From an uncultured Chroococcidiopsis sp. (GTDB lineage: Bacteria > Cyanobacteriota > Cyanobacteriia > Cyanobacteriales > Chroococcidiopsidaceae), in the NCBI GenBank assembly GCA_964248365.1, contig CAXTYC010000012.1, forward strand, positions 1 to 64,000: a stretch of 64,000 bases of DNA. The letters run 5' to 3'. Below are positions 1 through 64,000 of this stretch, piece after piece; position 1 is the stretch's first letter, and every line of letters begins with the position of its first letter. The notes beneath the pieces are model-generated. The model saw only the letters and a program-made list of their open reading frames with translations, did no database searches and was not told the DNA's origin. Made by a program: the position numbers and the translations under genes.

Positions 1-54
1 TTCCTCTCTCTTACCTACTTGTCCCACACGAACAAGGACTTTTGCAAGAAGTCT
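1..54 (-). mobile_element. End of an IS5-family (ISL2-type) element; the rest lies outside the window
   Basis: ctacttgtcccac...gacttttgcaagaagtct closely matches the IS end at 4152-4190. Confidence 0.7.
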
Positions 55-111
55 ATTAGGGTTTAAAACTGTAATAAAACCTAGCAATGCAAGTATGAAA
101 AACCATAATGA

Positions 112-1303
112 TAGAAGTTACGCATTGACAGAAAATTGATCTTATGCAGTCAATTCCAACTTCTGTGTTAGCTGTTCTAAAATAAAGTCACGAGCCACTT
201 GAAGAGATAAATTTCTTTGGATTTCATACCAATTTTCAATTAACTCTTCAGCGCGCATCAGTTCTAGTTGAGTGAAAGCTCGTATTGCACTAAAAAAGTG
301 AGTTTTGATAGCCTCGGTTGTTCTCACCATAAATCGACTAATACCACACACTTGTTTAATCGCTCTATGGTAACATTCAATCCCCCAATGTATTGAATGT
401 AATTCTTTAAATTCTGCTCTAGAACTTGAAAATAGTGCATCTTTTTCAGGGCTATACATAATGTAATATCTGGAAGTTTCGTTTTTGAAACTTCTGCGAA
501 ATACCTTTACCTGACCAAAATTTTTCAGATACACTATTAAGCCCGATTCTGGTATTTCTAGATTTTGGACTTGTGTAAAATGCTTACCATCAATGGAACA
601 TGAGCGATGAGTAGCTATACCAGTCAAAAAACCTAATTGCTTGTTTTTTAGTAACTTCAGGTTTGATTGACTAGAATACCAACTGTCAGTAGTCACTATT
701 TTTGGACTAAGCCCCCAATTTAAAACCTCCACAATCATTTCTTGTAAATAATCATTTTTGGTTTTTCCATCTTGCTTGTTATAAATCCGATAATTTCCAG
801 GTACAGACTGAAGAGATAAATCCGTGTAATACAAGGTAATTAACGCCAGTTCCTTTCACAGCACGGTGATGTCTACCTGAATAATAGTAGCCAATTAATT
901 CTGTTATTTTTGGGTCGCTTGATGGTTTATCAACTACTGTATCGTCTCCACTTAAAGTACCTCCGATTAGATTGATATTGGGCTTGATTTCTTCAAATAA
1001 GTCCTTGGGTTCGTATCTCTCGCGTAGCAAAAACCTGTTGACACTATCATGAGACAAATTTTCCATTATCTCTGCCAAACGGGTGCAACCTGGGTACTTT
1101 GATTCTGCTAGTAGAAACAGAGTATAAGTGTTGAGATCACACTTGGCTGTGGATGGTTTAGTAGTCGCTCTGATAGTCCCAACCTGCTGATAGAGATGAC
1201 TTAAATTATCCGTCTTTCAAGTCCCTATAATTTCTTGAGTGCCTGTTTTATCCTAATTACTCTTACTGCATTTTTTGTCTAATTTGTCAATGCGTAAGTT
1301 CTA
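112..1303 (-). mobile_element. IS701-family insertion sequence
   Basis: 19-bp TIRs tagaagttacgcattgaca (112-130) and tgtcaatgcgtaagttcta (1285-1303), 1 mismatch; 5-bp target duplication AATGA (107-111, 1304-1308). Confidence 0.85.
142..1174 (-). pseudogene. IS701-family DDE transposase, frameshifted near 850
   Basis: ORFs 779-1078 and 142-834 are consecutive halves (SHDSVNRFL, DDTVVDKP, DSWYS, HWGIECYHRAIKQ); the reading frame is open upstream to about 1174. Confidence 0.8.
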
Positions 1304-1963
1304 AATGAAAAACTCAATATGGTAGTAAAAAAACATTGTGCGGTTACACAAGTCGCCTTAATTGACCACCTAAATCCCATCATCAGAGGTTGGTGCAATT
1401 ATTACAGTCATATAATAAGTAAAAAATCCTTCGCAAAGCTAGACCATCATCAACTCTGGAGACTCTTCAGATGGGGTAAAAGGAGACACAATAAAAAAAA
1501 GTCTCCAATGGATAAAGTGTAAATACTTCAAGGAAATCAATGACAGACAATGGGTATTCGACACAACAGATGGTTCAAATCCTTTTGTATTGGCAAGTCA
1601 CGCAGACACAAGAATAACAAGGTTTATCAAAGTAACGGGCGATAACAACCCTTATGACGGTAACTTAGTTTATTGGAGTACAAGAATGGGCAACCATCCT
1701 GAGATGCCAAAGCGAACGGCATTCTTGCTTAAAAAGCAAAAGGGAAAGTGCGCTCACTGCAAATTGTTCTTTAAAGATGGAGACAAATTAGAGCTAGACC
1801 ATATCATCCCAAAATCCTAAGGAGGACAGGATGAATATAAAAACTGGCAACTACTCCATCGACATTGCTATGATGAAAAATCCAGAAATGATGGTAGTTA
1901 TACCAAGAATTCACCTATTTTAGAGAACGCTCGATGGATAGATGACCTTCTGGTGATGTGCTG
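1304..1963 (+). pseudogene. Group II intron-encoded protein, C-terminal remnant (maturase + HNH), with stops and frameshifts
   Basis: ORFs 1319-1522 and 1590-1820; NPYDGNLVYWSTR and LELDHIIPKS*GGQDEYKNWQLLHRHC motifs. Confidence 0.8.
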
Positions 1964-2165
1964 ATGACAACAGCCGTCTTACTGAGGAGCGGAATAGACC
2001 TCTTGCAAAAGTCATTTAAACAGATTCAGTTTTGGAGAGACGAAGCTCATAGTTGTACAAACCAGCTATGAGATTAAATCTTAAAGCAAATCTTTTTCGA
2101 CGATTGCGATAACGGTCAGACAAAATTTTAAATATTTTCAGTTTTCGATTGATATGTTCACAAAC

Positions 2166-3429
2166 CTGACGGGGCGACAAACACCCCAAAACCCATACCC
2201 TATGAGATTTTGACCGAATTGTGGTAGAAAAAGATAGAGCCGTCATTCTCAACAAACTCTATCTATTGAAAATGCTTTCCTCATTGTACCAAACACACTT
2301 ATAAAATCAACTAGAGAATTCTGAATTGCTATTTTTAAATATTCTGATTAATGTTTTACAGGATATGAAAAAGGTGAGTTTAGAAAAAATAGCAACTAAT
2401 TTACCTTTAGCAATTTTCTTTGATTCGAGACGCAAGAAACTCCAAAGATTTCTCTTTTCACCAATACTTGATATTAAAGAACTTTGGTTCCCAATTATTA
2501 AAAGGTTAGCTCAATATTTTAGCTCAACTCAAACTATATATTTGGTAATTGACCGAACGAATTGGTCACGGAACAACCTCAGGGTGGTTAGCATAATTTA
2601 TGACAAGAGAGCTATACCTGTTTATTTTGAGCTTTTGCCTAAATTAGGTTCTAGTAATTTTGCTGAACAAAAAAGAGTTGTCTCCGAAGTATTAGCTTTG
2701 CTGAAAAACTATAAATTAATTGTATTGGCAGACCGAGAATTTTGCTCAGTTCAATTACCAAACTGGCTGAGAACACAAGAAGTAGATTTTTGTTTGAGAG
2801 TTAAAAAATTAGAAAATATAGAAGTGGAATCTGGAATTTGGCAGCCCTTAGAAAATTTGGGGTTAAAGCCTGGGATTTCTCTATTTCTCGAACAGGTAAA
2901 AATGACCAAAACTAAGAAAGTTGAAGGCTTTAATCTTGCTAGTAAATGGAAAAAAAAGGTCAATAGTTCTGCCCCTAAAGAGGGCTGGTTTATTTTCACC
3001 ATAACTGATATGAATTCTGCTATTAACGCTTATAAAAAGCGTTGTAATATAGAAGAAATGTTCCGTGATTTTAAAAGTGGTGGCTATAACGCGCGAAGAT
3101 ACTAATGTATCTGGAAGCCGTTTAATTTCTTTGATTTTAATTATAGCATTTGCCTATTCTATCGCTACATTTGCTGGACAAGAAATGAAGAAAAAGGCTG
3201 TACAAAAATATGTGGGTAGGGTCAAAGAAAGGAGACGCTCTACAAGAAGACATAGTAGCTTTTATTTGGGTTTGTCTGGTCAAAGTTGGGTTAAATTCAT
3301 GGATGATTGTTGGGAATTAGTCGAAGAATTAATGAAATTAAATCGCAATAAGCTGGAGTATTATTTACGAGGTATTCGGGCTAGGGAGCTTATTCTATCT
3401 AGCTTTTAGCTTTCATGTCGCCCCCTCAG
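2166..3429 (+). mobile_element. IS4-family insertion sequence
   Basis: TIRs ctgacggggcgaca and tgtcgccccctcag; 10-bp target duplication GTTCACAAAC (2156-2165, 3430-3439). Confidence 0.88.
2272..3409 (+). pseudogene. IS4-family transposase, with an early TAA at 2302 and frameshift(s)
   Basis: LVIDRTNW, LADREF and YKKRCNIEEMFRDFKSGG motifs; ORFs 2326-3105 and 3065-3409. Confidence 0.8.
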
Positions 3430-4259
3430 GTTCACAAACAACTCGAACTTGGGCTAACTCTTGGTTACTCTTTTTTTCTTCACGGTTTAGCGCACCGCCT
3501 CGAGATTTCTTTTTTGGTATTCGGCTTTTGGCATGAAGTTTATGAATTCCTTGATATCCTTTATCGCCCAAGACTTCAATATCTTTTCTTAACCTAACTT
3601 TACTGTTTTTAAATATGCGAAAATCATGCTCTTTTCCCTTACCATGCGCGGTACAGAGGATTTCTCCCGTACTTTGGTCTACGACAACTTGAGATTTTAG
3701 TGTATGTCTTTTCTTTTTGCCACACAAGAACTGTTTTTGTTTTTTTAGGACGTTCTATCAGGCTTTCGGTAACATCCACTACCACTACCTCTATTTGATA
3801 ATTTGAGTAGCAAAGCTTTTTCTGACCCCTCAGCGAGAACTCTCTTGAACTGATAAGAATATCTTCAATTTTTCTGATAATACGATATGAATAAGACTCG
3901 TTTACTCCCCAAGATTGACCAATATGAAAATATGTGCGCTCCTCCCGCCAATATTCCAATGCCATTAATAACTGATCTTCTATGCTCAGTTTCCCAGGTC
4001 GCCCTGTTTGAAGCTTTGTTTTTGAACGCGATCGCACTACCTCACTCATCTGGCTAAAAGTCTCCGGATGCACACTACACAAGCGTTTGAATTCTTCTGG
4101 TTTCAGGTTTTTTACCTTTTCGTAGCTGATAGATGTCAAGAAAGCTCTAAGCTACTTGTCCCACGCTCATGGGACTTTTGCAAGAGGTCTAATGAAGGTA
4201 AACTTTCACGTTCCGTTTTGTAGAGCAGTGGGGGTGGTGACACCCTCACTGACTTTAAT

Positions 4260-4534
4260 AAACTCCTTTATTTGTGTGGAAAATCTCAATGTAAAAGGTA
4301 TGGTGAAAAACCCTAACTTATCCAAGGCAATCACTCAGGTAGGATGGGGAATGTTTTGCACCATGCTCAAGTACAAGGCAGAAAGAGAAGGAAAAGTTTA
4401 TCAAGAAGTAGATAGATTTTTTCCTAGCTCTAAAACCTGTCATGTTTGCCTTAATCAAGTTGGTAGTTTACCGCTAGATATAAGAACTTGGACTTGCGAA
4501 AAGTGCAAAACAAAACATGACAGAGACGTTAATG
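4260..4534 (+). pseudogene. tnpB: TnpB (IS200/IS605 RNA-guided nuclease) fragment: RuvC-II and zinc finger
   Basis: ICVENLNVKGM...FFPSSKTCHVC...WTCEKC..HDRDVN; continues at 8627. Confidence 0.85.
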
Positions 4535-4597
4535 AGTTATGTCGTTTAGAACGTCTACAACGTCCATCCAGTAAGCATCCCACGTTATATACGGTTT

Positions 4598-5488
4598 CTA
4601 TAGCGTAGCTAACGGATACTGATTTAACATCTCTGCAAAAGGTATCCATTGCTGATCGCTAGTATAAACCTCAATGCAATTTTTACCCTTCTGACTAGCC
4701 AAAACTAACCCTTTTTTATGAGCTAGAGGATACCACTGATTAAACGTCTCCTGCTCGGATTGAGCCTGAACTGCATCGTTAGGCTTCCATTGCTCCTCAA
4801 TTGCTTTTTTCAGCCAAGCCCCTGGACGTTCAATTTTATCTGTGGCTAAAGCTTGCTTATAAGCCTCAATTGCATCTAACACAGCTTCTTCTGAGGTTGA
4901 CTTAATTGCCTTAGTTAGGGTGGGGTTTAATTGAATCCCAGCGGCGGCTAACTGGTTCTGGATTTGGTCTGTAATATGAGGCTTTTTAGCTTGAGTAATG
5001 GGTGTTACTTTCTGAGGCAATCTAGCTTCGCACTCTTGTAACCGTTCTGATAACTGTTTCACCTGCAATTGAAAGGATTCATTTTCTCTGTTTAATCGTT
5101 CTGCTAAGTCATGGGAACTTTGAACTTGATGAAGCCTTCCAGTTAAGGCTTCATTTGCCCGACGCAGTTCCGCCATCTCTGCTCTCAAACGCTTAGTTTC
5201 TTCCCGCAGGTTATAGATGATTACCGCTTTGGAATTGTCAGAAGCAATAGGGACTTGTTTGGGCTTACTCTGGTTTTTCTGCTGGTCGCGTAGAGTAATA
5301 ATGCGATGCTTAATTTCTGGGTATTTATAGAGATAGGCAGTAGAGACATTAGCACTATGAGCTACAGTTTGGAAGTTAATCTTTTGGTTTTGCTTAATCA
5401 TGCGCTCCAGAGCTTTTTCCACTCGTTCGTGGGCTTCTTGGGCTTTATGGGCGGCTGCTTCCTGTAAAGCTTCAATCTTCCTACTCAT
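4598..5488 (-). CDS. TnpC/DUF6262-like transposition accessory protein with coiled coil and C-terminal extension
   Basis: INFQTVAHSANVSTAYLYKYPEIK motif; third gene after two integrases. Confidence 0.7.
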   Translation of the reverse strand: MSRKIEALQEAAAHKAQEAHERVEKALERMIKQNQKINFQTVAHSANVSTAYLYKYPEIKHRIITLRDQQKNQSKPKQVPIASDNSKAVIIYNLREETKRLRAEMAELRRANEALTGRLHQVQSSHDLAERLNRENESFQLQVKQLSERLQECEARLPQKVTPITQAKKPHITDQIQNQLAAAGIQLNPTLTKAIKSTSEEAVLDAIEAYKQALATDKIERPGAWLKKAIEEQWKPNDAVQAQSEQETFNQWYPLAHKKGLVLASQKGKNCIEVYTSDQQWIPFAEMLNQYPLATL

Positions 5489-7382
5489 TGCTGTTTGCCT
5501 CCAAAGACTTAATCACTTTCTCTAAATTGTGTTTAATTGGCTCATTCTTGTTCACCTGTAGTTCCCAACCACAGTTACGGGCGGAGAGTATCATCAAATA
5601 TGTGAGCATATACCATTGTCATCTCTGGAGATTCATGTCCCAAATAACGCTGGATGATATGCTGAGGAACCCCTGCATTAATCATGCGAGTGCCAACTGT
5701 ATGCCTGAATTGATGAGATTGAAAATTCCAAAATTTACCCAGGCTATCCTTTATATCAAACTGTTGAGCTAGTCTCTTAATATGATTAATAAAGGAAGTG
5801 CTTGTCATTAGTTTAGGCTCTGGTATAAAGTCATCACTTTTGCCTCTTGTCCTCCCACAAAATAAGTAAGCAAACTCACTTTTTAGCTTTGCTTTGATAT
5901 AAGTCTGTTGTTCTTGGATAACTTCAGCTAACTCATTACTAACTGGCTTAGTATGTTCTTTGCTCATCTTGTACATTTGATATTGAATATACCAGCCGCC
6001 TTTTCCGTTAGACTTTAGGCAATCTAGTTTTAATCTTGTTAGCTCGCCTATTCTAAAACCGCATTCCATATCTACTAAAACCATTCTCATTACTGGTTCT
6101 GGTAAATGATCCAAATGTTGATTAAGCTGTTTCATTACTTCCTCTGGAATCCGATGTAACTCTAAAAAATGAAGGCAACCCTCTTGATCTAAATCTCTCG
6201 TTCGTAGCCAGTAACCCTAATATAGGGTTGCCTTCATTTTTTAAGACGGAAAAACCTGGGAATAAATCGAGGAAGCCTTTGAGTTTCTTTTAACCAATCT
6301 TCTGGTCTGATAAGAGCAGGTTCGACATTGAACCAGTGATTGAGAATTCCTGTTTCAAAGAAGGTTTTGAGAGTTGATATACATTGCGTATGTTGTGAGT
6401 AAGAGTACTTATTGATTTTTAAGTAAGCAAAATATTGAATTATTAAATCTCTATCAATCCCTTCAACTTCTTGTTGATAACTTATCTCTTGTAATAATCT
6501 AGAAAAAACATTAATATAAGATATGCCAATTAAAGTACTAAAAGCTAATCTAGTACTAGAAAGATAAAGAATGAATTTCTAGAAATAATGTTTGAACCCA
6601 GGTTGCTCGATGTACTCAAAGTTAAGTTTATAATGCTTGTGTATGCCATTTTCATATCCTAAATGTTTTGCAGTCCAAACATCATGATTGAAATCAAACT
6701 CTTCTGGAGTCACTAAAATATCTGGTCGCTCAGATCCGACGGCAAACTGTTTATGACAATCTTTACAAATACATTGCTGCTTTCCTGCCTTGCTTAAACC
6801 AAAACGTGTGAAGTTTTTACTATTGCACCACCTACAATTTATATTGTTCAGATAATTTATATCGTCTCGTCCACCAGGGTTAAGAATATATTTGCGCCCA
6901 CAATCTTTACATTTATAAGAAGTTTTACCCCTCGTTCCATTTAATATATAATTCGTAGTGTTACAGTCAGAACATTTAATCTCTCTACCTTCTTTATCTA
7001 CTAAAGGATGAACTCCAAATAACTTTTTGCAATCTTTACAGCTATAGTTCTGTTTTCCATTTTCTGTATTACCTCTTTTTTGCCAATTGCTACTACTGCA
7101 ATGAGGACAATTGATTGCATTATCCCTTTCAGCTATCTTCCATTTTTGATTAGGATAGAATCTATGATTACAAATTTTACAAGTATATCTTTGTTCTCCA
7201 TGTACTGTTAATCCTCTTTTCCCGAGATATTCACTACCACATTTAGGACAGATTACTTCTGTGTTCGGTGGAGCTTTCAATAACGGTTGATATTCTTGCT
7301 CTATATTTGGGTTGTTGCATTCCAATATCTGTAGCTCTAGCGGAGGGTTAAATAAATTATCTGCAATCTTTTTGGTTGTCAT
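5481..7382 (-). pseudogene. Second tyrosine recombinase (Tn554 TnpB-like) with N-terminal zinc ribbons; disrupted
   Basis: GFRIGE, HQFRHT and LGHESPEMTMVY catalytic motifs; TAG at 6579, frameshifts, 109-bp insertion at 6151, apparent internal deletion near 5580. Confidence 0.8.
6151..6259. mobile_element. ~110-bp non-autonomous mini-element, copy 1
   Basis: Interrupts the integrase at RFIP|EEVMK; flanked by GAAT; ends shared with 35399-35509. Confidence 0.75.
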
Positions 7383-7408
7383 TTTACTAACTCCCGTTGA
7401 GCTAAATA

Positions 7409-8482
7409 TTAGTTATACTCCTTTATCAGATCTTCATCAGAAAGATGGACGTAAGTATTAATCGTGGTCTGAATATCAGCATGACCTAACCGCTTTTGGA
7501 CATAAGCCCTATCCCATCCGGCTCGAATTAACTCCGTTGCATGAGTATGTCTGAGCAGATGAGGATTTATTTCTATTCCTGTTTTTTTAGACAGTCTCCT
7601 GAATAAACTATCAATAGTCTTATAGCTGAGGGGATTGCCTATTTCTCCCTTACCAGGAGCTTTAATAACTACAAACACAAAGTCACAGTCAAGGTCTTCT
7701 GGATACTCTTCAATTAAGTAAGCCGAGTACCATTGCATTAACTCTTTACTGACATGAACCGTCCGCTCTACCCCCCCTTTGGCTCGAACGTGATTGATGT
7801 TATCGACTCTGGGAATAACCTTGATGGCATTATCTTTTCCCGTCACCATATCCTCATGTCTTAACCCTAAAGCTTCCCCAATTCTTAACCCGCTTTCATA
7901 GAGCAATCGGATTAAGAATTTGTCTCGGAGGTTGTTACAGGCTTCTACTAGAGTATTGACCTGTTCGGGAGTCAAACAACCAGGGAAGGTCTTTGGTTCT
8001 TTGACCTTCAATAGTCGTGTTTTGACTTCTTTACCTTTGCTGATGTGGTGTAGAAAAGATTTGTACTTTCGTCCTGGTTGTAATTGATAGCGGTAAGCAT
8101 CAACGCCTTCAAATGTACCCAAGCGTTCGTGAAACTCATAGAATCCGCATACTGTAGTCAGGCATAGGTTAATAGTCTTCTCTGACCGCCTGGACACTTG
8201 GGTTTGAAGGGAAATAACCCCTTTATTGGGGTTTCTCAGCCAGTGAATGAACTCGGATAATGTCTCTAAGCTAATCTCTCGCCAATCTAACTTGATGTCC
8301 TCTAAGAACTCCCAATAAAGCTTGAGATTATGAGCATAGGTCGAGATTGTGTTAGGAGAGCGTTCTAGGCTGTCTAGATAGTGTAAATACTTTCCAATCG
8401 GTTCAATGGGCAAATAGTCATCGCCTAGTACCATCCAGATCTGCTGATGGGAATCTGGGAGGAGTCCCTTTTGCACTTTCAT
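7409..8482 (-). CDS. Tyrosine recombinase/integrase (Tn554 TnpA-like)
   Basis: SGLRIGE, PHLLRHT and LGHADIQTTINTY motifs (R-H-R-H-Y). Confidence 0.9.
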   Translation of the reverse strand: MKVQKGLLPDSHQQIWMVLGDDYLPIEPIGKYLHYLDSLERSPNTISTYAHNLKLYWEFLEDIKLDWREISLETLSEFIHWLRNPNKGVISLQTQVSRRSEKTINLCLTTVCGFYEFHERLGTFEGVDAYRYQLQPGRKYKSFLHHISKGKEVKTRLLKVKEPKTFPGCLTPEQVNTLVEACNNLRDKFLIRLLYESGLRIGEALGLRHEDMVTGKDNAIKVIPRVDNINHVRAKGGVERTVHVSKELMQWYSAYLIEEYPEDLDCDFVFVVIKAPGKGEIGNPLSYKTIDSLFRRLSKKTGIEINPHLLRHTHATELIRAGWDRAYVQKRLGHADIQTTINTYVHLSDEDLIKEYN

Positions 8483-8626
8483 GGCTGGCTCTCTCCAATA
8501 ACGCTATTAACATTATAGAGTTAAAATAATAAATTATTAAACAGTTTACATATCGTTGCTAAAAAGGTTCGTCTGAGCTACGCTGTTGTTGTTGTTGTTA
8601 TTTATAATTTAATAAGACTTATAATG

Positions 8627-8842
8627 CAACTATTAACCTTCGTAATGAAGGACTACGGATGATAAAGGCGGGAGGTTTCCTCCCGCCAAAATCCTCACGA
8701 ATCTTGACCTCTGGAACGGGGGATAAAGCCTGTCGCCCAGATGTAAGCCGCAGTAGTAGAGGACGCAAGAAGTCTACTACTGTGCTTTCTGTTGGGCAGG
8801 AAGTCTACACCCTCCCGCAACGCGGCGATGTAGGTAGTTCAC
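8627..8842 (+). mobile_element. 3' end of tnpB and IS200/IS605 right end (omega-RNA region)
   Basis: ATINLRNEGLR...RILTSGTGDKAC tail; ends GTAGGTAGTTCAC. Confidence 0.65.
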
Positions 8843-8860
8843 TATCTATCTCTAATCAAC

Positions 8861-9505
8861 GTGTCTAATCATACCCAACTTACTCCCCAAAAACCACTCA
8901 TCTTAGGAGTTTCTGGGGCATCTGGTCTAATATATGCTGTACGGGCTTTGAAATTTCTGCTGCAAGCTGACTACGCGATTGAGCTTGTCGCCTCTAAATC
9001 CACATACATGGTTTGGCAATCAGAGCAGAATATTCGTATGCCCGTAGAACCAATTCAACAAGAGCAATTCTGGCGAGTGCAAGCTGGGGTAGAAACTCAT
9101 GGTAAACTACACTGCCATCCTTGGGGCGATGTGGGAGCCAATATCGCTAGTGGTTCTTTCCGCACTCTAGGCATGGTTGTCATGCCATGTAGCATGAGTA
9201 CAGTGGCAAAGCTAGCTAATGGCTTGAGTTCAGACTTACTCGAACGCGCCGCTGATGTCCAGTTAAAAGAAGGACGAAAGCTAGTCATTGTCCCGCGTGA
9301 AACTCCTTTTAGCCTGATTCACCTGCGGAATTTGACAACTTTAGCAGAAGCTGGAGCGAGAATTGTTCCTGCTATTCCAGCTTGGTATCATAATCCTCAA
9401 ACTGTTGAAGATTTAGTTGACTTTGTGGTAGCCCGTACCTTAGATCAACTCGACATTGATTGCATTCCTATCGAACGGTGGCAAGGACGACCTACGGCAC
9501 AATAA
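8861..9505 (+). CDS. ubiX: Flavin prenyltransferase UbiX
   Basis: LGVSGASG, IASGS, PCSMSTVA and RETP motifs. Confidence 0.95.
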   Translation: MSNHTQLTPQKPLILGVSGASGLIYAVRALKFLLQADYAIELVASKSTYMVWQSEQNIRMPVEPIQQEQFWRVQAGVETHGKLHCHPWGDVGANIASGSFRTLGMVVMPCSMSTVAKLANGLSSDLLERAADVQLKEGRKLVIVPRETPFSLIHLRNLTTLAEAGARIVPAIPAWYHNPQTVEDLVDFVVARTLDQLDIDCIPIERWQGRPTAQ

Positions 9506-9509
9506 GGAT

Positions 9510-9690
9510 AAGGATGAAGTGTGAAGTGTGTTCGCTTAGTTGCCGCAGGCTAGGGTGAAGTATGAAGTTTGAAGGATGAAGTTTGAAGGATGAAGTTTGA
9601 AATTTACCCTTTAGCTTTTACCCTTTAGCTTTTAGCCTTTAGCCTTTAGCCTATAGCCTTTCCCCTTTAGCCTTTCCCCTTTCCCCTTCT
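9510..9690. repeat. Short tandem repeats (atgaagt, tagcctt, cctttcc types)
   Basis: Direct heptamer/hexamer arrays in the intergenic region. Confidence 0.8.
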
Positions 9691-9696
9691 TAAGTT

Positions 9697-10431
9697 ATGG
9701 CTGTTATTCGACTATTTCTGTTACTGGTAGTGCTGGGATGTCTGACTCTTTTGCTTATGCAAAACTGGTCGCCAGTTCTAGCGCTAAGGTTTTTAGGTGT
9801 ACAAACTCAGCCGTTACCACTTGCAATATGGATTCTGTTGGGTGTAGTTGCTGGGGCAATTACATCTTTATTTATCACAGCCTGCTTTAAACTATCGAAT
9901 TATTTTGCCCAATCTCAGCCGCGAAAGCGCCGCAAAGAAGTTCAGGCTTCTCCACCACGTTCGCGTACAACTCGTGCCGAAGCTCCTAGAAGTAACCCAG
10001 CAAACTATACTACTACTACCTCCCAGCCAAAAACTAATTCAACTCCTAGCGACGACTTTAATGACTGGGAAAGTAATTCTTCAAATGACTGGAATTTTGA
10101 AGAAGATACACAAGACACTGACAAAAAGCAAAAACCTGAGCCTGGGGATACCGTTAGGGACACAAACTACGAAACTAACACCCAACCCAAGAGCAGCGAA
10201 AGATCAAGTTCATACTCTTACAGTTATCGTGAGCCTAGTAATTCTGGTGTAGGCAGGGCTGAATCAGTCTATGATGCCGATTATCGAGTTCTCACGCCAC
10301 CCTATCGGCAAACAAATACAAACGAGAACAAAAATCAGAACAACGACTGGGGAGGCGATGACTGGGGATTTGAAGATGATGAAGACTGGGACATTGATGA
10401 CGACAAAGACTCACCCCACCAACAAAGATAG
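9697..10431 (+). CDS. LapA-like membrane protein with disordered acidic tail
   Basis: Two N-terminal TM segments (QNWSPVLAL...PLPLAIW); VYDADYRV motif. Confidence 0.7.
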   Translation: MAVIRLFLLLVVLGCLTLLLMQNWSPVLALRFLGVQTQPLPLAIWILLGVVAGAITSLFITACFKLSNYFAQSQPRKRRKEVQASPPRSRTTRAEAPRSNPANYTTTTSQPKTNSTPSDDFNDWESNSSNDWNFEEDTQDTDKKQKPEPGDTVRDTNYETNTQPKSSERSSSYSYSYREPSNSGVGRAESVYDADYRVLTPPYRQTNTNENKNQNNDWGGDDWGFEDDEDWDIDDDKDSPHQQR

Positions 10432-10517
10432 TTTAGCTTCACACTATCTCCCCTGCTTCCCCTGCTCCCTCTGCTCCCCTGCGGTCAAAACGAGAATTAT
10501 TTAACTGGAGACGAGTA

Positions 10518-10715
10518 TCAGCCCGTGACTTTGAGCCGCTCACGGGATTCTTGCTTGACTTGACCCTGCATGGCAGCAAGCTGCAAACTCATGAAAGCAT
10601 TAAAGTCGTCTAATCCATAGCGAGTTGATAGTAACTGGCGCAGTTGCTCTTCTGCTGCGATCGTCAAATAACCAGTTTGTAGAGCCTGTTGAGCAAGGTC
10701 ACGAATCCTAGTCAT
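10518..10715 (-). CDS. Small conserved cyanobacterial hypothetical protein
   Basis: IRDLAQQALQTGYLT...EEQLRQLL...VKQESRE pattern; GAGGTGG RBS-like sequence upstream. Confidence 0.7.
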   Translation of the reverse strand: MTRIRDLAQQALQTGYLTIAAEEQLRQLLSTRYGLDDFNAFMSLQLAAMQGQVKQESRERLKVTG

Positions 10716-11431
10716 GCTAACCACCTCATGCACCACTGAATAATCAAGTAAGAAAGTAGATTGCCCTCATCTAGTGTAGACGTTGTACAGCTAAATAAAG
10801 TTTCTCTAAATTTTATATAAATTTTTGATAAATGCAAAGAAAATTTAAGTTGATATCTAAGCAATTCTTAATTATTTTATTCATTGACATATTTGGTTAC
10901 ATAGTGTAGAGTTAAATACTAAGTATTTAAACCTAAAGAGCCATAATAGATAAATGCCATCGAACAAAAAATTTGTGTAAGACGGTAAATAAAAAAGCTA
11001 GAAATAAATAAATTTGTAAGCAATACATCGATTTAAAAAATCAAATAGCTTGTAAAAGTAAGAATCATTTCAAAAGAAAAAAGCTTGAACTTATTAATAG
11101 ATAAACAAAATTATAGATAAAATAATTGAAGAATAAACGTAGGAGAGTAAGAAGCTATAGCAATCCTAAATAATTGGTGGAATTGTCTCGTTTTTATCTG
11201 CGTACTCTGCTTACGTGGGTTTAAACGCAATTGCTTTGTGCTGCGTTTAAAAAAGCAATAACAATTGGGATAGGATTAATATTGTAAAATTAGTAAGGGA
11301 AATATAATAATATTTTTAGATAATAATATTGTGTTTTATTGATGCAACAAAAAAATTATCAAAGTACTGTTGGGTAAGTATTTTACAATCTGTAAATATA
11401 AAATATAAAATCCAAAATGGTATAAAAAGCC

Positions 11432-12025
11432 GTGCAGAAAAACAGCTTATTAAAAGGAATCAACCTATACTTAGTTGGGATGATGGGAGCGGGGAAAACA
11501 ACTGTTGGGCGCTTACTGGCATCTGAGCTAGGCTATGGGTTTATTGATACTGATGCGGTAATTGAGCAACTGACCAATCAATCGATTAATCAACTATTTG
11601 CCTCTCAAGGAGAACCAGCATTTCGGCAGATAGAAAGTAAGGTACTGGCATCGGTTTGTGCGCGGACACATTTAGCGATCGCCACAGGTGGCGGCATTGT
11701 AATGCGACAAGAAAACTGGAGTTACCTGCATCACGGTCTAATTGTGTGGTTAGATGTGCCAGTCGAACAACTCTACGCCCGCTTGGCAGCAGATAATACT
11801 AGACCACTGTTGCAAGATACTGACTTGTTAGAACGCCTGCGATCGCTCCTCACGCAACGTCAACGATTCTATGCCCAAGCTGATCTGCACATCACCCCCA
11901 GCCCAGAAGATACACCCGAACAAATAGTTACACAAGTGTTAGCAGCAATTCCTAGTGTACTCAAGGAGGGAGTAGGGAGTAGCGCGAAGTCCGAGCGGAG
12001 GAAACCTCCGCTCGGAACTTCGTAA
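11432..12025 (+). CDS. aroK: Shikimate kinase
   Basis: GMMGAGKTT, DTD, ATGGG and RPLL motifs. Confidence 0.95.
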   Translation: MQKNSLLKGINLYLVGMMGAGKTTVGRLLASELGYGFIDTDAVIEQLTNQSINQLFASQGEPAFRQIESKVLASVCARTHLAIATGGGIVMRQENWSYLHHGLIVWLDVPVEQLYARLAADNTRPLLQDTDLLERLRSLLTQRQRFYAQADLHITPSPEDTPEQIVTQVLAAIPSVLKEGVGSSAKSERRKPPLGTS

Positions 12026-12122
12026 GAGAGGGAGTAGGGAGTAGGGGGAGACTGGGGGAGATAAAGAATTAACTATTCTGACTTCTGACTTCTGTCTCCT
12101 GTCTTCTGACTCCTGACTCCTT

Positions 12123-13508
12123 TCATTTAGAGACTTGGGTTGTTGGGGTGGTAGGGAGGGGAGTATTGTTAGCGATCGCGCGGATTTTTGCTTTCAAGCT
12201 TTCAGGAGCGGCTTTTTCTGCCTGCATAAACAGAGCTTTTGCCGTTTTGTAGTCGCCTTGCTCATTACGCAGCAGTGCTTTATTGACTAGGGCGGCGAGG
12301 TTATTTTTTTCTTGGCTCAGAATTTGGTCATAGGCTGTTTCTGCCTTTTGATTTTGACCTATAGCTTCATAAAGCTGTGCCAAATTTAGCTGTAAATCAA
12401 GGCGATCCGGTTGCTGTTGTACTAGTTTTTCCATCAAAGGGATAGCTTGAGCTGTTTGTCCCATCTCAAGGCGCAAGTTAGCTAGCCCGAACAAGGCGTT
12501 AAAATTGTTGGGATCGACTTGGAGAATCTGCTCATATTGTCTAATCCGCTGATCAGAAGCTTGATACTTGTTTGGAGCAAATGGACTCAATATAAAAAGG
12601 ACAGCGCACACCCCCACTATACTCACACCTGCTAGAGTAAGCAGCAATCTAGAAGATCGATAATTTGACCGTAATAGACGGGTTACATCTTTATCTGTAT
12701 ATGCTCGGATAGTAGAGTTAGTAATGCTCTGCTTTAAGCCACTGCCTAGATCGTGCTGCACTTGAACATGATGCAGTTGTCTTAAGTTTGATACCAGCCA
12801 CACCAGTGGAGCAGCTGCACCGCTGGCTTTGAGGGTGGGAACACCAGCAAAAGAAACAATCGGTATAGCTGAATAAAACTTTTGATAGTCAGCTTTTACA
12901 GCATCAAGGCGAGTTAGCAGTGGTTGCACTCTTTCCTCAATTCGCAGTAGCATCATTGGATCGGGATCGAGCAAGTCACACTTGGTAAAAATGAGTGCAA
13001 AGGCGTACTTTACACGGTGCTGATTTACCAATGAGGCGATCGCCACCACCTGTTTAATTATCTCCTCCAGTGCTTGAAGATATGCCTGATCTTTTACCAA
13101 CGCCTCACCATTAATAAACACACAGCAGCCATGAGAACTCAGCACAAGCTTTTGAAAGTCAAGGTTGCTACTATCACACGACTCCCCAGGAACGTCCCAC
13201 CAGCGAAAATGACATAAAGTTTTAGTTCCCCACACGAGCGAACGTTTCAAGCTAAAGTTAAAGTCTGTAATTCTCATTGTGGCAGGAGGATATTGACCAG
13301 TTTGAGCCACGTAATTGAGGATGCGATCAATTTTTTCCTCATCCTGACTTTCTCGGCAATCGAACCACAATTTATGAGGTGGGCTATTCTGATGAGTAGA
13401 ATGTAGTTCAGCATAGCTGCCAGCCAGAAAAACTGTCTTGCCTACCCCTCTTTGACCAATGCTCAGCAGATTAAAGGTGTTGGTGACAGTAGCAGATAAC
13501 TTTTTCAT
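12123..13508 (-). CDS. P-loop GTPase domain + TM helix + TPR repeats
   Basis: G1 GQRGVGKT, G3 DVPGE, G4 TKCD; TM near aa 290-310; C-terminal TPRs. Confidence 0.75.
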   Translation of the reverse strand: MKKLSATVTNTFNLLSIGQRGVGKTVFLAGSYAELHSTHQNSPPHKLWFDCRESQDEEKIDRILNYVAQTGQYPPATMRITDFNFSLKRSLVWGTKTLCHFRWWDVPGESCDSSNLDFQKLVLSSHGCCVFINGEALVKDQAYLQALEEIIKQVVAIASLVNQHRVKYAFALIFTKCDLLDPDPMMLLRIEERVQPLLTRLDAVKADYQKFYSAIPIVSFAGVPTLKASGAAAPLVWLVSNLRQLHHVQVQHDLGSGLKQSITNSTIRAYTDKDVTRLLRSNYRSSRLLLTLAGVSIVGVCAVLFILSPFAPNKYQASDQRIRQYEQILQVDPNNFNALFGLANLRLEMGQTAQAIPLMEKLVQQQPDRLDLQLNLAQLYEAIGQNQKAETAYDQILSQEKNNLAALVNKALLRNEQGDYKTAKALFMQAEKAAPESLKAKIRAIANNTPLPTTPTTQVSK

Positions 13509-13556
13509 TTTTTAGGCAAAAAATAATCTGTAATAATATGAACACAGTTGCACATT

Positions 13557-13658
13557 AGACTTCTTGCAGAAGTCGGGAAAAGGGAAAAGGGAAAAGGTAA
13601 GTACAATAGGTTTAACTTTTACCCGCATCGCAGCAATTGGGACTGTTGCAAGAGGTCT
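13557..13658. mobile_element. MITE with ISL2-type TIRs
   Basis: agacttcttgcagaagtc...gactgttgcaagaggtct; ATT duplication. Confidence 0.65.
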
Positions 13659-13890
13659 ATTATTAAACATTTTGTATAAATCGAAACACACTGGCAGATG
13701 TAGGGGTGCTATATCTGCTCTGCTCAATTATAGATATGTCTATTAAACTCGCACAGACTTGTTTGTATTCGTGCAAGATGTCTATTCAATTGCAGTTGAT
13801 TGAAATTTTCAATAGTAATAAGTATATTTCTTTTATAGCTAATTAACGATTTAAAAATCTGGGGTAATAGCTGCAAAACTATAGATATAC

Positions 13891-14610
13891 TCAGATTTTT
13901 AGCTGCGCTAAACCCAAGTAGCGTATACCTGCTGGACTAATTTCAAAGCGGCAAGGCAAAACCTCCAAACCCAACTGGGTAGCTTCTCGCAAAAGTTCAC
14001 CATACACTGGATCTGCGGTATCTCCAGGGGCAAACTGGGTGCAGTCACCACGATTAATAAAGTACAGCATTACAGCCCTTGCTTGCGGTATCAGAGCCAT
14101 CAATTCTCGTAAATGCTTTTGCCCTCGTGTCGTTACGGTATCAGGAAATAAAGCTAATCGCCCAGCCGCCCAAGTTGTACTTTTCACCTCTAGGTAGATA
14201 GATGGTTCTTCGTCTTCAGTTAACAAAAAGTCCACTCGGCTTTTTTTATCTGTTCCGTAGGGAACCTCAAAACGAATCTGACTATAGCCACCCAACGGGA
14301 AAAGGAATTTTTCTAGAGCTAGCTTGACAATTCGATTTGGTAAAGCCGTATTCACACCTACCCAAGTTGGCTCATTGTCACATACTTGGATCATCTCCCA
14401 AGTGTAGGGGAATTTGCGTGTAGCAAGTGGACTGTAAGACAACTGTACCTTACTACCAGGTGTACAAAGTCCGGTCATCGGTCCTGTATTCGGGCAGTGA
14501 GCAGTCACTATTTCCCCTGTAGCTAATTCAATATCGGCAAGAAAGCGCTTGTAGCGTTTGAGTAAAATGCCAGGGTAGAGAGTTGGGTAAGAATAGATGA
14601 AATCGAGCAT
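13891..14610 (-). CDS. sfsA: DNA/RNA nuclease SfsA
   Basis: RYKRFLAD, HCPNTGPM, EVKS and FPDTVTTRGQKHL motifs. Confidence 0.95.
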   Translation of the reverse strand: MLDFIYSYPTLYPGILLKRYKRFLADIELATGEIVTAHCPNTGPMTGLCTPGSKVQLSYSPLATRKFPYTWEMIQVCDNEPTWVGVNTALPNRIVKLALEKFLFPLGGYSQIRFEVPYGTDKKSRVDFLLTEDEEPSIYLEVKSTTWAAGRLALFPDTVTTRGQKHLRELMALIPQARAVMLYFINRGDCTQFAPGDTADPVYGELLREATQLGLEVLPCRFEISPAGIRYLGLAQLKI

Positions 14611-14724
14611 GGAGGGGAGAGGGGGAGCAGGGGGGAAAATTACGAATTACGAATTACGAATTACGAATTATTCTGACTCCTGACTACTAGATTCTTCGGA
14701 AATATACTGTATAAAATCTAGCAA

Positions 14725-15486
14725 ATGCGTAAAAACCAACTTAAACAAAAACTCAAACAGGGTGAGGTTGTGCTTGGTGCGTTTATCAACTGTGCCTATC
14801 CTGCATTTATCGAAATCTGTGGATATGCAGGCTTTGACTTTGCCGTTATCGATTTAGAACATAGTCCACTCCATACACTCGCTGCTGAAGATCTGTGTCG
14901 TGCAGCCGACTGTGTAGGACTTTCCCCAATTATTCGAGTACGCAAGAATGACGCACCGCAAATCCAACGCGCTCTTGATATTGGCAGTGCAGGTGTACAA
15001 GTGCCTCAGATTGAAACTATTGTCGATGCACAAGCCGTAGTACGGGCAGCTAAGTATAGTCCCCTGGGTGCGCGTGGTCTTTCGTTTAATACCCGTGCAG
15101 GTGCTTACACAGCAGCAGGAACACAAATTACACAACAGCTGAACGAAGAGTCACTGGTGGTTGTTCATGTCGAAGGCGATCGCGGCATAGAAAATATCGC
15201 AGAAATTGTCAGTGTCCCTCACATTGATGTCGTCTTTCTCGGTCCCTATGACTTATCTCAGTCTTTAGGAATTCCAGGTCAAGTACAAGATCCTCGCGTA
15301 ATTGAACTAATGAAGATTGGAGTAAATAGTATCCGCAATGCAGGTAAAGCAGCTGGCACGTTTGCTGATACGAAAGAAATGGCGAAGCAGTGGATTGATG
15401 CCGGAGTTCAATACGTCGCCCTCGGCGTGGACGTTGGTATCTTCCTACGAGCTTGTCAGGCTCTAATTAGAGGGGTTAGGGATTAG
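14725..15486 (+). CDS. HpcH/HpaI aldolase family protein
   Basis: GFDFAVIDLEH, ALDIGSAGVQVP and FLGPYDLS motifs. Confidence 0.9.
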   Translation: MRKNQLKQKLKQGEVVLGAFINCAYPAFIEICGYAGFDFAVIDLEHSPLHTLAAEDLCRAADCVGLSPIIRVRKNDAPQIQRALDIGSAGVQVPQIETIVDAQAVVRAAKYSPLGARGLSFNTRAGAYTAAGTQITQQLNEESLVVVHVEGDRGIENIAEIVSVPHIDVVFLGPYDLSQSLGIPGQVQDPRVIELMKIGVNSIRNAGKAAGTFADTKEMAKQWIDAGVQYVALGVDVGIFLRACQALIRGVRD

Positions 15487-15775
15487 GGGCTTGGGGCTAG
15501 GGAGAGGGGGAAGCTCTTCACTCGCGTTGTGGGGATTAGGGGGAAAGGGGGAGAGTGGGAGAGTGGGAGAGTGGGAGAATCACCAACCACCAACTACCAA
15601 TTACCATTTTTTTTACTTAGTATTAACTTAAACATATGTTTGACACTTTTCCTCATAAAACTACATTTTTTGTTATGAAAGTAACAGCTTATAAAAAAGG
15701 TTGAGCTATACTTGAAAGTATAGTCCTCAATAGTAAGCATTACTAAGAGGATCAAAGATTAATGAGTAAATTACT

Positions 15776-16438
15776 ATGCAAACAACATTAAATTCAAAGC
15801 AATTTAATCATACAATAATGTTTACTGTTTGTCAGGTAAACTTGCATTTTGATGGATTCAAGCAATTTTTTAATGATCTTCCTGTCGATCCTTATGTAAA
15901 AGGTAAGTATCGCTTCAGGAGATTATCTCGTTTTACGGCTGCTGGTAATGAGTTGGTGAAGCTACCTCACGGCTGCCTCTTCCAAAGCAAAGAATATAAT
16001 CCATTAGTGGGTGACATCAAAAGAGAGTTTGCAGAAATAGATGATGCACTCACAGAGCTTGATGACTTTAAAAAACTTGTCTTTGCCTTTGTTGATGCCT
16101 GTAAACTTCACCCTGAAGCTGAAATAGGAGTTCATCAAATTAGAACGACTTGTTCGTTAAATAATTTCGGCAATCCAGCCCCAGAAGGTATTCATAGAGA
16201 TGGTACTGATTTCATTGGTATCTTTTCTGTAAACCGAGAAAATATTCAAGGTGGGGAAACGCATTTATACGTAGCAAAAAAAGAAAAGCCTGTTTTTAAG
16301 AAAATACTTAATCCAGGCGAGTTACTGTTAGTTAACGATCGGGAATTTTTTCACTTTACCACTCCCATTAAACCTATATCTGATGCTCAAGGTGTAAGGG
16401 ATGTTTTTGTTCTGACTTGCCCAAGTTTACTTTCGTAA
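15776..16438 (+). CDS. 2OG-Fe(II) dioxygenase family protein
   Basis: PEGIHRDG...GGET...HFTTP...RDV (HxD...H...R). Confidence 0.85.
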   Translation: MQTTLNSKQFNHTIMFTVCQVNLHFDGFKQFFNDLPVDPYVKGKYRFRRLSRFTAAGNELVKLPHGCLFQSKEYNPLVGDIKREFAEIDDALTELDDFKKLVFAFVDACKLHPEAEIGVHQIRTTCSLNNFGNPAPEGIHRDGTDFIGIFSVNRENIQGGETHLYVAKKEKPVFKKILNPGELLLVNDREFFHFTTPIKPISDAQGVRDVFVLTCPSLLS

Positions 16439-16527
16439 CCTTAATTGTATGTGAATGGTGGGCATTGCCTACCCTGTATGTGAATGGTGGGCAATGTCCA
16501 CCCTACTGTATGTCTGTATGTCTATCC

Positions 16528-16581
16528 TCTCGTTTCCAGGCTCAGCCTGGAAACGAGAATAAGCAAGGCTCTGCCTTGGTT
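16528..16581. repeat. REP-like palindrome
   Basis: tctcgtttccaggctcagcctggaaacgaga plus aaggctctgcctt; related copies at 21062-21098 and 52847-52893. Confidence 0.75.
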
Positions 16582-16766
16582 AGATTCTGATGTAAGATAT
16601 AAGTTTAATCCACATGAAATATTTTACAATCCACTAGATAGGGAGAATTGAAAGCCATCATTTCTCTTGCTTTCTTATGAGGAATTGGAAATAATCTTGC
16701 TGCTTAATAACAAGATCTGTCTCTCCTTTCTAGTTTCACCCCAATAAAGAGAATTAGAGGCGTAGT

Positions 16767-17549
16767 ATGCTCAATTTAAACCTAGATGACCACCCATTTC
16801 AATATAGAATCAAATTTTCTCACTTTGCCGATTTCTGCATTTGGGTATTAGAGATTGATGGGCTACAAGTTCCTCCTTTCTGCCAGCACCCAGACGGAAA
16901 CGGCGCACTTCAAGCCAAAGGTTTGAACGCTAATAACTGGAAATCATGGCTGGCATGGGTCGTCGATTTAGATCAGAGTTATGGGCTGAGCTGGAAACAG
17001 CACTCTGAGGATAAACAAGCGTGGGTGGAAGAAGAACTGAGTGACCTTGAGGAGATGGCATTTATGGTAAAGGACCAAATTGATGTACCTGCTGCACGAG
17101 CAGCACTGGAAAGAACATGGGACTTGGAAGAGCAAAAATATCAACAAGCTTTAGCACGATTCAGTCAATTTCCTGGCGATCCAGCAAAGTTCGCTCCTCC
17201 TGATGTTTGGATTGGAGAGCCAGCAGTGGGTGAAATGCTCAAAGACTTATGGCATAGCTATGCAAAAGTTTGGAGAGAACGGGGTCGTGAAGAGCTTGAG
17301 AGTCAAAAGCGCGTCAAGCCAGGATCGCCGGAACAGGAAACTATGAGGAAATTAAACAACGACCTTCAGCCTTACAAAACACGTATAACTGATTCAGAAA
17401 TTGGTTTCGTAAATTATCCCGCTCCAGTGGAATATCTTGTTCCTCCCCAATCAGTTCTTCTATCAACTGCTAATGGGTTGCTCGACAGTAATTGTTTCTA
17501 TAAGAGCGTAATGCGTGCAGCAGAAAGTTTAGCTGCATTAAGCGGCTAA
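16767..17549 (+). CDS. Hypothetical protein
   Basis: 260-aa ORF with GAGG RBS; no recognised motif. Confidence 0.65.
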   Translation: MLNLNLDDHPFQYRIKFSHFADFCIWVLEIDGLQVPPFCQHPDGNGALQAKGLNANNWKSWLAWVVDLDQSYGLSWKQHSEDKQAWVEEELSDLEEMAFMVKDQIDVPAARAALERTWDLEEQKYQQALARFSQFPGDPAKFAPPDVWIGEPAVGEMLKDLWHSYAKVWRERGREELESQKRVKPGSPEQETMRKLNNDLQPYKTRITDSEIGFVNYPAPVEYLVPPQSVLLSTANGLLDSNCFYKSVMRAAESLAALSG

Positions 17550-18231
17550 AGCTATTCCTTAATCGCTCCTTTCACTCCTATAGTTGAGTTCATTATCATC
17601 ATCCATACAACTTTGTCTCCTCTTGTTGTCAGTTAAACGGACACAGAGGAGTTTTTAGCAGCTTCTGAAGCTAGTATCTATTTCTAGTATCTATTTATAG
17701 TCATATAAATTTTTATCTCGCTCCTACTGGTGCTTTTGATGTTGCTTTGAATGCGTAAGTATTTCAAACAATAATTCTTTTTTAGTAAGAATACAAGCGC
17801 TTATAAATAGCTTACAAATATATTTCTTCAGACTAGCTCAAAGTACAAGCTAAGTAACCATCAAAGTTTCAGTTTACTGAAACTTTGTATAATGCGCACT
17901 ACTATTGAACAAGTTCCAAAAGGTATCAAATGCTTATCAAAGCAGGAGCCTGACTGCTGGTGTTGCTTAAAAACAAAAATTTTGAAGTAAGTTTTTTATT
18001 AAAGACTACTTAAAGGTATTGCCGTAGTTAAGAAAAAAAATACAGTTGATTTATCAGTGATTTTACTGAACTTAGGAATTGCAGCGCTCTACAAAAGTTT
18101 TAGCCACTGCATGATGGGTAGTTGCAATGCTACTTATGCCTGTAATGTTGTTAATTTTTTATTCACACAGTTGGCTGAGTGAATAAAAAAATGACTGCTA
18201 TTTTATCAAATTAAAAATACTTTCTTCAAGT

Positions 18232-18789
18232 ATGATGCTTAGTTTTTTACGTTTAGCAGGTGCTATATCTGCCTTGTCTATTTTGTCTTTATCTTTCTTC
18301 CCTACTGCTGGAATTACCCAAAACTATCCTAGCTGCTTTTTAATCACTACATCAGGAGAGATGCAAAACTTGGAAAGCATTTGTCGAAAACAGCAAGAAA
18401 CCCTTGAGCAAGCAAAAGTATGTCAAAGACCTTTTGACAGTGATGGCTTTCCTGTAGCTTTTTCGACACAATTAAAGCAATTTGAAGCAGTCGTTAAAAA
18501 AGTAGAAGAGAAAAATCAAGATAGTAATTATGACTTGAACGGAGACACAAATGTTCAATCAGCGCTTGCAACATTTATGAATCAGATGCCTCTTTCTAAT
18601 CGAACTCGACAAATACAACAAGAAATAAAGACTTTGTTCTGGCAAGCACAGAAGATGACTAATTTAGAGGAGCTTGAAAAAATCCAAACAAAGTTCAACG
18701 CATCTGTCACAGAATTAAGTCAAGATCCTTGCTATTTGCGGACAGTAGAGTCATTAGGAGATAAGTTCCCGCAACTGTTAATTTTTTAA
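18232..18789 (+). CDS. Hypothetical secreted protein
   Basis: Signal peptide followed by CFLITTSGEMQNLESIC. Confidence 0.7.
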   Translation: MMLSFLRLAGAISALSILSLSFFPTAGITQNYPSCFLITTSGEMQNLESICRKQQETLEQAKVCQRPFDSDGFPVAFSTQLKQFEAVVKKVEEKNQDSNYDLNGDTNVQSALATFMNQMPLSNRTRQIQQEIKTLFWQAQKMTNLEELEKIQTKFNASVTELSQDPCYLRTVESLGDKFPQLLIF

Positions 18790-18840
18790 CTTCAGGATTA
18801 GCACAAAAAATAACTCCAGAATTATCCAGTAGAAAAAGCA

Positions 18841-19343
18841 ATGAAAATTAATCGCAAGCAGCTATCGTGTTTCTTGGCAGCAACAGCTACGTTTTTATTA
18901 TTTCCTCAGCACGCCTATGCAGCGAGAGGGCCGATGCGTGATGGTACTGGATTCATAGACTGCCAACCAAATGGTTTAGGAGTTTACACAGCTCGTTGGA
19001 CATTTGATACGGTTTCTGAACCATTTTTCTTTGTTAATGCTCGCGTTAAAGCTAAATCTAGTCCAGCTAGAAGATATTTTTCTTTGTTCTTCCAAGGACA
19101 TATTATGAGAACGAATTTACCTTTTCTTCAAACAGTACAGACGAGCAGGTCGCTCTGCGAGGAGGAGTGGTACAGCCAAGTGGCTTCAATACTTTATACT
19201 CTCCTGTAGTAACACGTTGCCCCCTCCCGACTAACAATGAATTGTCGCCACCGCCACCTCCGTCTCCTCCAAAACCTCCAGAAAAGTGTCCTTCTGGATG
19301 GAAATACTGGAATAATAAATGTGTTGTTTCTACACACAAATAA
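18841..19343 (+). pseudogene. Secreted protein, probably frameshifted at the T-run near 19080
   Basis: Signal peptide ending AYA; a second frame continues FVLPRTYY...PPPPPSPPKPPEKCPSGWKYWNNKCVVSTHK*. Confidence 0.55.
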
Positions 19344-19928
19344 GTACAGATTGGTAAACCAAAATTACGTCAAGATGATATAAACACTCTGAGGTACGGT
19401 AGTCTTCAGCTAAAGCTTGCAATAAGAATGGAATGAGCTAATCATCTAGTCTGATGATTGCGATTCTAAGGTGTATGAAAGGTGCTTTGGCTCTCCATCC
19501 TGCTTGCGCTTGTGTTTAACGATTTCAATAGTATGCCTACTTCACTAACCTGAGTGACTATTCACACAAACAGCAACTGCAAGATTGATACACAAGGTTT
19601 TACTTGGGGTAAGTTGTGATTGCACGGCTCATTTACCCCAGCGAATACCTTAAAGCATTTAAGGATAAAAACTTACCAACCTGGCGAAACAAACTGCCTT
19701 TTATCCTACTTATCAATCAGATCAAGTAGATAGTTTCTCTTGAGAAACTCGGTTACTAGTGGAAGGGCAAGACTGTTAAACCCTTACCAGTAAGCACATC
19801 CTTCAGGATAAAAACTGGTTAAATTCTCCCAATGAACCGAAAACTATTTCTGCTTACAGCTTTTGTAAGGTTGTGTTGCAAAAATATTTTGAGGACGGAA
19901 CTTGTTCTATACAAAATAACTTCTAACT

Positions 19929-20984
19929 ATGGCTGTAAACTTATTTGATGTTAAGTTCTATCAAGCTGCTAATCCAGATCTACGCAGCCTAAGCTATCAG
20001 CAAGCCTTATCCCATTTCCAGAACAATGGTTTAGCCGAGGGACGTGCATTCTCACCATTTGTTGACCTCAAATTTTATCGGTCAAGCAACGCCGATTTAG
20101 CTAGCTTGAATAACCAACAAACATATCAGCATCTGCAAGACTATGGTTTCAAGGAAGGACGTAAATTCTCACCCTTTGTTGACTTGAGCTTCTACCGAGC
20201 TAGCAACTCTGATCTTGCTGGTTTGAATAACATTGAAGCTTTAGAACATTTAAGAACCTATGGTCTCAAGGATGGACGTAGATTCTCACCGTTTGTTGAC
20301 TTGAATTTCTACCAAACTAATAACTCTGACCTTTTAGAATTGAGTAGCATAGATGCTTTAGCACATTTAGAAATCTATGGTCTCAACGAAGGACGTAAAT
20401 TCTCACCCTTTGTTGACTTGAACTTCTACCGAGCTAGTAATTCTGACCTTGCAGGCATGAATAACACTCAAGCCTTACAACATTTAGAAATCTATGGTCT
20501 GAATGAAGGACGTAAATTCTCGCAGTTTTTCGATCTTAATTACTATAGGTCTAACAATCCTGATTTAGCCGTAGCAGGCTTGCGAAGCGGTCTACAATTG
20601 CTAGGACACTTTGAGTCATATGGGTACTATGAAGGTCGCTTTGGTATAAGCGACTACGCGGGAAACACATTAAGCACTGCTAGCAACATCATTGGAGGCT
20701 CTAATCTAAGGTTTTCAATTGACTCTGTAAGCTCGTCTGACCGAGATGACTTCTATCGATTTAATTTGAATCAAACTAGTACGGTCATTATAGGTAGCGA
20801 AACCTTTACTACTGATCTAAAGGGCGAACTGCTTAATAGGGGAGGAATAGTTTTGGATTCTGGCAATATCACAGTTAATGAAGGTCTAGATTTCGTATCA
20901 ACTTTGCAGCCTGGTACTTACTTTTTGCACTTCCAACAGTTAGCAGGTAACACTAACTACACTTTCATGATTGCTACTGTTTGA
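19929..20984 (+). CDS. Repeat protein (39-aa FYxxNxDL...H..YG..EGR repeats) with C-terminal PPC-like domain
   Basis: Five to six 117-bp-period repeats; DYAGNTLSTA...DRDDFYRF...LQPGTYF. Confidence 0.8.
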   Translation: MAVNLFDVKFYQAANPDLRSLSYQQALSHFQNNGLAEGRAFSPFVDLKFYRSSNADLASLNNQQTYQHLQDYGFKEGRKFSPFVDLSFYRASNSDLAGLNNIEALEHLRTYGLKDGRRFSPFVDLNFYQTNNSDLLELSSIDALAHLEIYGLNEGRKFSPFVDLNFYRASNSDLAGMNNTQALQHLEIYGLNEGRKFSQFFDLNYYRSNNPDLAVAGLRSGLQLLGHFESYGYYEGRFGISDYAGNTLSTASNIIGGSNLRFSIDSVSSSDRDDFYRFNLNQTSTVIIGSETFTTDLKGELLNRGGIVLDSGNITVNEGLDFVSTLQPGTYFLHFQQLAGNTNYTFMIATV

Positions 20985-21061
20985 GAGGTTGAGGATGGTT
21001 ACATTTAAAGAATGACCACTGTAGTTGTTCGTTAGTACAACTAATCAAGCATCTATAGTGT

Positions 21062-21098
21062 CTATCTCGTTTCCAGGCTAAGCCTGGAAACGAGATAG
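21062..21098. repeat. REP-like palindrome
   Basis: ctatctcgtttccaggctaagcctggaaacgagatag. Confidence 0.75.
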
Positions 21099-21263
21099 TT
21101 ACTGTATGTAAAAAAATGTTGTGATCGCAAAAAATGATAAGAGAATTTGGTAGATAAGGAAACGATTTAAACAAGCTCTCAAAATTGCCCGTGCTAGCCT
21201 CCTACCTGTATCAGTCACAGGCAGGATGCCTATTCCACAGCGGGGAAATTAGTTTTTCGCCTT

Positions 21264-22853
21264 TTACTTAATGGCAGAGAAAATTAGGCTAGAGAGTTGC
21301 CCAGGATCGCCTTGCATAGTTACACCCCGATTGTTTGCTTGTAGATGGCGTAAAATTTTGTAGATTGCTTCAACTGAGTCAGTAGCTCCAGCTTTTTGGG
21401 CTATTTCGGTGAGGGAAAGGGGATTGCCTGCGTCTTGGAGTACTTGTAAAACTTGTTTCTGTAATTCCAAAATAGCAGCAGCAGCTTTTTTACCAGCTTC
21501 TACCCCTGGTTGATGGTATGCATTAACATTGACCAGGGAACCGTAAAAACCCACAGCGCGATCGTACAGAGCAATTAACGCTCCCACTGTGCGGGAATTC
21601 ACTTGGGGGATGGTGATGGTAATTGAGTCGCGCTGGTTTTCATATAAAGCCTGACGAGTTCCTTGGATGAAACCAGATAGATAGTCGCCGGAGGTAACGC
21701 CTGGTTCTAGTTCGGGGGATGCGCCTTGTCTATCTTCTAATACTTCGATGAAAGTCAAGAAGAAATTTGCTACACCCTCGCGCAGTTGCTGAACGTAGGC
21801 GTGTTGGTCGGTTGAGCCTTTGTTGCCATATACAGCAATGCCTTGGTGGACAATATTACCGTCTAAGTCTTTTTCTTTGCCTAGAGATTCCATCACCAGC
21901 TGTTGCAAGTAGCGACTAAATAGCATCAGGCTGTCTTTGTAGGGCAGCACTACCATGTCTTTTTCACCGCGTCCATTGCCAGCATAGTACCAAGCGAGTG
22001 CTAGCAATGCTGCTGGATTGTCTTTGATTCGGGGTACGCGGGTGGCAGCATCCATTTCTTTAGCTCCGGCAAGCATAGCACGGATATCGATTCCTTGGAG
22101 GGCGGCGGGGAGTAAGCCGACAGCAGACATTTCCGATGTGCGTCCGCCTACCCAGTCGTACATGGGGAAGGTAGCTAGCCAATTTTCAGATTTTGCTTGT
22201 TTGTCGAGGTTGCTATCGACGCTGGTGATGGCGATCGCATACTTGCTAAAATCCAAATTGTGACCTGCATACGCTTTTTTCACCTCTATCATGCCGTTAC
22301 GCGGTTCTGGCGTTCCTCCAGATTTGGAAATCACTAAGACTAGGGTACTGGCAAGGCGATTTCTCAAACGAGTTAATACGCGATCAATTCCATCTGGATC
22401 GCTATTATCAATGAAGTGAATTGCTAATGGTGGGAAGTCTGGGGCTAAAGCTTGTGCCACAAATTGGGGACCCAAGGCTGAACCACCAATGCCAATCGAA
22501 AGAATATCAGTGAAGCGAGGAGCTTGGGGAGGATGAATTGCCCCACTGTGAATTTTTTGGCTAAATGCTTCGATCTGATCTATCGTCTGAATGATATCAT
22601 GTTTGATTTGGGGTGTGGGTGCACGGTCGGGGTCACGTAACCAGTAGTGACCAACCATGCGATTTTCATCAGGATTGGCGATTTCCCCCTTCTCCAAAGC
22701 TGCCATATCCTTGAAGGCTTTGTCAAAACGAGGCTGCAACGCCTGTACAAAAGCATCGTCAAACCGCATCCGACTGACATCCACATAAAACCCTAATCCA
22801 GGGTTGTAATAAAGCCAGTCTTGGTAGCGTTGCCAAAGTGCCGCAGCATCCAT
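21264..22853 (-). CDS. pgi: Glucose-6-phosphate isomerase
   Basis: [32 protein letters not shown] and QPGVEAGK motifs. Confidence 0.97.
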
Positions 22854-22945
22854 AATAAATCTCAACTAACTGTTTTATACTAAAAATCAGTTTAAGGGAA
22901 GCCTTGAGTCATTAACGTGCAGCCTTAGACAGTTTTAAGTGTTAG

Positions 22946-23338
22946 CTAATTTGATTTGCCATCGCTGCCGAAGTATTCCCGATAGCCACAAATTTTATCA
23001 CCGCGCACATCGAAGGAAACAGCAACTCGGTTTTTGTAAGGTTGTCCCCACATTAGTCCTTGATCTCGGAACTCAAAAACAACCGTCGTTTCATTGCTGG
23101 TAACTCGGTCTAGGGTAAGGAAAAGTCCCTCGCTAAATGTTTCCCTTACGTATTGAAAGAAAGCGATCGCCCGCTGTTTACCAACATTTAAGCCGTGATA
23201 TGGTCCGATGGGAAACCAGAAGGTGAAGTCTTCAGTGAGTATGTCTATAAAAGAGTTCCACTCGCCTGTTGCTAAGCCATGAGTAAAATACTCGAATGCG
23301 AGTTGGGCAATCTCTATAGTGTCATGCTTTTGTGCCAT
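22946..23338 (-). CDS. NTF2/SnoaL-like protein
   Basis: TVVFEFRD...YKNRVAVSFDVRGDKICGYREYF. Confidence 0.85.
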   Translation of the reverse strand: MAQKHDTIEIAQLAFEYFTHGLATGEWNSFIDILTEDFTFWFPIGPYHGLNVGKQRAIAFFQYVRETFSEGLFLTLDRVTSNETTVVFEFRDQGLMWGQPYKNRVAVSFDVRGDKICGYREYFGSDGKSN

Positions 23339-23541
23339 AGGGCGATCGCCTCTTGGGAAATTCAATCTTTTCTACAAATTTATGGATGGTAGAAATGGGA
23401 GAATACTTAGAGTCGTGGCTATAAGTCCTACATAATATTGAAGCAGGGTGAGGCAAGACTTAGGAAGTCTGGTGCAATATGAGGCAAGATAGCAATTAAT
23501 TCGGGTGTTGTATCAGGGCAAGCCTCAGATTGATAAAAAAC

Positions 23542-24012
23542 TTAGCCAATTTTACTTTCAGTAATTACCATGCCGCCCCTGAATTTACCCTCGGCAGTAA
23601 ATCCTTGGCTTGTGCGTACACACGTATTTTCATCGTAGAGGTTGATCGTTTCAACGCCAATTAGCACACTCGTTGCTTTATCCCAAATCCGAAAAATAAC
23701 CAGATTTTCTCCAAATTCCTCAGCAATTGCTGTGTAGTTACAAAAGGGAGGCTCGGAACTCTCAATTTTTACCCTCCCCTTTCCAGCCACTAAACCAACA
23801 AAATTTTGAGTTACACTCCTGCCATCAGCATAGTGATAAGTATTAGTTTGTATCCATTGATTATTCACTATCTTTTTGGTAACAACGCCTCGAAAACGCT
23901 CAATTTCTTTACTGTCTGCATCTAGACGTATCCAGTTACCTTCCCAAACTCCAACGTGCTTGGGAAATACTTCAAAATTATCAATATTTAGCCCAGTGTC
24001 TGCTGTATTCAT
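23542..24012 (-). CDS. Lipocalin-like beta-barrel protein (DUF3598-like)
   Basis: HVGVWEGNW near the N-terminus; RTSQGF. Confidence 0.6.
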   Translation of the reverse strand: MNTADTGLNIDNFEVFPKHVGVWEGNWIRLDADSKEIERFRGVVTKKIVNNQWIQTNTYHYADGRSVTQNFVGLVAGKGRVKIESSEPPFCNYTAIAEEFGENLVIFRIWDKATSVLIGVETINLYDENTCVRTSQGFTAEGKFRGGMVITESKIG

Positions 24013-24053
24013 AGATCCTACCTGTTAGCTAAATGTTAGAATTTTACACCACC

Positions 24054-24105
24054 GTATGCCACCCATGCCCACCATATCTGGTATTGGTGGGCATGGGTGG
24101 CATAC
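24054..24105. repeat. Perfect 21-bp inverted repeat
   Basis: gtatgccacccatgcccacca-N10-tggtgggcatgggtggcatac. Confidence 0.85.
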
Positions 24106-24260
24106 AACGCTAATTGTCAAGTCAAGTTTATTCATGTGAGATGAAAGCTGTTGTAAAGGATACTGACAATTGCTTGCACTAGGGTAAGATCTGATTGCTT
24201 TGCGCGCTGTGCATAACAAAAGCTGTTTTCTATAGCTATTCGTTGTCCATTTAAAATTCT

Positions 24261-25508
24261 ATGTTTGAAGCTTTGTCTGGTTGGGTTGGCTATATCCTTT
24301 TTCTGACAGTTTCAACGGCGATATTTGCCTTGTTTAGTTTGGGATTAAACTTGCAGTGGGGCTTGACGGGGCTAATTAATTTTGGTCTAGTGGCTTTCAT
24401 GACTATGGGTGCATACACAACAGTATTATTAAGCTTGAATGGAGTTCCCCTGATTGTCTCGGCAGGGGCTGGGGCGGTAGTAGCTGCACTTTTGGGGCTG
24501 TTAATTGGTGTATCGACTCTGCGGTTACGAGAAGATTACCTAGCAATTGTCACGATTGGGGTATCGGAATTAATTAGGCTAGTGGTGAATAATCAGGAGT
24601 TACCTACGGGAAATGGTGTTTTTACACCAGGGGCATTTGGCTTGCAAGGGTATCCATTGCCACTAGCGAATTTTGAACCCAATTTATTCATCAAGCTACT
24701 AATGATTGGGTTACTTACATTGGTTGTTGGTGTGTGTTTTTGGCAACTAGGGCGATGGGTGTTTAAATCAGAGCAGGGGGAGCGGGGGAAGCAGGGGAGC
24801 CAGCAAGGTGGGCGGGTTTCCCGACTTGAGCAAACTGGCGTGGAGCAGGGGGAGAAATCCCCATCCAAAATCCAAAATCCAAAATCTAAAATCGCCTTGC
24901 CTTTTGTCTCTCGAATTATATTAGGAATTATTACAATAATATTGATTATAGTGCCGTATGGTGCTGGGGTAATAGGGTTATATAATTACACCAATTTTGA
25001 GAAAGCTGGGCTAATGCTGTTGTCAGTGTTGGTATTGGCGTTGGTAGTATGGCGACTAGAATTTTTGGCGCGATCGCCTTGGGGTCGAGTCCTCAAATCT
25101 ATTCGTGAAGATGAGGAAGTCGCACGGGCTTTAGGAAAAAATGTGTTTTGGTACAAGCTGCAATCTCTAATGTTAGGAGGGGCGATCGCAGGGCTTGCAG
25201 GTGCTTTATATGCTTGGCAACAAACTTCTATTTACCCCAGTGATTTCGATCCTCTAGTTACTTTCAATGCTTGGATCATGGTAATTTTAGGCGGCGCTGG
25301 CAACAATTTCGGCACTATCCTGGGCGCTGTGATTTACTTTGCTTACGATAGCATCACTCGCTTTGTCCTACCTGGAATTGTGCCACTCGATCAAGTGCGT
25401 TTGAGTGCCTTTCGCATTATGGTCATCGGTCTGATTCTAATGCTACTAATGATCTGGCGACCACAAGGCATCTTGGGCAAAAAGGAAGAATTAACGCTTG
25501 GGAAATAG
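24261..25508 (+). CDS. Branched-chain/neutral amino acid ABC permease (LivM/NatC-like)
   Basis: LGLNLQWG..G.INFG, LRLREDYLAIVTIG and SPWGRVLKSIREDE motifs. Confidence 0.92.
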   Translation: MFEALSGWVGYILFLTVSTAIFALFSLGLNLQWGLTGLINFGLVAFMTMGAYTTVLLSLNGVPLIVSAGAGAVVAALLGLLIGVSTLRLREDYLAIVTIGVSELIRLVVNNQELPTGNGVFTPGAFGLQGYPLPLANFEPNLFIKLLMIGLLTLVVGVCFWQLGRWVFKSEQGERGKQGSQQGGRVSRLEQTGVEQGEKSPSKIQNPKSKIALPFVSRIILGIITIILIIVPYGAGVIGLYNYTNFEKAGLMLLSVLVLALVVWRLEFLARSPWGRVLKSIREDEEVARALGKNVFWYKLQSLMLGGAIAGLAGALYAWQQTSIYPSDFDPLVTFNAWIMVILGGAGNNFGTILGAVIYFAYDSITRFVLPGIVPLDQVRLSAFRIMVIGLILMLLMIWRPQGILGKKEELTLGK

Positions 25509-25669
25509 GAGGGGCTGGAGGCTGGGGGCTAGGGGCTTGGGGAAGAGGATGGGGGCTAGGGAGAGAGGGAGAGGGGGAGATAAACAATTAACCATTCTGA
25601 CTCCTCACCACCTCACCACCTCACCTCCTGTCTCCTCACTACTCACTACTCACTACTCACTCTTGATAA

Positions 25670-26455
25670 ATGGAAGCTCAAAATATACAATCTGTGCCAC
25701 TTCCCTTGTTAGCAGCCAGTGGGCTTGTTAAAAGCTTTGGCGGAATTAAGGCGGTAGATAATGCCGAGTTGGAAGTGCTAAAAGGCAGTATTACGGGGCT
25801 AATTGGTCCCAATGGTGCTGGTAAAACTACTCTATTTAATTTACTTTCTAATTTCATTCGCCCCGATCGCGGTCGGGTAATTTTTGATGGCGCACCAATT
25901 CAGAATTTGCAGCCGTATCAAATTGCTTTGCAAGGAATGGTACGTACTTTTCAGGTAGCGCGGACGCTTTCGCGGTTGTCGGTATTAGAAAATATGCTGC
26001 TAGGGGCGCAAAAACAAGATGGGGAAAACTTTTGGCGGGTACAGTTCCAACCAGGGGCGATCGCAAATGAACAGCGAACTTTGCGATCGCAAGCTATGGT
26101 ACTGTTGGAATCGGTGGGACTCGCTCACATGGCGCATGAATATGCTGGGGCGCTATCTGGCGGACAACGCAAGCTACTAGAAATGGCAAGGGCTTTGATG
26201 ACACAGCCCAAGTTAATTTTATTAGATGAACCAGCGGCGGGGGTAAATCCAAAACTGATTGAGCAAATCTCCGATCGCATTCTCACATGGAACCGCGAAG
26301 GTATCACGTTTTTGATCATCGAACACAATATGGATCTGATTATGTCCTTGTGCGATCGCGTTTGGGTACTTGCCGAAGGTCGTAACCTCGCCGTCGGTAC
26401 TCCAGCCCATATCCAAAGTAACCCGCAAGTTTTAGAGGCATATTTAGGTAAATAA
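25670..26455 (+). CDS. Branched-chain/neutral amino acid ABC ATPase (LivG/NatA-like)
   Basis: GPNGAGKT, LSGGQ, LLDEPAAG, IEH and EAYLG motifs. Confidence 0.93.
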   Translation: MEAQNIQSVPLPLLAASGLVKSFGGIKAVDNAELEVLKGSITGLIGPNGAGKTTLFNLLSNFIRPDRGRVIFDGAPIQNLQPYQIALQGMVRTFQVARTLSRLSVLENMLLGAQKQDGENFWRVQFQPGAIANEQRTLRSQAMVLLESVGLAHMAHEYAGALSGGQRKLLEMARALMTQPKLILLDEPAAGVNPKLIEQISDRILTWNREGITFLIIEHNMDLIMSLCDRVWVLAEGRNLAVGTPAHIQSNPQVLEAYLGK

Positions 26456-26621
26456 GTCTACTTTGAACATACTTATACACTCAATCTTCTTCTTAAGCTG
26501 AGCTGAGATAAAATTAAAATACGTAGCAGTATAAGACATTTGGCACTGTCTTCTAGTAATGCATACCAGCACCATCATTTATTTTACACTACTGTGCAAG
26601 CTTTGAAATATCTAAAACACT

Positions 26622-26743
26622 AGACCTCTTGCAAAAGATACTTTTGCCCCGTAGGGGAAAGGGACTCGGGACTCGGGACTTGGGTAGAAATTTACCTTTT
26701 CCTTTTCCCTAAAACCAGCGTCCCCCGATCTAGCAAGAAGTCC
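26622..26743. mobile_element. MITE with ISL2-type TIRs
   Basis: agacctcttgcaaaag...gcaagaagtcc; ACT duplication. Confidence 0.55.
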
Positions 26744-27021
26744 ACTATTTAACAAGAGCGAAATAATTAACAAGTTAATCAAAATATTTTACATTCCTAT
26801 TGCAGTTTAGATTTAATATGTTGTGAAAGTAATAAATATTACAATACCCATTTATGTTTAAGATCGCAATCGGATGATTTATAGCTCTGCTCAAGAGCGA
26901 TAAATGAATTTGAATAATAAAAAAGTATAAGAAGAACATTATAAAGCAAACTTAAATTTGTTTTTTTAATGTTTATATTGTGCGGAGAATTTCTGTAATA
27001 AAAGTATAAGGAGTAGCACAA

Positions 27022-27444
27022 ATGGCTTCCGGTGACAACTTTTCTGTTGGTAATGGTAACCCGTTTGCAGGCGGTGGCAACCCGTTGGCAGGTGGTGGCG
27101 GCAACTCGTTTGTAGGTGGTGGCGGCAACCCGTTGGCAGGCGGCGGCAGCAACTCTTTTGCAAGTGCTGGTGGCAACCCGTTTGCAAGTGCTAGCGGCAA
27201 CCCGTTTGCAGGTGCTGGAGGCAACTCTTTTGCAGGTGGTGGTGAGGCAAAGACTTTTAATTTTAATGGTTCCTGGAACTGGGATTTTGGTACTAACAAC
27301 CCAACCGTTAGTCAAGATAATGGGTTCATGGGCGGTAATTCCAAACCTGAAGCTGTTCCAGAATCTACCTCATCGATAGCAATAGCGATCGCAGGGATAA
27401 CCTGTTTGCTATGGTCAAGGTTAAAAAAAGTAAAACATAGTTAA
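27022..27444 (+). CDS. Gly-rich GGNPFAGG-repeat protein with PEP-CTERM-like tail
   Basis: AAGGAG RBS; about 8 repeats of 7-8 aa; VPESTS + hydrophobic helix + RLKKVK. Confidence 0.75.
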   Translation: MASGDNFSVGNGNPFAGGGNPLAGGGGNSFVGGGGNPLAGGGSNSFASAGGNPFASASGNPFAGAGGNSFAGGGEAKTFNFNGSWNWDFGTNNPTVSQDNGFMGGNSKPEAVPESTSSIAIAIAGITCLLWSRLKKVKHS

Positions 27445-27544
27445 CAAGAATGTCAAATCTTGCACCGCGCGGTGCAAGATTTGACCGTATACGCACGAGT
27501 AAATTCCTTGCTGATTAATAAATACGTAATTACATTAGCTCGCT

Positions 27545-28231
27545 TTAGCTACGAAATAAACGTGTGTACTGGGTTTCATGTGCCATACTTGCCAGCGATA
27601 AGCCCCAGCCACAACTACTTAGTTCGTCATCCTCTAAAGCCAGAATTTCTTCAGATGCATTGATAAGATTGGTATGTAACTCTAGTAACATCTGTTGTCC
27701 GGCTGTTTGTCCCAAGGGAACCAGTTTGATTCCAGCAGTAATTAAATTCGTTGCCCAGCTGTGTAGATATCCCAGTAGAGCATCGGATAGATCTATTTTC
27801 CAATGAGCAGCAGCAATTGGGAAAGCGATCGCAAAGTTACACTCACTACCAACAGCATTAATCACATCAGCAAGCCCAGGTTGTAGTTCTAGCATTAATC
27901 GCATCAGACTTCGCCCCATCTGCCAACTTTGTTGCCTTAACTCTTCTGTTTCCCGAAAAGCAGATAGCCATCGATTCCAATAAACCAAAGCTGCTACATC
28001 ATCCAACGCTACAGATTGATAGGCGCGTACCATCACCGCCGCCTCTATCCGAATTGCCCCATATTTTAATTCTGCCTCTAGCCAATGCTTCAGGCTTGAC
28101 TGGTTTGCGATCGCTCTATTATCAACTAGCGTTTCTATGCCCTCAGAATAACTATAAGCTCCTACAGGCAAAGCAGGGCTAGCTAACTGCAACAGATGCA
28201 AGAGAGTAAACCCAGTGCTATGAGTGGGCAT
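27545..28231 (-). CDS. ureF: Urease accessory protein UreF
   Basis: [26 protein letters not shown] and [11 protein letters not shown] motifs. Confidence 0.95.
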
Positions 28232-28655
28232 GATTTCCATAAGCCCCGATTTCTGGTTGAAAAGGTAAAATTGCATCGATCACTGTCATGCCCATTTGTT
28301 CCAACATTGCCTGCAAGACGGGATCGGGAGATATTCGTAAATATGTGGCAGTTATTTCTAAAGGTACATGACGATTGCCTAAATGGTATGCTGCTCGTAG
28401 TAAATCCCGACGTGTCTGAGCTGTGATCGTCAGTACTGGTTCTGGTTTAGCACTCACTCGAACTAAAACCCCATCATCCGATCGCAATATATCACCGTCT
28501 TGTAGGACTGTGCCTCTGGGTAAACGCAAAAACACAGTTTGCCCATCCTCGGTTTCAAAGCGATAACGGCTTTTGGTGCGATCTTCGGCAGTAAGGGAAA
28601 GGGTGAAGCTGACTACTACATCTATATTGGCTGGTAAACGTTGCGTCATCAGCAT
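28218..28655 (-). CDS. ureE: Urease accessory protein UreE
   Basis: [29 protein letters not shown] motifs and His tail. Confidence 0.95.
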
Positions 28656-28974
28656 AAATATGGGTTGAATTAATTCCTCATGTCCATTAATTAACCAGCA
28701 TAAATACCCTTAGATGAAGTGTGCCAAGAATTTTATGCTTGAATTTTTTTTGCATACTTTAACGAACCGCACTCGAACACAATAGCCAGGGCTTTAAACC
28801 CCTGGGAAACGCGAAGGAAAGACAAAGAAGTTTTTACGAATCATTCAAGATTGCTATATAGCAATCAATAGATAAATTGAGACATGCCAATTTACTATAA
28901 GCCAATTGTTGCCCTGCTTCTTTCCCTACTCCCTACTCCCTACTATATCTGTCTTGCCAATCCATCTACTGAGG

Positions 28975-29466
28975 TTAAGGCTTTTTTTGCAAACGGAGCA
29001 TTTCATCTTGAATGCGTTTTTTTAAGTTGGGATTGTTTTGCACAGTTTTAGTAATCTGATTGAATTCCTCAAAGGAATTAAAGTATTTTTTGACTATGCT
29101 TTCATATTGATTGCAGTAATTTTTGGCTATATCCCGCGCATTTTCTGGTAAGTTAGCCAGGGTTTCTTGTTTATAACAAGCAATCTGGGGAACTTCGCCC
29201 CTACCAATGGTTTGCTTAATTTCGTCTAAGGCTCTTTCCCGCACAGGCTCTGCTTCGAGTACAGCTGTAGCATATTTTGTCAATTCTGTCTCACTGAATT
29301 CTTGGGCGGAGGCACTAGTACTAAAAACTAGATTTACCTTGCCCCTTGATAAGTCAGGAACAAGCCCAGTAAATAAACCTATAGTAGTAATAGCACTGAC
29401 AAGTAGCGATCGCAACAGCATCCGGTTGAAGTTAGCGAGGAAATAGGAATGGCAAAAGTCGGTCAT
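28975..29466 (-). CDS. DUF4168-like secreted protein
   Basis: Signal region; ELTKYATAVLEAEP...FNQIT..VQNNPNLKKRIQ. Confidence 0.75.
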   Translation of the reverse strand: MTDFCHSYFLANFNRMLLRSLLVSAITTIGLFTGLVPDLSRGKVNLVFSTSASAQEFSETELTKYATAVLEAEPVRERALDEIKQTIGRGEVPQIACYKQETLANLPENARDIAKNYCNQYESIVKKYFNSFEEFNQITKTVQNNPNLKKRIQDEMLRLQKKP

Positions 29467-29573
29467 AGTAATGGAATAAAGAAAAAATATAACACCGGAG
29501 GCATTAGTTCTTTTGAATCATTTTAAGAGTGAGAAGTTCCAGCAATTTGTTTGAGCTAGAATTTAGCTTACAG

Positions 29574-30566
29574 CTAGTAGCTATTGAGTTGAAAAATTTG
29601 ACAAAGTTGTATTACTTTAGTTTGGAGTGTTGACATTTGCTCTCTTCCTTGCTTTAGGCTAATTTCGAGTTCCAGTAGTAAGGGCAAGGTTGAGGTAAGT
29701 TGCTGGGGGGAAAGATGCTTGACTTCTTGCTGAAGAAAGTATACACGCTTGGGGTTGTTAATCTCGGCGGCACAGGCGATCGCTCGTTCTGAATGCTCAC
29801 CATTATTCATCATTAACCTTACCCATAACCAAGTACGAAATTGTCCTATTAAGGTGGCAACGATTTTTAATACTGGTTCATTACGATTGATTAACTGGGT
29901 AACTAGTAACAATGCTTTGCTTGTATCCCCGCAACGAATTGCGGCTGCTAGTTGGAGGCTATTTTGAGAATTACCTGTGACTAACTGGGCTACAATATCC
30001 ACATCTATTGGCTTGTTGTTTACACCAGCAAAAGTGTGCAATTTCTCCATTTCACTGTAGAGTTGTCTGGTATCGTTGCCCACAGACTCGGCAATAAATT
30101 CCACACTGCAAGAAGTCAGCTTTACCCCCACCTGGCGTGCAGCTTTTTGTACTTGCTGCACAAGTTGTTTTGTCTCCCAGGGCGGAATTAAGGAAAATTC
30201 CTCAAATGAGGCATACTGTTGCAACAACTGAGTAGATTTGAGCCTTCCATCTGGTTTGGTACGACTAGTTAGCAGCAAAACTGAAGTGTCGGGAATGACT
30301 GGAAGAGTACGTTTTAATTCGGTTAACAAATCTTCCCCACAGTGTTGGCAAATGGTAGTATCTACAAGCAAGATGAAGCGACTACCAGATCCAAAAGGTG
30401 GTGTCATAGCTTGATTTAGCCCCTGGATGACTGCATCAGGTTGATCGGGGGAAAAGGAAGTGTAGTTAAAGCTGCTCCATTGAGGATCGAGTCTGCTTTC
30501 GCGCAAACTGACAACTGCTTTTTGCAGCGCAAATTCATCCTCTCCCCAGTAAAAGTATATTGGCAT
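29574..30566 (-). CDS. holA: DNA polymerase III delta subunit
   Basis: YFYWGEDEF, TPPFG and VGNDTRQL..EMEKL motifs. Confidence 0.92.
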   Translation of the reverse strand: MPIYFYWGEDEFALQKAVVSLRESRLDPQWSSFNYTSFSPDQPDAVIQGLNQAMTPPFGSGSRFILLVDTTICQHCGEDLLTELKRTLPVIPDTSVLLLTSRTKPDGRLKSTQLLQQYASFEEFSLIPPWETKQLVQQVQKAARQVGVKLTSCSVEFIAESVGNDTRQLYSEMEKLHTFAGVNNKPIDVDIVAQLVTGNSQNSLQLAAAIRCGDTSKALLLVTQLINRNEPVLKIVATLIGQFRTWLWVRLMMNNGEHSERAIACAAEINNPKRVYFLQQEVKHLSPQQLTSTLPLLLELEISLKQGREQMSTLQTKVIQLCQIFQLNSY

Positions 30567-30567
30567 A

Positions 30568-30752
30568 ATTGGTAATTGGTAATTGGTAATTGGTAAAAGG
30601 GGAAAGGTTGAAGGATAAAGGTTAAAGGTTGAAGGGTAAAGAGGTATTGCGGTAAAGGGTAATTTCCCCCCCTTGTCCCCTTGTCCCCTTGTCCCCTTGT
30701 CCCCTTGTCCCCTTGTCCTCGCCTAGCCCCTAGCCCCTAGCCTCTAGTCCCT
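30568..30752. repeat. STRR-type heptamer arrays (ttggtaa, ccttgtc, cctagcc)
   Basis: Tandem heptamers between divergent genes. Confidence 0.85.
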
Positions 30753-30755
30753 AAA

Positions 30756-31376
30756 ATGAACCATCCGATTATGGAACAGAGTTTCGCCGTGATAGACAAA
30801 GAAATTGGCGAACATAATTTTAGTCCAGCTGAATATGCCATTGTTAGAAGGGTAATTCACAGTACGGCTGACTTTGAGTTTAAGCATCTAATTGAGTTCA
30901 GCCCCCACGCAATTCCTGCGGGAATTGCTGCCATACGCGATCGCTCACCTATCATTACTGATGTGAGCATGGTTAAACAAGGTATAGCCGGATTAGTCGC
31001 CCAAACCTTTAACAACCCCCTGCTATGTGCAGTTGAAAGGGCGCAATCGGCACTCCCAGGTAAAACACGCACCGAAACAGGCTTAATACAATGCGCTCTT
31101 GAATTTCCAGAGGCAATTTTTGTGATTGGTAATGCCCCTACAGCTCTGTTAGCTTTGTGTAATCAGCTATCCACGACGGTATCGTCACCGCTTGTGATTG
31201 GCGCACCAGTCGGTTTTATCTCCGTTCTAGAATCAAAGGCAACACTCGCCCAAACTCCAGTTAATCAAATCCGCGCCTGTGGTCGCAAGGGTGGTTCCCC
31301 AGTAGCCGCAGCCATTCTCAATGCTTTAATTGTGTTGGCGTGGGAGGAGGAAAAGGGGCTAGAGACTGGGGGCTAG
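30756..31376 (+). CDS. cbiC: Precorrin-8X/cobalt-precorrin-8 methylmutase
   Basis: SFAVID, RVIHSTAD, IGNAPTAL, PVGF and GRKGGSPVAAA motifs. Confidence 0.93.
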   Translation: MNHPIMEQSFAVIDKEIGEHNFSPAEYAIVRRVIHSTADFEFKHLIEFSPHAIPAGIAAIRDRSPIITDVSMVKQGIAGLVAQTFNNPLLCAVERAQSALPGKTRTETGLIQCALEFPEAIFVIGNAPTALLALCNQLSTTVSSPLVIGAPVGFISVLESKATLAQTPVNQIRACGRKGGSPVAAAILNALIVLAWEEEKGLETGG

Positions 31377-31455
31377 GGGCTAGGGGGAAGAGGATGGGGG
31401 TATGTTCTCCCCCTCTCCCCTGATTCCCCCTCTCCTTATCCCCTTTTTTGGAAAA

Positions 31456-32700
31456 ATGACACCTATACACGTTGTTGGCATTGGTTTAGATGGGGCGGCT
31501 GGGTTGGTTGAACGGGTGCGACAGGTGGTTTTGAGTGCGACGTTGTTAATCGGGAGCGATCGCCATCTGAGTTACTTTCCTAACCACCCAGCCCCTCGTA
31601 TAGTGTTAGGAGATTTCACCCAGGCAATTGCCCAAATTCGTCACCACCTAGCAGGTTCTGAAAGGATTGTGATTTTAGTTACGGGTGATCCTCTATTTTA
31701 TGGCTTAGGACGGCTGCTACTGGCAGAATTTCCCCCAGAATTGCTTACTTTTCATCCTCATCTGTCTTCAGTTGGGCTAGCTTTCAATCGAATCAAGGTA
31801 AGCTGGCAAGATGCGCGGATAATCAGCGCTCATGGGCGTTCTGTTGATGAGTTGATCCAAGCTTTGCAGCAAGGGGTTGACAAAATTGCCCTTTTGACAG
31901 ATGGGACTAATACCCCTAGCGCGATCGCACGTCTTTTACTAGCTTTAGATTTACCCAGTCACTACCAATTGTGGGTTTGTGAAAATCTGGGTGGCGAAAC
32001 AGAAACAGTTGGGTCTTATTCTCCCGAAGAAATATTAGAGCAGACTTTTGCACCACTCAATGTGGTTGTCTTACTCCGCCAATCCGATCAGGCAGTTTTG
32101 GATGTAGCCAATTTACCTGATCTTGGCTTAAGCGATCAAATGTTTCTCAGTTTTAGCGATCGCCCTGGGCTGATGACTAAGCGGGAAATCCGTTTGTTAG
32201 TTTTAGGAGAACTCGCTCTTAAACCAGGACAAATTATTTGGGATATCGGTGCAGGTACTGGCTCAGTTTCAATCGAGATTGCCCGTTTATTCCCAACTTC
32301 TAAAATATATGCGATCGAGAAAACTGCTGCTGGTACTGCTTTAATTTCGCAAAACTGCCGTCGATTTGGGGTAGAAAATGTCATTTCTATTCACGGTACT
32401 GCACCGGATATTTTGCTCGATTTGCCCCTGTGCGATCGCATCTTTATCGGTGGTAGTGGCGGTAATTTGACTCAAATTTTGGATGCTTGTCGCCTCCCTT
32501 CTGGCGGTGTTATAGTACTGGCTCTAGCTACCCTAGAACATCTCAACACAGCTTTAGGCTGGCTGAAAGAACATGACAGTTGGAATTATCAGTTATTGCA
32601 AGTGCAGCTATCTCGCTCAGTACCAGTGGGAAATTTAACCCGCTTTGCTCCCCTAAATCCAGTCACGATCTTGACTGCTATAGCAGGGAGTAGGGAGTAG
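31456..32700 (+). CDS. cbiET: Precorrin-6B/7 C5,C15-methyltransferase (CbiE-CbiT fusion)
   Basis: VVGIG, TGDPLFYG, MTKREIR and WDIGAGTGSVSIE motifs. Confidence 0.92.
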   Translation: MTPIHVVGIGLDGAAGLVERVRQVVLSATLLIGSDRHLSYFPNHPAPRIVLGDFTQAIAQIRHHLAGSERIVILVTGDPLFYGLGRLLLAEFPPELLTFHPHLSSVGLAFNRIKVSWQDARIISAHGRSVDELIQALQQGVDKIALLTDGTNTPSAIARLLLALDLPSHYQLWVCENLGGETETVGSYSPEEILEQTFAPLNVVVLLRQSDQAVLDVANLPDLGLSDQMFLSFSDRPGLMTKREIRLLVLGELALKPGQIIWDIGAGTGSVSIEIARLFPTSKIYAIEKTAAGTALISQNCRRFGVENVISIHGTAPDILLDLPLCDRIFIGGSGGNLTQILDACRLPSGGVIVLALATLEHLNTALGWLKEHDSWNYQLLQVQLSRSVPVGNLTRFAPLNPVTILTAIAGSRE

Positions 32701-32797
32701 GGGAGAGTGGGAATCAGGGGAGAACTACAAAACTACACAACTCCTAACTTCTGACTACAAAACTACAAAACTACACAACTTCTAACTTCTGACTACT

Positions 32798-32967
32798 TAG
32801 ATCTTGCACCATCGCTCTCGACCGCAAGGAAATTAATTTCCACAGCAAGTAACTCAAGTCCATTAAAATGGACACAATGCCGCGAGCAATCCTCTTAAGA
32901 GGATTTGGGCTATTAGCTTTTGAATTTGAATTCAAAAGCGGGTGAAGAGGCAGGTGCAAGATGTGAG
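32798..32967. mobile_element. Palindrome-rich MITE, copy 1
   Basis: agatcttgcacc...ggtgcaagat ends with internal hairpins; similar architecture at 51460-51640. Confidence 0.6.
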
Positions 32968-33034
32968 ACTACACAACTCCTAACTTCTGACTCCTTTACC
33001 GCAATACCTCTTTACCCTTTCCCCCTACATGATA

Positions 33035-33850
33035 TTAATTGGCACGCAACAGCCAAATAATTGCCCCCGTTCCCAGCATACAAAGTATTCCGGCTGCACC
33101 TGCTAGGGGCTTACCATTTTTACCCGTTACCCACTCGGAAACATTGCCAGTGTAAGTAATCATTTGCAGTGTATCTAAAAGAGCGATCGCCCACACCCAA
33201 CCTGTATGTAATCCCCACGCTAAACCTAAGCTACCACTATCTACCCAACGTGCCAAAACCAGCACCATTCCCATTAGCCATAGTCCAGGTAGCTGAGGAA
33301 TGGTTTCTTTTTGTTCCCATAATAAATGTAATAAGGCAAAAATCAAGCTAGAAATTGCCGCTGCTAATACAGGGGCGAAATCTTGTCCCAGCGTTGTCAA
33401 AACAAAACCGCGAAATACTCCTTCCTCTATACCACTGATCAAAAAAGCTAATAATAAAGTGGACAATAAGACTGATATCATCTGCCCATCTTTGTTTTGC
33501 CAAGTCACCAAACCTAACACTGTTTGAATGGCAAATAAAACTACTAAACTCAATACTGCCAAAACCAAACCTATTCCCAAGGAACTTATTAGCCTGAAGT
33601 TCCAGACTAAGCCGTAATCTGAGAAAGATCTACCTACTAAATGACTTGCTTGCCACAAAACTAGCGGTGCAATTATGTAGAGGGACGCTAGTAAGGGTAA
33701 TTTTTGTTCTGTTGCGATCGGTTGAGGCGGTCGCCAGCCGATTGCGATCGCGCTAATAACTGCGAGGGGGAACCAGCAGCCAGCCCAAGCCAAAAAAAAA
33801 GCTATTACCTGTAGCAGCGAAGTAGGGGCGTTTGTCAGCAATGAAATCAA
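33035..33850 (-). CDS. CPBP (Abi/CAAX) intramembrane protease
   Basis: EEGVFRG, FALLH and GLHTGW motifs. Confidence 0.9.
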   Translation of the reverse strand: MISLLTNAPTSLLQVIAFFLAWAGCWFPLAVISAIAIGWRPPQPIATEQKLPLLASLYIIAPLVLWQASHLVGRSFSDYGLVWNFRLISSLGIGLVLAVLSLVVLFAIQTVLGLVTWQNKDGQMISVLLSTLLLAFLISGIEEGVFRGFVLTTLGQDFAPVLAAAISSLIFALLHLLWEQKETIPQLPGLWLMGMVLVLARWVDSGSLGLAWGLHTGWVWAIALLDTLQMITYTGNVSEWVTGKNGKPLAGAAGILCMLGTGAIIWLLRAN

Positions 33851-34137
33851 AATATTGACTGTTGAGTTTAATTTTGCGCTTAAACCAGCTACAAAATCGC
33901 TAGAATCATCTTTTCGTTAATTGTCAGTTGTACTTTGTTAGGGGCAAATCCTTGGGTTAAAGGCGGGTTTAATTAAATTACCTGTTGCATAACAGTCATT
34001 TATTTTTAAACCCGCTCCTACTCAATGACTAAAACAATTTGCCAGGGGAGCGGGGAATTAAAAGGCTACAAGCTAGAAGCTTGCTACCATTGAGTAATAA
34101 TTCCGCTTAGTGCGCTTCCCAATTGGCTTGACTTTTA

Positions 34138-34575
34138 TTATTCGTCTTCGTCTTCGTCTTCGTCTAAATCGGTGTCATCGTCTCTGCTACCGTTTCTATC
34201 ACTATCAAGTTGAATTAGGTGAATGTGCTTGTAGCCTAATTTAATCTCAAACTCATCTCCAGGCTTTAAACCCATCGCCTCTGTATAGGTTGCGCCTATC
34301 ACAATTTGACCATTTTTGTGAACACTCACACGATAGGTTGGTTCCCTTCCGCGTCCATCTTTTGGTCCTTCTGGACTTAAGGGAATTCCCCTTGCTGCTA
34401 GCAGTGCATCATAAAAATCAGTAAGATTGACGCGGGTTTGGTGATTTTTGGTTACAGTGTAATATCCGCAGGCTTTTGCTCTTTCTCGCCTTGGTAAGTT
34501 TGAGAGTTCTTTTACCTTTTGTAGCAATGCCTTTCCGGTTAATGGCTGGGGTGCAGTTTCAGTACTCACGCTCAA
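34138..34575 (-). CDS. Cyanobacterial AbrB-like transcription regulator (cyAbrB)
   Basis: LTGKALLQKVKEL, ACGY, FYDALL and YRVSVHKNGQIVIGATYT motifs. Confidence 0.93.
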   Translation of the reverse strand: MSVSTETAPQPLTGKALLQKVKELSNLPRRERAKACGYYTVTKNHQTRVNLTDFYDALLAARGIPLSPEGPKDGRGREPTYRVSVHKNGQIVIGATYTEAMGLKPGDEFEIKLGYKHIHLIQLDSDRNGSRDDDTDLDEDEDEDE

Positions 34576-35398
34576 TATATCCTTACGATCTCCAAATTTG
34601 TAAAGTCCTATTACAGGCTATTAACGAAGCTGTTGGCTTTTTGTCAAATGTCATTTGTCAAATGTCATTTGTCAAATGTCATTTTTCCTTTACCGATGAC
34701 TAGGAGCAATGACCCATGACAGATGAGTGCTAATTGCTAAACAGCTAGTCTCCTTCATTTGATAGAAAAATCTATCTCTAAATCTCTCCTTTGAGCCAAA
34801 AAAATTTTCTCCTCAGATAGATACTAACCATTTTCAATTCAACTTTGCAAATTTAATCTTAATTTTTAAGGTTGCTTCGTCAAATATTAAATGTCTACGG
34901 TGATTATATAAGTTTTTTAGTCAAAAGGATACCTCCTGCCCCAGTTGTTGAAAATAATAAAGTTAAAAAAATTATCGTCCTCTGTAACACAGCAGCAGTA
35001 AAAAGCACTGTTAAGTATCTCGTCTGAAAAAAAGGGCAGACGTGCAAAAGACGGAAGGATTATGCGTAATAGGTTATCTAGTTTGACGAGCGCCATTTTT
35101 TTATGCCCTCCCGCTTATCTACTAGCTTATATAACTACTGATGATTAGAGAGTTACTAAGTAGAGCTTGCCTCGTTTTACCACTAGAGAAAATTCTATTA
35201 CTGCTGATAAGTCAAAAGATATATATTTTTTTGAAATTATGGGGGGTTGACAAAGCCTCAGTTTAACCCTAGGAAGCTGTAAAAACCGTCAGAAAGAGTA
35301 ATGTACGCTTAAACTAGAAGCAGCAACACCTTTAAAACACAACCTCGCAGTAACATCTCTTAAAAAAGCGTATATTCGGGAAAAAAAGCAGTGGAAAT

Positions 35399-35509
35399 CC
35401 GATGTAACTCTAAAAAAATGAGACAGCCGCGCTCGTTTGGGGTTATCCTCGTGCATCACGGTTGCTCTGTTATGAAGGACGGTCATTTTTTTAAGACGGA
35501 AAACCCTGG
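35399..35509. mobile_element. ~110-bp non-autonomous mini-element, copy 2
   Basis: ccgatgtaactctaaaaaaatga...tcatttttttaagacggaaaaccctgg; same ends as 6151-6259. Confidence 0.7.
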
Positions 35510-35554
35510 GAATGATTTACAGGTGTAGGTGTTTGAATTACAAAACTTGAGTAG

Positions 35555-36565
35555 ATGGCAATGGAAGTTATTTTTAAAGTCATTCGACAGACACAAAATT
35601 CCACTCCTCACGTTCAGATTTACCATATAGAGGCTGAACCAGGGAATACAATTCTGGAGTGTCTGAATCGAATTAAGTGGGAGCAAGATGGAAGCTTAGC
35701 ATTTCGCAAGAATTGTCGCAATACTATTTGTGGTAGCTGCGGTATGCGAATTAATGGTCGTTCTGCTTTAGCGTGTAAGGAAAATGTTGGGAGTGAAGTA
35801 AAAAGACTGCAAATAAGCGCGGACACAGTAAATAATTCCGCCGATACCATTCCAGAAATTATTGTGGCTCCGCTGGGAAATATGCCAGTGATTAAAGATC
35901 TAGTAGTGGATATGAGTAGTTTCTGGAACCATCTCGAAGCAGTTGATCCCTATGTTAGTACGGTCGCAAGAAAAATACCAGAACGGGAATTTTTACAAAC
36001 ACCCGAAGAGCGAAGTGAGCTAAATCAGACTGGTAATTGTATTATGTGTGGGGCTTGCTACTCTGAATGCAATGCCCGTGAAGTAAATCCTGATTTTGTT
36101 GGTCCTCATGCCCTTGCCAAAGCTTACCGAATGGTGTCAGACTCGCGTGATACCCAAACAGAAAACCGTTTAGAAAAATATAATCAAGGCACTGGGGGAG
36201 TATGGGGCTGCACTCGTTGTTTTTATTGCAATGCGGTTTGTCCAATGGAAGTCGCGCCGTTGGATCAAATTAATAAAATTAAACAGGAAATTTTACCGTT
36301 AAAAGATAGCGCCGACAGCCGTTCAATTCGTCACCGTAAAGTCCTGGTGGAATTGGTTAAACAAGGAGGCTGGATTGATGAACGCTCATTTGGTTTGCAA
36401 GTAGTGGGTAATTTCTTCCAAGACTTAAGAGGATTGCTTAGTCTTGGACCTTTGGGACTGCGGATGCTGGTTCGGCGCAAGTTACCACTCACATTTGAGC
36501 CTTCAGAGGGACAGCAACAGGTGCAATCTCTGATCGAGGCTATCCAGCAAGAAGAGAGGGGCTAG
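35555..36565 (+). CDS. sdhB: Succinate dehydrogenase/fumarate reductase Fe-S subunit
   Basis: CRNTICGSC, CIMCGAC...C and CTRCFYC..VCP clusters. Confidence 0.95.
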   Translation: MAMEVIFKVIRQTQNSTPHVQIYHIEAEPGNTILECLNRIKWEQDGSLAFRKNCRNTICGSCGMRINGRSALACKENVGSEVKRLQISADTVNNSADTIPEIIVAPLGNMPVIKDLVVDMSSFWNHLEAVDPYVSTVARKIPEREFLQTPEERSELNQTGNCIMCGACYSECNAREVNPDFVGPHALAKAYRMVSDSRDTQTENRLEKYNQGTGGVWGCTRCFYCNAVCPMEVAPLDQINKIKQEILPLKDSADSRSIRHRKVLVELVKQGGWIDERSFGLQVVGNFFQDLRGLLSLGPLGLRMLVRRKLPLTFEPSEGQQQVQSLIEAIQQEERG

Positions 36566-36696
36566 GGGCGCTGGGGCAGGGGGAGCAGGGGAAGCCTCGG
36601 GGAGCCTCGGGGAGCAAAAGGGAGAAATTACCTTTTACCTTTACCCTAGCCTCTAGCCTCTGGTTCCTCTAGCCCCTGGTTCCTCTAGCCCCTTCC

Positions 36697-37221
36697 TTAC
36701 TGGGGATTCATCGGCACATTTAGCGGTTGCCCAGAAGAGTTATAAATTAAAATGTCCCACTGACCGTTTGCACTTGATTCAAAGGCAATTCTACTGCCAT
36801 CAGCACTAATGGTGGGGTGGCGGACTTGTGCTTGTAGGTTGGCAGTTAAATTCCTTAATTGGCGGGTTTCACGGTCATAAAGGAAAATTCCTTGCCTAAA
36901 GTGCCGACTACCAGTAAATACAATGTAGCGACCATTTTGTGACACATCTGGATCTGATGCGATCATATCAAAGCCATTCAATCCTGGCAAATCAACTAAA
37001 CTACTGGTAACAGTATCAAATAGATAAACATCCTCACGCCCGAAACGGTCAGAAGTAAATACTACGTATCGTCCAGCTATTTGGGGCGATAATTCAGCAG
37101 CTGGACTGTTGAGACTCCGCCCACCTGGATCAAAAGGATAGCTCAATAAGCGGGGATACCCAGCACAGCTACTTAAAAACCCAGCTAGGGCAAACACACA
37201 AATAAAAATCGAGTGCTTCAC
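36697..37221 (-). CDS. TolB-like (PD40) lipoprotein
   Basis: Lipobox LSSC; VFTSDR and PTISADG..IAFES motifs. Confidence 0.85.
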   Translation of the reverse strand: MKHSIFICVFALAGFLSSCAGYPRLLSYPFDPGGRSLNSPAAELSPQIAGRYVVFTSDRFGREDVYLFDTVTSSLVDLPGLNGFDMIASDPDVSQNGRYIVFTGSRHFRQGIFLYDRETRQLRNLTANLQAQVRHPTISADGSRIAFESSANGQWDILIYNSSGQPLNVPMNPQ

Positions 37222-37379
37222 AATGTAAGAGAGGGGCTAGGGGCGCTGGGGCTGGAGGAACTAGAGGAACCAGAGGAAGAAGAGGATGAGGGAATGGGAT
37301 GGTGAGCTGATGGAGGGATTTCGCCCCATCTCCCTATCTCCCCTGATTCCCACTCTCCCTAGCCCCTGCGCCAAAGCCC

Positions 37380-37931
37380 CTAGCCCCTATTAATAGCACC
37401 ATCGGGAATGTCTAACTCAATGTTGGGTCCTCGGTCTAGAATTTCAATATCCCACTGTCCGTTACTACTGCTTTCAAACGCAATATAGCGACCATCTGGA
37501 CTGATACTGGGATGACGCACCCAGCCTTGATACCATTGACTCAGGACTTGCGGCTGCTGCGTGACGCGATCGTATAGTACCAGTATTGGCTTGCCTTGAT
37601 CGGTTGTTATATAAGTAATGTAACGTCCGGTGTAGCTCAGACTGGGGTTTTCAATAACTGTGTCAGGTCGATTTATTCGAGGTAAAGAAATCAGCCTTTG
37701 TTGTTCTAAGTCATATAGCCACATCTGACGCTTACCGTCGCGGTTAGAGACAAAAGCCAAAAAGCGACCATTACCACTTAAGGCTGGTTGCTCATCGTTA
37801 TAGCGGCTGTTGAGAGAGCCTGGAAAGCCAAGGCGATCGCTCGGACTACAAGCAGCAACTAAACTTAACACGCCCAAGCTAACAGCTAAACGCTGCCACA
37901 GAGAAAGGCATCTGGGCGACAATTCTTTCAC
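37380..37931 (-). CDS. TolB-like (PD40) lipoprotein
   Basis: Lipobox VAAC; PALSGNGRFLAFVSNR and PSISPDG motifs. Confidence 0.85.
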   Translation of the reverse strand: MKELSPRCLSLWQRLAVSLGVLSLVAACSPSDRLGFPGSLNSRYNDEQPALSGNGRFLAFVSNRDGKRQMWLYDLEQQRLISLPRINRPDTVIENPSLSYTGRYITYITTDQGKPILVLYDRVTQQPQVLSQWYQGWVRHPSISPDGRYIAFESSSNGQWDIEILDRGPNIELDIPDGAINRG

Positions 37932-37955
37932 TTGGGCTGTTTTGTGCGCTTGTGA

Positions 37956-38849
37956 TTATGGCTCGTCAAAATTCGCGGAGTTATCTTGCTCGTCATCTGA
38001 TCGATTTATAGGCTTGTAATCAACATAGTCGGAGGGTGTGGCTGCCACATCTGCGTCAGGATTATAAGCCGATTCTGGGCGTGAACGTCGCCTTCTTGGT
38101 CTAGATGAAACTTCTGAATTTAAATTTTCTGCTCTATCTGGTTTAGAGGAGCCATTACTACTCGGTCGAGGTGATTTGCTTACGCGGCTAGCCGTCTCCC
38201 ACTCATCACTCGTTTGCTGCGAAAGCGAGTCCCATTCATCTGCTAATGGTCGTTGACTAGGACGACTATCTGAACGGGGACGACGTTTAGGTTGTTTATC
38301 TGTCTGTCTATCTCCCTGCGCTAACCTTTGGGTACTAGCACTTCGATTGGATGAGCGCCGAGGATAGTCACTATCTTCATCTGTGCGATAACGGCGGGGC
38401 GCTTCATCTTCGTATTCATCTATACGAGTTGAGCGAGTATCTCTGGTTCCCCGAATTTGCCGTCTTGGAATAGGACGCTCTTCCTCTAATGGCTCATAGT
38501 CATCCAGTTCTGCCTCATACTGATATACTGGGCTAACTGGTCTATCTTCATCCACAATTCGGGTATTACGCTTGGCTTGCTCTGTGGCTACACCGCGCAG
38601 CCTAACACTCTCAACAGCAAAAAATACTGTTGATCCTGCCAAAAGTAACTGACCAAACTGCATAATTGGGTCATAGCGCCAGCCCTGGAATATGAGAATG
38701 AAGCCACTGAGTAAACCAACGGCGGCAAAAAAGATATCATGATCTCGTGCTAGTTCTGGGCGCACATTGCGTAGGAAATATAGTCCTGCCCCAGCTACAG
38801 CCAAGAAGATGCCCAAAAGACTCGCTAAGTTGAATCCAAAGTTTACCAT
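37956..38849 (-). CDS. ycf66: Ycf66 family protein
   Basis: LYFLRNVRPELARDHDIFF...QGWRYDPIMQFGQ. Confidence 0.92.
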   Translation of the reverse strand: MVNFGFNLASLLGIFLAVAGAGLYFLRNVRPELARDHDIFFAAVGLLSGFILIFQGWRYDPIMQFGQLLLAGSTVFFAVESVRLRGVATEQAKRNTRIVDEDRPVSPVYQYEAELDDYEPLEEERPIPRRQIRGTRDTRSTRIDEYEDEAPRRYRTDEDSDYPRRSSNRSASTQRLAQGDRQTDKQPKRRPRSDSRPSQRPLADEWDSLSQQTSDEWETASRVSKSPRPSSNGSSKPDRAENLNSEVSSRPRRRRSRPESAYNPDADVAATPSDYVDYKPINRSDDEQDNSANFDEP

Positions 38850-38971
38850 TTCTGTTCTCTCAAGTATGTCTTATCCTAGCGATTCAGGATAAAAATCACC
38901 AAGCAAAGCTCTGGCATTGCAAACAGAATTTTCCGTCCTTTCGCCTGTCAAACCAATTATCTATCAATTTT

Positions 38972-39003
38972 AAGGGAGCCAAACGAATTCGTTTGACTCC
39001 CAC
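38972..39003 (-). terminator. Hairpin downstream of psbX
   Basis: gggagccaaacgaattcgtttgactccc. Confidence 0.5.
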
Positions 39004-39009
39004 CGGATC

Positions 39010-39129
39010 TTATGAACGCTGAATTTTATCTTTTTGGCTAATAAAAATCAGGGCAACAGTTGCTGGAATGACTATAATCACAGCACCCGCTAGCAGACTG
39101 TAAAAGAAGTTCATTAAAGAAGGGGTCAT
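39010..39129 (-). CDS. psbX: Photosystem II protein PsbX (39 aa, not in the ORF track)
   Basis: [39 protein letters not shown]; adjacent to ycf66. Confidence 0.93.
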
Positions 39130-39493
39130 AGATTTTCAACTCTTTTGTCGAATACTTCCCCTTCATTTTAATTTGCTGTTACACCCTTGAGAAGTCGTAA
39201 AGGAGCGCTTATTTGTGGCAAAGCGCCGAAGTATAGCAGTTCGTCTTGGAATAGGGAGTAGGGAGTAGGGGGGACTCCAGGGACTCCAGGGGTTCCAGGG
39301 GTGATAAATATGATAACGAATTATCCTTTTCCCTTTTCCCGAGTCCCTTTTCCCTTTCACCTTTCACCAACTACCAATTACCAACACTCCACCTACTCCC
39401 TACTCCCTCCTGATGTTGGCTGAGAAAATTTGTCTCAAAAGTGAACAAAATGCCACACTTGATCAACAGTGGTTAAGTTCTTAAAACGGCAAA

Positions 39494-40138
39494 ATGGATA
39501 CAAGCGTAGCTGATCTTCGCAAAGATTATCAACTCCAAGGCTTAAGGGAAACAGATGTTGATGTCTCACCCTTTAGACAATTTCAAGTATGGTTTGATCA
39601 GGCACTAGCCGCCCAGCTACCTGAACCAAATGCTATGACTGTTGCCACTGCGACACAATCGGGCATACCAAGCGCCCGAATAGTGCTGTTAAAAGGCTTT
39701 GATGAACGAGGTTTTGTATTTTACACCAATTATCAGAGTCACAAAGGGCAAGAATTAGCAGATAATCCGCGAGCGGCTCTTGTCTTTTGGTGGGCGGAAC
39801 TGGAACGCCAAGTTCGGATTGAGGGGCGAGTCCTGAAAGTATCAGATCAAGAATCAGATGAATATTTCCACAGTCGTCCATTTAACAGTCGTTTGGGGGC
39901 GTGGGCTTCTGATCAAAGTCAGGTGATAGAAAGCCGCGAAGTTTTGGAACGACGCGCAGGGGAACTGAAAACTAAATATGAAAACTCTGATGTACCACGT
40001 CCACCCCATTGGGGAGGCTTTCGCGTTATTCCAAGTGGGATCGAGTTTTGGCAGGGAAGACCGAGCAGATTACACGATCGCCTACTTTATCGTCTCATAG
40101 ATGATGGCACTTGGGTAATTGAGCGCTTGTCACCATAA
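39494..40138 (+). CDS. pdxH: Pyridoxamine 5'-phosphate oxidase
   Basis: [21 protein letters not shown] and [13 protein letters not shown] motifs. Confidence 0.96.
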
Positions 40139-40203
40139 GAGGGAGTAGAGAGTAGGGAGTAGGGAGTAGGGGGGGCTGGGGAAGCTGGGGAGAAAGAGGA
40201 AAA

Positions 40204-41013
40204 TTATGAATTTCGAATTGCGAATTGTTCTGTTGGATCTGGCATGAATTTGTATCTCAGGTAAATTCCAGCCGCCACAAATAAAGCAATCACAACAGTA
40301 CCAATGCCAATCGGACTGGGAAGCCAAAAAACTGCTTCCACATGATTAAGTTCACCTGGCTGGAGTTTCCAAACGAGTATTTGTCCTTGTTTTTCTGGTT
40401 GAATAGCGTTGGGTGATTTTTCGACGCTACGCGCTCCCCAAGGAGTGTTGAGGCTAAACTCAAAGTCTAAAATCGAACCTGTGGTAATTTCTAGATTACC
40501 GTTGGTTGAAATTAGCTCTAGCGATCGCAAGTCTAAATCATAGCTCAATCGATTCCTGACTAATAGTAACAAATTGTTTTGATTCAAACTCAAATGAGAA
40601 TCAATCTGAGGCAAATCAGATTTCTCACTTGTCACATCCGAGTTTTTCTTACCTGTGGGGCTAAAAAATTTGTTGAATTTCTCTTCGAGATCAGCACCAT
40701 TATTAAATGGAATCGTAACAGTAATTTCTTCGTTTGATAGCCGCTTAGCTTTACCTTGCAATTCGTGGGCGCGGCGTTCAATACTACTTAACCAAGCAGA
40801 AGCTGATTCACCACTAAAACTAACCAGTTTTTCTCCCAGCTTGATATGCTGTACAATTTCGCCATAATTGGGGTTATCAAAATTCACCCCAACCTGATAC
40901 TGTACACAGCCAGAAAGCAGCAATGAGGACAATAGTATCAGCCCTAAAAGCCGCACTCGGCTCATACCCTTAATTACTGTCATCAAACCCTTGTTTAAAA
41001 TATCTAGAAGCAC
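40204..41013 (-). CDS. DUF3153-like lipoprotein
   Basis: LSGC lipobox; IPFNNG and LVWKLQPGELN..EAVFWLPSPIG motifs. Confidence 0.8.
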   Translation of the reverse strand: MLLDILNKGLMTVIKGMSRVRLLGLILLSSLLLSGCVQYQVGVNFDNPNYGEIVQHIKLGEKLVSFSGESASAWLSSIERRAHELQGKAKRLSNEEITVTIPFNNGADLEEKFNKFFSPTGKKNSDVTSEKSDLPQIDSHLSLNQNNLLLLVRNRLSYDLDLRSLELISTNGNLEITTGSILDFEFSLNTPWGARSVEKSPNAIQPEKQGQILVWKLQPGELNHVEAVFWLPSPIGIGTVVIALFVAAGIYLRYKFMPDPTEQFAIRNS

Positions 41014-41098
41014 AAGCTTTACTTCCCCTCATAAAAATGGTAATTGGTAATTGGTAGTTGGTAAAGAGTAATTGGTAACTGGTAACTGGTAACTGCTA

Positions 41099-41635
41099 TT
41101 ACCCATAATTCATCCAAATTAAAGCAGCTACAGTCAAGCCAATGGCAATTAGTGCTACCCAAATAAATCGATTATCTCTGGTATTGACCCCGCTAAGGTC
41201 TACTGGTTCTGGTAGTGGCTGTTGTCCCTGACGTTTACTAGTAGTAGCAAGGCTGCCAAGGCGAGTTTGATTTTCATTGTCAGGGACTGTACCTAAATCG
41301 GGAATTTGCGTCATCCATTCGGCAGGTCTTTTTAACTGGGGTGCTTGCAGGATGTAGAGCAAGCGTCGCGCTTGTTTGTTGGTTTCAGGATCGGGATGGC
41401 GTTTGAGCTGATCGCACAGAGCGATCGCTTGTTGTGTTTGTCCTGCTGCTTCATAAGCTGTTACTAACCAAATCTGCACTTCACCCCCCAAGCGAGAGTT
41501 ACGAGCAACTAGGGCGCTAGCTTTTTCTAAATGCTGCACAGATTCGCGGTATTGTCCACGTTCAAAAGCTACTCTGCCAGCAGTGTACTCGGCTCTAACA
41601 ATTTCTAAAGTTTCTGAATTCACGTTCGGCTGCAT
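41099..41635 (-). CDS. TPR protein with C-terminal TM helix
   Basis: AFERGQY, GGEVQIWLVTAYEA and APQLKRP motifs. Confidence 0.8.
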   Translation of the reverse strand: MQPNVNSETLEIVRAEYTAGRVAFERGQYRESVQHLEKASALVARNSRLGGEVQIWLVTAYEAAGQTQQAIALCDQLKRHPDPETNKQARRLLYILQAPQLKRPAEWMTQIPDLGTVPDNENQTRLGSLATTSKRQGQQPLPEPVDLSGVNTRDNRFIWVALIAIGLTVAALIWMNYG

Positions 41636-41833
41636 GAATCTCGTCTTTCTTGATGTTGCCACAAGCTAGGGGAGTAACGAAATATTTCTTTTGTCGCAGC
41701 TTTAACTGAAACTAAATCGATAGAATTGTAGTTAAGTAGACATGAATGGCTGTTTGAGAGCAATACAGTGTAGTGAAGCAATTTTGTTGCTCATAGCTTT
41801 GAGATTATTACAATCGGGGTTTGGGATAAAAAT

Positions 41834-42322
41834 ATGCTAAAAACACAGCGGGGGCGACTGGGAGGTCGTGGAGTAAGCTTTAATACTGTTATTGTGTCGC
41901 TGGGCTTGGGGATGTCGCTCTTGGGTGCTACGACACCAGCTTTTGCTCAATCTATAAGTGGAAAGACGATTAGAGTTCCTTATGAGTCTGGGGTAGTAGT
42001 TGAGCGAGGGTATTATGGTGGTGTGAGTCAGCCTCCCCAAGCCGCTCCCTTCATTTATGGCAGTCCTATTCCAACTCCAGTGCCTGTAAATCCCGCTACT
42101 GGTTTGACACCTAATAATAGCAGTGGTTACTATTACGAATCCTATCCAATCAACTCCTATCCAGTCAGAGGAAGGGTAGACAATTCTACGCTAATCAATC
42201 CTACTCTAGTTAATCCCAGGATTAATGACTCGACGCTGATTAATCCTGTGATTGTGAATGAGCCAGTTTATAGAGTACCAGTGTATGAGCGGCGATCGCC
42301 CATCATTTATTTCTCAAATTAG
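41834..42322 (+). CDS. Secreted Pro/Tyr-rich hypothetical protein
   Basis: Signal peptide ending AFA; YGSPIPTP and NSTLINP repeats. Confidence 0.7.
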   Translation: MLKTQRGRLGGRGVSFNTVIVSLGLGMSLLGATTPAFAQSISGKTIRVPYESGVVVERGYYGGVSQPPQAAPFIYGSPIPTPVPVNPATGLTPNNSSGYYYESYPINSYPVRGRVDNSTLINPTLVNPRINDSTLINPVIVNEPVYRVPVYERRSPIIYFSN

Positions 42323-42338
42323 GGCGATCGCAAGCTTG

Positions 42339-43232
42339 TTATTCCCTAAATTCTGAAGCTACAATCATCGAGCCGATACCGCCGTCGGTGAGAATCTCCA
42401 GTAAAAGGGCGTGGGGAATGCGACCGTCAATGATGTGAGCTGCTCGTACACCTTGGGCAAGCGATCGCACACAGCACTGCACTTTGGGAATCATACCTCC
42501 GCCCACTACTCCAGACGCAATCAATGCACGGGCTTCTTGAATATCTAACCTGGGCATGAGAGTAGAAGGGTCTTTATAGTCCTTCAAGATTCCCGATGTG
42601 TCAGTCAGCAAAATTAACTTTTCCGCCCCTAAAGCTGCCGCCAGTTCCCCAGCAACAGTATCAGCGTTGACATTATAAGCCTGCCCCTTGTCGTCCGCCG
42701 CTACACTCGATACGACGGGAATATACCCATCCTTGAGCAGGGACTCTAACAGCCGCACATCCATACTAGTAACTTCCCCAACAAAGCCAATTCCCTCTCG
42801 ACCTTCTGGGCGGGCTTTGATCAAATTACCATCCTTACCGCAAAGCCCTACAGCAGAGCCACCAGCACGGCTAATTAAGGAAACAAGTTCTTTATTCACC
42901 CGCCCAACCAAAACCATCTCCACCACATCCATTGTGGGGGCATCTGTCACCCGCAGACCATGCTTAAATTGCGGCTCAATACCCAGCTTATCTAGCCAGC
43001 TATTAATTTCAGGACCACCCCCATGAACTACAACTGGGCGCACTCCCACGCAAGCTAAGAACACAATATCGCGGATGACTTTATCTTTGAGGGAGCCATC
43101 TTTCATTGCTGCGCCGCCATACTTGACGACAACAATTCGATCTTTAAATTGTTGGATGTAGGGTAGTGCTTCGCTCAGCACTCGCACACGAGTTGCTTCA
43201 GTCTCCCTAATGTATTCGCTATCGTTGATCAT
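42339..43232 (-). CDS. argB: Acetylglutamate kinase
   Basis: [26 protein letters not shown] and GGMIPKV motifs. Confidence 0.97.
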
Positions 43233-43471
43233 GAACCGCTTTTAGGATGCTAATGAAGATTGAGAGCAGTTTAAAGGAGATTGCGTCGAGCAACAATGTC
43301 ATTTGCAACAGTTTGGGAAGAAAAGGGGCTAGGGGCTAGGGGCGCTCTTGCTAGGGAGATGGACAAGATGGACAAGATGGACAAGATGGGGAGAAATCCC
43401 CTCCTATCACCTCACCATCCCATCCCCTCATCCTCTTCTAGCCCTAGCCCCTAGCCTCTAGCCCCTAGCCC

Positions 43472-44800
43472 CTAGATATTTGTCAGCAGCCTTGCTTTTG
43501 TGAGAACAAATTTAAGTAAAGTTTCTTCTTGGGAGATGATATCGGCTGTAACTTCCATACCAGATTTGAGGGGATAGGTGCGATCGCCCTTGACTAGAAA
43601 AGGTCTTTCTGGCTCGATGGTTACTTCATAGTAAGGGGCAGCAGCTGCACCCGTCAAAGGTGTAATCGAGTCAGGAGAAATTGCTCTCACAGCACCTCGA
43701 AGTATGCCGTAGTCAGGATAAGGGTAAGCGGAAATTCGCATTTGCACTTTACCCTTTTGACAGTCTGTGACTGCTCGTTGTTCACACACTTGAATTCTGC
43801 TAATATCCTGAGCCGCCACCCGTGCTTTTACCACAAGAGTGGCATTTCCAGGGGCGATTTGGGCAATGGATTGTCCAGCACTCACCACCTGACCTGGGTT
43901 TCGCAAATCTAGTTTAAGAATTTTACCAGCGTCAGGACTACGAAATACAGTTTTTTTCAGATCTGTCTCTACTTGTCGTAGATCTTTTACATTGCGGTTG
44001 ATTTCATTGTGAAGGGCAATTTGACGCTGGAGCAAAACCTCTTGTTCTTTATCCAAGGTGGCTAAGGTGACTTCACCCCTTACCCGTTCTTGAGCAATCC
44101 GTTCTTGGGCGACTGACACAGATGCTACAGTAGGATTTAAGGCAGCTTTTGCGCCTTCGAGTTTGGCTTGCGCTGCAACGAATGCTTGTTCTTTTTCCTT
44201 TATTTGCAGTTGTGGAACAGCTCCTGTGGAAGCCAGTTGGTGATATTGTTCCATCTGCACTTTGGCTAACTCCATAGCCGCTAGAGCTTCTTTTACTTGT
44301 GTGCCAGTTGTAATTTGCCGCTCTTTATATTCTCTTTGATTGCGTTGCAGATCCGCTTGAGCAGAGGCGATATTGTGGTTCATCAAGCTCAGTTCAAAAT
44401 CCCGCTGGTTTTTAAGGGATAGCATCTGAGCATCGATTTGAGCCAGTTGCAATTGACTATTTTGGATATTCCCTGCTAGCTGGTTCTTTTTGGTTTGAAG
44501 TTGAGAATCGTCAATAGTAGCGATCGCATCTCCGGTTTTAACAGAAGAGTTTTCTTTCACCAAGATACGGTTAACCGATCCTGCCGATTCTGCTTGGACT
44601 ATCCGCACTTCTCCGGCTGGACGCACAGTAGCAGCTGCTTTGACTGTGACTTTGTACTGCACAAAAGCAGCCAACGCAAACGCTGCACCCACTGTCCCAA
44701 CTAAAAACAATCCACCTAATGTTGTCCAAAGACTGATCGGGGGGAGAAACTCGTCACTGCGAATTGGGCGAACTAAAGCAGGATTAGTGTCATTAAGCAT
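43472..44800 (-). CDS. HlyD-family membrane fusion protein (type I export adaptor)
   Basis: N-terminal TM, lipoyl halves, coiled coil; AYPYPDYG and GMEVTADI motifs. Confidence 0.92.
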   Translation of the reverse strand: MLNDTNPALVRPIRSDEFLPPISLWTTLGGLFLVGTVGAAFALAAFVQYKVTVKAAATVRPAGEVRIVQAESAGSVNRILVKENSSVKTGDAIATIDDSQLQTKKNQLAGNIQNSQLQLAQIDAQMLSLKNQRDFELSLMNHNIASAQADLQRNQREYKERQITTGTQVKEALAAMELAKVQMEQYHQLASTGAVPQLQIKEKEQAFVAAQAKLEGAKAALNPTVASVSVAQERIAQERVRGEVTLATLDKEQEVLLQRQIALHNEINRNVKDLRQVETDLKKTVFRSPDAGKILKLDLRNPGQVVSAGQSIAQIAPGNATLVVKARVAAQDISRIQVCEQRAVTDCQKGKVQMRISAYPYPDYGILRGAVRAISPDSITPLTGAAAAPYYEVTIEPERPFLVKGDRTYPLKSGMEVTADIISQEETLLKFVLTKARLLTNI

Positions 44801-45434
44801 CAGCTAACAACCTATTATTCTCAACAACTACAACAAACGAGAATTGAGTAGCAAGCAAATTGTCTATTCAAATTTAGTGTAATCTTCAAATTTTCCTATC
44901 TACCCACATAAACCTCAATTTTATCCAATAAGTAATTTTAAACGTAGTTGCCCTACGCATAAGTGGTAACTATTTTTACCTTTTCCAAAAAAAATTTCTT
45001 AACATCCGTATTAATTCTGCCTTAGTGACAGTAATTAGACGATTGTAGCTTCCAGACCATACCGATAAAATCCTCTCTAGCAAAATAGCATTACAACCAC
45101 ATCCTACTCAAAATGTACTTGTATAAATTTATATATTATTATTTTTTTTGTAGCAAATAAATATCAGTACACTCGCATCTTGCTAGATAGGTGGTTGTAG
45201 ATCCGTGTATACTTTGTATGCTGTTAAAATAGAAGCAAATTAAATATTTATTAGTAAAGTTAATATGAGTTAATCTCGGCTTAATATTCTATTAACTTAT
45301 ATTAAGAAGTAGCAATTTAAACTTGATTTGGCTGTTGTTTAATTTATAGTTAATCATTAAGGTAGAAATGTAATTGAAGTAACAATTTAAACCTGCCCCA
45401 AATACCTTAAGTTTGAATAGAAGGAGACTTCACA

Positions 45435-45617
45435 ATGTCTAATAGTTCTGCATTATTTTCTGACTCTGAGAGCTTCATGGGATTTGTTCAAGATTTGTCA
45501 GAACAAGAAGAGCTAGCACTCGCAGGTGGAACAGGCGGTTGTGGCAGCGGCAAGAGCGGCAAGAACAAGAGCAAGAACAAGAACAAGTCTGGCAACTGCG
45601 GCTGCGGCTGTCCCTAA
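45435..45617 (+). CDS. RiPP precursor peptide with double-glycine leader
   Basis: AAGGAG RBS; leader ending DLSEQEELALAGG; core TGGCGSGKSGKNKSKNKNKSGNCGCGCP; neighbours a C39 transporter. Confidence 0.88.
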   Translation: MSNSSALFSDSESFMGFVQDLSEQEELALAGGTGGCGSGKSGKNKSKNKNKSGNCGCGCP

Positions 45618-45718
45618 TCTCTGCCATTGAAACCTTTAATACAGTACTGTAATAGCCATATCTTTTAGCTTAGGTAAATTAATACACCTAGCTTAAGTAG
45701 GCTATGTAGATCAAGAAT

Positions 45719-45764
45719 AGGGTTTTTACCATCGTGCAATACCGATGTTAAGAACCCTTTTTTT
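45719..45764 (+). terminator. Intrinsic terminator after the precursor
   Basis: agggtttttaccatcg-N8-cgatgttaagaaccct followed by a T-run. Confidence 0.65.
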
Positions 45765-45840
45765 GTCAAATTGGAAGTACTCATAGAGAAATTTAGATGT
45801 AAACGAGCTTTTTGAGTAAAGCTTTAAGGAATTCTTGACC

Positions 45841-47040
45841 ATGAGTTTTTTGTTAAGCTCTCAAAATGTTTTAGAATATCTAAATGAAAAAGGGCTGTGT
45901 GACCAAGAGCAACATCTTAGTCAAATCAAAGAGAAAAGCTCTAAAAACTTCAATTTGCTAGTGAGCTTTACTAACGATCGCCACCTGTTAATTAAGCAAG
46001 AACTTCAAGATCGAGAAGGAAAAACTAAGAAATATTTTTTGGATGAATGGGGTATTCATGCTCTGTTACAAAATTTTTCAGAATTAAGCTCTATTTGCTC
46101 AAGAATATCAGAAGCTATTCATTTTGATCCTGAATGTTCAATTATTGTTTTTAATTACCTTATTAACTATTGGGACTTAACCGATTTTTACGCCCAAGAG
46201 CAGATTTTTCCAACAGAAATCGCCTCGTCAATTGGAGCGGCGATCGCTACCATTCATCGTAGTACTATAGACACTGAGCAATACAAAAGCTTTCTAGCTC
46301 AAAGTTGTAAAAAACAGTCGATTGACCGTATTCCTAACTTACTGCGTGGGCTAGAACGAATTGAACCGGAAGTCTTTGGCTCCGTTTGTTTAGATGGAAT
46401 CCAGTTTTTTGTACTTTATCAGCTATATGAGAGTTTGGGAAGTGCGATCGCTGAACTTAACGCTGCTTTCCAACCCTGCTGTTTAACACACAATGACCTG
46501 AAGCTGGATAACATTTTAGTGCATAGAGATTTCATCTCGCGTTACCAGGCTGAGCCTGATAATGATATTTCTAGCATGAATGGCATTGTGCGACTAATTG
46601 ATTGGGAACACAGCAGATGGGGAGATCCCGCCTTTGATTTAGGAATGCTTATCGCCAGCTACCTAAAAATTTGGCTGGGTAGCTTGGTTATCAATGCAGA
46701 TATGGATATTGAGACATCCCTAGCAAGCGCTATAACTCCACTCGAACAAGTCCAACCCTCGATTGTTGCCTTAGCTAGAGCTTATTTCCACCATTTTCCA
46801 GAAATCTTAGAGCGTCGCCCTGATTTTTTCAAACGAGTAATGCAATTTACTGGTTTTGCCTTGATTAACACAATTCAAGCAAAGCTCGAATACCGAGAAA
46901 CTTTCGACAATACAGGTATTTGTATGCTTCAGGTGGCAAAAACTTTGTTATGCCGCCCAGAACAATCAGTCCCAATTGTTTTTGGCACAACAGCATTGGA
47001 ACAATTGGTAAAAGGGGCAAGGGAAAAGGTTAAAGGATGA
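45841..47040 (+). CDS. APH-family kinase (LanK-like)
   Basis: LLIKQE, THNDLKLDNIL, LIDWE and WGDPAFDLG motifs. Confidence 0.85.
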   Translation: MSFLLSSQNVLEYLNEKGLCDQEQHLSQIKEKSSKNFNLLVSFTNDRHLLIKQELQDREGKTKKYFLDEWGIHALLQNFSELSSICSRISEAIHFDPECSIIVFNYLINYWDLTDFYAQEQIFPTEIASSIGAAIATIHRSTIDTEQYKSFLAQSCKKQSIDRIPNLLRGLERIEPEVFGSVCLDGIQFFVLYQLYESLGSAIAELNAAFQPCCLTHNDLKLDNILVHRDFISRYQAEPDNDISSMNGIVRLIDWEHSRWGDPAFDLGMLIASYLKIWLGSLVINADMDIETSLASAITPLEQVQPSIVALARAYFHHFPEILERRPDFFKRVMQFTGFALINTIQAKLEYRETFDNTGICMLQVAKTLLCRPEQSVPIVFGTTALEQLVKGAREKVKG

Positions 47041-47207
47041 AGGATAAAGGATAAAGGTTGTAGCGAGCGCGATCCCGTTGGCGTTAGCCGCACCCGTTGG
47101 GTAGGGGTAGGGTAAAGGGGAAAGAGGTATTGCGGTAAAGGATAAAAATTAAAGGTTGAAACTTCACACTTCATACTTCATACTTCATACTTCATACTTT
47201 TAGTTAT

Positions 47208-48272
47208 ATGCAATTAACCGATTCTCTACCTAATCAACTGCTCGATAGTCTGCAAGATATTGTTAAGATTGAGATTCAATCTAATTTCTGTATTAGCCAT
47301 CCAGATTACGAACCGCTAGAACTTCCGCACGAGGTAGTAACTCGTTTTCAACAACTACCAGGGGAATTCCAGCGTAAGTATCTGAGCCTACAACTGCGGA
47401 ATTTTATATATAGTATCTATTTCACAGGCGACGCACCAGCCGCTAGTATCAATAGCAGTTGCCATTCAGACAGTGCTGTAATCACGCAAAGTTCAGACTT
47501 TTACTGGCAATTACACGCGAATAATTGTGGAGAAGGCTACTTTGATTCGGGCTGGTATATTCTCAAACAAGAGAGTGATGGTAGCCTTGCTGTGCAAAAG
47601 AATGGTTTAACTGTACACATTCAGCCACAGCGCCATCTCCAACCCGAAGCCTGGCTATCCAGTGTAGGCGATACAGTTGCAATCCGAATGCCTCCTAACT
47701 TAGTTGAAACCAAATTCTATATAGCCGTAGGTAATGCAGGAACGGTCAACCTTCATCGTTCAAATCGTCAGATCGAGACAGTATACATTTATTTTAATTT
47801 TACCTGTGAAGGTGCGATCGCACTTATGCGTAGTTTAACAGAGCAACTAAACTCTTTAAAAATTGCGTTTACTTTTAAAGCGCTTTTCGATCCTGCTAAT
47901 TACCCGCGCAACGACTCAGGAGTCCTCTACTTTGAGCGCAGTAATTACAATATTATCCGGCAAATTTTGCAATCTGTCTATGCAGAAAACCGAGCGCATT
48001 TTCTTTCAAACGTTCCCCTATTTACAAAGTTACTAGCACCAGGGCTGGGTTTAGCAGAAAAACCAGAATATAAAGAAACTACTGGGGAAAGATTTGGCTT
48101 GAACCGTTGTCAAATTGTTGCTGATGGCTTGTTAGATGCGTGGGATAATGGCGATCGCACGTCTTTAGGTCGGATAAATGCAATTAGCAAACGCTTTGAC
48201 TCACACTTTATTGAATTGCAGCGTCCCTATTTAAATGCCAATGAAGATATTTACACCCCTATCTATACTTGA
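47208..48272 (+). CDS. HopA1-family protein (LanY-like phospho-Ser/Thr lyase)
   Basis: FDSGW, IYFN, FK....RNDSGVLY, FTKLLAPGLGLAE and FG.NRC motifs; follows the kinase. Confidence 0.8.
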   Translation: MQLTDSLPNQLLDSLQDIVKIEIQSNFCISHPDYEPLELPHEVVTRFQQLPGEFQRKYLSLQLRNFIYSIYFTGDAPAASINSSCHSDSAVITQSSDFYWQLHANNCGEGYFDSGWYILKQESDGSLAVQKNGLTVHIQPQRHLQPEAWLSSVGDTVAIRMPPNLVETKFYIAVGNAGTVNLHRSNRQIETVYIYFNFTCEGAIALMRSLTEQLNSLKIAFTFKALFDPANYPRNDSGVLYFERSNYNIIRQILQSVYAENRAHFLSNVPLFTKLLAPGLGLAEKPEYKETTGERFGLNRCQIVADGLLDAWDNGDRTSLGRINAISKRFDSHFIELQRPYLNANEDIYTPIYT

Positions 48273-49245
48273 CACAGACTGGCTATCTTGTCAATTTTTA
48301 AACACATTTAATCTTTCTTATCATAAAGTTACTTTTTGAAAAATTTCAAAATAATTCTACCATTATCGCCATACAACACCAACTTAAAGAAAATAATGGA
48401 AATCTAACTATACAAATATATAATGTTCAAACTGCCTGCATTTAGTAATCGAACTGTTATTGTGAAGCCATGAGCCACCTGAAAAAATTTATTTTAAGTC
48501 AGTTCAGTCAATTAAAACCTCAACAGTTTAGTACCAGCAAGGAAAGTATAAATTTTACAAGCTTGCTTTTCACTCTCTTGCTGTGAGTGAGGAATAAAAT
48601 TTTGCCAATGGCACTTGTTAGCACTCTAAGGTCAAGAGATGTTATAAATGTGGTTGGCGACGATGATGATAGCTGAGTGTTTAGTCGCTTAGATATCTCA
48701 ATAGTCTCCTTTTCAATTTAAGGTATTTTAGCAGGGAGCTTTCCTTTATCCTTCCTTACTTGTGTAAGGGTTTATTTAGAAAAGTACTCTCTGCTTTTTT
48801 TATTTTCTAAAATATAATAATAGTAACTGTCGTGTGATTAATATAAAAATGTAATTGTATATATTAATACATATAATATCAAAAGCATTATTCTTAACTG
48901 TATTTACAAACGTATAAAAAATGATAATGAATATAGCCGTGCTAACAATTCGTCTACAACAACATGAGAATATATGCATTAGATATCAATTTTATTATTA
49001 CCTAGTGCAAAGCGCTTCCCTCGTTCCCTAGCAATGTATGAACTAGAAGAAAATAAATATTTAATTTTAATAGTAGTTAAATTATTTTACTTTTTGTAGT
49101 AAATAACCACATTCTTTTGTAATATTAATTACAGGGGTTTTCTGGTTGAATGCTGCTGATTTTTGTAAGAGGCATATCAAGTAGTAATTCCTGTTTTTTT
49201 CAAGCTATAAGAATTACGGTATCAAGAAGTATCATTTGAATAACA

Positions 49246-51390
49246 ATGAAACACCGAGTTGTTCTACAGCAGAGTGAAGAAGATTGCGGGGCTGCCTGTC
49301 TTGCTTCTATTGCCAAATATTACGGACGGACTTTTACCTTGAACCGCATTCGAGAAGCGGTAGGTACTGGGCAATTGGGAACTACATTATTGGGCTTGCG
49401 GCGAGGTTCCGAGTCATTGGGTTTTAATGCTCGCTCAGTCAGAGCCGCCCCAGAAGTCTTGAGTAAGATAAATCAAATACCCCTGCCTGCAATCATTCAC
49501 TGGAAGAATAGGCACTGGGTAGTTTTATACGGCAAGCGTGGCAGAAAGTACGTAATTGCTGATCCTGCGGTTGGAATGCGTTATCTGTCCAAAGAGCAGT
49601 TAATCGAAGGTTGGACAGATTGGGTGATGCTTTTGCAAGAGCCTGATTCGATTCGCTTTTTTAGCCAATCAGAGGATAAAGTTGACAACTTTGAGCAATG
49701 GTTCAGACGTTTGTGGATGTACCGAACCATTCTCGCTGAAGCTTTGCTATGCGCGATTGTTATCGGGCTGCTATCTTTAGCTTCTCCATTCCTAATTCAA
49801 ATTCTCACAGATGATGTTTTAATTCGCGGTGATACCCAGTTGTTAGCTGGTGTTGTACTGGCGGTAATAGCGCTCAGCTTAGTGAGAAGAAGTTTGGCGC
49901 TGGTGCAAAATAATTTGATTGCTCATTTTGCTCAACGTTTAGAGTTAGGGCTAATTCTAGAGTTTGGGCAACAAATTCTCCAATTACCTCTGACTTATTA
50001 TGAAGCTCGTCGGAGTGGCGAGATTGTCAGCAGATTACGAGATATCCAAGAAATTAATCGCTTAGTCTCACGAGTCATTGTCAGTTTACCCAGTGAGTTC
50101 TTTATTGCCTTTGTTTCTTTTATTTTTATGGTTTTCTACAGCATAAAACTCACTATAACTGCTGTGTTAATTGCCCTTATTATGACTCTCTCTACTATTA
50201 TATTTCTTCCAGCACTGAGGCAAAAGACTCGTAGCTTATTAGTTTTGGAAGCAGAAAATCAAGGCGTTTTGGTAGAAACTTTTAAGGGAGCATTAACACT
50301 CAAAACCACGAGTGCAGCCCCGTCTTTTTGGGAAGAATTGCAAAGTCGATTTAGTCGGTTAGCAAATCTCACATTTGGTACTATCCAAATCAATATTATT
50401 AATAACACCTTTTCTGCATTAGTTTCTGATATTGGTAGTGTGTGCCTACTTTGGTTCGGTAGTACCTTAGTCATCGGTAAAGAGTTAACTATTGGTCAAT
50501 TGCTTGCGTTTACTAGTCTCAATCGTAATGTTTTGAATTTAATTAGTTCATTAATCGATTTTGTTGATGAATCTGCACGAATACAAACAGCTACCTCAAG
50601 ATTACAAGAAGTTATTACAGCTACACCAGAAACTCAGAATGAGGCTAGAAAACCTTGGGTAAAAATTCCTGCTAATGCTGATATTATTTGTACAAACCTG
50701 ACTTTTCATTACCCAGGTAGACTTGATTTAGTACAAGATTTTTCTTTGACAATTCCAGGTGGTAAGGTAGTCGCTTTGATTGGTAAATCAGGCTGTGGTA
50801 AGAGTACCTTATCTAAATTGATTGCAGGTTTGTATCAAATGCAGTCGGGAAATATTCGGATTGATCGATATAACATCCAAGATTTATCGATTGAATGTCT
50901 TAGACAGCAGGTAGTTCTTGTTCCTCAAGAACCACATTTTTGGAGTCGCACAATTATTGAGAACTTTCGCTTAGGTTCTCCCACTGCAACGTTTGAGCAA
51001 ATTGTCAAAGCTTGTCAAATTGCCCAGGCTGATGAGTTTATTAGTAGACTACCAGAGAAGTATCAAACTGTCTTGGGTGAGTTTGGTACGAATATTTCTG
51101 GAGGACAAAGACAAAGATTAGCGATCGCCCGTGCAATTGTCAACGATCCACCCATACTGATTTTAGATGAATCTACCGCTGGACTCGATCCTGTAAGTGA
51201 AGCACAAGTTTTAAATCAATTATTATACCATCGCCGAGGCAAAACCACAATTTTGATTAGTCACCGTCCCCGCGTGATTAATCAAGCTGATTGGATTGTA
51301 TTACTCAATCAAGGATCGTTGCAAATGCAAGGCTCTTTAGAGTCATTGCGATCGCAACCAGGCGAACATACAGACTTCATCACACCGTAA
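49246..51390 (+). CDS. Peptidase C39-containing ABC transporter (PCAT)
   Basis: QQSEEDCGAACLA, HWVV, IADP; TM domain; GKSGCGKS, ISGGQ, ILILDE. Confidence 0.95.
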   Translation: MKHRVVLQQSEEDCGAACLASIAKYYGRTFTLNRIREAVGTGQLGTTLLGLRRGSESLGFNARSVRAAPEVLSKINQIPLPAIIHWKNRHWVVLYGKRGRKYVIADPAVGMRYLSKEQLIEGWTDWVMLLQEPDSIRFFSQSEDKVDNFEQWFRRLWMYRTILAEALLCAIVIGLLSLASPFLIQILTDDVLIRGDTQLLAGVVLAVIALSLVRRSLALVQNNLIAHFAQRLELGLILEFGQQILQLPLTYYEARRSGEIVSRLRDIQEINRLVSRVIVSLPSEFFIAFVSFIFMVFYSIKLTITAVLIALIMTLSTIIFLPALRQKTRSLLVLEAENQGVLVETFKGALTLKTTSAAPSFWEELQSRFSRLANLTFGTIQINIINNTFSALVSDIGSVCLLWFGSTLVIGKELTIGQLLAFTSLNRNVLNLISSLIDFVDESARIQTATSRLQEVITATPETQNEARKPWVKIPANADIICTNLTFHYPGRLDLVQDFSLTIPGGKVVALIGKSGCGKSTLSKLIAGLYQMQSGNIRIDRYNIQDLSIECLRQQVVLVPQEPHFWSRTIIENFRLGSPTATFEQIVKACQIAQADEFISRLPEKYQTVLGEFGTNISGGQRQRLAIARAIVNDPPILILDESTAGLDPVSEAQVLNQLLYHRRGKTTILISHRPRVINQADWIVLLNQGSLQMQGSLESLRSQPGEHTDFITP

Positions 51391-51459
51391 AAATCCTCAT
51401 AAGACTTACATCTTACGACTTGTTGCAATTCTCGGTTCGTTAACCTAATTTATCTTCAA

Positions 51460-51640
51460 CTGGTATCTTGCAGCATTCTTGATCAGCATCCAGATCCGCC
51501 TTGAAAAGATTTTCAAGGCTCATAGCCCAAGTCTACTAAAGTAGACTAGCAGACAGACTTTAACCCATTTCAATGGGTTTTTGCTATGAGCCTGTGAATT
51601 AAATTCGCAGGCGGACGTTGCAACAGATGCAAGATCTCAG
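51460..51640. mobile_element. Palindrome-rich MITE, copy 2
   Basis: atcttgca...tgcaagat ends; hairpins ccttgaaaagattttcaagg, agtctactaaagtagact and aacccatttcaatgggtt. Confidence 0.6.
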
Positions 51641-51746
51641 TCCAACGTAAATATGTAATTCCACTGTTGAGATACTTGAAAACAAAGTATATATTTCAAC
51701 TAAGTAAGAAGCATTTTTTCTATCTCGGCATCAATCAAACTAAATT

Positions 51747-52833
51747 TTGATAAATACAGTTCCCATCACTCCAGATAAACTGCAAGGCTGCTTAGAGACT
51801 TTGTATAATCTTAGACTACCCGCTTTCCTACATGGAGCGCCTGGAATTGGCAAAAGTACCATTATCCGAGACTTTGCTCGTAGTCGGGGGATGGAGTTGA
51901 TTGTATTGATGCTCAGTCAAATTGAGGCGACGGATCTTAGAGGTATTCCCTATCCCGATAAAGAAACACGTACAGTCAGTTGGTTTACACCGGAGTTTTT
52001 ACCACGTCAGAACAAAGCAGGGATAATCTTTTTAGATGAGTTGTCTGGTGCAGAGCCACGCTTGCAGGTAGCGGCTTATCAGCTAATCTTGGATCGGCGT
52101 GTAGGGGAGTACGTGTTACCTGCAGATTGGTGGGTAGTGGGGGCTGGGAATAATGCCTCAGATGGGGCAATTGTATATGAGATGGGGAGTGCGCTAAGCG
52201 ATCGCTTGGTACATTTCAAAGTAGTTCCAGATGCGAAAGCTTGGATCAAATGGGCTTTGGAGAATAGGATCGCATCTTCTGTTATTACGTTTATTCAAGT
52301 CAAACCAGACTATCAAGGGCGCAACTGGTATAGGATTTACCCAATCAGATTATGCCATTAAACCGACACCGCGATCGTGGGAGCGGGTAAGCCAGGTATT
52401 AAAAACAAACCCTGCCAAACAGACTTTAGATTATCTAATTTCCGGCATTGTCGGGGAGGCTACCTGTGCTGAATTTTTTCATGTGCTAGAAGAGTTGCAA
52501 GACTGCCCTAGTGTAGAAACTTTATTACAAGCCGATCAAATTCAACTACTAGAAATCATACCTCGAACAATTCCAGGTTTATATGGTTTAACCTACAGTT
52601 TAATTGCCTATTGTCACAACTTAGATGACTTGAGAAATGCAGCCAGAATTTTAAATACTATAACTCAAATTCAAGATGAATTACCTAGAGCCGAAATTCA
52701 AGCACTAGCATTTGAGTTGTTGATGGAAAAAGCCGACAAATTCAAACTATTATTCAGTTTTGGTAAAGCACCCGAATACCAAGCTTATCGAGAAAGAGCC
52801 AAGCAGATTACTAATCTTTTAAATCACCTGTGA
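51747..52833 (+). pseudogene. MoxR-like AAA+ ATPase split by a frameshift near 52310
   Basis: GAPGIGKS, DLRGIP, IIFLDE and ALSDRL in ORF 1; PTPRSWE in ORF 2. Confidence 0.8.
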
Positions 52834-52934
52834 TTCCTGAGACGATCTAGTTACCAGGTTCAGCCAGGTAACTAGAATATCGAGGCTCCGCCTCAGTAGA
52901 TTATAAACGAATTGATTTTACTAGGATTTCATAT

Positions 52935-53855
52935 ATGACACATCAACCTATAAGCTTGCATGAAATTGACTTTAGCCAACCTGATCGTGAGTTTATCTAC
53001 AAAGGACAGACTTATCAAATTAAAGAATACTCTGATATTTGTTATGTTAAAAAGAATAAATCTCACCCTTGGGAGTTTATTTATGTATTTTGTTCGCACT
53101 CGGCAAGTCTTATAAACAAACAAAATTATTCATCTACTCTTGAAGAAATAATTTTAAAAAAGGCAGACAAACTTTTACGTTGTGTGGAGTATGAAAACAT
53201 CATTTTTGGCTTTAGCACCAATAACAAAGGATGTTATTTTTCAATTGAAGATGAATATTGGACTTGGTTCAACTGGAAAGCTCCTAGACACATGAGTATA
53301 GATGATCTATTAGAGAAACCCTATGATTTCTTTATTGATAAAGCAAAAACCATCTATTATACAGAGATTCCTCTCATAGAAGATAAAGTTGATGATTATT
53401 CTTATAGGAGCAATACAGCTAAACCTATTGAGTTTGTATGTGGCTCTGAATCAGAGCTAGAAAGACTAACGCAACTGGCTGCATTTATATTACCTGAATT
53501 TAAACCTCTATTCGAGCGCTACTCCAGCTTCAAAGTAATCTATGAGTCAGAAAATGCCTATCAGTGTGGCGGTATTACTGAAGAAATAGACACCCCAGAC
53601 TGGTATTATGACATTGTTCTTTCCAAACAAGCGCAGAAGTTATTCGATCTAATCTTTGAATACAACTATTTTACTGGACTTCAATGGGAGTACAACGATG
53701 GTCATGGATACACAGGCTACGATCCCCTTTCATACACTATTGAAATTAGCTTACAAGCTCCTTCACAACACGAAAGATTAGAAGCGGTGCTGGAATTACA
53801 AAGTTGGTTAGAAGGTAAACTTCCCGATGAGGAGATTAGAGCCTATTTTGAGTAG
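52935..53855 (+). CDS. Hypothetical protein
   Basis: 306-aa acidic, aromatic-rich ORF between the AAA and vWA genes. Confidence 0.7.
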   Translation: MTHQPISLHEIDFSQPDREFIYKGQTYQIKEYSDICYVKKNKSHPWEFIYVFCSHSASLINKQNYSSTLEEIILKKADKLLRCVEYENIIFGFSTNNKGCYFSIEDEYWTWFNWKAPRHMSIDDLLEKPYDFFIDKAKTIYYTEIPLIEDKVDDYSYRSNTAKPIEFVCGSESELERLTQLAAFILPEFKPLFERYSSFKVIYESENAYQCGGITEEIDTPDWYYDIVLSKQAQKLFDLIFEYNYFTGLQWEYNDGHGYTGYDPLSYTIEISLQAPSQHERLEAVLELQSWLEGKLPDEEIRAYFE

Positions 53856-54009
53856 CGGCTGATACTGATTTACTATGGTGATGCTATACATCAGATTTCT
53901 GGCTTTAAAAGCTACCTAAATCCTCTTTTTTAAAGGGGTAAGTTTAAGAATATATTACCTACTTTGCCAGAGTTGATATTTTAGAGTATCTGTAGCAATC
54001 TGCAATAAA

Positions 54010-55215
54010 ATGATAAAAATATTAGATAATTCTATCAAAGATTTGAAGGATAAATTAAATACCATAGTGCGATATTGCATCACTAAATCACCAGGTTTTG
54101 CCAGTATCGCTTTGTGGATTCCCTACCATATTTATTCAGAAGATTGTGATCTAATCGCCTATACAGATGGAAAATTTATCCGAGTAGGGCAAAGATTTTT
54201 TGATTATCAGCCAGCCCAACAAGCATTCATTGTAATTCATGAAGTCATGCACGTTGCACTTAGACACGTTGGGCGATCGCCCAAAAATTACAATCCCCTA
54301 TGGAACATCGCCACAGATGCGGTAATCAATCAAGCTTTGCGTCACATTGCCTGGTTAAGTTGTCCTGCTGATGCGATTGTGTTAGAAAATCTAATCGATG
54401 AGGAAACCCTCAAATTACATCCTGCTTATCAATGGACATCGGAACAAGTTTATAATTACTTACTTAAGCATCCAGATCGTTGCACTGCAACCGTATTCAT
54501 GGCAGACTTGCGTACGCTGGGTGAATTTGGGGAAGGCACAGATAACCCCAGTCACAGCCGTGAAATTCAAGATCAGATTTGGAGAAGTAGACTAATTCGG
54601 GCCTTGGCAGGCGATCGCGCAGGCGGCATTTTTCGTCATCTACAACAAGATTTTCCCACAACCAAAGCGCCTTGGCAACACTACCTACGGCAATACCTAA
54701 CCCAGGCTATGTTACCAGAAAGAGAAACGAACTGGTCTAAACCCAGCCGTCGCTCTGTTAGCTTACTCGATCAAAACATTGAAATATTTGAACCTGCAAC
54801 CCGTCCTAAACCAGGACTCAAACGCGCTGGTATAGTAATTGATACTTCAGGTTCGATTGATGACAATCTGCTGCATCAATTTGTCACCCACGTCCAAACG
54901 ATCCAAACTCAGACTGGTTGCGAAGTTTATCTCATTTCAGCCGACGCTGACGTGCAAACCGAAGATCTAATCTGCAGCCACGATCCAAGTTTAATTACCC
55001 TAATCCAACGCAAACAAATTCAACTCAAAGGTGGAGGCGGTACTGATTTTAGACCTGCACTCGACACTCTCAAATCCAAGTCTATTAGCGTATGTGTCTA
55101 CCTTACAGATTTAATGGGTACTTTCCCAGATCATCCCCCTAATTATGATGTGGTTTGGGCTAGCACATCACCCGATCAATCTGCCCCATTTGGTCGAGTT
55201 ATTGTGATTGAGTAG
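54010..55215 (+). CDS. DUF2201-like metallopeptidase-vWA protein
   Basis: AYTDG, HEVMH, WNIATDAVIN; MIDAS DTSGS, GGGGTDF, YLTD. Confidence 0.85.
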   Translation: MIKILDNSIKDLKDKLNTIVRYCITKSPGFASIALWIPYHIYSEDCDLIAYTDGKFIRVGQRFFDYQPAQQAFIVIHEVMHVALRHVGRSPKNYNPLWNIATDAVINQALRHIAWLSCPADAIVLENLIDEETLKLHPAYQWTSEQVYNYLLKHPDRCTATVFMADLRTLGEFGEGTDNPSHSREIQDQIWRSRLIRALAGDRAGGIFRHLQQDFPTTKAPWQHYLRQYLTQAMLPERETNWSKPSRRSVSLLDQNIEIFEPATRPKPGLKRAGIVIDTSGSIDDNLLHQFVTHVQTIQTQTGCEVYLISADADVQTEDLICSHDPSLITLIQRKQIQLKGGGGTDFRPALDTLKSKSISVCVYLTDLMGTFPDHPPNYDVVWASTSPDQSAPFGRVIVIE

Positions 55216-55411
55216 GGGCGGGTTCACCAAAAATCTACAGTTTCATACAAATATCTCAAATCAACCCGCCCGTACAAAATATTCGTGCAAGAGGTCTATT
55301 GAATTAATTTTAACCCAGGCGGGAATCTTGCTTATCTTTATTTGTACGATGGTGGGCAATGCCCTTTTCAACAATACGATGGTGGGCATGGGTAGCATAC
55401 AATGGTATAAC

Positions 55412-55834
55412 ATGGACATTTTATTTCATTGTGAATCGAGCGCCCGTAAATTTGGCGGAATCCCAGAAGATTATATTCCGATCCACAAATTTTTCGATCA
55501 GTCCAAGTTATTCGTTGCTGATTGGAGACATGGCGCCTTATTGCATCACACTTTAGGCGTATCTTTGTGCGAACAAATGTTTGGAGATTTTTACACTCGC
55601 CCCTCAGATGGGCAAAAGATTAGCACTCGTTTAATTGCAGAACAGCACGTATTAGAAGATTTGGGGGCATTACCCGATCCCGCCTGGTATATTCGAGAAA
55701 TGCCGATCCGTCGTTGGATGAATGGTATGACACCTGAACAACGTCGCCGGACGCAAAAATTGATTTTAGAAGACAATCAAAAAGAACTAGAACGAGACTA
55801 TCAAATTTATCTAAGCGAGAATGCGCAAATTTGA
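55412..55834 (+). CDS. DUF6915-like protein
   Basis: HCESSARKFGG.PEDY..IH.FFDQSK...D.RH..LLHH..G...AEQHVLEDLG. Confidence 0.75.
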   Translation: MDILFHCESSARKFGGIPEDYIPIHKFFDQSKLFVADWRHGALLHHTLGVSLCEQMFGDFYTRPSDGQKISTRLIAEQHVLEDLGALPDPAWYIREMPIRRWMNGMTPEQRRRTQKLILEDNQKELERDYQIYLSENAQI

Positions 55835-55917
55835 AGCTGAGGAATAAATATCTAGGTTCTGCTCAGCATAAGCTACAGCATAAGTCTCTCCTATGCCAAA
55901 TCAATAGAGCGATCGCG

Positions 55918-56127
55918 TCAATCGTTTTGAGACGATTGCGATGCTTCTTGTTTATCCCGCTCTACCTGAGCGGCGATCGCTTTACGTAGCCATTCGGTAC
56001 GATTAGGCAGCGATCGCACGTATGCATCTATATCCAGTGGCAGTTTCACTGAAACCGATCTACTTGCTACTGGCTCGTCATAAACTTGTGTAAATTTATT
56101 TTTCGGGTTAGGATTGCCCCTGCCCAT
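55918..56127 (-). CDS. Small ribbon-helix-helix-like DNA-binding protein, copy 1
   Basis: SVSVKLPLDIDAYVRSLPNRTEWLRKAI; GAGG RBS. Confidence 0.7.
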   Translation of the reverse strand: MGRGNPNPKNKFTQVYDEPVASRSVSVKLPLDIDAYVRSLPNRTEWLRKAIAAQVERDKQEASQSSQND

Positions 56128-56282
56128 GTTTCCTCGTTTTCCTGTAAAATAGAAACATTGACTCTTTTGTTGCCCCACGCCGATATCTGAACCCCGTCCC
56201 CTGGCAAAAGCCTCAGATGTCAGTTTACACCCAAATGGGAGGCTATAAGTATTCTACCCAATCTGACACTTTTGCGATCGCG

Positions 56283-56492
56283 TCACTCGTTTTGAGACGA
56301 TTGCGATGCTTCGGTTTTATCTCGCTCTACCTGAGCGGCGATTGCTTTACGCAGCCATTCGGTTTTATTGGGCAGCGATCGCACATACTCATCGTGAGAA
56401 ATTGGTACTCGCACAGTTAGAGGCTGTTCTGCTAATAATTCCTCTCCTACTCGCTTTGAATATAGTAATGGATTTCCACCCTTTCTTGCCAT
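56283..56492 (-). CDS. Small ribbon-helix-helix-like DNA-binding protein, copy 2
   Basis: LTVRVPISHDEYVRSLPNKTEWLRKAI; paralogue of the previous gene. Confidence 0.7.
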   Translation of the reverse strand: MARKGGNPLLYSKRVGEELLAEQPLTVRVPISHDEYVRSLPNKTEWLRKAIAAQVERDKTEASQSSQNE

Positions 56493-56634
56493 TTTTTGAT
56501 GTATACTTCTATATAATACGGTAAAATTTGGGAACAAAGCCAGAGGACAGGCAGCAAACCAAAAATCCTCTGACAGACCTCAAACAGACCGTATACGTTT
56601 GTTAGGCAGTTATATACATTTGTTTGGAGGCTAT

Positions 56635-57153
56635 ATGTATTCTACTCAATTTGACACTTTTGCGATCGCCCAAAAAAATCTGTATTCGTACCTAGAGCAA
56701 CAAAGTAGTGTACTCGCCCCGCGCCTCAAGCCCCTCGTGCCTAAATCTATCCTCGTCGAGCGAGTTGGCTTTACCCGAAACGCCTCGAATACACCCTACA
56801 TAGTTTACCTGGTGAATAATCGTCGCTGCTGCACCTTTATCAAGCGCCGCTGGTTTGTCGAGCTAGTACAAATACTACTGAAGCTAGTCAAAGGAATTGA
56901 AGCGAAAATCCGTTCTTGCACCTCGACACAGTGGAGCGGACTAAACGTTAAGACAGATGTCACAATTGAGTCAATAGCCAGCAGCTATATTAATAAGTTT
57001 TTTGAAGAATACAATGCGGCAGCGATATCGTGGGCTGAAGCTGAGTGTAATTGCGACATTCTATTATTTGGGTTTTGTCGTCACACGATTACTGATGCGA
57101 TCGCACACTTGAAGTTACAGGGCTTACATCAGCTCGGTGTGCGGCTCAGATAA
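56635..57153 (+). CDS. Hypothetical protein with SWIM-like zinc motif
   Basis: GGAGG RBS; CNCD...CRH near the C-terminus. Confidence 0.6.
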   Translation: MYSTQFDTFAIAQKNLYSYLEQQSSVLAPRLKPLVPKSILVERVGFTRNASNTPYIVYLVNNRRCCTFIKRRWFVELVQILLKLVKGIEAKIRSCTSTQWSGLNVKTDVTIESIASSYINKFFEEYNAAAISWAEAECNCDILLFGFCRHTITDAIAHLKLQGLHQLGVRLR

Positions 57154-57276
57154 GCTTTTGCTTTCAAATTCATGATTCTTAATGTGCTGAGTGGTTATTG
57201 GTATTGAAGCGCGATCGCACAATCCCATAGGCTGAAAGAAGTAGCGATCGGTTGTTAACAACTACTTCTAACTCAA

Positions 57277-57612
57277 ATGCCCCTTAGAATCATCGAACAC
57301 TTTGATAGCAGTTTTACTCTTGCTCCCCAGACAAAAGTAGCTTTATTCAACTTATTACAGAGTGAAGCCTTTATCAAACAAATCTGTGAACAGATGCAAT
57401 GTGACTGTGTTGAATTTATAGAACTTGTTTTTCAACCCGTTCCCTACAGCACAGCAACACCTAAAGGGATGCCTAGTGAATTTGAAAAATACCACGAATC
57501 AGACGACCACGTTATCATTAACGTGCCGCCTAATTTCATGTTTAAAGCCAAAATTTTTAAGCCAAGTCGCTTGTGTGCTATATATCGCAAAACCAAAGCG
57601 ATTAGCTGTTAG
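57277..57612 (+). CDS. Hypothetical protein
   Basis: 111-aa ORF; FQPVPYS and IINVPPNFMF segments. Confidence 0.6.
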   Translation: MPLRIIEHFDSSFTLAPQTKVALFNLLQSEAFIKQICEQMQCDCVEFIELVFQPVPYSTATPKGMPSEFEKYHESDDHVIINVPPNFMFKAKIFKPSRLCAIYRKTKAISC

Positions 57613-57715
57613 CAATTAGCTGTTAGCTGTTAGCTTTTAGCGATTAGCACTGGTAACTGGTAACTGATAACTGATAACTGATAACTGGTAACTGTCCCCT
57701 CACCCCTCACTCTCA

Positions 57716-58255
57716 ATGACTACTGAAATTGCAATTCCTTCCCTATTCAGTCTGGAATATATCCCCTACATCGACACCAACGGTCAATTACCTGAGCAAT
57801 TCCAAGGAAAAGTTGGGGTTTATGCAATTTTTGCTGGGGACAAATTGCTGCAATATGTAGGCTATTCCCGCGATGTTTATATCAGTCTCCAGCAGCATCT
57901 TGTACGACAACCACAAAAATGTTATTGGCTCAAAGTGCAAACAATAGATCGCCCAAGTCGTACAATTTTGGAAAATATTCGTGAAGCTTGGATGAGTGAG
58001 AACGGCTCAATTCCTGATGGAAATACGAGGGAAGAATCGAAATGGACTCAGCCTATAGATGCCAAAATCACTATGACTCCAGACGAGCAAAAACATTATA
58101 CCGCAACTGATGAAATAACGCAAGTAAAAATATTAAAAAATGCTGCTCGTAGAGTAGAGGGGCAAATTTTAGCCCAGTTAGAATCTCGCGGTGTAAAAAT
58201 GCAAATTCGCTTCAATCCTAAGCTGAAAGAAAAAGGCTTACTGGACTTGAAGTAA
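57716..58255 (+). CDS. GIY-YIG nuclease family protein
   Basis: GVYAIF...YVGYSRD...QHL. Confidence 0.85.
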   Translation: MTTEIAIPSLFSLEYIPYIDTNGQLPEQFQGKVGVYAIFAGDKLLQYVGYSRDVYISLQQHLVRQPQKCYWLKVQTIDRPSRTILENIREAWMSENGSIPDGNTREESKWTQPIDAKITMTPDEQKHYTATDEITQVKILKNAARRVEGQILAQLESRGVKMQIRFNPKLKEKGLLDLK

Positions 58256-58498
58256 CTCAGTGACCAGTTATCAGTTATCATGCTCTACTGGTAGTTGGTA
58301 GGGGCGCTCTTTAAACGAGTATCTGGAGGTTCACAAGTATGTCTGACTAAACCCGCGCGTACGGTAGTTGGTAGTTGGTAACTGCCCAGGTTCAGTCGTT
58401 GGGATGGGTACTTAAGCGAGCTAGTTATTGTAAAGTAATGGGAGATGAGCAATCAAGCTTAAGGCTATGCGCGATCGCGTACCGCTTGTAAAATTTCC

Positions 58499-60289
58499 AT
58501 GATGACAACGCTGCTAAACAGTCGCTATCAAATCATCGAGGTGCTGGGAGTCGGTGGGTTTGGAGAAACTTTTCTAGCAGAAGATATTTATATGCCGTCT
58601 CGTCGTCGGTGCGTGATTAAGCAGCTCAAGCCGATGACAAATGATCCCCAGATGTACCTGGTGACTCAACAGCGCTTTCAACGCGAAGCTACGATTTTGG
58701 AAAAACTGGGTGAAGGTAGTGTTCAGATTCCCAAACTCTACGCCTACTTTTCCGAAAACGGGCAGTTTTACCTTGTTCAAGAATGGATTCAAGGTCAAAC
58801 CATAACTAGCATTGTAGAAGCTAAGGGACGACTGGGTGAAACTGCCGTTAGGGATATTCTTGCAAGTCTGCTGTTGGTGCTGGATTATGTGCATACTCAA
58901 GGTATCATTCACCGCGATATCAAGCCGGACAATATTATCTTGCGCCACGAGAATGCCTTACCGATTTTAATTGATTTTGGTGCAGTAAAGGAAACGATCG
59001 CTACACTGGGCTATAACGGAGGTATCAAGCCCTCAATTGTCTTAGGTACTCCTGGTTTTATGTCCCCAGAGCAGGCGGCTGGGCGACCAAGCTACAGCAG
59101 CGACCTCTACAGTCTGGGACTGACAGCAATTTATATGTTGACTGGGAAGCTTCCCCACGAGTTGGAAATTGAACCCCAGACAGGGCAGATACTTTGGCAG
59201 CAATACGCCTTGAACGTTAGTTCTAGTTTAGTGGCTTTCCTTGATCGAGCGGTTCAGTCTCACCCACGCGATCGCTACTCGACGGCTAAAAAAATGTTGC
59301 TAGACTTACAGGATAATGGTTCTATCCCCTCTACTGAGCCTTCAACTGCGACTACGATCACCTTGTCTCCCAACAAGCTTAAGGTATCCAGCCAGCCAGC
59401 AACGGTAAAATCTCCTCAAATCACTCCGGCGATCAATTACCCTTCTAGTCAAAGAAATTGGCTGAAGAAATTAATTTTCGGTAGTTTGCTGGCTGGTGGT
59501 TTGCTGGGTACTCTAGCCCTCGTTGGGCTTGTCCGTAACCAACCGTCTCCATCTACAACAGAAGAACCAATAGCAACTACAAGAGAATCTCCAGCCCCAA
59601 CTTCTGAACCTGTCAATGTGCTACCTACGCCTGTAATTGATTCTCCCGCACCCACAATATCAGCATCACAGCCAAAGACAGAGCAAAAGAATTCTCAAAC
59701 TCCCCTACCCCAAGCGCGTGAGACACCATCGGTAACACAGCAAGACAATTCTCAAACTCCCCTACCCCAAGCGCGTGAGACACCATCGGTAACACAGCAA
59801 CAGAATTCTCAGGCTTCCACACCCTCAGTCAGTGAGACACCACCGGAAAACAAGAATCAAAATAAATCAAATGACAATGCTGTTAGTAACAGTGTTCCTG
59901 GTTTTCCTATCGGCACTTCTGAAAGTAGGGTAAAAGCAGTTTTGGGCAATCCAACGCAAATTTCAAGAGGCATTTGGGCTAACACCAGAGCGTATATATA
60001 TGAGATAAAGCCCAATCAGATTACTTTAGGCTACTTATTTGATCGCAATTCAGGACAGTTGCGGCAAACCGAGGTATCTTTTGCTCAGTCGGTTGCTTTT
60101 GAGCAAATGCAAGCAACTTTGCAGGAAATGTTGGGACACGACTTGATTAATGTTAATCAAGGGCTGCAAAGAGTTTATCAGCGCCGTGTTAACAACTATA
60201 CTTTTAACACAGGTGAATTAAAAGTAGCGATCCTCCGTAATGAGCGCGATCGCATTTATATTGGTGTTTGGGATGCTTCTTTACATTAA
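58499..60289 (+). CDS. Membrane-anchored Ser/Thr protein kinase
   Basis: GVGGFG, VIKQL, HRDIKPDN, DFG, GTPGFMSPEQ; TM helix; Pro/Ser/Thr linker; periplasmic domain. Confidence 0.95.
   Translation: MMTTLLNSRYQIIEVLGVGGFGETFLAEDIYMPSRRRCVIKQLKPMTNDPQMYLVTQQRFQREATILEKLGEGSVQIPKLYAYFSENGQFYLVQEWIQGQTITSIVEAKGRLGETAVRDILASLLLVLDYVHTQGIIHRDIKPDNIILRHENALPILIDFGAVKETIATLGYNGGIKPSIVLGTPGFMSPEQAAGRPSYSSDLYSLGLTAIYMLTGKLPHELEIEPQTGQILWQQYALNVSSSLVAFLDRAVQSHPRDRYSTAKKMLLDLQDNGSIPSTEPSTATTITLSPNKLKVSSQPATVKSPQITPAINYPSSQRNWLKKLIFGSLLAGGLLGTLALVGLVRNQPSPSTTEEPIATTRESPAPTSEPVNVLPTPVIDSPAPTISASQPKTEQKNSQTPLPQARETPSVTQQDNSQTPLPQARETPSVTQQQNSQASTPSVSETPPENKNQNKSNDNAVSNSVPGFPIGTSESRVKAVLGNPTQISRGIWANTRAYIYEIKPNQITLGYLFDRNSGQLRQTEVSFAQSVAFEQMQATLQEMLGHDLINVNQGLQRVYQRRVNNYTFNTGELKVAILRNERDRIYIGVWDASLH
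59690..59810 (+). repeat. 57-bp in-frame tandem duplication (NSQTPLPQARETPSVTQQ)
   Basis: Two near-identical units starting at 59690 and 59747, plus a partial third. Confidence 0.9.
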
Positions 60290-60325
60290 ATAAGGTGGGC
60301 ATTGCCTACCCTATAGTTACTAATT

Positions 60326-62614
60326 CTAAAAAATATCCTTTCGCTTTTGAATCCAAAATGTTGCTGTTAAATAAGCTACTGTATGCAACACCAAAATCAT
60401 CCAATCTAGAATTATGTTGTCCTGATTAATATTCACCAAAGATCCATAAGCTCCCACAGACCAACGACTTACCATCAGCCAAGAAAGTGTTTTAGCAATA
60501 CCTTCGTTGGTCTTGAATAATACACCTGAAAAGATAAATTGCGGAATCAACAATAGAGGTAAAGCACTATTGGCTTGACTACTAGTTTTGACAGAAGCTG
60601 AGACAAGTAAACCTAAACCGTTGCTGGCTAAAAGAGTCAGAAAAGTTGTAATTCCTATTCCCCAACCCCATGAAATTGATTGTAATGGGGGAGATTTAAA
60701 ACATATCAAAACTACTGCAACTATTAACAAAGATTGCAATACTGCCAAGCCTGCAAGAATTGCTACTTTGGAACCAAGATAGGCAAATAAGCCCAAATTT
60801 ACTAACCGCTCTCGTAGGTAAATCGCAGATTCTTTGATAATCTCTTGTAAAGAACTAGAAAGCCCTACCCAAAGTGCAGCACTAGTAAATACAAACAACA
60901 CTCGCAAAGCTGAACCTGTCAGTCTGGGGTCGATGTCTGGGTTTAAAAAGATGTCTTTATTTTTGACTGCAAAGGTGATTAACCAGATACCAACGGGTGC
61001 AGTGAAAAGGGCAAGAGCAAGGTTAATGCGATCGTGCTTTTGAATCTGAAAATAGCGTCGAGTTAAAATTTTTAGTTGTTGCCAAAAAGAAACTCTTGTT
61101 TGCCTTGTTTTGTTCCCACTGGGCGGTAATATTTGCGTTCCTGGGCTAAGGTGATTGACAAAGTAGCGTTGATAATAATTTGATTGGTGAAATTTATTCG
61201 CTATCTGGATGACGTTTTCAGGTTTTTCTAGCAGGTTGTAGATATCGGCAAAATCGTTGTTCACACCAAAAAACTGGAATGATTCCGCAGGTGTGCCAAA
61301 GTAGCATAAACGACCGCCATCACCTAAAAAGACAATGCGATCGCACAGCTTAATATTCGTCGTCGCATGAGTCACCAAAATTACTGTTCGTCCCTGATCC
61401 GCTAGTCGGCGCAATAGCTGCATCATCTTCTTATCCAACCCAGGATCGAGTCCAGAAGTCGGTTCATCTAAGAAAAATAGCTTTGGATCGGCTAGCAATT
61501 CTACCGCAATGCTGACACGTTTGCGCTGTCCGCCACTTAGTTGAGATACCAAAGCATTGCGACGATGGGACATTTCCACATCTTCCAACGTCTTTTGTAC
61601 TAATTGTTCAACTTCAATATCCGGCGGTAATCGCAATCTAGCCGTGTAAGTTAAGACTTCTCCTACACTCAAGTCGCGGTGAACTATATCATCTTGTGGA
61701 ACATAACCAATTTGGGTACAGTAGATGTTGTAGTTATCTCTAAGGCGATCGCCATTTAGATACACTACTCCTTGTGTAAGCTGTTCAATACCCAACACAC
61801 TTCGCATCAAGGTTGATTTTCCCGCCCCACTACCTCCTACCAAGGCAACAAACTGTCCTGGCTCAATTGCTAAGCTAATCTCATCCAACCGTCGCTTGTT
61901 TTTGTCTTGAATTACCAATTCGTCTGCATCCAGACGAATTTGATTGCCTGTATCTTGTACTAGTAGCTCGTCACCGCGCAATACCAGGGTAAATGGTCCT
62001 ATTCGGATCGTCGCCCCTTCTGACAGTACGCTGCTTCCACTCACTCTTTGCCCATTGACAAAAACGCCGTTTGTGCTGTGGTCTTGTAGGATGTAGCGCC
62101 CCTGCCCATCATTATCAATTGTGGCGTGACGGCGTGATACGTTAGGAGATGGCAGCAGGCTGGCGTTGGGGTCACGACCGAGTAGCACAGAGCGATTTTT
62201 GAGTGAGACTGATCGCCCGATCAAGTGGGTAGTTACCTCTGAACCAGTAGGATTGCGGTATCTTAAGCTAATCTGATTGTTCGGATTTTGACCGATATGC
62301 AGTTCAATACCATCTTTCAAGGTATAACCTGTATTTGGTGTAATCCGTGTGTAGTTGAGGAATAACCCATTGCTACTAGGTTTTATGCCATCGCCGTCAT
62401 ATATCTGGTAGTCTTGTCCGGTTTTAATTAATACAGCATGATAACTAGAAATTACTTGCCAGTTGTCTGGTACAACTAAATCAGCTTGAGTGCGATCGCG
62501 CCCTAAAATATGACGTGGTTGTTTCAGTTCCAGGCGTAATATTTGCCCCTGATTGTTCAACTCTAAGTAGGGGTTTGTGCTGACAACAGTGCTTTTCCCT
62601 GTTTGCCCACTCAT
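60326..62614 (-). CDS. FHA-FHA-ABC transporter (ATPase + ABC-2 permease; Rv1747-like architecture)
   Basis: Two GR...S..HA...SxNG FHA motifs; GGSGAGKS, LSGGQ, FLDEP; TM domain. Confidence 0.93.
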   Translation of the reverse strand: MSGQTGKSTVVSTNPYLELNNQGQILRLELKQPRHILGRDRTQADLVVPDNWQVISSYHAVLIKTGQDYQIYDGDGIKPSSNGLFLNYTRITPNTGYTLKDGIELHIGQNPNNQISLRYRNPTGSEVTTHLIGRSVSLKNRSVLLGRDPNASLLPSPNVSRRHATIDNDGQGRYILQDHSTNGVFVNGQRVSGSSVLSEGATIRIGPFTLVLRGDELLVQDTGNQIRLDADELVIQDKNKRRLDEISLAIEPGQFVALVGGSGAGKSTLMRSVLGIEQLTQGVVYLNGDRLRDNYNIYCTQIGYVPQDDIVHRDLSVGEVLTYTARLRLPPDIEVEQLVQKTLEDVEMSHRRNALVSQLSGGQRKRVSIAVELLADPKLFFLDEPTSGLDPGLDKKMMQLLRRLADQGRTVILVTHATTNIKLCDRIVFLGDGGRLCYFGTPAESFQFFGVNNDFADIYNLLEKPENVIQIANKFHQSNYYQRYFVNHLSPGTQILPPSGNKTRQTRVSFWQQLKILTRRYFQIQKHDRINLALALFTAPVGIWLITFAVKNKDIFLNPDIDPRLTGSALRVLFVFTSAALWVGLSSSLQEIIKESAIYLRERLVNLGLFAYLGSKVAILAGLAVLQSLLIVAVVLICFKSPPLQSISWGWGIGITTFLTLLASNGLGLLVSASVKTSSQANSALPLLLIPQFIFSGVLFKTNEGIAKTLSWLMVSRWSVGAYGSLVNINQDNIILDWMILVLHTVAYLTATFWIQKRKDIF

Positions 62615-62765
62615 TTAATTACTTAACTACTAAAAATATAAATGCCTATGGCTACCACAAATACCATTTTTTTGTTGGCTTTTTACATAAAATAAACATT
62701 GAATTCAACTAAATACTTAAGTTTCATGATATTTTTCATACTAAAACCAGAATAGGTAAGTTCTG

Positions 62766-64000
62766 ATGTCAACTCCTATGTTAGATAATCGTTACCGAAT
62801 TCTTCGGGAATTAGCAGAGGGTGGGTTTGGTAGAACTTTCTTAGCAGAAAATACACAAATGCCTTCGTGCAAAAAGTGTGTTATTAAGATGCTTAAACCC
62901 CTAGATAATAACCCGCAAATTTATCAGTTAGTACAAGAACGATTTCACCGAGAAGCGGCAATATTAGAAGAACTAGGTGATAATAATAATCAAATACCTC
63001 GGCTGTATGACAAGTTTGAAGAAGCTGGGCGGTTCTACCTGGTAGAAGAGTGGATTCAAGGTCAAACTCTTGGCAACATACAGGCACAGTTCGGGATAGC
63101 AAGCGAAAATCTAGTCAAGAACATCTTGCTTAGCATTTTACCAGTGCTGCAATATATTCATAGCAAAGGTATTATGCACCGAGATATTAAGCCAGATAAT
63201 ATTATTGTACGATTAGCAGATGGCTTGCCTGTCTTAATTGATTTTGGGGCAGTCAAGGAAACAATGGGAACAGTGATGTCAAATTCGGGTAACGTCACTA
63301 GTTCGATTGTGATTGGAACCCCAGGATTTATGCCCAGCGAACAAGCTGCGGGTCGTCCTTTATTTGCTAGTGACTTGTATAGTTTGGGGTTAACAGCGAT
63401 TTATTTGCTTACAGGCAAAATACCCCAAGAACTGGAAACAAACCCGCTCACAGGTGAAATTTTATGGCAAAAACACGCTTACAATGTGAGTCCGAGTTTT
63501 GCCGCTATCTTGGATAAAGCGATTCATCCCTCAGCACGAGAGCGTTACATGAACGCGCCAGCCATGCTATCCGCTTTGCAGGCTATTCCTCCACCGTCAA
63601 TGTCAACACAACCACCATCAGGCGGTTCTTACTCCCCAAGTCCTACGATTCCATCCAATCCGCCACCTGGGTCAGGTATGGTAGGTGGTGGAGGTACATT
63701 CAATACCTTCGTTGCTATACCTCCTGAGATTTTAGGCTGGAACTGGGGAGCTGCTCTGACATTTGGCTTGTGGAGCTTTACTAATAAAGTTTGGATTGGG
63801 CTACTAGTGTTGGTATCCTTGTTCGGCTCCTGGTGGCTATTATTCGCACTCTTGATTCTTATTGTGATGCCCTTCGTACTGGGTGCGAAAGGCAATGTCT
63901 GGGCTTGGAGAAGTCGCCAATGGCGCAGTGTTCAGTATTTTAAATCCCATCAAAGAGCTTGGGCAAAAGCGGGAATAATCATTTTCCCCGTCTTTATTGT
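62766..64000 (+). CDS. Ser/Thr protein kinase with C-terminal membrane domain (runs off the window; not in the ORF track)
   Basis: MSTPMLDNRYRILRELAEGGFG...HRDIKPDN...DFG...GTPGFMPSEQ...GWNWGA; frame open to the end. Confidence 0.9.
   Translation, partial: MSTPMLDNRYRILRELAEGGFGRTFLAENTQMPSCKKCVIKMLKPLDNNPQIYQLVQERFHREAAILEELGDNNNQIPRLYDKFEEAGRFYLVEEWIQGQTLGNIQAQFGIASENLVKNILLSILPVLQYIHSKGIMHRDIKPDNIIVRLADGLPVLIDFGAVKETMGTVMSNSGNVTSSIVIGTPGFMPSEQAAGRPLFASDLYSLGLTAIYLLTGKIPQELETNPLTGEILWQKHAYNVSPSFAAILDKAIHPSARERYMNAPAMLSALQAIPPPSMSTQPPSGGSYSPSPTIPSNPPPGSGMVGGGGTFNTFVAIPPEILGWNWGAALTFGLWSFTNKVWIGLLVLVSLFGSWWLLFALLILIVMPFVLGAKGNVWAWRSRQWRSVQYFKSHQRAWAKAGIIIFPVFI

Follow-up and report, generated by a model that had tools for sequence, protein, structure and literature searches.

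A five-gene locus with a double-Gly precursor

Five intact ORFs were confirmed in the window (the whole stretch of DNA analysed, 64,000 nucleotides from an uncultured Chroococcidiopsis sp.), encoding a HlyD-family protein, a short precursor, a kinase, a HopA1-fold protein and a C39 transporter (Table 1). All five had been claimed in an earlier note on this DNA made from its letters and ORF translations; matches to PF13437, PF01636, PF17914 and the C39/ABC domains, and for the precursor a leader profile, bear it out gene by gene, including the HMM check for APH and HopA1 that it proposed. The note was also right in seeing a RiPP cluster of the LanK/LanY type that lacks a cyclase and exports by a type I system.

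Table 1. Features of the locus, numbered from the first letter of the window.
Feature	Coordinates	Strand	Size	Remarks
HlyD-family membrane fusion protein	43472..44800	-	442 aa	PF13437 (E 6e-14), TIGR01843; divergently transcribed
AT-rich divergent intergenic region, presumed promoters	44801..45434	.	~635 bp	without protein match
Precursor	45435..45617	+	60 aa	32-aa acidic double-Gly leader and 28-aa core
LanK-type APH-fold Ser/Thr kinase	45835/45841-47040	+		start TTG 45835 or ATG 45841; PF01636 (E 5e-8)
HopA1/LanY-fold protein	47208..48272	+	354 aa	PF17914 (E 1e-49)
AT-rich gap without recognisable gene	48273..49245	.	~974 bp	5' of transporter
Peptidase-containing ABC transporter	49246..51390	+	714 aa	C39, ABC membrane and ABC ATPase domains

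The precursor gene has an AGGAG ribosome-binding site 8 nt upstream, and its leader, ending in ELALAGG, scores 33.1 bits against a profile built from loci of the family. Cleavage probably falls at the first GG, another GG lying three residues downstream; the core, TGGCGSGKSGKNKSKNKNKSGNCGCGCP (6 Lys, 4 Ser, 1 Thr, 4 Cys, 4 Asn and 8 Gly; 2659 Da, pI 9.6), is a Lys/Ser repeat with a Cys-rich tail and has Pro, not Cys, as its C-terminal residue. A protein atlas returned no match to the precursor at 0.9 or above. In the transporter, Cys14, His90, Asp106 and the ATPase motifs are all present. No further genes were found within the locus: neither the gap 5' of the precursor nor that 5' of the transporter matched any protein from the loci collected here, the latter gap having no second copy in the genome, and a promoter scan of the divergent intergenic region returned six promoter-like sites, not above chance (4.2 ± 2.2 in shuffles).

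The HopA1-fold protein lacks the catalytic arginine

The kinase has LxmK as its best fold match (9dk3_A, E 8e-14) and intact catalytic residues (K54, H219-N-D221, N226, D256-W-E258), and scores 86.6 bits against the LxmK model NF038156, below the cut-off of 315. The HopA1 protein matches the fold of LxmY (9dk3_B; Z 23.9, rmsd 3.3, 293 aligned) and, in both the family profile and an alignment with an Arg-bearing homolog, has Tyr193 at the position of the catalytic Arg of LanY lyases. The family Arg aligns to LxmY R189 (chain numbering), with the same spacing to K221/R231/Y238 as CaoY R187 to K219/R229/Y236. A single-sequence alignment to LxmY pointed instead to Thr191, which we rejected because the profile and the Arg-bearing homolog give Tyr193; in either register the catalytic position holds no Arg. 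Relative to the family the protein also carries Q167E, N228D, E285K and S295R, and retains K224, R234 and Y241. Arg295 was considered as a compensating residue and set aside, since no more than 7 of 23 Arg-less homologs have it and a relative with 86% identity does not. The four nearest relatives (70-87% identity) share Tyr193, have open frames and keep R234 and Y241.

In published work CaoY-R187A nearly abolished elimination and yielded mainly phosphorylated peptide, with some dehydrated species still formed, and a Lys adjoining the phosphosite impeded elimination. From its sequence, we infer that the second enzyme is a largely inactive lyase-fold partner. The earlier note had left the product as a dehydro-, thioether- or phospho-peptide; since the 'lyase' lacks the catalytic Arg, dehydration and thioether formation become less likely and the phosphopeptide is probably the best reading.

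Modelled as a complex, kinase and HopA1 protein scored 0.78 (best control 0.00), the runs sharing at least 77% of contacts with a partner pLDDT of at least 83; the mark applied to this score is reached by 116 of 157 solved pairs and 2 of 215 mismatched ones. Because a similar complex has already been solved, the model speaks for likeness, not binding. Kinase-HopA1 fusions occur in four loci, with Arg-rich cores beside them, and CaoK is known to depend on CaoY for solubility.

Relation to class V lanthipeptides and Family 1A

The locus, called 'class V lanthipeptide-like' in the earlier note, falls outside class V lanthipeptide clusters as defined in print. For class Va that definition (PMC12291118) calls for the flavin decarboxylase LanD and for LanX within the cluster. 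The locus has a LanK with intact catalytic residues, albeit with an NF038156 score below the cut-off, and of the LanY Arg/Lys/Arg/Tyr set keeps all except the first Arg; LanD and LanX are absent from it, the two PF02441 flavoproteins of the genome are UbiX-like and CoaBC-like, and the core does not end in Cys. As to class Vb, there is no LanC in the locus, and three LanM queries gave no tblastn match at E<=1e-5 in the genome (99.97% complete); a PF05147 search of the genome gave no match, but its controls likewise gave no signal. The reported lack of LanC/LanM and flavin decarboxylase in the locus stands. A missing cyclase, singled out in the same note, is by itself nothing out of the ordinary: according to published work, ring closure in class Va can do without such an enzyme.

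LxmKY (PDB 9DK1-9DK3) and CaoKY give the best fold match for both proteins, with the same modelled interface region and with the equivalents of K219/R229/Y236 kept. The locus nevertheless stands at 17-18% identity to them, without the catalytic Arg, LanD, LanX, LanC or methyltransferase, and has a double-Gly leader, C39 export and a Lys/Ser-repeat core.

Clusters of this kind have been published before, without characterisation, as the cyanobacterial Family 1A of Eyles 2021 (PMC8153245), a bioinformatic description, in the sections drawn on here, of HopA1/phosphotransferase clusters (570 peptides, 183 clusters); Liang 2022 (PMC9486802) described 'type-B' LanA precursors. Both, in the same partial compass, are like the locus cyanobacterial, with a kinase and HopA1 pair, a conserved double-Gly leader and a variable core. 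Here the PF17914 gene adjoins the PF01636 gene, a short precursor with a double-Gly leader precedes the enzymes, and similar leaders occur in network 1 rows. Those parts of the Eyles supplementary table that we used include Lys-Ser and Arg-Ser peptides, several in network 1 and some similar peptides in other networks (103 and 118), the paper drawing its networks at 40% identity. Among the Lys-Ser precursors listed there are those of the cultured strains Chamaesiphon minutus PCC 6605, Stanieria cyanosphaera PCC 7437 and Pleurocapsa sp. CCALA 161. The sections on Family 1A name no product and mention neither loss of lyase residues nor a link to basic cores. A large share of HopA1/kinase clusters is cyanobacterial, and the literature searched likewise yielded no product of these. 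Unlike this locus, most Family 1A members sampled here keep the Arg and have hydrophobic cores and PPIase, reductase, radical SAM or LanM genes.

Loss of the arginine marks a branch with basic repeat cores

Homologous loci were gathered through alignments, a single-protein locus scan having given none. They divide the cyanobacterial HopA1/kinase clusters into Arg-bearing loci with hydrophobic cores and Arg-less loci with basic repeat cores. Cores were strongly basic and non-hydrophobic, by thresholds chosen after the sequences had been seen, in 20 of 38 Arg-less loci (this one included), 1 of 93 Arg-bearing and none of 18 mixed; in 18 of the 38 they fall below those thresholds (Gly-rich, Asn-rich, poly-Ser), some being poor in Ser/Thr. 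Ser/Thr residues adjoin Lys/Arg at 182 of 382 positions in Arg-less cores versus 159 of 1324 in Arg-bearing ones, and two loci (L162 and L167) have Arg-Ser and Arg-Thr repeats. A reverse test set beforehand, in which a Lys-Ser peptide pattern was scanned for, returned seven kinase/HopA1 loci, all Arg-less and five of them new. The order divergent HlyD / precursor / kinase / HopA1 / simple transporter recurs in six of these seven, in several genera; as they were found independently, the layout is not due to chance.

The minimal layout is typical of the Arg-less branch, so the proposal of a stripped-down cyanobacterial branch survives in that respect, though for a family already described (Eyles 2021). 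When loci of 9 kb or longer are compared, accessory genes are scarce in the Arg-less ones with a precursor (n=28: PPIase 1, aldo-keto reductase, radical SAM and LanM 0 each) and frequent in the Arg-bearing ones (n=92: 71, 39, 17 and 9, respectively); the short transporter type, to which the transporter described here belongs, shows the reverse (10/28 versus 1/92). The net charge of kinase and HopA1 protein is alike between branches (-11/-12 versus -12/-14). Only two changes of Arg label are needed on the HopA1 tree, and a single origin is possible; since kinship links the Arg-less proteins, these locus counts are not independent. One locus with Ser at the site and a Lys-Ser core (L211) nests among Arg-bearing ones (support 86, long branch), from which we claim no second origin.

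The other lyase residues are eroded in the same branch. K224, R234, Y241 and S295 are kept in 23, 30, 4 and 11 of 39 Arg-less loci with precursor, versus 127, 130, 128 and 128 of 130 Arg-bearing proteins. In the 120 best homologs of the locus HopA1, a sample not picked by pattern, R234, Y241 and Q167 remain in 17, 13 and 1 of the 23 Arg-less proteins and in 97/97 each of the Arg-bearing ones.

The cluster could also be a decaying class V-like one, the missing Arg a lesion and no functional product made. Its spread is patchy, with any HopA1 match in 16 of 61 relatives, and five same-genus genomes carry an Hsp20-like gene (named by its sequence) upstream of argB instead of the cluster; moreover, two related loci (L259 and L267) are damaged and the genome's own second kinase/HopA1 locus is in fragments. 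We nevertheless consider decay very improbable, given the five intact ORFs, Tyr193 with open frames in all four close relatives, a layout recurring across genera and kinase residues K54, D221, N226, D256 and E258 invariant in 36/36 members of the Arg-less branch.

A predicted poly-phosphorylated export peptide

On balance we favour a kinase with a largely inactive lyase-fold partner, by which the Lys/Ser core would be poly-phosphorylated and then exported: the absent Arg, together with the Lys/Ser-repeat core, makes a heavily phosphorylated export peptide likelier than a ring-shaped antibiotic. Kinase and HopA1-fold protein would form an LxmKY-like heterodimer, as modelled; the kinase, by analogy with CaoK and LxmK, would bind the acidic leader and phosphorylate Ser/Thr of the Lys-rich core with ATP. 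Without the Arg, whose role is to activate the phosphoserine carbonyl, the partner would eliminate little or no phosphate and may serve as a stabilising, substrate-holding subunit. As is usual in its family, the transporter would cleave at the double Gly and, together with HlyD, export the core. What leaves the cell would be a short Lys/phosphoSer peptide, predicted to be zwitterionic and disordered and to outweigh the unmodified core by at most 400 Da; its Cys-rich tail may bind metal or form disulfides.

Because the Lys224 base is retained, the main rival, rather unlikely in our estimate, is an active but re-tuned lyase that has dropped the Arg, made nearby residues acidic and uses the polycationic core's own Lys/Arg instead, giving a dehydro-peptide; equally doubtful Cys-Dha thioethers or Lys-Dha (lysinoalanine) links would then close, as rings do in class Va, with no cyclase. 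K224 is found in 23/23 close Arg-less homologs and 12/14 Arg-less loci with short transporter, and the locus itself keeps it beside R234 and Y241; the changes of Q167 to Glu/Asp (25/39) and of N228 to Asp (23/39) in Arg-less loci with precursor resemble a directed shift, not random decay. The literature suggests repulsion of substrate Lys by R187/K219, the CaoY mutant still dehydrates some peptide, and the core offers 4 Cys for 5 Ser/Thr. Across the whole Arg-less branch, however, K224 is missing in 16/39, the short-transporter loci keep Y241 in only 3/14 and R234 in 10/14, one of them has a HopA1 shortened to 237 aa (in a cluster that looks broken), and 24/49 Arg-less cores have no Cys. If this rival were true, a lyase would work without the Arg thought necessary.

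Alternatively, phosphorylation could be a temporary mask on a protamine-like polycation, keeping it off the nucleic acids and membranes of the producer and permitting export, until removal outside the cell released a cationic antimicrobial or surface-binding peptide. Unmodified, cores such as the Arg-Ser or Arg-Thr repeats, or the Arg-rich ones next to fusions, would be strongly cationic (median net charge +6), and the locus shows no evident immunity gene. Yet it has no phosphatase either, and a mask would be superfluous on poly-Ser and acidic cores (L199, L204), so that we judge this improbable.

For the phosphorylated end product that we favour, phospeptin (EmbA/EmbM; Paoli 2022, PMC9259500) is a precedent: a maturase with mutated elimination residues, a disarmed dehydratase, yields a poly-phosphorylated linear final product. 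EmbM, however, is a LanM-type single polypeptide that di-phosphorylates Thr, whereas the locus has a two-subunit LanK/LanY pair, with an APH/LxmK-type kinase, that would act on basic repeats, and its phosphopeptide is predicted from residue loss. Phosphorylated RiPPs are called rare in the literature; if our reading is true, the Arg-less branch shows another way, after that of phospeptin, in which a dehydratase can become a pure kinase. It would then also offer a kinase, directed by the leader, with which to produce densely phosphorylated peptides, and its peptides would be candidates for a class of matrix or mineral-binding peptides in cyanobacteria.

Outside the cell, the product may tentatively be assigned to the surface or matrix, or to the binding of metal or mineral, and not to the lantibiotics. 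It is conceivable, though rather unlikely, that such loci form an undescribed bacterial RiPP class, in which a class V kinase and a pseudo-lyase would make poly-phosphorylated (Lys/Arg-phosphoSer/Thr)n peptides for secretion, silaffin-like and used for adhesion, sheath or mineral/metal binding by surface-dwelling cyanobacteria. By their description in the portion of PMC4997328 considered, EbfG1-4 and PteB of Synechococcus elongatus are a likeness in cyanobacterial double-Gly export (small proteins, a peptidase-transporter and a biofilm role), with no kinase or lyase named there. Diatom silaffin-1A, as presented in the part of PMC4557024 used, is Lys-modified, phosphorylated at every Ser, zwitterionic and self-assembling; it resembles the predicted product by analogy of composition, not by homology, being eukaryotic, made by unrelated enzymes and carrying polyamine-modified Lys.

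Genes of the locus and their setting

All five genes of the locus (a divergent HlyD, a double-Gly precursor, a LanK-type APH kinase, a HopA1/LanY-fold protein and a C39 transporter) are intact and lie where the earlier note had placed them. The precursor has 60 residues, an acidic leader with a terminal double Gly preceding a 28-aa core, TGGCGSGKSGKNKSKNKNKSGNCGCGCP. No further genes were found in the locus, and three LanM queries gave no match in the genome, where one of the two PF02441 flavoproteins is UbiX-like and the other CoaBC-like. The UbiX-family flavin prenyltransferase in the window, 35 kb from the locus, is not a LanD. Five same-genus genomes carry a different gene upstream of argB, and the cluster is hence not fixed at this site.

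The cluster type is already known in silico, being covered by Eyles et al. (2021; PMC8153245) and Liang et al. (2022; PMC9486802). The locus fits Family 1A of the former (570 peptides, 183 cyanobacterial clusters), in which the double-Gly leader is conserved, the core variable and, in the available parts of the paper, no product assigned; the latter terms cyanobacterial precursors type B. For cyanobacteria, no characterised product was found in the open-access literature, nor any mention there of a branch lacking the LanY catalytic Arg; the Eyles supplementary PDF and the primary LxmKY paper lie beyond that scope and could bear on both. Within Family 1A the locus marks a branch for which no published description was found. 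It falls outside the class Va and class Vb definitions; in its proposed activity it resembles a class V dehydratase in its first half. The reading of the earlier note is partly supported.

Structural models and active site

The predicted HopA1 protein model matched LxmY of the lexapeptide dehydratase best (Z 23.9, rmsd 3.3, 293 aligned, 18% identity), and the kinase model matched LxmK (E 8e-14). The modelled kinase-HopA1 complex scored 0.78 (best control, 0.00; the score mark is attained by 116 of 157 solved pairs and 2 of 215 mismatched pairs), with contact agreement of at least 77% and a pLDDT of 83 or more for the partner. Its interface, mainly kinase 173-195 with partner 132-138 and 159-168, is the region described for LxmKY in the available part of a review; because a like complex is solved, the model shows likeness only.

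According to the accessible text of Liang et al. (2022), Lys219 is the LanY base, Arg187 activates the carbonyl, Arg229 and His57 serve the leaving phosphate and Tyr236 is conserved. R187A nearly abolishes elimination, phosphorylated peptide results whether the kinase acts by itself or is paired with the R187A lyase, kinase solubility depends on the partner, and a Lys adjoining the phosphosite hinders elimination. The family motif R-I-Y-F-N aligned to LxmY R-I-F-L-H, and the family Arg, Lys, Arg and Tyr are spaced by 32, 10 and 7 residues, equal to CaoY 187/219/229/236 (a comparison by residue spacing, CaoY being outside the alignment). The window protein has Tyr193 at the Arg site and retains K224, R234 and Y241. 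A single-sequence alignment register, its strand shifted by two residues, was rejected; the Arg is absent there as well.

Loss of the catalytic Arg in a branch of the family

Among the best 120 homologs, of which those named are all cyanobacterial, 97 carry the Arg and 23 lack it; the Tyr is common to the four nearest (70-87% identity), and Arg loss marks a branch rather than a lesion. Loci were gathered by alignment (the 80 best of 576 in genomes, 55 in metagenomes), by two DNA patterns that allow no Arg in the catalytic position (11 and 50 loci) and from six regions of relatives. Removal of proteins identical over the last 150 residues left 187 loci: 114 Arg-bearing, 55 Arg-less (window counted) and 18 loci with one of each. 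Arg-bearing proteins above 280 aa (n=130), a sample biased toward close matches, retain K224 in 127, R234 in 130, Y241 in 128 and S295 in 128. The corresponding counts for Arg-less proteins above 280 aa with a precursor (n=39) are 23, 30, 4 and 11; the DNA patterns fixed some neighbouring columns and none of these four, except that one (11 loci) fixed K224, favouring its retention. Kinases of Arg-less loci with a precursor keep K54, D221, N226, D256 and E258 in 36/36, and the HopA1-to-kinase distance ratio is 1.20 in Arg-less versus 1.01 in Arg-bearing loci.

Tandem loci (L027, L030, L049, L177, L183 and others) carry a canonical kinase/HopA1 pair plus a second pair whose two active sites are each changed (in the kinase, D221 is Asn in 16/18 and K223 is Gln in 12/18; in the lyase, K224 is Glu in 12/20). 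These second pairs form one clade and are possibly LanX-like pseudo-enzyme pairs. Two cut-off tandem loci, L129 and L197, are in the tandem group for residue counts and Arg-less for core counts. Ten loci, mostly from heterocyst-forming genera (L186, L190, L194, L202, L205, L207, L209, L213, L216, L226), encode a kinase of ~412 aa and an Arg-less HopA1, often with Gln for K224; neither precursor nor transporter was detected nearby.

Precursor cores accompanying Arg loss

A leader profile (score at least 20, core at least 8 aa) found precursors in 93 Arg-bearing, 38 Arg-less and 18 mixed loci. The median hydrophobic fraction was 0.45 for 233 cores of Arg-bearing loci versus 0.11 for 52 cores of Arg-less loci, and the median net charge 0 versus +6. 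Basic non-hydrophobic cores (Lys+Arg at least 20%, hydrophobic at most 20%, thresholds chosen after data inspection) occur in 1/93, 20/38 and 0/18 loci, respectively. Arg-less cores include pure Lys-Ser (L168), Arg-Ser (L162) and Arg-Thr (L167) alternations, besides Lys-Thr, Gly-rich and poly-Ser types; 13/49 have at least two Cys within the last 12 residues and 24/49 are Cys-free. Long Gly-rich repeats occur in L178, L179, L188, L195, L196, L206 and L210, mostly Chamaesiphon, and acidic poly-Ser cores in L199 and L204. In the reverse test, genomes were scanned for the end of a leader with a Lys-Ser repeat after it. Of the 42 matches, 8 are from named cyanobacteria and 7 have both a kinase and a HopA1 gene in the locus; none of these 7 has the Arg, 5 had not been collected before and 6 share the layout seen in the window.

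On an unrooted tree of 125 proteins above 280 aa (one third of Arg-only loci and all others), Arg-bearing proteins lie on one side (SH-aLRT 96) and the Arg label requires two changes, compatible with a single origin. The Arg/core association therefore defines a lineage, not many independent trials.

Proposed activity and role

The branch combines its gene content with intact kinase motifs, Arg loss and a linked core type. We lean towards a course in which the kinase would bind the leader and phosphorylate core Ser/Thr, the HopA1-fold partner would contribute little elimination, and the peptide would then be cleaved and exported. The findings of Liang et al. (2022) on phosphorylated products, on kinase solubility and on a Lys adjoining the phosphosite would explain the retention of a disarmed partner and, in four loci, its fusion with the kinase. 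Phospeptin (PMC9259500) is a precedent for a disarmed dehydratase: the available text reports that an enzyme of this type whose elimination residues are mutated can stop at the phosphopeptide. Phosphopeptides of this kind are termed rare in the literature accessible in part.

A lyase re-tuned to cationic cores and still dehydrating, whose products could undergo ring closure with no cyclase present, as is possible in class Va (PMC12291118, available part), appears rather unlikely. In its favour, K224 persists in 23/23 close Arg-less homologs and 12/14 short-transporter loci although dispensable for the fold, given that other Arg-less groups lose it, and Q167 and N228 are replaced by acidic residues in most Arg-less proteins; both features would also fit a predicted site binding the Lys/phosphoSer chain. 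Against re-tuning, the same 14 loci retain Y241 in 3 and R234 in 10, variation that favours loss of catalysis. The window enzyme is among the least degenerate of the Arg-less proteins, and this copy thus carries more uncertainty than the branch as a whole.

Many carrier genera (Chamaesiphon, Pleurocapsa, Calothrix, Rivularia) are surface-growing. Our best guess, by analogy, is that the phosphorylated, exported peptide may have a matrix or mineral-binding role: in the available parts of the respective papers, biofilm formation in Synechococcus is promoted by double-Gly proteins that a peptidase transporter exports (PMC4997328), and silaffin-1A is a self-assembling zwitterionic phosphoSer/Lys peptide (PMC4557024). 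That it is instead a masked cationic peptide seems improbable.

Related and neighbouring elements

Coordinates of the locus and of the other features described
Sequence	Coordinates	Feature
Window	43472-51390	Five-gene locus
Window	8894-9451	UbiX-family flavin prenyltransferase
Window	51747-56537	Stretch immediately downstream of the locus
Window	51747-52361, 52231-52833	AAA_5 ATPase, apparently split in two overlapping frames
Window	55918-56178, 56283-56537	Two mutually similar small ORFs
L001 (same genome, G000, contig C38)	1-2417	Second kinase/HopA1 locus, at a contig end
L002 (G000, contig C24)	1-2691	Second kinase/HopA1 locus, at a contig end
L003 (G000, contig C48)	7208-11787	Paralogous transporter and HlyD, 151-aa ORF
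L267	7633-10126	Damaged window-type cluster
L259	near 6000-6150	Damaged window-type cluster

Natural kinase-HopA1 fusions of 772-830 aa (L184, L192, L208, L219) are adjoined in three of four cases by Arg-rich, protamine-like cores. In damaged L267 a 237-aa HopA1 runs into a transporter without its first 110 residues, and in L259 an in-frame stop lies within the precursor leader. The HopA1 of the second locus in the window's own genome retains the Arg and its precursor cores are hydrophobic; its kinase is broken into pieces, as are its aldo-keto reductase and its PPIase, by either decay or assembly error. The paralogous transporter (61% identity) and HlyD (44%) adjoin an ORF with an acidic double-Gly leader, with neither kinase nor HopA1 beside it, which reads as a predicted larger exported cargo. 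The stretch downstream of the locus, which also holds a DUF2201 VWA-like gene and a DUF6915 gene, looks like a mobile island.
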